Shown: positions 1-64,000 of the stretch, in pieces
How positions within the stretch are numbered: the stretch's first letter is position 1
Layout: each line of letters starts with the position of its first letter
NCBI GenBank assembly: GCA_951406725.2
Contig: OX597824.1
Location: 88,226,001-88,290,000, forward strand
DNA length: 64,000 nt
Source: Octopus vulgaris
Lineage: Eukaryota
Direction of reading: 5' to 3'
Program-made: the position numbers and the translations under genes
Notes under the pieces: model-generated
The model's database searches: none
What the model saw: the letters and a program-made list of their open reading frames with translations, nothing else
Told to the model about the DNA's origin: nothing

Positions 1-1348
1 CCTTGTGAGTAGATTTGGTAGACAGAAACTGAAAGAAGCCTGTCGTATATATGTATGTGTGTGCGTGTTTGTGTGTCTGTGTTTGTACCCCTAGCATTGC
101 TTGACAACCGATGCTGGTGTGTTTACGTCCCCCGTCACTTAGCGGTTCGGCAAAAGAGACCGATAGAATAAGTACTGGACTTACAAAGAGTAAGTCCTGG
201 GGTCGATTTGCTCGACTAAAGGCGGTGCTCCAGCATGGCCGCAGTCAAATGACTGAAACAAGTAAAAGAGTAAAGAGACCATCCATTTAAGCCAGTTAAT
301 TGTCTTTGTGTGGGTAATCTACTCAATATAAACAATCATCATCATCATCATCTTCATTTAACATTCCTTTTCCATGCTGGCATGGGTTGGACAGTTTGAC
401 TAAAACTGGTAATCCAGGGAGCTGCGCCAGGTTCCAATCTGATTTGGCAAGGTTTCCTACAGCTGGGTGCCATTCCTAACACCAACCACTCCAAGAGTGT
501 AGTGGGTGCTCTCTATGTGCCACCTACACAGGTGTCAGTTATGAGACTCCAGCATCACATATACAATAAAAATATATATGATTTGATCAATAAGTATCCG
601 GACTGTTGCCATAGTAACAAGGCTAAAGTAATCAGAGTGAAGCCACTTTGCACAGATTGACCTTGAACTCTGCTGTGCATGCATGCTAAGTTTTAATGTT
701 CTACCTCACTTCTGCTGTTTACAGCAGTGCTTGGAAGGAACATGTGTAGTGTGTGATCATTGCATTGACCACAACAGGGATGCCCTTCCTAACCTTGGGC
801 AAGTGTCTTCTACTATAGCCTCGGGCCGACCAAAGCCTTGTGAGTGGATTTGGTAGACGGAAACTGAAAAAACCCCGTCGTATATATCATCATCATCATC
901 ATCATCATCATCGTTTATATGTATGTGCAGGTGGCACGTAAAAAGCACCCACTACACTCATGGAGTGGTTGGCGTTAGGAAGGGCATCCAGCCGTAGAAA
1001 CACTGCCAGATCAGACTGGGCCTGATGAAGCCTTCTGGCTTCACAGACCCCAGTAGAACCATCCAACCCATGCTAGCATGGAAAACGGACGCTAAACGAC
1101 GATGATGATGATGATATATGTATATGTATGTGCATGTTTGTGTGTATGTGTTTGTCCCCCCAACATTGCTTGACAACCGATACTGGTGTGTTTACGTCGC
1201 CGTAACTTAGCGATTCGGCAAAAGAGACCGATAGAATAAGTACTAGGCTTACAAAGAATAAGTCCTGGGGTTGATTTGCTCGACTAAAAGCGGTGCTCCA
1301 GCATGGCCGCAGTCAAATAACTGAAACAAGTAAAAGAATAAAGAGAGA

Positions 1349-1384
<36 letters not shown>

Positions 1385-1555
1385 TCTCTCCTAATTTCCC
1401 TCCTTGTTTTTTCTGTGTCCCTTTCTGTAGAAGAGCGTAGGCTCGAAACGTAAAAGATTTCTTCTATTCCTGAGCGTTATACTAATACATCTGTTTGTTT
1501 TGTACACCACCTGTCTTCGTCTTTTGTTTTTTCGTAAACTCTCCCTACACACACG

Positions 1556-1587
<32 letters not shown>

Positions 1588-1825
1588 CAGATACAGCTTT
1601 GGAGGTATTTAATGATAAAATACAAAGCCTACTAATATAACAAAAAAAAAAATGCACCCCTTCACATCACGATCTGACATCAATATCGGGATTAACAATC
1701 TCTGTTGTATTTTCCTAGATATCACATGCCTTCAACAATGCAAAACTTGTGATGCTGTCAAATGACGGGCTCATGTAAAGACAGAAACTCATTAGGAAAT
1801 GAAACAATTACAAATAACCGCTTAC

Positions 1826-21719
<19,894 letters not shown>

Positions 21720-21804
21720 GTTTCTCGTTCATAAATTGAGACGAAGTAGATGTCCTTTAAAACTGATACAACCTGCAGACATTTTATTGAATGCAGAAAA
21801 GCTG

Positions 21805-21811
21805 TGACGTC
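21805..21811. promoter_or_regulatory. CRE-like site upstream of PPME1
   Basis: TGACGTC about 85 bp upstream of the ATG in a repeat-free stretch with retained CpGs. Confidence 0.35.
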
Positions 21812-23156
21812 GAAACCAACATTTACTGACGGAACACCATAGTTAGCGAATATTTCTACAAGTTAAATACAATAGAGTTGTTCTTATCTACTATAATGCC
21901 AAAAAGAAAATCACTTATTTTTTATAGTAAGTGTTTTTATTCATGCATACAAATTGCAAAAAAAAAAAAATCTTAACATGAAATTACTTCCCCTAGAAAT
22001 GAGAGAGAAAAAAAAAGGTCACATTTCAAAGAACCTCGCGTTTTTCTAGTTTGGGTTTCTTGGGCCCCACTTTGCAAAGAAGTCTTCAAGCTGGCATCAT
22101 ACTTAGGTAAATATATGCTCCCTGTTCGTGGGAAACGGAGAGCTGGAAAACTTATTCACAGCCCGAGATTATAAAAAGTCATAGAATAATTTGAATTTTC
22201 ATTTTTTTTATTTATTATGAAAGCATTTTTCCCGTTAACAAAGAAATAAATATAGAATTTACACAACTACTTAATTTAACATATTGCTTCAGTTTTTATT
22301 TGGCCATTGGACTTTTCTAATTTAGCAATTAGCTTGAAATCTTGGTGTTATGAGCGATCTAAATCAATAAATTTCAAGACAGGGTATGCTGAAGGCTTAA
22401 TAACTCCCAACATTTCAACAAACTCTGCTTAATTCTAACAGCTAAGACATCGGCACGGGGGACAGCTTGTTGCTCTGGCAACGATCACGCTTGTATGGTA
22501 CTCTTGGCGAGCTGGCAGAAACGTTAGCACGCCGGGTGAAATGCTTGGCCGTATTTCGTCTGCAGTTACGTTCTGAGTTCAAATTCCGCCGAGATCGACT
22601 TTGCCTTTCATCCTTTCGGGGTCGATAAATTAAGTACCAGTTACGCACTGGGGTTGATATAGTCGACTTAATACCTATGTCTGTCCTTGTTTGTCCCCTC
22701 TGTGTGTAGCCCCTTGCGGGTAGTAACGAAATAGGTACTCTTAACGAATGGTCTACTTAGTTTAAATGTAGCGGGAAAATGCACTTGAACTTGAAAATAT
22801 TATTAGCTTACAATGCTAAATTTCATTCAGTATTGACAACAACCTATCACGAGTGATATTTTCTCTTGTTTGTTAAAATCCTGGAAATTAATTAAGCATA
22901 AACTTAAGCCCACGAAAAACCAGCCTTGTGTTAAGGGTAGTAATAACTATAGAAGCTAAATTCTTTATACTCAAAAACATTAGAATAAGCGAAGCCACTG
23001 AAATGGGATCATAAATTTTGTATGAAGAATTTAGTTATACCACTGGACATCACAAAACGTACAACATTCAGTCAAGAAATTCATAACTGTATATTTAAGT
23101 TTAACTGAGAATAGTTAAAATGAAATAAACTACAATCTAATCTGCATCTATATATA

Positions 23157-23590
23157 GGAGTGGCTGTGTGGTAAGTAGCTTGCTTACCAACCACATGCTT
23201 CCGGGTTCAGTCCCACTGCGTGGCACCTTGGGCAAGTGTCTTCTACTATAGCCTCAGGCTGACCAAAGCCATGTGAATGGATTTGGTAGATGGAAACCGA
23301 AAGAAGCCCATCGTATATATGTATATATATATGTATATATACGTTGTATATATGTATATATATGTGTGTGTGTATATGTTTGTGTGTCTGTGTTTGTACC
23401 CCCCAACATCACTTGACAACCGATACTGGTGTGTTTACGTCCCCGTAACTTAGTGGTTCGGCAAAAAAGACCGATGGAATAAGTACTAGGCTTACAGAGA
23501 ATAAGCCCTGGGATCAATTTGCTCGACTAAAGGCGGTGCTCCAGCATGGCCACAGTCAAATGACTGAAACAAGTAAAAGAGTAAAAGAAT
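23157..23590 (+). mobile_element. tRNA-derived SINE, family B with internal (TA)n/(TG)n; other copies at about 1-275, 790-1345, 3695-4040, 8218-8600, 14890-15260 (+) and 29889-30285, 34405-34892, 44765-45118, 45878-46255, 56465-56843 (-)
   Basis: Head GGAGTGGCTGTGTGGTAAG...GGGTTCAGTCCC; conserved body; tail GACTGAAACAAGTAAAAGA. Confidence 0.85.
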
Positions 23591-23607
23591 ACACACACAC
23601 ACACATA

Positions 23608-23990
23608 TCTCTCTCTATATAAACGGCAGTTTGTCTGTGCGTTTTCTGTGTGTCTGTTTTCTCGTACCCTCACTCTGACCACGGCTTTCAACCGATTCTG
23701 ATGAAACTTGACACACACATAGCCCAATGTCATAATTCAAAACTAACGCAGCGAAAATTTTGAAAAGTTCCCCCAGTTCTGAAAAAAATCGATAAATTCG
23801 ACATGGAGTCGAGAATCAGAAACCCAAACCACAGACCGTCTAGGGGACGCAACTCCACCTTTTTTAACTCTCAAAAAAATTTACCATCATTTTTTTCCCA
23901 TTTTTTTGCTATTTTTTGGCTATAACTCTCTAAAAATGCTTTATAGTTATTTCCCTTACAAACCTGAGCAACGCCGGGCGATACTGCTAG
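23608..23990 (+). mobile_element. Non-autonomous Helitron
   Basis: A|TC 5' end; 3' hairpin CCTGAGCAACGCCGGG followed by CTAG|T; no TSD. Confidence 0.8.
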
Positions 23991-24939
23991 TATATATATA
24001 TATACATTTCAAGGAAACTAATGACAGCTAATTGGCAACAATTAATCAACAGAATTGAGCATTCACTCTGGCAACACCCTACCACCAGACCCAGTCAAAC
24101 CCTCCAACTCACGCCAGCATGGAAAATGGATGTTAAATTATGATAATAAGAATAGTTGATAGGAAAGTTGAATAAGTTCAGTTGCTGTGATATGCATAGA
24201 ATTTAATATTTTAGGCCTTGCTCTTCTTCTGAGAGACATCATCATCATCATCATCGTTTAACGTCCGCTTACCATGCTAGAATGGGTTGGACGATTTGAC
24301 TGAGGACTGGCGAACCAGAAGGTTGCACCAGGCTCCAATCTGATCTGGCAGAGTTTCTACAGCTGGATGTCCCTAATGCCAACCACTCCGAGAGTGTAGT
24401 GGGTGCTTTTATGTGCCGCCGGCACGAGGGCCAGTCAAGCGGCACTGGCAACAATCTCACTCACGACAGGCTTCTTCCAGTTTCCGTCTACCAAATTCAT
24501 TCACAAGGCTTTGGAAGGCCCGAGGCTATAGTAGAAGACACTTGCCCAAAGTGCCACACAGTGGGACTTGAACCCAGAACCATGTGATTGATAAGCAAGC
24601 TACTTACCACACAGCCACTCCTGTGCCAGAACAGAGAAAAGTGGTGTTGTTATACAGATTGTAGGCAAGCCCATGTGATGATGTCATTTTCTCTCTGTCC
24701 CTGATAAGGCTTGAAACTTAGACTCTACACTTCTCACAGCAAACTGATTTGTCCAGTTGTCCTACATTCTGTTCAGACTACTGTTAAATAAAATTGCGTA
24801 TTTAAATAGGCATTCTTCGCTCTTGTCTGACTTAGATAATCTTATCCTAAGTCATATTGGTTACTACAATCTCTGGTGGCACGTGAAAAACGTGATGGCA
24901 TCTCATATAGTCTATAAATATTGCTACACTTGATTCCTG

Positions 24940-25520
24940 TGAGAGATGATAAGTGGAATGGCTATTGGGAGGTGACTGCAGATTTACCAGGGTGCCAGGG
25001 ATTCTTTTCCATCCCAGTTATGAAAAAACCCAGATATTTTGATGTGGTGTAAAAGAAGGAAAGTTGTAAATCTAGTAGAGTTAACGGTTCCTCATGAAGA
25101 TAACATGGACGGGCTTGAAAGATTGACCGTTATGTAAACCTCCTCGAGGAATATGAAGACGCAGGCTGGAAAGCGGAGCATTTTCCAATCGATGTCGGAT
25201 GTAGAGGGTTTGTTGGACACAGTGTGAGACGACTGTTGTTATCGTTAGGCCTAACTCATCGTAAAGTCAATACCACCATGACCGATATCCAAACTACAGT
25301 GGAGAAAGCCACCCGCTGGATTTGGTTAAAAAGAGACGGTGAGCGATGGCTAGAAGAATATTGAGCTTTATTTGATAACCAGCTGATCTAGCAAGCGGGG
25401 CCTCATATCAGTGAGGGGAGCCGGTGCGCATTGATGCCATCGAGAGGTAGGCCCCGAAACGGTGCGCATTCTCTCCTGATGACCCCATACACTTGCTGGC
25501 TTCTAGTATATGGAGTTTTT
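24940..25520 (+). mobile_element. 3' fragment of an R2-group/HERO-like non-LTR retrotransposon (restriction-like endonuclease domain), frameshifted
   Basis: Translates to PDILMWCKRRKVVNLVELTVPHED...RYVNLLEEYEDAGWKAEHFPIDVGCRGFVGHSVRRLLLSLG...VEKATRWIWLKR, stop at 25362-25364; PD...ELTVP and EVGCRGF-type motifs are typical of HERO elements. Confidence 0.85.
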
Positions 25521-25962
25521 GACTGGTAGCACTTGCATGTGCAAGTTGTTTGCAAGACATGTTTCAGTGCCACTTGAAAGCTGAATGGCCAGTTAAACAC
25601 AGACAAGATCCAAACTCAACTCCTAACATATAAATAAGGCCAACAATCTGATGAGGTCAATGAGTGCAAAATTATGAGCAGCAGAAATAGAAGATTCTGC
25701 AGTCAATTATGACTAAGGTAAAAGGAACTAGGTAGGAAAACAAGAGAAGGAAGGCAAAGATTTCCCAATGTTTGAAAAAGCTGTCTATAACACATATATA
25801 ACATCATAGAAAGGGTCTTGATTGTCAAGTTGACTGAACCATGGAAAGTTATAGGGTGACCACCTATTAAAGGAAGTATTTTTTTAATACAAAAACCTTT
25901 AGAGAGTGCATAACAGGAGTGAGTCAACATTACTCTGAGGGGTTAGTAAACTATACTGAGAT

Positions 25963-26195
25963 AAGGCGGCGAGCTGGCAGAACCGTTATCACGCTGGGCG
26001 AAAATGCCTATCGGTATTTCGTCTGCTGTTACGTTCTGAGTTCAAATTCCGCCGAGGTCAACTTTGTCTTTCATCCTTTCGGGGTCGATAAATAAAGTAC
26101 CAGTTTCGCACTGGGGTCGATGTAATCGACTTAATCCGTTTGTCTGTCATTGTTTGTCCCCTCTATGTTTAGCCCCTTGTTGGTAGTAAAGAAAT
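25963..26195 (+). mobile_element. tRNA-derived SINE, family C; other copies at about 9505-9735, 17805-18037, 22505-22735, 28740-28915, and tandem clusters at 18525-18940, 46400-46930, 51300-51680, 57530-58165
   Basis: Head AAGGCGGCGAGCTGGCAGAA...GAGTTCAAATTCC; core GCCTTTCATCCTTTCGGGGTCGATAAA; tail GTAGTAAAGAAATA. Confidence 0.85.
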
Positions 26196-26689
26196 ATATA
26201 CTGAGATAAAAGGAAGGACCTTCCCCAATTAATTATAAACTAATTAATTGCAGTGGTGCCCCAGCATGGCCGCGGCCTTCGGGCTAAAACATTTTTAAGG
26301 ATTTAAGGATTTAATATAGTTGCTGCTCACAGGATTTTAGGGTTAAAAAATGCAAAAATAAAATAATATTCCTCGATAAGTAGACATTTTCTGGCAACAT
26401 TAATACTACTTTGGTGAAAGTGGAAGCAATAACACTGTTGGAAAAGGAGAAAATTATAGAAATCTCCATCCAAAAGTTGATGAAGTTTAGACTGAATGGA
26501 CGAATAAAAATATAAGCATGCAAGTATCTTTTGACCATCATCATCGTTTAACGTCCGCTTTTCATGCTGGCATGGGTTGGACGGTTTGACTCGGGACTGG
26601 CAAGCCAGTAGGCTGCGCCAGGCTCCAATCTGATCAGGCAGGTTTTCTACAGCTAGGGATGTCCTTCCTAATGCCAACCACTCCGAGAG

Positions 26690-27612
26690 TGTAGTGAGTG
26701 CTTTTTATGTGCCAGCGGCATGGGAGCCAGTTAGGCAGCATTGGCATCAACCACATTCGAAGGTGCTTTTTACGTGCCGCCAGCACAGGAACCAGTTGGG
26801 AGTGGGGGGATTGGCATCAACCATGTTCAGATGGTGCTATTTATGTACCACCGGCACAGGAACCAGTCAGGCGGTACTGGCATTGACCACATTCGGATGG
26901 TGCTTTTTACGTGCCACCGACACAGGGAGCCAGTCAGGCAGCCCTGGCATCAACCCACGCTTGAATGGTGCTTATTACGTGCCACCAGCAAAAATGCCAG
27001 TCAGGCGGTAGTGGCACTGACCACATTTAGATGGTGCTTTTTACATACCACTGGCACAAGGAGCCAGTCAGGTGGCACTGGCATCAACCCACGTTTCAAC
27101 GGTGCTTATTACGTGCCACCAGTATGGGTGCCAGTCAGGTGGCACTGGCATCGACCACATTCGGATGGTGATTTTTATGTGCCACTGACACAGGGAGTCA
27201 GTCAGGCGGAACTGGCATCAACCCACACTTGAATGGCGCTTATTACGTGCCTCCTGCACGGGGCACTGGCATCGACCACATTTCGATGGTGCTTTTTACG
27301 TGTCACCGGCACAAGGAGCCAGTCAGGTGGCACTGGCATTGACCCACGCTTGAATGGTGCTTGTTACACGCCACCAGCACGGGTGCCAGTCAGGTGGCAC
27401 TTGCATCAACCACATTCGGATGGTGCTTTTTATGTGTCACTGGTACAGGGAGCCAGTCAGGTGGCACTGGCATCGACCACATTCGGATGGTGCTTTTTAT
27501 GTGTCACCGACACAAGGAGGCAGTCAGGCAGCACTGGCATCAACCCACGCTTGAATGGTGCTTATTACATTTCACCAGCACGGGGGCCAGTCAGGTGGCA
27601 CTGGCATTAACC
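26690..27612. repeat. Minisatellite of about 14 units of about 67 bp inside a (GAT)n-tailed repeat
   Basis: Unit GGCACTGGCATC(G/A)ACC...ATGGTGCTT(T/A)TTACGTGCCACC...GCCAGTCAGGT. Confidence 0.9.
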
Positions 27613-30600
27613 ACAACTACAATTTCCATTTAAATCTGGTTCGCCAGTCCTCAGTGAAATCATCCAACTCATGCTAGCATTGAAAGCGGACGTTAAACGA
27701 TGATGATGATGATGATGATTTCAATCTTGATTTGCCTTTGATTTTGATTTTTAACCATATCAATGCATACGGGATGAAAGTCTTTGCTATACAGTTGCAT
27801 GAGCTTATGAGTGTGAAGTGCTCAGGGAGTTGTGGGGTCTCTCTCCTTTGCATGATTGTGCTTCTTGTCAATGTCACATAGCCTTTGCCTTTTCAACATA
27901 TCCATTCTTTTCTACACTAGGCATAGAGTATTTTGGGGGAGGGGGGCCACTCGATTAGATTGTCCCCAGTACACAACTGGTGCTTAATTTATTGAACCTC
28001 AAAAGGATGAAAAGTCAACCTCGGCGGAATTTGAACTCAGAACGTAGTGGCAAACAAAATACCGCTAAGTATTTTTCCCAACATGCTAACAATTCTTATA
28101 AAAAAAAATTTTCCTTCTCGAACCATGCCAGGCTCATAAGGGCCAGTTTCCCGGTTTCAGTGGCGTAGAAATTCCCCACCTGGACGGGATGTCGGTCCAT
28201 TGCAGCATTACTCATTTTTGCCAGCTGAGTGGACTGGAGCAACGTGAAATGAAATGTTTTGCTCAAGAACACAACGCATCGCCCAGTCCAGGAATCGAAA
28301 CCACAACCTTACAATCATGATGCTGAACCCTAACCACTAATCCATGTGCCCCCACTTGCTAACGATTCTGCCAGCTCACTACCTTCCATCATATCCATTC
28401 TTATGAAATACATGTCACCAGAATTTTGCTTTCATTTATAATATGATTCAATATCTTTTTTTTTAACTTGCCTTTATACAGGGGTAGTTTTCTTCGGGAT
28501 TATAGTGTCACACACATAACTCATGTCTGATTTGAATGAAATTGACTGGGATTTGATTAGAAAACTTTCAATCTACCCTAATTTGCATTAAATAAGGACT
28601 GTTATTCGTAATCTTATCTTTCCAGGTCATCTTACAGATGACCAGAATTTATGGAAAAGCCCCTGGCCCATACAAAAGCATGGAGTCTACTACTTTCTTA
28701 TAGACATTTAGTTTGGTTTTAGACAATATATATGACAGGGAGGAGAGCTGGCAGAATCGTTAGCACACTGGGCAAAATGCTTAGTGGTACTTCATCCTTT
28801 CGGGGTCGATTAAATAAATACCAATTACGCACTGGGGTCGATGTAATTGACTTAATCTCTTTGTCTGTCCTTGTTTGTCCCCTCTATGTTTAGCCCCCTG
28901 TGAACAATAAAGAAATAGATATATATGACTGTTCCACATGCAATGACAGTTTACCAAGTGTTATTCTGTCTCAAAATCTTGTCATATCGCATGGCATCAC
29001 TGTTTACAGCAGTTCCATCGTAGATGAAAGATTGAGGGGTTTTTAGCAACTGACCAGCAATAAAGTCACTGATTGGTAGATTAGTTGTCTTTTGGCTGCT
29101 AACGAGAAGTATAATCTTTTTACAAAACAAAGCAATTAATAATTAAACTGATCAACTGATATACTGATATACTGCTACAAAGACACAATCATCTGTAAAT
29201 CTGTAAACAATATATTAGAGACGGTTTGCAGTGGCACATAAAAGGGCACCATTCGAGTGTGATCATTACCAGCGTCACCTTACTGGCACTTGTGCCTGTG
29301 CTAGTAGGGTGCCAAGAGCATCACCTGAGCATGATTGTTGCCAGAGCAGCCAACTGGCTTCTGTGCCGATGGCACGTAAAAGGGCACCATTTGAGCGTGA
29401 TCATTACCAATGTTGCCTTACTGTCACCTGTGCCAGTGGCATGTAGAAAAAGACTCGAGTGAGGTCATTGCCAGTACTCTGCCAGATCAAGATTGGAGTC
29501 TGGTGCGGCCATCTGGTTCGCCAGCCCTCAGTCAAAATCGTCCAACCCATGCTAGCATGGAAAGCGGATGTTAAATGATGATGATGATGGTTACCGTCTT
29601 GGTTTTTAGTCCTGCTTTAAGACTATTGGTTAAGAGATCACTACTAAACTGGTAGAAGGTACCCACACTTTTGCCCATGGAACCACGCAGTGGGATTGAT
29701 CCTAGAACCATGTGGTTGGAATGCAAACTTCTTACCACACAGACATAACTGTACCCATATATATATATACTTCTCACTAATTTGTACTACACACTTTGCT
29801 GCTACCAGGCAAAAGCAGTCCCACTTCTCAGCCACGCCCTCATTTATCAGTGACTGGCATCATACTTTCTAATAGAGGTAAGGAATTACTCTTTTACTTG
29901 TTTCAGTCATTTGACTGTGGCCATGCTGGAGCACCACCTTTAATCGAGCAAATCAACTCCAGGGCTTATTCTTTGTAAGCCTAGTACTTATTCTATCGGT
30001 ATCGTTTGCCGGACCACTAAGTTACGGGAACGTAAACACACCAGCATCGGTTGTCAAGCGATGTTAGGAGGACAAACACAGACACACAAACATATACACA
30101 CACATACATATACATACATATATATGACGGGCTTCTTTCAGTTTCCATCTACCAAATCCACTCACAAGGCTTTGGTTGGCTCGAGGCTATAGTAGAAGAC
30201 ACTTGCCCAAGGTGCCATGCAGTGGGACTCAACCTGGAACCATGTGGTTGGTAAGCAAGCTACTTACCACACAGCCACTCCTACGCCTATGAGTAACAGT
30301 TAAATAATAAAATGGCATGTAAAAAACACCATCCAAACGTGGTCAATGCCAGGTCTGCTTGACTGGCTCCCATGCCAATGGCACACAAAAAAGCACCATC
30401 CGAATGTGATCCATACCAAGCCCACTTGACTGGCTTCCATGCTGGTAGCACATAAAAAGCACCCACTACACTCTTGGAGTGGTTGGCATTAGGAAGGGCA
30501 TCCAACTGTAGAAACTCTGCCAGATCAGATTGGAGCCTGGTGCAGCTGCTGGCTTTCTAGACCTCAGTCAAACCGTCCAACCCATTCCAGCATGGAAAAC

Positions 30601-30631
30601 AGACATTAAACGATGATGATGATGATGATGA

Positions 30632-30868
30632 TACAAAGGGGTTCTGAAAAGTTACTGACTTTAAGGGTATTATGAAAGGCCTGGTTGGAGGCCCAACCTT
30701 CCAAATTCTTTTACGGGGCTTAGAAAAACTGAAGGACCCCCTGTAATAAGTGTGTGAATCTAAGAGGGAAATATGTTAAATAAAATCATCAGTAACTGTG
30801 TTTTCTTTTATACAAAGCCAGGAATTTTCTCTTACCCAAAGCCAGGAACTTTTCAACACCCCTTTGTA
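30632..30868. mobile_element. Tc1/mariner-type MITE (second copy at 31390-32004, interrupted by a SINE)
   Basis: TA|CAAAGGGGTTCTGAAAAGTT ... AACTTTTCAACACCCCTTTG|TA. Confidence 0.7.
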
Positions 30869-31465
30869 TGTAGCTAATCTCCAGAAAAGATCTTATCAAC
30901 CTAATCGTTTGCATAAATAAAAACACAGGAGGTCAAGTTAACAGTTTGGTGAATATTTACTGTTCAAGTAAGAATTCATGACTAAAGAAATATATATATA
31001 AAAAAAAAACAGAACTTTTCTATATCCTCAATCATCATCATCATCGTTTAGCGTCTGCTTTCCATGCGAGCATGGGTTGGACGGTTCAACTGGGGTCTGG
31101 GAAGCCAGAAGGCTGCACCAGGCCCAGTCTGATCTGGCAATGTTTCTATGGCTGGATGCCCTTCCTAATGCCAACCACTCCGTGAGTGTAGTGGGTGCTT
31201 TTTACGTGCCACCGGCACGGAGGCCACTTGGGGCGGCGTTTCCCAAGCTGGAGCACTCCTGAATTACAAATACAGTGACTTATAATCTACAGTTATTATC
31301 TACTTATAATAATTGTTATAACTTCTGAAAACCTTGGGTATATTTTCCAAGCCAAAAAGTCATTTGAACCTTAATAAGTACTAACTTTCTACAAGGGGCA
31401 ATTAAAAAGTTACTGGCTTTGGGTAAAATAAAATACAGGAGGATCAGTTAAGATTTAATCAACAT

Positions 31466-31853
31466 GTGGTGGAAGCACTCCGTCGGTTACGACGATGAGG
31501 GTTCCGGTTGATCCGAATCAACGGAACAGCCTGCTCGTGAAATTAACATGTAAGTGGCTGAGCACTCCACAGACACGTGTACCCTTAACGTAGTTCTCGG
31601 GGATATTCAGCGTGACACAGAGAGTGACAAGGCCGTCCCCTTGAAATACAGGTACAACAGAAACAGGAAGTAAGAGTGAGAGAAAGTTGTGGTGAAAGAG
31701 TACAGCAGGGATCACCACCATCCCCTGCCGGAGCCTCGTGGAGCTTTTAGGTGTTTTCGCTCAATAAACACTCACAACGGCCGATCTGGGAATCGAAACC
31801 GCGATCCTATGACCGCGAGTCCGCTGCCCTAACCACTGGGCCATTGCGCCTCC
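31466..31853 (-). mobile_element. tRNA(Arg-like)-derived SINE, family A (tail type 2)
   Basis: Same head with TCG at the anticodon position; 13-bp TSD ATTTAATCAACAT. Confidence 0.85.
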
Positions 31854-34682
31854 ATTTAATCAACATATATCCTTCTCAGAGTCACACACTTATTGCAGTG
31901 ATCCTTGAGTTTTTTAAGTCCTGCAAGAGAACTCAGAAGGTTGAGCCTTCTAACAGGCCCTTCATGATACCCTTAAAACAAGGAACTTTCAGCACCCCCT
32001 TGTAGAAAAGCAAAATTTTTTCTCTCCTTTTGAGACAGGACTTCAACAACTTGGAGGAATGGATCTTATTTAGTCACAAGGTACCACAGTGGGACAGACC
32101 CTAGAACCATGTGGTTCTTAAAGGAGATCTCTATGTAGTTGCTTAACCTACTAGAAACAACAGCTAAATTTTTCTCAAATTTGATACTAGTATTAAAAAA
32201 AGGAAGGACTGGAATGTGATAATCAGTTTCAACATTGGTCTGCTCAGTCAGAGCTGAGCTTGGACTCAACAACAACCAGTATTACTGATACCAGAAGACT
32301 ACCTGATGAATCATTAAAATATTTGTTACTGACAAGCCATAGAAAAAGCTCTATGCAGTTACTTTGACCCGCTAGAAATAGTAGCCAACTCTCACTCAAC
32401 TCACATACTATTAGCTTAACCCTTTCGTTACCGTATTTATTTTGAGATGCTCTGTTTTTCATTCAATTAATTTTAAATATAAGAAAGAATTTAGTAAAAG
32501 AACTTAGTTATCATTCAGCTAGTGTTAGGAACATAAATTGTGACTAAGGTTTGGTGGAAGATTTTAATTCAAAACTTATGAAAACAAGACATTTGTACTC
32601 CAGAGCCAGGGGCGGTTTTGGCCAGGTTGGTATCAAAAGAGTTAAGTATATGTTGCTGAGAAGTCAAAGAAATCATGCTCTCTAAAACAACTATTTTCTA
32701 CGAAAAAGATCGCCTATAATTCCAGTAAGTAGACAATAGGATTTAAAGTTCCACAGTAGAAATCCGAACAATAAATTTCTCTCAATAATACATTAGGTTA
32801 ATACAAAGGATTCCCCACTAATAGCAGTAAGATATATTAAAAAAAAAATCCTGTAAAAACATTTAATTATGGAAAAGCACTGAATAATAAAATAAAGGGG
32901 GTTGATGAAATTTAGAAATATACTGTGTAACTTACATTTTGAGAATTTTTGGCAATTTTGAAGAATAGGCGTCAGTAGTCATTAATAACCTTTAAAATAG
33001 AAAAAAAAAACAGTTCATTCTAAAATACAATTCTGGGAAAATGATTCTAGTATAATGTAAACCATGTCATATCAAACTATATCAATATTCCCACCAAGGA
33101 ATAACAGGGTGTGAGAGAAGCCTTCCACCTTATAAAAATGCATATTCTTCTGTAATTTCTGCCTCTATTCCCTGACCACATAACTTCACCAATATTTTCT
33201 ACACTATCTCTTGTCTAAAGTAAAAGAAATAGAAATTTCCTTGTAATACTAATTAGAAGTTAGCCAACCCCATTGAAACATAGCCAACCTGACACCTTCA
33301 AATGCTCTCCAAACACCAATATGATAACTAGACCCAAATCCCAGGGTATAATCACTAAAAACTCTAGCTGCACTTCTACCAACCTGATCTGCTGCATTAC
33401 ATGCAAAGATGAAAGAGGACACTGTTTAAATGACTGTTTTTCAAAAAAACTTCATTACATTATCCACTGCACTCAGAGCAAACCTCAACATTTCAACTTT
33501 GCATAGCCATGCTGCTGATCACCTCTGTGCTTGAAATTTATGAACACCACAGTTCCCCATATTGTCAGAATATGGGGAACTATATTCATAATGAAAAGTA
33601 ACTTATCTTCACACTTGGCACTACTTCACTCACAGGCCTTAATGAATGATTTTACATAACAAGTAAAAATCTTTTTTTTATATATTTTAAGTATTCATCC
33701 CCACCTCCTTTTCATTCCAGCTAATCTTCCTTCCATGTATAATTTCACCATGATAGATACCATCTCCTCCCACACATATATCTACAAACTTTTTTAACAC
33801 TGTTTATCAACTTCTACCTAAATATCCATAAAATTATTCTCATAGGCACACATACTGAACTTTGTCACTACTCATATTTTTTCACTTCTATAAACTATCA
33901 CTTGTGTCCACTGACCTCTAGTTAAACAACACTACACAAAAATGAATATTTTGAATTTCGTTACTTTTTCTTCCTTCCAATACTTTACCTACACACACTT
34001 CATCCATTGACCCTCTCTCTCCTTACCCTATCTAAATCTATAGTTTAGAAAATCTCTTTTCTCAAACGAAGGGTTGGTCTGGGAACATCAGATTCCTTTT
34101 CTCCTTCAAACTTATGTATTTCACTCTATAATTTTTGCCAACACAAAGGACCACCAGCTTCTTAGAACTTATATATCAAAGGAGGAGGGGCATTTTTATG
34201 GTGATAACCAGGCCCTCTCAGATCAAAGGCATTGTTGTTCAGTTCAAACTTCTAGAGGCTGATGTCTGTATGGGAAAAGGTGGAGCAAAAAGAACTTTCA
34301 GAGGTATAACAATCTGAAGAAGAATTGGATGTATGGGCAATATTTTCTGAACAAGAAATCTAAATGATACAGAAGACATTACAGTGGACTATATTTGCTA
34401 AATACTCTTTTACTTGTTTCAGTCATTTGACTGCGGCCATGCTGGAGCACCGCCTTTAGCCGAGCAAATCGACCCCAGCACTTATTCTTTGTAAGCCTAC
34501 TACTTATTCTATCGGTCTCTTTTTCCGAACCGCTAACTTACGGGAATGTAAACACACCAACATCAGTTGTCAAGTGATGTTGGGGGACAAACAGACACAC
34601 GCACACATATATATATATATATACATATATATATAATGCAAAATAAGAAAAGGAGAAATACCCCTATCTCAATTTGTAATTT

Positions 34683-34736
<54 letters not shown>

Positions 34737-35509
34737 GCTTCTTTTCAGTTTCCATCTACCAAATCCACTCACAAGGCATTGGTCGGCCCAAGGCTATAGT
34801 AGAAGACACTTGCCCAAGGTGCCACGCAGTGGGACTGAACCCGGAACCATGTGGTTGGTAAGCAAGCTAAATATCACACAGTCCCTCCTGCGGCTATGCA
34901 ATATCAAAATATTTCCTTGATATGTTACTAGACTTGCTACAGTTCTTGCTATATCAGGTACATATGCTGCTGTGTATTACATTATATCAATCCAGCTTCC
35001 ATTGCATTTGAAATATTCTCCTTGAAATTATTATTTATAGGGGAAAAAATACACAATGGTGGAATATTTCACCAGGAGTAAAAGAATTTGTGAATCTAAA
35101 TCAGTTTGAACTAAGGTGACCCCTTTTGTTACTGTATTTATTTTGAGATACTCTGTGTTTCTTTCAATTACTTTAAATATAACAAAGAATTTAGTAAAAT
35201 AACATGGTTATCATAAAGTTAGTGTTAGGAACATAAATTGTGATTAAAGTCTGGTGGAAGATTTTAACTCAAAACTTGTGAAAACAAGATATTTGTATTC
35301 AGTCAGAGCCGGTTTCAGCCGGGTTGGTAACGAAAGGGATCATCTAATTGGAAAAAGTTAATAATTGTTAATTTTACAAAAATGAGCTAAAGAAAACAAC
35401 TCAGATGGGCTAATGGTCTGGATTTGAGTAGTTAGTCAATAATGTAGACAAAAAAAAAGGGCTCGAAGCTAGCAATCAAAGATTATTTGGCCTTCAAGAA
35501 ATCAAGAAT

Positions 35510-35795
35510 GGTCCAAGTACCGGTGTACTTCGGAAGTACCAGATACATTTAAAAAGTGGGTTTTTTTTTTTATATATGGGGGGTTAGGGTTGGGGTTTGT
35601 GTTAGGGTGTGTGGCGATGCTTTGGTATATGTACACACGTGACTTTGTTTACATTTCTGAAGATAACAGAAACCCTTTTCTCCCACCCCTAACAGAAACC
35701 CTAACCCTAACCCCCCATATATATAAAAAAAACACTTTTTTGAAATGTATCCGGTACTTCCGGAAGTACACCGGTACTTATAACGTAACATCGCC
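35510..35795. mobile_element. MITE with about 95-bp TIRs containing TTAGGG repeats
   Basis: AAGTACCGGTGTACTTCGGAAGTACC...GGTTAGGGTT versus its reverse complement at 35690-35779. Confidence 0.75.
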
Positions 35796-36459
35796 TAAGA
35801 ATTAATTTTTCAAAATTAAAATACATGCTTAGGGAAAATTTGATCTTTGTTTGCAGACAAAGGAACAACTATGAGCATGTTTTGATCTTATTGAACCTCA
35901 TCAACATAGCTTACTGAAGCCCGCTTAAATAATTTGATAAAAGTTTACATATAGAAAAATAGATGCGACGATTTTGAAGTCGGTAATAATTTATATAATT
36001 AAAGAAATAAACTCAGCTAAGAAGAATAACTCAAATGAGCGTGAATGGGCATGAAATTAGGTAATTGTAAAAGGATGATGAGTTGAAAATAAAATAATAA
36101 TCGTTATATCAGGTACGAGGTCAGGTTGAACTGCTAAAGTTCAGGTATCAATATGAAAATAGCTTTCATAATTCAAGTCTTGCCTGCGATAGTTAACAGC
36201 GATAAATCGATATTATCTGGTTTCATTTTTATATTTTCCAATTTTCCAACATTTTCTCGATGTAAACTAAAAAACGGAGATGAACTATATTTGAAATAAC
36301 AATATTTTTAACACTTCACCAAACTACCTGTATAAATGCACTTTCCAAATGCATAAACCAAATTAAAAGTGTATAACGATTGATTATCGATCCAGATGTA
36401 AGCAAGAGCTTTTCTAACGTAAACAAATGCTGTTGATCAATTAATTACTGACACTTTTG

Positions 36460-36500
36460 GTGCTTGCTCCAGCAGCACATACATTAAATTTGCAATTATA
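36460..36500 (+). pseudogene. Truncated U6 snRNA fragment (5' end)
   Basis: GTGCTTGCTCCAGCAGCACATACATTAAATTTGCAATTATA matches the U6 5' end (GTGCTCGCTTCGGCAGCACATATACTAAAATTGGAACGATA) at 32/41 without gaps; no ACAGAGA box follows. Confidence 0.7.
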
Positions 36501-37284
36501 AATAATTTGTTGCAAAATTCATCATGTAATGAATTTGTTTACAGACACATTTATGAATTAAAACCTGATCCAAAAAACACAATCCGTCTGATAGAATGCG
36601 AGTTGGTTATTAAATAACTTACTGTTTATAGTGGAACCCAAGATAATTGAGGTTTTAAAAAGCGCCCTTTAGAATCAATTAAACCATCTAAATGTGAAAG
36701 TAGCTCCGTTATGTTCGTAGAAATCGTTTATTATGATATATTTTTTAAAATGTACAGCTTCAGTTTAAAATATTTTATTTTTAAAAATTAATTGCAGCTG
36801 AAAATATTTTCAAACGATTTTTATTACAGGAAAAATAATAAAATAACGATTTTTTTCTGAATGGGTTTTTCTTCTTTTTTTTATTAAGATAGACGTTTAT
36901 TGCATTGAATTGATTCTCGGTATATTGCTGCTGCTACTACTTATTTTATCAATCCTCTAGGGTTGGAATAACGAAATCGATCATCCAATAGGACTTTGAA
37001 CTTAAAATGGAACGGAAAAATAACGAAACATGCAACAAAAATATGTGCTAGTTTCATAAACATCACCATTCATATGGAACGAGTGAAAAAAGAAGTACGG
37101 CTGAACAGACGTGCTACAATATCTTGATTACTCGGTTTCTCTGATAGGAATTAGACCAGTAAAATAAAGCCACACGACAGTTAGTACATCAACCCCTTAA
37201 CTTTTTTCCCCCCGTTAACAAACGTTTCAACTGATATACCCGCCAGTCTTCATCAGGTGTCTTGGGGAAATTTTGAACCTGGGT

Positions 37285-37573
37285 GGATCTTTTGAACGGC
37301 AGTTTTCAACACAGTATCTAGTTAACTAAACACTTTTAAACTTCGTATACTGGTAGAATATGTCAAAATAAAACATTTTTTTCTCTTGGCTTTCTTGAGA
37401 AAATTGTAATTTTTATGTCTAACGTAGTTTAATTTTTCGAATTTTAACCAATCCTATGCCCTCTATTGAGCTAAAATCATTTATTTTGACACATTCTACC
37501 AGTATACGAAGTTTAAAAGTGTTTAGTTAACTAGAAATTGTGTTGAAAACTGCCGTTCAAAAGGAAAAGATCC
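37285..37573. mobile_element. Merlin-like MITE (same family as 20356-20772)
   Basis: GGATC...GATCC termini, long inverted arms, 8-bp TSD ACCTGGG(T/A). Confidence 0.8.
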
Positions 37574-37693
37574 ACCTGGGATCTCATTCCTAAGGTATTT
37601 TTCGACATACATATATGTGCGCTCGCTCGCTCGCGCACACACATTTGGATATACTAGTTTAACTAAAACAAGTTAACACAAATTGGGCTTAGA

Positions 37694-37724
37694 TGACGCA
37701 TATTGTATTCCATAGTTTTCCCGC
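37694..37724 (+). promoter_or_regulatory. Putative promoter elements of the MTLN-like/ASRGL1 transcript
   Basis: TGACG half-CRE at 37694 and E2F-like TTTCCCGC at 37717-37724, just upstream of the ORF. Confidence 0.3.
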
Positions 37725-37749
37725 TAGTCAAGCATGATTGAGTTTTAAA

Positions 37750-37989
37750 ATGCTCGTCAAAATGCACGCCACGGGCAGGGAAATTGTTGTAGCGGCTTCA
37801 GTTGCATTTGTCTTGGGTGTTGTAGTCGGATACAAATTAAAAACTTTACGTGTAAGCTATCTGAAGAGAGTGAAAAGCTTTTATGCTAAAAAGGCTGCTA
37901 AAATACAGAAGAAAATCGAAGAAGAAACTGGTTCGACCTGTTTTGACGACCCTTCGACTCATTCAAAAGCAGCACAGATTCCCGTCTAG
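37750..37989 (+). CDS. MTLN: Mitoregulin (MTLN/MOXI/MPM)-like single-pass microprotein, 75-79 aa (ATG at 37750 or 37762)
   Basis: MHATGREIVVAASVAFVLGVVVGYKLKTLRVSYLKRVKSFYAKKAAKIQKKIEEE aligns without gaps to human mitoregulin as recalled (17/53 identities: VAF..GV..G.....LR..YL...K.....K.A..QKK); hydrophobic helix followed by a basic coiled segment; unique non-repeat sequence. Confidence 0.8.
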   Translation: MLVKMHATGREIVVAASVAFVLGVVVGYKLKTLRVSYLKRVKSFYAKKAAKIQKKIEEETGSTCFDDPSTHSKAAQIPV

Positions 37990-38396
37990 TTTAAAATATA
38001 TCTAAAATATAAAAGAAAAACTGTCCGTTTTTACAAATAATCATATATATTTAGAAATCTATTTTTATTCAATATCATCAAGTATTCAGGTAAGTAAATA
38101 TATTTGTTATTTCTTTATTTAAGAAAGGACGGAAAGGTCACGTTGGCACCAAGTCGAGAAGGCCTCTCTGGTCGCAAGTTTTCGGGTCCTAATCATTTCG
38201 GGCTTTTTTTTGTGTGTTTTACCTTATATCATTTTGCATCCCCAGCCTTTTACATGAAACAGGTTGAAAGGGGTTTACTACTTGAGAACAGTGGTCCCGG
38301 TGCGCGCACTCGCGTTGTCTAAACTTTACCGGTGCTCTACTCAACATTTAAACATACTAATCGAATTATACGTATTTGTCCAAATTATTTATTATT

Positions 38397-38436
<40 letters not shown>

Positions 38437-38439
38437 ATA

Positions 38440-38530
38440 GGAAAAGGTAAAGAATATGCACACCCGGTGTTTAAGTTTAGGGTTAGGGTTACACTGAAAA
38501 TGGGCGGTGTGCATATTCTTTATCTCTGCC
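38440..38530. mobile_element. Very short MITE
   Basis: Inverted ends TAAAGAATATGCACACC / GGTGTGCATATTCTTTA around TTAGGGTTAGGGTTA. Confidence 0.6.
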
Positions 38531-39145
38531 ATGTATGTATGTGTGTGTGTGTAAATTAAGTACCAGTTACGCACTGGGGTCGATGTAATCAACTTAATCC
38601 CTTTGTCTGTCCTTGTTTGTCCGTTCTATGTTTAGCCCCTTGTGGGTAGTAAAGAAATAAGAATCATTAGCACACTGGCTGAAATGCTTTGCGGTATTTC
38701 ATCTATCTTTACGTTTTGAGTTCAAATTCTAGCAAGGTCAACTTTGCCTTTCATCCTTTTGTAGGGGTCAATAAATTAAGTACCAGTTACATACTGGGGT
38801 CAATCTAATTGACTGCCATCCTCCCCCACAAAATTTTGAACCTTGTGTCTAGAGTAGAAAAGAATACCACCATATATATGATTAAAGCGTGTTCGGAGGA
38901 GTTTTTTGAAGTCTTTGTTTCAGTGCTCCTTAAATTTTTCACCAATATTTGGGGCTTTTTATCTATGTAAGATTGTGTGCAATTTGCACACAATCTTGCA
39001 CCGTGGCCCTTTCATACACTTTAGTATATATGATTCTTTACTTATATACACACACATATATACATATTGTTTTTAAAGCACACATGTTTAAATATTTTAA
39101 TAAAGAAACTGGCAAAATAGAAAACAAGAAGAGACCGGCTGAAAT

Positions 39146-39341
39146 ATGAATGATATAAAGCCCATTATAGCCATCCATGGTGGAGCTTGGGCTATACCTG
39201 ATGATATGTCTGAAAGAAGTATAGAAGGAGTAAAACTTGCTGCTAATTTGGGATTTATGAAACTAAAGCAAAATGGAAGTGCAATAGATGCTGTTGTGAC
39301 TGCTGTGACAAGTCTTGAGAATGATCCGGTCTTTGATGCTG
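39146..39341 (+). CDS. ASRGL1: ASRGL1 coding exon 1
   Basis: [15 protein letters not shown]...DPVFDAG; donor GTATGT. Confidence 0.95.
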
Positions 39342-42300
39342 GTATGTAACTTTTTAAAACCCATTTCTCCATAAACACGTCGGTCTCTGTTTAAATTTGT
39401 TACTATCAGAAATATTTTTGTTGATAAGTTTTTTTTGTAGTTAAGAATTTGTTGAAACAAAATGCACCATTTATGGATAGATATGTACTTTATTTCTGTA
39501 TTTCTCATAGACACTATAAACTCCATTTATATTGCATTCATCTGCACTGCCGTTAGTCTGTTTTAGCCACAGGTTGTCTTAATCTATTTAACCCTTTAGT
39601 AATTTATACCGACCATATCCGGCCCAAATATTCTACTTGTTCTATGTTCAAACTGGCAGGATCTGGCTTTGCACACTTATCCTACAATGTCATTCTAAGA
39701 ATAAGCAATCACATCCTCAAAATTTCTATACTATGATGTCTTTGCATGATTAACTCAAAGCAATATGAATAAATAAGCATTACATTTCACAGAATAATCT
39801 GAATACTAAAGGGTTAAACAATAGTTGATGGGTAAAAATACATTCTCAATTTAAACTTCTTGCTCATTAGCAGTATTTCCTATGAATTGGTAAAATTTGA
39901 CATCAATTTTATCACCACAGATGTACACCAACAGTTTCTTACGAATTTACAATTCACTCCTGGTACCAAAAAGCTTTGCCATCCTTGAATTAAAGTATCA
40001 AGCAAATTAATTTTGATAGTTTAATCTCTCTATATATAAAGCTGAAGTTTTGTCTGTGTATGGCAGGTTTGGTAGCCTTCAACTAACACTATCTCCTCCG
40101 AGACCCTGCAGCGCAAGTTGACCAAAATTAAAAGTATGATAGAAGAAGGCTTGCTCTTCATTCTGTAGAAGATAAAATTCAAATAAGACCATGTTAGCAC
40201 CAAAAATTATTTACATCAAAAAGGTGCTTTTTTTCTATGAAAATCCCTATTTTCTACGATTTTTTTACTGCTGTGTCGCCATTTTTCGGTGTATTTCAAA
40301 CCAGAAAAATGTTCGCTTAAAAAGAATAACAAGCTACATAATGCAAAATTTTTACTTTTCAAAAATTCCAATTCTAAAGGGTCGAAACAAACCCAAGCAA
40401 CACCGGGCGATACTGCTTGTGATAAAATATTTTTCATAAAGACATGAGTCAGAGAACATTTAACATTCACTGTTGATTACAATATTTCATAGTCTGCATT
40501 ATCAAATTCTCTAAATTAACTGACTACAGTTAGTGTTATATACTCATGTGTGTTGTAGAAGATTGAGCTATTTTCTCATATTTACACGTTCTTTTACTAA
40601 CTTTCATTCATTAGGCACCGGATCTGTGCTTAACAGCATTGGTGAAGTTGAAATGGATGCTATGATTATGGAAGGTTCTGCACTAAACAGTGGTGCCGTT
40701 GCTTGTGTGCAGAACATTGCTAACCCTATACAACTAGCTCAAATTGTTATGGAAAGGGTAATATTCTTTTAAATATTAGACTAATCTGCAATGTTTTAGT
40801 TTGTACATTCAATTCCCTCTACAAGCATTGGGTTGTCTTAGAAAAACATTTAAACCTGTTTTTTGAGTTCTATAAAAATTCTAAATATATTGGTTTTACT
40901 GACATAGACACAAGGCTACAAATTTTTAGAAATGAATATGATTGATTTTGTTAACTGCAATGTTTGACAGAGACTTTACTTTTTCAACTCTGAAAGGATT
41001 TGAGCTTAAAATATATATAAAAAAAAACCAGTAGCGTAATGAAATGTTGGTTTCAAATTTTAGCACAAAGCCATCAATTTCAGGGGAGGGTTTGAGTCGA
41101 TTACATCAACCCTAGTTTTTAACTGGTACCTATTTTATGAAGTACTAGCACTATGACCCAGCAATGCTGGGTCATAGTGCTAGTGCATGCATATGCAGCT
41201 GCGTGTGTGCGCACATACACATGAGTACTGTCCAAATCTCTGACCAATCACATACAGCTAGCTGGCATTCAATTGGTGTATCAAGTTTCGGGCATTTTGA
41301 TTGGGTTTTGGATAGAAAATCCACAAAAAAGTCCCTTCTATTGATTTTTGAATGGCTTTGCAGGGTGACTGTGGAAATGTAAAGATGTGCACGACCACCC
41401 TTGGACGGTTTTGAATGACCATAGAAAGTGCGAGCCCTCTAACGGAAAAATTGTGGATTTGTATAAAGGACACACACACACACATACAAACAGACATTTT
41501 GCTGTTTATATATATAGAGATGAAAGGCAAAGTCAACCTTGGCAGAATTTGAACTCAGAATGTAAAGATGGATGAAATGCTGCTTAGTGTTTTGCTTGGT
41601 GCGCTAACGATTCTGCCAACTTGCTGCCTTGGTATAAGGAAATTTTGGTTTTCAAATTTTGGCACAACGCCAGCAATTTTGGGGGAGGGCATAAATTGAT
41701 TACATCAACACCCCCAGTGCTCAACTGGTACTTATTTTATTCTTTTCTACTCTAGGCACAAGGCCCAAAATTTTGGGGGGAAGATGTGGGGGGGGGACAG
41801 TCAATTAGATCGATTCCTCCAGTATGCAACTGGTACTTATTTTATTGACCCAGAAAGGATGAAAGACTAAGTGAACCTCAGCTGAATTTGAACTCAAGAC
41901 ATAAAGGTGGACGAAATGTTGCTAAGCATTTTGCCTGGTGTGCTAACGATTCTGCCAACATGCCACCTTAGAAGGCATTATATTTGATGCCCCTCAGATT
42001 CTTCCAGTTCATTTACTATGTCATGTCCACAGACAAGAAGTAGTAACTTTTAAAAATATTCTATTATTCTTCTGCTCCTTACATTATTTTCCCCATATCT
42101 AAACTTGGGAGGCCTGTGTTTAGTAGCTTTTTCCTATGTCATGCTCACAGACAAAAAGTAGTATTATGGAGATGTACTTGCATAGCAAGCGACCTGATCT
42201 GAGATCATGTGCTGAAACAAAAACAATTGCTGTGTGGAAGGGGTTTATAAGCCATTTAAAAACACACAAAAACCGTTAGATTCACTTCAACATATAAATT

Positions 42301-43448
42301 TAATTTGCCAAAATATTTTCGTTGCTTTGGGACCACAACCATGGAATTTTGTCAGTGAACAGGTCGCAGTCTCAAAGTGACAGAAATATCTTGACAAATT
42401 AAATTTAAATGAATCTAACGGTTTTTGTGTGTTTTTAAATGGCTTATAAACACCTTCCACACTGCAAAAAGTAGTCCCTTTTTTAAAAATTCTATTCTTC
42501 TGCTCCTTACATTATTTCCTTGTTCTCACATACTCTTACAGTTGGTTTCTCCTATCTTTGACCATCCCCTTTTCTTGTCATATTCAATATTAATCTGTTC
42601 AGTTTTGTTACTTCTTCCTCCTCCTCCCTCTTCACTTTGTCATGCATCTCTCACTACATCTCATCCACGTTTGTTTTTTAGCAACAATAATTTATTGTTA
42701 ATTACTGGTTCTAATGTAATATCTTGTTTTCCTTCGTAATTTCACAGACAGATCATGTGTTGTTAGTGGGTAAAGGAGCTAATGCTTTTGCTGAAGAGCA
42801 TGGTGTATCTACTGTCCCAACTGAGGTTTTAGTTACAGAAAGTGCTAAAAAGGAATGGCAAACCTATATGGAATTTAAGAGCACTATTAAAAATCTATTT
42901 CAATCATCAAAACAAGTGTAAGTTGGTTTTTAAGTTATCATATTTATTCACATTTAATATGCACTTTCCTCCAGATTCTTAAACCTAACATTTGTATTAT
43001 GTATTCATCATCATCATCATTTAACGTCTGTTTTCCATGACATGATTCCCATCACTATTACACAAATAGTGATAGGAACAAATAGACATGAAACACATAG
43101 GTCCAACTTCTCTGCTCTTTTTTTAAGTTTTTATTTTTTCCTGCACTGATGAGTACTTTGATATTTACAAATTCTGAAACTGAATTTATATCTATGTATG
43201 AAACGATCGTATGCATGAATAAACTTCTTACAGCTATTTAACATCTTATCTCCTCTATTTTTGACAAATATGATTAGATTTGTAGAACTTCATTCTATCA
43301 CTTAATCATATACTTAATATACTAATACAACTTTTCATATCTATGCCAAATTACACCAGTAAATTCTCAGCGAAATAATCAATGTCAGAAATATTTTTGG
43401 AAACCATTCCAGTTGAAGGACGAATCCACATTCTACCTTATACACACA

Positions 43449-43498
<50 letters not shown>

Positions 43499-46400
43499 CA
43501 AAGTGAGATAGGGGTTGTGAGTGTACTGTTTTATTCTGTATTATTATGTTTGATCTTGATGTTCCTATATAATTACTTTAATAAATTATATGAATTGGTA
43601 TTATCTAGTAGTTGATGATTGATTTAAATATATTCCTCCATTTTCTTGTGGCAAGTAAAAAGCACCATCCGATTGTGGCCGTTGCCAGCCTCGCCTGGCC
43701 CCTATGCAGGTGGCACATAAAAAGCACCATCCATCTGTGGCCGTTTGCCAGCTCCGTCTGGCACCTGTGCGGGTGGCACGTAAAAAGCACCCACTACACT
43801 CACGGAGTGGTTGGCGTGAGGAAGGGCATCCAGCCGTAGAAACACTGCCAGATCAGACTGGGCCTGATGCAGCCTTCTGGCTTCACAGACCCCAGTTGAA
43901 CCGTCCAACCCATGCTAGCATGGAAAGCGGACGCTAAACGATGATGATATATGATGATGATATATATATATACACAATATGAGGGAATATTATTCTAAAC
44001 TTACAGGGAAAAATTCAATTTAGAAATACTAAATCAAATTTCACAAAATATAATATATATATATAAATTAGAAACCACCTTTTATCAATTCAATAATGAA
44101 AAATTAAATTATACCATCTAGAAAATTACATATTATAGAAAGATTAAATATATATGTAATTTTCTAGATTGTATAATTTAATTTTTCATTATTGAATTGA
44201 TAAAAGGTGGGTTTTTTCCCAATTTATATATATATATATATATTGATAAAACGGTAAGATAACAAAAGAAAGAATCTAATATGGACGCATATCATATATA
44301 TATATATATATACGTGTTATTATATGCTTGTATTGTTCATCTTTATTTGCCTATTTAAACATAACCTTTTATTACATTAACTGATTAAATAAAAATAAAA
44401 GTGTGAAGGAAGAACTGATGAAATTGTTCAAGTCCTTCATATCTTTTGTATAGAAATATTACGTAGTATATGACTAGTTTTGATTTTGAGAAATTAATGA
44501 GAATTAATGATTTTTAGTATTCATGAGAATTGACATTGAATTTATGTTTAATTTACGTTTCTTAGTGAAGGCCATAATACTGTCGGTGCCGTTGCACTTG
44601 ATAAGTTTGGTAATCTCGCATGTGGTACATCCACTGGTGGAATCACGGCCAAAAGACTTGGAAGAGTAGGTGACAGTCCCATAATAGGTAAAGTCCCTTA
44701 ATTTCAATTTTTTTCTATTAATTTTAACATGAAGTTCTGTTAATATTTTTCTCTTTTTTTTTTTTTACTTGTTTCAGTTATTTTGACTGTGGCCATGCTG
44801 GAGCTCCGCCTTTAATCGAGCAACTCGACCCCGGGACTTATTCTTTGTAAGCCCAGTACTTATTCTATCGGTCTCTTTTGCCGAACCGCTAAGTGACAGG
44901 GACATAAACACACCAGCATCTACACATAAACACACAAGCAATGCTAGGGGGACAAACACAGACACACAAACATACACGCACATACATATATACGACGGGC
45001 TTCTTTCAGTTTCCGTCTACCAAGGCTATAGTAGAAGACACTTGCCCAAGGTGCAACACAGTGGGAGTGAACCCGGAACCATGTGGTTGGTAAACAAGCT
45101 ACTTACCACACAGCCATCCTAACATAAATTGGACGGGCCTGTTGTCAGTATGTAGTCTTGATCTTTCATCAGACCTCACTACTCCTTCGCATGTCTACCT
45201 TGTCCGCAAGTACCTTCCAGTGACAACACGCTACTTTTCTCAGCCCAGCCCACAATATTCATTCACATCCCATGCCCAGATGATCTCTCTGCCATGCAGT
45301 GGGATTGAACCTAGAACCACGTGGTTGGGAAGCAAGCTTTTTACCATACAGCCACACCTACACTTGATGTTTGGCAAAAAATACATAGCTTCATCGTTAT
45401 AAAGGAAATGGGCTGTGGGTTGATTGAGAACAGATGGAGCAGTTGTAGGCCTTTGAAAATTTAGGATGATGTAGATGATGTAGATTAATGCTTGTAGTTT
45501 TGGTTTCTGATGTTAAAATTGCATTAGACTGAGGTTTAGGTGTTTCAGAGGTACGCCCCCACCTAAAAATCCCCTGTGTATTATACTCAAGGGCAGACTA
45601 TGCTCGAAGATTTACGGTATGCAATGATTTACAATTCTTGTCTCTGCTTTCTGTCCAAAAAGCAATCACATTTAACATTTATTTACCCAGGTTCTGGTGG
45701 ATATGCTGATAATAACATAGGTGCTGTTTCAACAACTGGTCATGGAGAAGCCATATCAAAAGTATGTCTTGCTAAACATATCATCCATCTTTTGGAACAA
45801 GGTAATTGAATAATCTCATAATACCAAATTCTTTGATAGTTATAAACCTTTTCCATGATAAGGGCCTTGTGTCTCTCTCTTTACTCTTTTACTTGTTTCA
45901 GTCATTTGACTGCGGCCATGCTGGAGCACCGCCTTTGGTCGAGCAACTCAACCCCAGGACTTATTCTTTGTAAGCCCAGTATTTATTCTATCGGTCTCTT
46001 CTGCTGAACCGCTAAGTGATGGAGACATAAACACACCAGCATCGGTTGTCAAGCAATGCTAGAGGGACAAACACAGACACACAAACATACATATATACGA
46101 TGGGCTTCTTTCAGTTTCCATCTACCAAATCCACTCACAAGGCTTTGGTCGGCCCAAGGCTATAGTAGAAGACACTTGCCCAAAGTGCCATGCAGTGGGA
46201 CTGAACCTGGAACCATGTGGTTGGTAAGCAAGCTACTTACCACACAGCCACTCCTGGGTAATAAAAATTATAATACTTTTAACTGGTGGAGGAAACTCTG
46301 CAAAAGTTTCCTTGTTTGTCATATATTTATATTTAGATATTTTTGCAGAATATTCCTCCAATTAGCATTCAAATAGGGATCAATAATTTTAGCATTTTTA

Positions 46401-47237
46401 GTACACCGGACGAAATGCTTAGCGGTATTTCGTCTGTCGCTATGTTCTGAGGTCGACTTTGCCTTTCATCCTTTCGGGGTCGATTAAATAAGTACCAGTT
46501 ACACACTGGGATCGATATAATCGACTTAATCTGTCTGTCTGTCCTCTCTGTGTTTAGCCTTTTGTGGATAGTAAAGAAATAGGTATTTCGTCTGCCTCTA
46601 TGTTCTGAGTTCAAATTCCGCCGAGGTCGACTTTGCCTTTCATCCGTTCAGGGTCGATTAAATAAGTACCAATTATGCACTGGGGTCGATATAATCCATC
46701 TGTCTGTCCTTGTTTGTCCTCTCTGTGTTTAGCCCCTTGTGGGTAGTAAAGAAATAGGTATTTCGTCTGTCGTTATGTTCTGAGTTCAAATTCCGCCGAG
46801 GTCGACTTTGCCTTTCATCCTTTCGGGGTCGATAAATAAAGTACCAGTTTCACACTGGGGCCGATGGAATCGATTTAATCCCTTTGCCTGCCCCCTCTAT
46901 GTTTAGCCCCTTGTGGGTAGTAAAGAAATGTATATGTGGCTATGATATGTCCACACTTACAGTTTGCGTTTCTAGCCTGGAACCATATCTTGTAAATTGA
47001 TATAATTCTTTATCATTTTTCTTTTTAGGATTTGATCCGGATGCAGCAGCTAAAGAAGCCATTAATTTTATGTTGAACAGAGTCAATGGTTGTGGTGGAG
47101 CTATAGTTTTAAATAAAATGGGACAAGCTGCTGTCAATTTTAGTACTGAGCGAATGGCTTGGGCCTGGCAAAATGAACTTGCTCTACATTTTGGATTGAA
47201 TCCAACAGAACACTTCACGGAAGTTTCGATTGTTTGA
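39146..47237 (+). CDS. ASRGL1: Isoaspartyl peptidase/L-asparaginase (Ntn hydrolase), 316 aa; join 39146-39341, 40615-40757, 42748-42917, 44566-44687, 45691-45801, 47029-47237
   Basis: Six GT-AG exons total 951 nt in frame: [24 protein letters not shown]...[10 protein letters not shown]...[37 protein letters not shown]...[29 protein letters not shown]...[15 protein letters not shown]...MAWA; ends in TGA. Confidence 0.96.
39592..39813. mobile_element. piggyBac-type MITE
   Basis: TTAA TSD, CCCTTTAG TIRs, inverted copy of 12548-12767. Confidence 0.75.
40025..40419 (+). mobile_element. Non-autonomous Helitron (same family as 1969-2314)
   Basis: TCTCTCTATATATAAAGCTG start; 3' hairpin plus CTTG|T end; colinear with the minus-strand copy at 1969-2314. 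Confidence 0.75.
40615..40757 (+). CDS. ASRGL1: ASRGL1 coding exon 2
   Basis: [21 protein letters not shown]...IVMER; TTAG and GTAATA boundaries. Confidence 0.95.
41145..41520 (-). mobile_element. Non-autonomous Helitron-like element inserted into a SINE
   Basis: TC(TC)TATATATAAA 5' end; 3' end is a long hairpin ending in CTAG. Confidence 0.65.
42227..42467. repeat. Long inverted repeat (about 110-bp arms)
   Basis: GTGTGGAAGG...TTTATAAGCCATTTAAAAACACACAAAAACCGTTAGATTCA versus its reverse complement at about 42410-42467. Confidence 0.85.
42748..42917 (+). CDS. ASRGL1: ASRGL1 coding exon 3
   Basis: [19 protein letters not shown]...; ACAG and GTAAGT boundaries. Confidence 0.93.
43142..43215 (+). 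ncRNA. Type I hammerhead ribozyme motif (Penelope/retrozyme-like minimal stem III) in ASRGL1 intron 3
   Basis: Stem I TGCA/TGCA; core CTGATGA at 43146-43152; stem II GTAC/GTAT; GAAAC at 43200-43204; palindromic loop GATC; GTA cleavage triplet at 43209-43211; AATAAA just downstream. Confidence 0.65.
44054..44235. repeat. AT-rich inverted repeat (about 75-bp arms)
   Basis: CCACCTTTTATCAATTCAATAATGAAAAATTAAATTATAC...TCTAGAAAATTACATAT versus its reverse complement. Confidence 0.85.
44566..44687 (+). CDS. ASRGL1: ASRGL1 coding exon 4 (catalytic Thr)
   Basis: [41 protein letters not shown]; TTAG and GTAAAG boundaries. Confidence 0.96.
45691..45801 (+). CDS. ASRGL1: ASRGL1 coding exon 5
   Basis: [28 protein letters not shown]; CCAG and GTAATT boundaries. 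Confidence 0.95.
47029..47237 (+). CDS. ASRGL1: ASRGL1 coding exon 6 (terminal)
   Basis: [27 protein letters not shown]...ERMAWAW...HFG...TGA; polypyrimidine acceptor. Confidence 0.93.
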
Positions 47238-47409
47238 AAACCCTTGAATATTTTGTAACAAATATTTCGCAGTATACATATTTTATCAACATCTACATTT
47301 CGTCCTAGAGTTGTCAGCTAATTCACAAGGGACATGTTTCATGTGCTAAGATAATCTTTTTATAAATTCAAACAAACTACATATATTACCTAAAAAAAAA
47401 AAAAAATGA

Positions 47410-47442
47410 AATAAAATTAATTCAACTATATTTGTTAATAAA
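47410..47442 (+). terminator. Polyadenylation signals of ASRGL1
   Basis: AATAAA at 47410 and 47437, followed by T-rich sequence. Confidence 0.55.
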
Positions 47443-47712
47443 ATTAGTTTTATTTTTCGGATTTTGACTTGAAAATATGGTCTTTCTTGATGAATTCTTT
47501 TTTTTAGTCCCACATCAAAAAGGCTTTGTAATATGAATCAGGAATATAGTGGTGATCTGGCAGAATCATTAGCATGACAGGCAAAAGGCTTAGCATTTCA
47601 TCAGTCTTTATGTTCTAAGTTCAAATTCCACTGAGGTCGACTTTGCCTTTTATCCTTTTGAGGTCAATAAAATAAGTACCAGTTGAGTATTTTGGACAAT
47701 GTAATCAACTTG

Positions 47713-48023
47713 GACAGCGAGGCTCACCAATGGAGAAGTTCTTAAGCAGATCAGGCCGAAAATGTCGCTAGAAGCTAGGATCATCAAGCATAGATTGGCA
47801 TATTTCGGTCATATTATGCGGAGAAAATCCATGGAGAAGGACATCATGCTCGGAATGGTCAGTGGCAGACCAAGAACCCACTGGCTTGACACCATCAAGA
47901 GTGATACCGGAATGGACATAGCCAATCTGAAAGAAGCGGCCCAGGATAGAACTGACTGGAGGACACTGATCCATTGAGTAACCAAGAGTCAACTTCGACT
48001 GAGCGGATAGATAGATAGATAGA
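47713..48023 (+). mobile_element. 5'-truncated RTE (BovB-like) LINE
   Basis: RLAYFGHIMRRKSMEKDIMLGMVSGRPRTHWLDTIK...QDRTDWR; (GATA)n tail; 11-bp TSD TAATCAACTTG at 47702 and 48024. Confidence 0.9.
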
Positions 48024-49850
48024 TAATCAACTTGTGCCAAAATTCAAAATTATTATAAATCAGGAATCACCTTGTGTAACTTGTCTCTGGCAGTAAAACA
48101 TTACATTAAATATGGCTCTGTAAGCATGAATAAGAATACCAATGTGACGGAATCATTATTTGCAAAGAATTTTCTGGATTTGGATCCGTATGTTCAAGTT
48201 ATTTCCCAAACTGTCACAATGGTAATGCCTTTGTAATGACAAACATGACCAATAGCAATGATGAGAGGGAAAGAAAATTTCCAGATAAATAATATTTAAT
48301 TAGTGATCCCGTGACCGACCAGACCATCAGATGTTTTACACATGGCTGGTCACAATGTTTTAGCCTTCAAATGACGCCATCCCACTGGCTAAGCGAGCAG
48401 GCCAACAGAAGAAAGAGAGAAAGAGTACAGCAGGGATCACCACCCCCTGCTGGAGCCTCGTGGAGCTTTTAGGTGTTTTCGCTCAATAAACACTCACAAC
48501 GCCCAGTCTGGGAATCGAAACCGCGAGTCCGCTGCCCTAACCACTGGGCCATTGCATAATAATTGAAATTGCATGACAATCCCACAACAAAAGACATAAT
48601 GAGAAGATATTCTCATAATTATTTAACATCCATTTTCCTTGTTGGCATGGGTTGGACTATTTGACAGGAGTTGGCAAGACAAGGAGCCGTACCAGGTTCC
48701 ATTGTCTCCCTTGGCATAGTTAACGCAGCTAAATGCCCTTCCTGACACCTACTACTTTACAGTGTACTGGCTTTTTGTGCCACCATGCAAACAAGTCACT
48801 GAAACAGTATTGAATTGGCCGTGAAAAAAAAATAGTAGCAAGTCACACCCAGAGCGTTTGGATTGTTGAAGTGTCTACAGGTATGGCTGTGAGTTTAAGT
48901 CTATAAAAATTCCATTCGTATGACAAATTCCTTGAAGCCATGCAATAAGTAAATTTGATAGCATATAAGACACATTTTCCCGAAAATTTCTCAGGAAAAA
49001 AAAAGAGAAAAAAATACTACCTTGGATATAAGTAGGGACTATCTATATTACATGCTTTAATGCACTGAAATTTTTTTTTTCCTGAAGCACCAATCCGATC
49101 ATGGCCATTGCCAGCCGCGCCTGGCACGTAAAAAGCACCCACTACACTCACGGAGTGCTTGGCGTTAGGAAGGGCATCAAGCTGTAGAAACTCTGGCAGA
49201 TCAGACTGGAGCCTGGTGCAGCCTTCTGGCTTCCCAGACCCTGGTCGAACTGTCCAACCCATGCTAGCATGGAGAACGGACGTTAAACGATGATGATGAT
49301 GAAGCGCTGCTGAAATAGGGATTTCTCTTATATGCCTGTGCATTTTTATGCCATCAAATATGGTATATAACAAGTGAGGAAATAATTAGTTTCAGTTGTT
49401 TTCTGTTCAAAAGTCTTACCTTACGGAATTACAGAGATGTACTTGCATAGCAAGTGATTTGATCTGAGATAGTCTTACCTTATTTTCACACTTGATAAGA
49501 TATTGTAATCAGAAAATATGCATGACAGAATCACATGAACAACTTTAAGGTAAACATAGAACCATTATAATTTAATGCCTGTTTTCCATGCTGGCATGGG
49601 TTTGGATGATATGAGAGAATGCCCTTCCTCTCATCTGTTTTTAAGCAAGATCATATTCCCCATTGTCAGATGTATTTTCACAGAAGATTGAAAATGAATG
49701 ACAGTGGCACCTGGTACTCAAAACCACCATACTATGTCAAGACAAGGATTAAACAAATTTTAGTGGGATTCAATTTTGTTATCACCCTTTCCATGTTGTA
49801 TTTCAATGTAAATTACATCAAAATAATTTGTAATTCATTTCATGGCTAAT

Positions 49851-50139
49851 TATTTATTTATGCGCCCCTTTCAAGCCTTGCCAGGCTCATGGGCCTGGTT
49901 TCCCGGTTTCTGTGGCGTACGTGTTCCCCCCAGCTGGATGGAATGCCAGTCCATCGCAGCGCTCCTCAAGAAACAGGAAGAGAGAGTGAGAGAAAGTTGG
50001 GGCGAAAGAGTACAGCAGGGGTCACCACCAACCCTGCCAAAGCCTTGTGGAGCTTTTGCTCAATAAACACACACAACGCCCGGTCTGGGAATCGAAACCG
50101 TGAGTCTGCTGCCCTAACCACTGGGCCATTGCGCCTCCA
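49851..50139 (-). mobile_element. tRNA-derived SINE, family A (tail type 3); plus-strand copy at 50719-50998
   Basis: Same head; TSD CATT(T/C)CATGGCTAAT; the 50719 copy has TSD ACATAATGTAGC. Confidence 0.85.
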
Positions 50140-50414
50140 CATTCCATGGCTAATAAAGAATTTATTTTCATTTAAAAGATGAGCCTTAAATCATTGTTAA
50201 CCCGTCCAACCCATGCAAACATGGCAAACAGACACTGAGTGATGATAATGATAACAGTATTGTTATTATTTTTTTTCTTTGCAGAAATAAGTGGACTCAG
50301 CAACAACAAAAGAAAAGTTTTTTTAACAGTTTTACTTTATTTTAGATGTTTTTAACCCAACGATACTGTTGAAAAATTGTCTAAAGTTATGTTCTAAGAA
50401 AAACTCCATTTTTC

Positions 50415-50443
50415 TCAAGGCTTGACAGGATCGAAGTGGGTAT
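50415..50443 (-). CDS. roh-like microprotein, terminal coding exon (HTHFDPVKP*)
   Basis: TTTCTTTTCAG acceptor, correct phase, TGA stop, downstream AATAAA. Confidence 0.75.
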
Positions 50444-53400
50444 CTGAAAAGAAACGAAACAATTATCATTCCAGAAGTATTAAAATTTACACATACTAGA
50501 CACATAAATGCAAAACAAGGTGGAAAAAATAGTATTCAAATACCTAAGGTAGAGTAATACGCTTTTATTAAAGCTCCAAAATCTTTATAAAAAACTTACT
50601 CAGAGTTTCATATTCCTGTCTGTTGGGCAGTTGATGAATACAACTGTCCGATGAACAGGAATATGAAACTCTGAGTAACAGTTTTTTTTTCAACTTTAAT
50701 AAATGTACATAATGTAGCTTGTAGAGGCGCAATGGCCCAGAGGTTAGGGCGGCGGACTCGCAGTCAGAGGATCGCGGTTTTGATTCCTAGACCAGGCGTT
50801 GTGTGTGTGTGTTTATTGAGCAAAAACACCTGAAGCTCCACGAGGCTCTGGCAGGGGGTGGTGGCAACCCCTGTTGTACTTTTTCGCCCCAACTTTCTTT
50901 CACTCTTTCTGTGGGGAACACATATGCCATAGAAACTGGGAAACCAGGCCCATGAGCCCGGCTAGGTTTGAAAAGAGCGCATAAATAAAAAATAAATAAC
51001 ATAATGTAGCCACATGTGGGCCGTTGGTGATTTCTTTTCCATCTTTGGAATTTTCCCATTCTTGTTTCTGAGGAAGAGCTATGCTCGAAACATCAAACTC
51101 TCCTTTCACCGAGCGTCAAATTAATACATTTCTTGTGCACAACCTCATGTTCTTCTTTACCGTTTTTATATTTGAACTGGCTATTGAGTTGCTTTGACTC
51201 TTGTTTCTAGCAGTACAGGTGCTGATTAGTGTCCTTGTTCACTTTAGTGACATATTTTTGCCTTTAGCTTGTAAAATTGCAAATTAGCCACCCATATTCT
51301 TTTCAACTGTAGGCACAAGGCCTGAAATTTTGAGGGAAGCAGGGAGATGATTAGATCAACCCCAGTGCGCAACTGGTACTTAATTAATCGACCCCGAAAA
51401 GATGAAAGGCAAAGTCGACCTTGGTGGTATCTGAACTCAGAACGTAAAGACAGATGAAATACCTATTTCTTTACAACCCACAAGGGGCTAAACACAGTGG
51501 GGACAACAAACGGATTAAGTCAATTATATCGACCCCAGTGCATAACTGGTACTTAATTAATCGACCCCGAAAGGATGAAAGGCAAAGTCGACCTCGGTGC
51601 AATTTGAACTCAGAATGTAGCGGCAGACCAAATACCGCTAAGCATTTCGCCCAGCATGCTAACGATTCTGCCAGCTGCCACCCATATTACACACACACAG
51701 ATATAGTGAGAGAATATATTTTAGAATAAGACAATGAAGACACTTACGTTCTCTCTTAGCTCTGATGGTACTCCATTTCGCCCAGTTGCCAGGTTGGTTT
51801 GCTGTTAAAAATAAATAAAAATATATATGATACTTTCAGTTAATTGCATCCAAAGGTTATTATAATGTAAATATATTTGCCCACTTTTATCCCACCTTAA
51901 CCCTTTCGTTACCATATTTATTTTGAGATGCTCTGTGTTTCTTTCAATTATTTAAAATATAACAAAGAATTTAGTAAAATAACTTATGTATCATTCAGCT
52001 AGAGTTAGGAACATAAATTGTGACTAAAGTTTGGTGGAAGATTTTAATTTAAAACTTATGAAAACAAGACATTTGTACTCAGAGCCAGTGCTGGTTTCAG
52101 CCAGGTTTGTAACGAAAGGGTTAATTTGGTGCTTTATATATTTTCATTTCAGCACTACATGTTTCTTTACTGGACTTGCAATGTCTAAGCTACAGTCCCA
52201 AAAGCTATTTGTCAAGTAATTTCTTTTCCAACACACACACATGCAAGGCAGTTGGTGTTAGGAGGGATATCCAACATAAAAACCCTGCCAAAACAGACAG
52301 TGAAGCCTGGTGCAGTCTTCTGCCTGGCCAGCCCTTGTCAAACTGTCCAACTCATGCCAGCATGGAAAACAGATATATGATGATGATGATGCATTTCACA
52401 ATTTCAATCAATCAAAATCAAAGACGGCATTCACCCGGGGTGGGTTGAGCTGGCTTCATTCATCCTCAATGCTGCATCTCTCACAAACGCTGACCAGGCC
52501 TGGCGATTTGAGGCTAACGACCGCGTGATCTTTAACCACTCCTTATTCCAGCGGCGAATGCCACAGACATGGGGGCCTATGTTGGGTTCCATATCAGCCA
52601 GGTTTTTCATTGTCCACCACATCGCTTTCGCCAACCCTGAAGGGGAGCTGGGGCAATTGCTTCGTAGATGAATTCTCCTGGTTTCACAATTTGCCTCTCA
52701 ACAAATTCTACCAGATATCTTTTCTGCAATGAAGATATTCAGTACAGTTTCTAAGGGAGATACAACAATTTGGAATTGCTCAGCAACACTAAAATGCTAG
52801 TTTTGTCTCAAAGAATTGGCATGGCTGTGAAGTTTGCTTCCCGAACATTTGGTCTTGGGGTTCAGTCACATTGTGCTGCAGCATCTTGAGATGTCTTCTA
52901 CTATAGCCCTGAGTCAACCAAAGTCTTGCGAGTAGACCGGGTTGACAGAAACGGAAAGAACCCCCGTCATACATACATGTGTGTGTTTATCTCTTTCTCT
53001 ATGTATCCCATGAAGGTTGTAAACAATCATTACTCCTATACAAGTGACATTATTTGTTTCCAGTTTCCCATAAAAAAAGCCATGTCACTTTATGGGAGGT
53101 GATCACTTAAGGTGGAGGGAAGTTGTGGGAGAGGGAAACCCAGGAAGAGGGAAAACCAGCTCCATTGTCTGTTTTGGCATGGTTTCAATGGATGGAGGCC
53201 CTTCCTAACACCAACAACATTACAAAGTGTACAGGGTGCTTTTCTATGTGGCACTAGTACCGGTGCTTTCTATGTAGTACCGTTACTCATGCATTCTATG
53301 TGGTACCAGCATCATCAGGGTCACCAAGTGACTTGTAACCCCACCACCAATCTCAAAATGCTGAGCCTTATAAAGAAGATGACAAGGACCGAGATATGTA

Positions 53401-56400
53401 GCACATTGCTGTACACAAGAAGACCTTCCCACAACAGATTGATATCCAGAAACCAAGGTACCATATAAAAAAGCATTGATGAAGGTTCTGGTGCCATGTA
53501 AAAAGCACCCAGTACACTCTCTAAAGTGGTTGGCATTAGGAAGGGCATCCACCTGCAGAACCCAAACTAAAACAGACTTTGTAGTTTCTGTCAAGCTGTC
53601 TAACCCATGCCAGCTCAGAAAACACGTTAAATAATGAAGAAACTAGTGAGGATTGGTGACAGGAAGGGCATCTGACCATAGAAAGTTTGTGTCAACGAAT
53701 GATGATGACGACTCACCTACATTTACCACAAACAACTCCTAACTTAAAAATCCAAATTACTTATGCTAAAACATTATCTACAATTCCCACAGCAGTGCTA
53801 CAACTAATTACATTAAAAAAAGAAAAAAATTTGAGCCAAAATTATAGATTCAAAAGTGTTGTACACACAACACTTTTGAATCTAGGATGGAACACACACA
53901 TCAAACATTTATTTTAACCTTTTTGTTACCAACCCGGCTGAAACCGGCTCTGGATCTGTACTACAAATGTTTCATTTTCATAAGTTCTGAATTAAAATCT
54001 TCCACCAAACCTTAGTTACAACTTATGCTTCTAACACTAGTTTAATGATAACTAAGTCATTTTACTAAATTCTTTGTTATATTTAAAATAATTGAAAGAA
54101 ACTCAGAGCATCTCAAAATGAATACGGTAACAAAAGGGTTAAACAACTTTTGGAAGAAAACCACTAGCTCTGAAAATCTTCAACTCTTGGCTCATCATCG
54201 TTTAACGTCCATTTTCCATGCTAGCACGGTTGCCTACAGCAACAAACTGTCTTTAGAATTTATAGGATTCATGTATTTAACTAATTTGTACATGAATTTT
54301 TCCTCAATTTCTTGATTAAACAAAAGCAACCTTACTCTTTCTGATCTAAAAATGCCAACTTCCAACATTGGTTCCTTAAGTTTAACCCAAACCTCAATTA
54401 TACTCAGAACAAATCATTAATAAAAATATTTCACCTTTTTATGACAATTTCAAGAATTTAGCTAACTAGAGATCCCTAACCGTTATTTCATGGAGTATCC
54501 CAATCAAAGTGAAGGCACATTGCTTAGGGGTTAAAGTGTTACACTAATGATCACAAGATTGTGGTTTCAATTCATGGACCAGGCAGCGCATTGTGTTCTT
54601 GAGCAAAACACTTCATTGAGTAACTTTGCAACGGACTGGTGTCCTGTTCAGGGGAAATGTTGTGATCTTGGTCACTTATATCCATTGGAAACTGGGTGAG
54701 AGACCCCATAAGTCCTATGGCTTGCAACAGTACTTATACCAATCAAATGCCATGTAGAATATTTAGTTACTAGTGTCTCTATCAGTCACTAAAACCTAAC
54801 TGCCTTAAGTGACTATTGGCCTTTTATGGCCGGTTTACATACACCTTTTGTACTGTACAAGTATCATCATCATCATGCAAGCATGTTGATGACAACAATG
54901 GTACAGCACATGTTTTCCATGGGTCAGACAGAATTTGTTAGGGTGTATTTTCTACAGCCAGATGTCATTCTTTCCACCAACCTTGACCTATTTCCAAATA
55001 AGGTAACACTTCCTCTTAGCCAGACAGGGTTTTAGTTTTTCAGCAAAGACTAGAAACAAACAACATTGCTTATATGACGGTGATGTTCATTTACTACCAT
55101 CATGTGATGGCAATACAAGGGTGCACACAAACACATATTTATCATCATCGTTTAATGTCCGCTTTCCATGCTAGCTAGCATGGGTTGGATGATTTGACTG
55201 AGGACTGGCGAACCAGATGGCTGCACCAGGCTCCAATCTGATCTGGCAGAGTTTATACAGCTGGATGCCCTTCCTAACGCCAACCATTCTGAGAGTGTAG
55301 TGGGTGCTTTTACATGCCACTGGCATGAGGACCAGTCAGGAGGTACTGGCAATGGCCACGTTGAAATGGTGTTTTTTACATGCCACCTGCACAGGATCCA
55401 GTCCAGCGATATATATATATGTATATATATATATATAAAGGCAGCCATAAATCTGAAGAACAGGAAAGAGAAAAAGACCACAAACTATGCCATCATTGGC
55501 TGCTTCAGATCATCATCATCATCAAGTGTCCACTCTCCATGCTGGCATAGGTTGCAGAGTTTGACAGGAGCCGCACCAGCTCCATTGTCTGTTTTGGCAT
55601 GGTTTCAATGGCTGGAGGCCCTTCCTAACACCAACAACATTACAAAGTGCACAGGGTGCTTTTCTATGTGGCATCATCATCATTGTTCGACCTTGGTCGA
55701 GACAATGGGATTTACTAAGTTACACCAGACTTCACGGTCCATCATAGCATTACGGAGGTCCTGTTGCTGGTTGCCTGTATCCCTGGAGATTACATCAGGG
55801 TAGGAGAGTGTGCACTCTCTGGTATCGCGAACAGATGGCTTCCAGAGGAGAAGAGTAGAGATTACCTCTTTTTCAGCTCCACAACAATGTCCAGCAAACT
55901 GGACTCTTCTACCTTTCACAAGAGATGACACAGGTGGTAATTTCCCATATATTTGTACTATGTGGCACTAGTACTTGTGCTTACTATGTGGTACCGTCAC
56001 TCATGCGTTGTATGTGGTACCAGAATCAACAGGGTCACCAAGTGACTTGCAACACCTGCCCACCACCAAAAATAGCCTCAACTGGGAGGAGGGAGTAGTA
56101 ATGAGGTGTGGTGGAAGCTTTGTGCCAGCTGATGAGAGATTAAGTGTAGAGGGACTGGGGTGGGTATCCTGCTGTAGGGTAGATACACAGAATACTCCAG
56201 CTGAGAAAGAAAGGAGGGTGAATTGGAGAGCAAGATAAAGAGAGTGGGTGTGCCAGAGAGTAAGCGAAGAAGAGCAATAGTGAGAGAGATGGTGGTGAAG
56301 GGACATTGGGTGTGGTGAAAATAGGTGGGATGATACAGAAGTAAATGGTGGAACGATAGGAGAGGCTTCGGGGTGGGGATAATGAGGGCAGTAGTAAATA

Positions 56401-57065
56401 CATTTTATAATAGCACCAAAAAGAAATTTAGCCTCACATAGTATGATGAACCAATAAAATAGTTACTCTCTTTTTACTTGTTCCAGTCATTTGACTGCGG
56501 CCATGCTGGAGCACCGCCTTTAGTCGAGCAAATCGACCCCGGGACTTATTCTTTGTAAACCCAGTACCTATTCTATCGGTCTCTATTGCCGAACCGCTAA
56601 GTTACGAGGACGTAAACACACCGGCATCGGTTGTCAAGCAATGCTAGGTGGACAAACAGAGACACACAAACACATACCTATATCGACAGGCTTCTTTCAG
56701 TTTCCGTCTACCAAATCCACTCACAAGGCATTGGTCGGCCCGGGGTTATAGCAGAAGACACTTGCCTAAGGTGCCACACAGTGGGACTGAACCTGGAACC
56801 ATGTGGCTGGTTAGCAAGCTACTTACCACACAGCCACTCCTGCACCTTGCAGGAGTATTTTTGAAGAGTATTTTTGCAATTTAAGAAGGAAAATAAATTC
56901 AGAAAAATCCTTACCAAATTTATGGATCTTGACGTACATAGGGGATGCTATGATGATAGCATATGTCAAATATCTCAAAAATCTAGCATTAGCCCAATGG
57001 TACTTCCATGGGAAGCGCAACAGCTTGGCACTCATGGTATATGGGTACCTCATTTGTTCTGCCAT
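50415..57065 (-). CDS. 77-aa single-pass microprotein resembling Drosophila roh (CG30415); join 57065-56915, 51801-51748, 50443-50415
   Basis: Three GT-AG exons (151+54+29 nt) give MAEQMRYPYTMSAKLLRFPWKYHWANARFLRYLTYAIIIASPMYVKIHKFANQPGNWAKWSTIRAKREHTHFDPVKP*. The YPYTxxAKxxxFP...ANxPxNxxKW pattern is recalled from a conserved invertebrate small-protein family. AATAAA on the minus strand at 50341-50336. Confidence 0.85.
51748..51801 (-). CDS. roh-like microprotein, coding exon 2 (ANQPGNWAKWSTIRAKRE)
   Basis: TTTTTAACAG acceptor, GTAAGT donor, phase 1/1. Confidence 0.85.
51901..52120. mobile_element. piggyBac-type MITE, family 2 (copies also at 32420-32641, about 35120-35338, 53918-54138, and 15860-16538 interrupted)
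   Basis: TTAA|CCCTTTCGTTAC ... GTAACGAAAGGG|TTAA; shared internal sequence of about 220 bp. Confidence 0.85.
52405..52640 (-). mobile_element. RTE-clade LINE 3' fragment
   Basis: LASNRQAWSAFVRDA C-terminal motif; TTGA-type tail. Confidence 0.7.
55673..55957 (-). mobile_element. 5'-truncated RTE-clade LINE
   Basis: YGKLPPVSSLVKGRRVQFAGHC...LLLWKP...AMMDREVW; (GAT)n tail; duplicated CTATGTGGCA flanks. Confidence 0.85.
56915..57065 (-). CDS. roh-like microprotein, coding exon 1
   Basis: Acceptor TTTTCTTTTCAG ending at 57074; AAAATGG start context; donor GTAAGG. Confidence 0.88.
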
Positions 57066-59761
57066 TTTCGTGTCTGAAAAGAAAATAAATAAATTACACA
57101 TGGAAATGGGATAGAAAAATGTTCATGAATTAGTAACATAACAGATGTAACACATAAATGGAGTCATTTATCTAATTTTATATATATAGGGTGTAACAGG
57201 TAAATTGGGACAAGTTTCACACCAACCCTACAATATCGTTTTAAAAATTAACAGCTACCTCATCAAAATCTCTTGGCTACAAGATAATGCATGATTATTA
57301 GTTCAAAACAATGTGGATGAAAAAAGCATTGATTTTGGCAGAATAATGCGAACACTAAAGGGTTAACTCTAATAGATGGTCACGGTTAACTTATAATAGG
57401 CTGAATCTCAGTGCCATCATTATGTAAGGAGCAATGAATATATAAATGGATAGAAGGATTTCTGACATATTAAGGGTTAACTAGGACTTTAGATGGCTTG
57501 CAAAATATAGGTTTCGATTATACTCTTCTGCTCTAGGCACAAGGCCTGAAATTTCTGGGAAGGGGACCAGTCGATTAGACCGACCCTAGTACGCAACAGG
57601 TACAAAATTTATTGACCCCGAAAGGATGAAAGGCAAAGTCGACCTCGGCGGAATTTTAACTCAGAACATAGACAGACGAAATACCTAGGTACAAAATTTA
57701 TTGACCTCGAAAGGACGAAAGGCAAAATCGACCTCGGCGGAATTTTTAACTCAGAACGTAAAGACAGACGAAATACCTACTTCTATTTCTTTACTACCCA
57801 CAAGGGGCTAAACACAGAGAGGACAAGCATGGACAGACAAACGGATTATGTCGATTATATCGACCCCAGTGCGTAACTGGTACTTATTTAATCGATCCCG
57901 AAAGGATGAAAGGCAAAGTTGACCTCGGTGGAATTTGAACTCAGAACGTACCGACAGACGAAATACCTATTTCTTTACTATCCACAAGGGGCTAAACACA
58001 GAGAGGACAAACAAGGACAGACAAAGGGATTAAGTCGATTATATCGACCCCGAAAGGATGAAAGGCAAAGTCAGCCTCAGCGGAATTTGAACTCAGAACG
58101 TAACTGCAGACGAAATACTGCTAAGAATTTCGCCTGGCGTGCTAACGATTCTACCAGCTCGACGCCTATAGGTTTCCATTATAAAGAAGACCAAATTAAT
58201 GTTGGAGCTTGTGGCATGGAAAAATGGATGTTAAAACGATAATAACATTACTTCAAAACGTCACACGTGGTTCACCAACTTTATTCAAACGGAACATCAT
58301 AAAACTGTTTCTACATGGAAGTGACAGTCACCTTCAGCAGTCATAACCAGATGCAAGCATGCCAAGTGCATCTAACAACGAAGTCACATACTGTATATAT
58401 ATATAAGATAGAAAGAGCGCAGAGGCGTTGATCAGACAAGTTTACATATTAACAACAGAATATAAATGTAGCAAGTTCTTTTGGCAAAAGAAACACAGAG
58501 CTCAGACATTCTAAGAAACATGAGGATGGCTCCTACGTTGCCCTTGTTTATAATTCAACTGTTAACCAAGTGGTTTGGCCGTATTTATCCAGGAAACACA
58601 GCCACAAAATATTTCAATGATCTATCAAAAAATTAATTTACAATTAAAAACTTAAGCTTATTGAAAGAGAGAACAACACTTAATTTTGACAAAAAAAAGG
58701 TGTCGTTTAGACCAAGGTCAACTTTTAAATGAGCCAGATTTATGCTCAAATCGCATCTTTCCGTGAATATCTAGAATTCCAAGGTATCTTTTCCTTATTC
58801 AAAACAGGAGAGTATGATATGAGGGAAATTTGGCAGCTATTTCTAGCAGGTGGAGCAACCGTGAGCCTGCCCTGGCTCGATAAAATTTTTGGTCCTGAAA
58901 ATAGGAAACTAGTAACGACTTTCGAATAAAAATAATTTTGGTAAAAGCTTCAAGGTCAACCTCGATCAAAGGTGTTCTACTTGCGATCATTTCTTATATA
59001 TTCAGATTCCTATATTAGAGTACAGTTTCCGGCGATTTGTAACGAAAGATCGCCCAGTTTCCAATGTGCCCTTCCACTGTTCTATTACTAACAGTCAAGT
59101 GACCGAATTGAAGTTTCTTCATTACTAAAACGTCGTAAAAATAGCAATTTAACAAGCGAACCATGACTGGCTAGACCTAAATCAAAGGTGTGTCAGCCAG
59201 ACCGTGTAATCCAGTGTAATCTTCGTTACATAAGAGTTGGTCGAAATTTCGTGACCGCTGAGAGGTCCTTTCGTTGCTAACTCCAGGTCAAACCTAACAG
59301 AGTAAACATAAAGCGTTCTAACCATGACCATGGTATTTTAAGACATTGCATCTAGATTACCATCTAAATTGTATCTTTTCATTTTTTTTTTCTTTAAGAT
59401 GGTAGGGTGCATTTTGCGAATTTGGCTGCTTTTTCTAGCAAGTCGAAGGACCACATAGAGGCTCTCACTTTGATCGTAAATGGAGGTTATTTCAAGAGGA
59501 TATTACAAATCAACCACCAGAACGTTTCACGGGGTTAAAACATTAAATGCGAGCATCTTAACTTCCACTCACAAATATCCCAGTAATTTCAAAGATATAA
59601 CTTTTCAAGGGTAATGAAATTATGTGATTGTGATATTTTAACGTAATGATTTCGAGTGAAAAATCTTCTGCTGATATGAATTATATACTGGGGAACGTTC
59701 GATAAATTAAGTAATACAATTAATATTTTTTGTACTATTAAGTTTACCTTTGGAGATGAAA

Positions 59762-60165
59762 AATATTTTAATATTAATAATGATACTTATGGGATGAAAA
59801 ATCCCACAAAATCACTGCTCACAGTACTTATACAATTACAATCGTTCTAATTACTTACCAAATATTTTTTAATTAACTAATAAAAATTGATAATTACTTA
59901 TATATTTGGTTAACATGGTTGTTAAATAAACATTAACGCTAAATTGATATTGCAATTAGTTAATATTAATAATAAAAAGATTAAAGTTAAATATTTTAAT
60001 ATTAATAATGATACTTATGGGATGAAAAATCCAAATATTTTGTAATTGACAAATAAATATTGATAATTACTCATATATTTGGTTAACATGGTTGTTAGTT
60101 GAACATTGACGCTAAATTGATATTGCAATTAATTAATTAATAAGATAAAATAAAGAGATTAAAGA
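59762..60165. repeat. Local tandem duplication of an AT-rich segment (two diverged copies)
   Basis: AATATTAATAATGATACTTATGGGATGAAAAATCC...TATATTTGGTTAACATGGTTGTTA...GCTAAATTGATATTGCAATTA occurs at about 59770 and about 59998. Confidence 0.85.
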
Positions 60166-60169
60166 TACC

Positions 60170-60438
60170 GACCCGTTAGCTTCATGCTGACCTTCGTTTC
60201 CCACCAGATGCCCTCCGCAACAGAGAGTGACACTCGATTTATAAGGGGGGGATAACCGCCGAGAGAAGCTCTTTTTTACCGGGAGGCAGTAGTTCTGGTG
60301 GAAGTGTAACTCTCCCCAGTAAAGGTGTCAGCAGACCGGCGCCATTTTCCATCCCGAACTTGTGCTGTGTCACGTTGTTGTTTGTGTCTGACAACTTTGC
60401 TGGGTATTTTAAAGTTTCCGTTGTCAAAAAAGAGAACC
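60170..60438. promoter_or_regulatory. Putative bidirectional promoter between PSMD1 (+) and the roh-like gene (-)
   Basis: GC/CpG-richer island; minus-strand donor AAG|GTCAGC at 60191 for a non-coding first exon; ETS-like GGAAGTG at 60300; YY1-like CGCCATTTT at 60340-60348; ARE GTGACACAGCA (minus strand) at 60363-60373. Confidence 0.6.
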
Positions 60439-63426
60439 ATGAAGATGAAAACTCATATGACTTCGGCTTCAGGAGTTATATCTCTGCTGGACGAACCGGA
60501 CGAACAACTGAAGGTATTCGCCTTGGAAAAGCTAAACAAGATCGTTGATGTATTTTGGGCTGAGATTGCAGAAGCGGTCGTGAAAATCGAGGTATTGTAC
60601 GAAAGTCATGATTTCCGTTGCCGTGATCTGGCTGCTTTGGTTGCTTCTAAAGTTTATTATCATCTCGGGGCTTATGAAGATTCACTTAAGTATGCATTGG
60701 GAGCTCTCAATTTGTTTGATGTTACTGATACTTCTGAATATGTTTCCACAATCAAAGCAAAATGTATGGACCAATACACCAAAACGCAGGTTATTAACGC
60801 CGAAACACAAGAAGATGCCAAAATGATGGATACTCGACTCGAAGCGATAGTTAATCGAATGTTTCAGAGGTGTTTTGAGGATAAACAATATAAACAAGTT
60901 GTGGGTATTGCTTTGGAAACAAGAAGAATTGATATGTTTGAAAAAGCAATTTTGGAATCGGATGACCCTTCGGCAATGTTGGCATATAGTTTAAAAGTTT
61001 GTTTATCTCACATAATGAGTAGACATTTTAGAAATGATGTACTACGTGTTCTTACTGAGCTTTACATGCGTCTTAAGTCCCCAGATTATATCAGTGTGTG
61101 TCAGTGTTATATTTTCTTGGATGACCACCAATCTGTTGCAAATATCCTAGAGAAATTAATTAAGGGAAACGAAGAATCGCAACTGAAAGCCCTTCAAATT
61201 GCATTTGATTTGTATGAGAGTGCGACCCAACAATTTCTACAGGAAGTGCAAAACTGGCTTCGGCAGGTGGCCCCAGCACCATTACCGTCCATGAAAACGG
61301 AAGAAGAAAAACAAGTCGCTCCCACTGTAGAAAACAAGGAAGAGAAGATGGAAGTCGATGAGGAAAAAACCGCAGAAGCGGCTGCACCGGCACCTGCAAG
61401 TCCGTCGCTAACTGAGGACCAAAAAGATCTCCAGGAGAAAATTGTCAAACTTTATACAATTCTTGGAGGAGAAAACACTATAAAATTGCACTTGGATTTC
61501 CTTATTAGGAACAATAAAACTGATTCATTGATTCTGAAGAATACCAAAGATGCTGTTCGTAACTCCTTGTGCCACTCAGCCACTGTTATTGCCAATTCTT
61601 TCATGCATTGTGGCACTACATGCGATCAGTTTCTTCGTGACAATTTAGAATGGTTGGCTCGTGCCACTAACTGGGCTAAATTCACTGCTACTGCAAGTCT
61701 TGGTGTTATTCATAAAGGCCATGAAAAGGATGTCTTGAATTTCATGTCTACATATCTACCCAAAGACTCGAGTCCTGGATCTACCTACTCAGAAGGCGGG
61801 GGTCTTTATGCTCTTGGATTAATTCATGCTAACCATGGAGGTGAGATTACAAATTATTTACTTGGTCAACTCAAAGAGGCCACAAATGAAATGGTGAGAC
61901 ACGGAGGTTGTCTTGGCTTGGGTCTCGCAGCGATGGGTACTGCCCAGCAAGATATCTTTGAACAACTTCGAATAAACCTGTACCAAGATGATGCCGTGAC
62001 TGGTGAAGCAGCAGGACTTGCTATGGGGTTAGTAATGCTTGGAACTAAGAATGATGCTGCTATCCACGATATGCTTGTGTATGCACAGGATACCCAGCAC
62101 GAGAAGATTCTTCGTGGCTTGTCCGTTGGTATCGCTCTTACCATGTATGGTCGTATGGAAGAAGCTGATGAACTAGTCAAAACTTTGTCTCAAGATAAGG
62201 ACCCCATTCTTCGTTGGTCTGGCATGTACACCCTTGCTATGGCCTACTGTGGTTCTGGTAACAACCAAGCTATCAGAAAATTGCTCCACATTGCCGTCAG
62301 TGATGTCAATGACGATGTGAGACGTGTCGCTGTCACTTCGCTTGGATTCCTTCTGTTCCGAACTCCTGAAAAATGTCCACAAGTTGTCTCTTTACTATCA
62401 GAAAGTTATAATCCTCATGTTAGATTTGGTGCTGCGATGGCTTTGGGCATTGCTTGTGCTGGAACCGGCCTAAAAGAAGCCCTAACCCTGTTGGAACCCA
62501 TGACTAACGATCCTGTTAACTACGTACGACAAGGAGCTCTCATCGCCTCAGCTTTAGTTCTCATTCAACAAAATGAAATCACTTGTCCTAAAGTCACACA
62601 CTTCCGTCAATTATATACTAAAGTAATTACTGACAAACATGATGATGTTATGGCAAAGTTTGGCGCTATCTTAGCCCAAGGAATACTAGATGCTGGTGGT
62701 CGAAATGTTACTATTTCTCTTCAGTCTCGCACAGGTCATACCAATATGGAAGCTGTCGTAGGAATGTTGGTGTTTTGTCAGTACTGGTTTTGGTACCCCC
62801 TTACTCACTTTTTATCCTTGGCATTTAAGCCTACTTGTATAATCGGACTGAACAGCAATTTACTAATGCCAAAAGTACAGTTTCGTTCCAACGCAAAACC
62901 TTCCACGTTTGCATACCCACCTCATTTAGAAGAAAAAAAAGACAAAACTAAAGAAAAGGTTAAAACTGCTGTCCTCAGTATTACGGCGAAACAAAAGAAA
63001 AAGGAAGCCGAAAAGAAAGAGAAAGAAGAGAAGATGGATGTGGATGAAGAAGCTTCGGATGAACCAGAAAAGAAGACTGCTAAAACAGAGAAAAAGGAAG
63101 AGAAAAAAGAAGTGGTTAAAGATAAGAAAGAGGAAGGAAAAGAAGAGAAGAAAGAGGAGGAGAAAGAAAAGAAGCCAGAGGCAAACTTTGAGTTATTAGA
63201 CAACCCGGCTCGGGTTATGCGGGCCCAGCTCCGAATGATCACCATGCCAGATGCCTCGAGATACACGTCGGTGAAGGATGTAACGAGCGGAGGACTCATT
63301 ATGTTACACAATCGCAAACCAGACGATCTTGAAGACCTCGTAGAACCTATCGCTGCAGGCGGTCCAAAAGTCGAAGAGGAATCAGAACCAGAACCTCCTG
63401 AGCCGTTTGAATGGACTGAAGATTAA
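60439..63426 (+). CDS. PSMD1: 26S proteasome non-ATPase regulatory subunit 1 (Rpn2), 995 aa, intronless
   Basis: Uninterrupted ORF from the first ATG (60439): [55 protein letters not shown] repeats ([39 protein letters not shown]), C-terminal [10 protein letters not shown]. Confidence 0.98.
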
Positions 63427-64000
63427 TATCTTGTCAAAATAATTACTAACAAAAAGACAAAAAAAAATGAAAAAAAAAAAAAAAAGAGCAAATAATAATA
63501 ATAATGACATTTCATATTGGCTCCTATCTTAGAGGTCTCAATCTAATTATTTATCATTTTGTTGATTTTATTTTATTTTTTTTCTTTGCCCCACCCCCAT
63601 CTCTCTCAGTTTAGAGACACTCATAGTTATTCTCTTGGTAAAAGTTTGCTCCAAAAGTTTGATAAATTCCTTTGAATTTCTCACATAGGGAGAACCATAT
63701 TTCTGAGTTGACATTCTATGCTGTGGAATTTGTCAAGCAATATTAACAATTGCTGCTATACCATGTATTGTTTCTCTTAGTTGAATAGCTTTATCAAATA
63801 CTTGTTTTCATATCATCTTGTCATCACTATCTTTTCTATTATTAAAATTCTAAAATTACTGTTTGTTTATAATTCTTTACAAACATTAAAAAAAAAAAAA
63901 TTGCTCCTGCAAAAGTTTTATTTTCTAATGAACAAAATCCCTTCTCTTTCTGCGTACTGTACTTACTATATTAAAAGACAAATCCTAACTCAGAGCAAAA

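Follow-up and report, generated by a model that had tools for sequence, protein, structure and literature searches.

The mitoregulin family (MTLN; Pfam PF22002) is known from vertebrates, where the 56-aa protein is encoded by an ORF of a stand-alone transcript formerly regarded as a lncRNA (LINC00116). In vertebrates the protein resides in a mitochondrial membrane and has been linked to cardiolipin and to fatty-acid enzymes, the details being disputed (PMC11920140, PMC11732159). Another paper describes an outer-membrane topology with the C-terminus directed to the cytosol (PMC10469944), and Trp25 of the human protein has been studied for its role in self-association (PMC11732159). A 2025 review states that invertebrates are believed to lack mitoregulin (PMC11920140).

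Small mitochondrial membrane proteins encoded as the first ORF of a bicistronic mRNA are represented by Drosophila sloth1-sloth2. The two sloth ORFs are paralogues acting together, separated by 5 nt, the first of which has a weak start; leaky scanning has been proposed for this mRNA, and in jawed vertebrates each orthologue has a gene of its own (PMC9681215). Among 298 conserved small ORFs of Drosophila, 32 are located on polycistronic transcripts, a layout that is rarely kept (10.1101/2022.04.24.489283); the main text of that study mentions neither mitoregulin nor LINC00116, SMIM37 or MOXI.

The window analyzed here is a 64,000-nt stretch of the Octopus vulgaris genome (GenBank assembly GCA_951406725.2, contig OX597824.1, positions 88,226,001 to 88,290,000, forward strand). 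Judged by its sequence, the ORF at 37750-37989 is almost certainly a genuine octopus mitoregulin. We consider it probable that this ORF, the single mitoregulin gene of the octopus, lies in the first exon of ASRGL1 (isoaspartyl peptidase/L-asparaginase) and serves as the first of two ORFs that a single spliced mRNA carries for translation. The features of the locus, in window coordinates, are as follows:

37289..37563, no strand assigned: inverted repeat immediately preceding exon 1, its two 91-nt arms being 95% complementary
37533..38089, + strand: exon 1 of the putative shared transcript, with the MTLN ORF and 100 nt of spacer; contig starts vary between 37533 and 37563, at the repeat edge
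ATG at 37615, 37693 and 37734, + strand: three short upstream ORFs in exon 1
37750..37989, + strand: MTLN ORF, encoding 79 aa if started at M1 and 75 aa if started at M5 (37762)
37783..37839, + strand: the one predicted transmembrane segment, spanning residues 12-30 (19 residues with a mean hydropathy of 2.26)
37834..37923, + strand: basic helix formed by residues 29-58 (net charge of +9), which includes the conserved K31, R34, Y37 and L38
37927..37986, + strand: C-terminal tail, residues 60-79, unconserved and predicted to be disordered
38090..39105, + strand: intron 1 (GT..AG, 1016 nt), separating the exon with MTLN from the first coding exon of ASRGL1
39106..39341, + strand: exon 2, with 40 nt of spacer followed by the ASRGL1 start codon at 39146
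40615..40757, + strand: ASRGL1 exon 3
42748..42917, + strand: ASRGL1 exon 4
44566..44687, + strand: ASRGL1 exon 5
45691..45801, + strand: ASRGL1 exon 6
47029..47381, + strand: last ASRGL1 exon (stop codon 47235-47237) and 3' UTR

A preliminary description of this DNA had recognized motifs of human mitoregulin followed by about 20 additional residues, and all of these elements can be located in the 79-aa ORF: VAFxxGVxxG at residues 18-27, LRxxYL at 33-38, QKK at 53-55, and the tail at residues 60-79. The preliminary description also gave an identity of 17/53 to the human protein. A profile search, which had been proposed as a check, bore out the assignment: PF22002 matches the ORF with 30 bits (cut-off 27, E-value 4.7e-7), with residues 10-57 aligned without gaps to positions 7-54 of the 56-position profile, and no second Pfam family was found for this ORF at E-values up to 10. 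The octopus ORF thus shares with vertebrate mitoregulin both the ungapped match and the layout, i.e. a hydrophobic helix in the N-terminal part and a basic segment behind it. A PF22002 scan of the 2.8-Gb genome, in which 150 of 450 candidates were scored, returned four matches, among which the MTLN ORF was the best (29.9 bits, with the next at 22.6) and the only one above the cut-off; the protein is single-copy in this genome, as it is in vertebrates.

A further profile was built from 23 more remote relatives, leaving out the query and its three closest relatives. Against it the ORF scored 73.8 bits, a value that is not fully independent since the octopus protein had been the starting point for finding these 23 rows. 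None of 2000 plain shuffles of the protein reached this score against the same profile (the best 9.4 bits), nor did any of 2000 shuffles in which the membrane-helix/basic-tail layout was preserved (the best 17.6), and the next-best ORF of the window scored 6.7 bits. In the Atlas the Mitoregulin cluster ranked sixth for this ORF with a score of 0.78, which we treat as a lead only, and the exact sequence is absent among 15 billion proteins.

Analysis of sequence variation reveals that the mitoregulin ORF is conserved and under purifying selection in its relatives. Four differences within the octopus ORF are listed among four sequencing runs (at 37791, 37815, 37938 and 37980), and all four are synonymous third positions; with 80 of the 234 possible transitions being synonymous, the chance of such an outcome is ~0.014. 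For ten relatives from another clade (ten distinct metagenome loci, the remaining four of 14 having been left out as duplicates or partial), the median dN/dS was 0.12 over the 44 usable of 45 pairs, while the control values, calculated for five of the six frames, exceeded 1 in four of them and amounted to 0.23 in the antisense frame that shares third positions. The predominance of synonymous changes is another feature common to the octopus ORF and vertebrate mitoregulin.

When 1.84 billion representatives were searched with the octopus protein alone, 11 matches emerged, ten of them short and the eleventh a long repeat protein (P0005, 1424 aa, with RTX-type repeats), which was rejected as a chance match and dropped before alignment. 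Among 11 short relatives (the ten short matches and P0002), ten passed the PF22002 cut-off, the close relative P0003 falling below it with 23 bits; a subsequent profile search gave 23 matches among 698 candidates, all of them with PF22002. The named PF22002-positive relatives come from the scorpion Androctonus bicolor (AIX87760.1) and the tick Amblyomma americanum (XP_077520611.1), with further tick members in Rhipicephalus (KAH8028557.1, KAL1485317.1); the scorpion and tick records are titled cellular, uncharacterized or hypothetical protein, and the remaining matches are unnamed. Five residues, F20, G23, G27, R34 and L38, are invariant in all 27 aligned rows, which makes them direct targets for mutations addressing the mitochondrial function of mitoregulin. 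In a tree calculated without named vertebrate rows, the octopus protein clusters with P0002-P0004 with 100/100 support. These three closest relatives, probably proteins of other cephalopods, match it at 32-34 of the 48 residues of the core, and two exceed the Pfam cut-off with 35 and 44 bits; their N-terminal starts coincide in the alignment with M5.

The presence of PF22002 members in the octopus, in a scorpion and three ticks, and in vertebrates covers both branches of protostomes as well as deuterostomes. A bilaterian origin of the family can therefore be soundly inferred from these sequences, in agreement with the earlier suggestion that it predates the protostome-deuterostome split, and the conserved, apparently transcribed octopus copy together with its tick and scorpion relatives would push the origin of mitoregulin back to early bilaterians. 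A literature search, largely limited to non-subscription journals and judged mostly by titles and abstracts, retrieved neither an invertebrate mitoregulin, molluscs and arthropods included, nor an MTLN-ASRGL1 transcript or a bicistronic ASRGL1; the main text of PMC13670568 does not mention mitoregulin, and PMC8290114 turned out to be a false lead, as it concerns mtlncRNA. The range of the family is thus unrecognized in print, yet Pfam-matching invertebrate records are already public. The lack of annotation in the octopus had been attributed to the small size of the ORF, which is probably only a part of the explanation, as the ORF also sits in the 5' leader exon of ASRGL1.

The C-terminal tail, which accounts for the excess of the octopus protein (79 or 75 aa) over the 56 aa of the vertebrate one, had been singled out as a distinguishing feature, but it proved unremarkable: 13 of the 27 aligned members extend at least ten residues beyond the core with no common tail sequence, and across 26 relatives identity to the query amounts to 0-5 of 20 residues in the tail vs 15-34 of 48 in the core, which rules the tail out as a special feature. 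The predicted structure comprises a single helix spanning residues 9-62 (mean pLDDT 70.6), with low confidence over the tail, where pLDDT drops below 50 at residues 64-67 and 69-73, and the two variants listed within the tail are both silent. The tail is most likely a free extension. Such tails may be tolerated because the outer-membrane model places the C-terminus of the vertebrate protein on the cytosolic side (PMC10469944). The membrane segment of the octopus protein ends with Tyr28, in a column occupied by Tyr in 25 of 27 rows and by Trp in one; by the profile offset, this residue would correspond approximately to human Trp25.

Downstream of the MTLN ORF, on the same strand, we found six exons encoding PF01112, which GT-AG introns join into an intact 316-aa ASRGL1. 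This protein possesses the full-length PF01112 domain, its closest relatives are named accordingly, and its best matches among solved structures are isoaspartyl peptidase/L-asparaginase chains; it is 97% identical over 312 residues to an Octopus bimaculoides record (95% in the first coding exon). It resembles known ASRGL1 proteins in being intact at 316 aa and differs from them by the conserved protein-coding ORF in its leader exon. The two ORFs, of 79 and 316 aa, are both intact and non-overlapping, and are separated by a 140-nt AT-rich spacer (23% GC), in which there is no ATG, nor is there any AATAAA or ATTAAA from the MTLN stop to the splice donor. Other PF01112 genes in this genome include an intronless one at C4:107196013-107196909 and an apparently tandem-duplicated multi-exon pair at C5:51.19-51.22 Mb.

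The transcript evidence suggests that MTLN and ASRGL1 are likely carried by one bicistronic mRNA. The spliced join between exons 1 and 2 was found in six runs from six studies with two organism labels, among seven distinct runs; the intron 1 acceptor (39086-39105) has no pyrimidine tract, yet it is used in all six spliced runs. Contigs of four studies (X1, X5, X6 and X10) run from the MTLN exon directly into 39104, and three of them continue through further exons, the one from X5 reaching the last exon among the matches listed, where a gap of 231 nt is taken to represent exons 5-6. In X1, X14 and X17 a single unbranched contig covering the MTLN ORF leaves the genome sequence at 38089 and continues with the sequence of exon 2. 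The spliced model of ~1680 nt agrees with the lengths of three contig records (1686, 1690 and 1691 nt), in which the exons are joined at full length. The large run X15 crosses the exon 1/intron boundary in one unspliced piece. All these runs are assembled contigs rather than long reads, in which starts, ends and single molecules are invisible; their RNA nature is a guess backed by GT-AG splicing, as no record is labeled RNA. The missing depth at 38097-38192 in three runs was not taken as evidence alone. The 5' end of the transcript is not fixed, because the inverted repeat at 37289-37563, likely a small mobile element, hides the true start. A weak X1 contig (depth 3.5, with 11 differences and 14 gaps) covers 38780-39106 within intron 1 and could mark another 5' end.

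As to the route by which the second protein would be made, leaky scanning is the most likely. Most ribosomes would initiate at M1 or M5 and produce mitoregulin, while a minority would scan past both starts through the almost AUG-free 365 nt between M5 and the start of ASRGL1. This segment contains one ATG, whereas 5000 dinucleotide shuffles averaged 5.4 (P 0.009, for a region that was picked after being seen), and 2 of 175 tiles of the window are equally ATG-poor; for the spacer by itself the scarcity is not significant (P 0.145). Scarcity of AUG before the ASRGL1 ORF fits leaky scanning, and AUG under-representation before the second ORF is reported in a study of algal bicistrons with leaky scanning (PMC11892635). 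Two observations weigh against this reading. Both MTLN starts have A at position -3, which, together with the three upstream ORFs, would leave few ribosomes for ASRGL1. The MTLN stop is located 100 nt before the exon junction, and stops farther upstream of a junction than 50-55 nt invite nonsense-mediated decay, so the transcript would be at risk of decay. The good start contexts, the upstream ATGs and the decay risk keep two alternative explanations alive.

The first of these, which we regard as unlikely, accepts that the mitoregulin is real and postulates separate overlapping mRNAs, one ending shortly past the MTLN stop and the other starting inside exon 1 and encoding only ASRGL1, with the assembler chaining both. 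The blindness of contigs to starts and ends would allow this, the AT-rich spacer could contain a weak poly(A) signal, and an mRNA of ASRGL1 alone would avoid the hindrance posed by the favourable contexts of both MTLN starts and by the three ATGs upstream of them; the canonical poly(A) signal is nevertheless missing in the 100 nt before the donor, the contigs that enter exon 2 from the MTLN ORF in X1, X14 and X17 are unbranched, and ATG depletion over the MTLN ORF itself suggests that ribosomes cross it. The second alternative, considerably less probable still, retains one mRNA and departs from leaky scanning only in the route to the second ORF: ASRGL1 would be translated by re-initiation after the MTLN stop, and the MTLN ORF would also act as a regulatory upstream ORF linking the output of asparaginase to the state of translation. 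The strong -3 context of both MTLN starts and the ATG-free 140-nt spacer are compatible with such a scheme, whereas the ATG depletion within the MTLN ORF is predicted by scanning and is unneeded for re-initiation, which is usually inefficient after an ORF of 75-79 codons. The third alternative, a chance or decayed upstream ORF whose helix and basic tail merely mimic mitoregulin, is largely refuted and hardly credible, given that a PF22002 score just 3 bits above the cut-off, an Atlas score of 0.78 and the 19 of 1000 exon 1 shuffles that yield an ATG ORF this long are outweighed by layout-preserving shuffles peaking at 17.6 vs 73.8 bits, by the core residues common with the three closest relatives (two of which pass Pfam), and by the synonymous nature of every listed variant.

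Returning to one spliced mRNA with leaky scanning, the fate of its first product can be sketched by analogy with vertebrate work. Localization in the mitochondrial membrane and a role there may be carried over to octopus MTLN: the hydrophobic helix would insert in the mitochondrial outer membrane, with the basic helix and the disordered tail facing the cytosol, and the protein would contribute to membrane integrity and to the handling of lipids. Its pairing with ASRGL1 would likely represent lineage-specific promoter sharing rather than a functional partnership. Compared with vertebrate mitoregulin, encoded by a stand-alone transcript, the octopus copy would be the first ORF of the ASRGL1 transcript. 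The likeness to sloth1-sloth2 lies in the small mitochondrial membrane protein encoded first; the octopus locus differs in that its second ORF is an unrelated 316-aa enzyme located 140 nt away across an intron, and in that its first ORF has A at -3. If confirmed, octopus MTLN-ASRGL1 would be a cephalopod addition to the few bicistronic genes listed for animals, and owing to the likely shared mRNA, knockdown of either MTLN or ASRGL1 in the octopus would affect both. ASRGL1 as the partner of mitoregulin is new here, although the surprise is tempered by the Pfam-matching invertebrate proteins already in public databases.

The conservation of this partnership was examined in the 14 metagenome loci that contain mitoregulin, where tblastn detected ASRGL1 nearby in none (0/14); 13 of these loci belong to one distant clade, only two include ~10 kb of downstream sequence, and none is from a close relative. 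One of them, L008 (213-1781, + strand), contains a mitoregulin ORF (67.7 bits) followed, 27 nt past the stop, by an intronless 453-aa ORF with CCCH zinc finger and RING domains, which from its layout we take to be makorin-like; no CCCH/RING ORF follows mitoregulin in the other 13 loci. A change of partners is plausible and requires no functional link to asparaginase; the rarely conserved layout of polycistronic small ORFs in Drosophila (10.1101/2022.04.24.489283) seems to apply to the partner of mitoregulin as well. We tentatively propose, as a reading that is somewhat more doubtful than not, that mitoregulin is an ancient bilaterian microprotein, which in many invertebrates is a hitchhiking first ORF whose partner changed repeatedly (asparaginase in the octopus, and possibly a makorin-like RING protein in the clade of L008). 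If true, this would explain the vertebrate-only view of the family and predict more hidden conserved microproteins in 5' leaders of invertebrates. In eight loci (L002, L004, L005, L007 and L009-L012) a short common sequence is present ~5-30 nt past the MTLN stop, possibly a 3' RNA element.

Elsewhere in the window, RPN2 (PSMD1), a subunit of the 26S proteasome, is encoded at 60361-63426 (+ strand) by a single intronless ORF of ~1020 aa. A small ORF at 56823-57065 (- strand), which matches no Pfam family and resembles a small Drosophila protein, shows similarity in its first 51 residues to unnamed arthropod and oomycete clusters of the Atlas (scores 0.89-0.90, leads only), and may be an exon of another unannotated mitochondrial microprotein.
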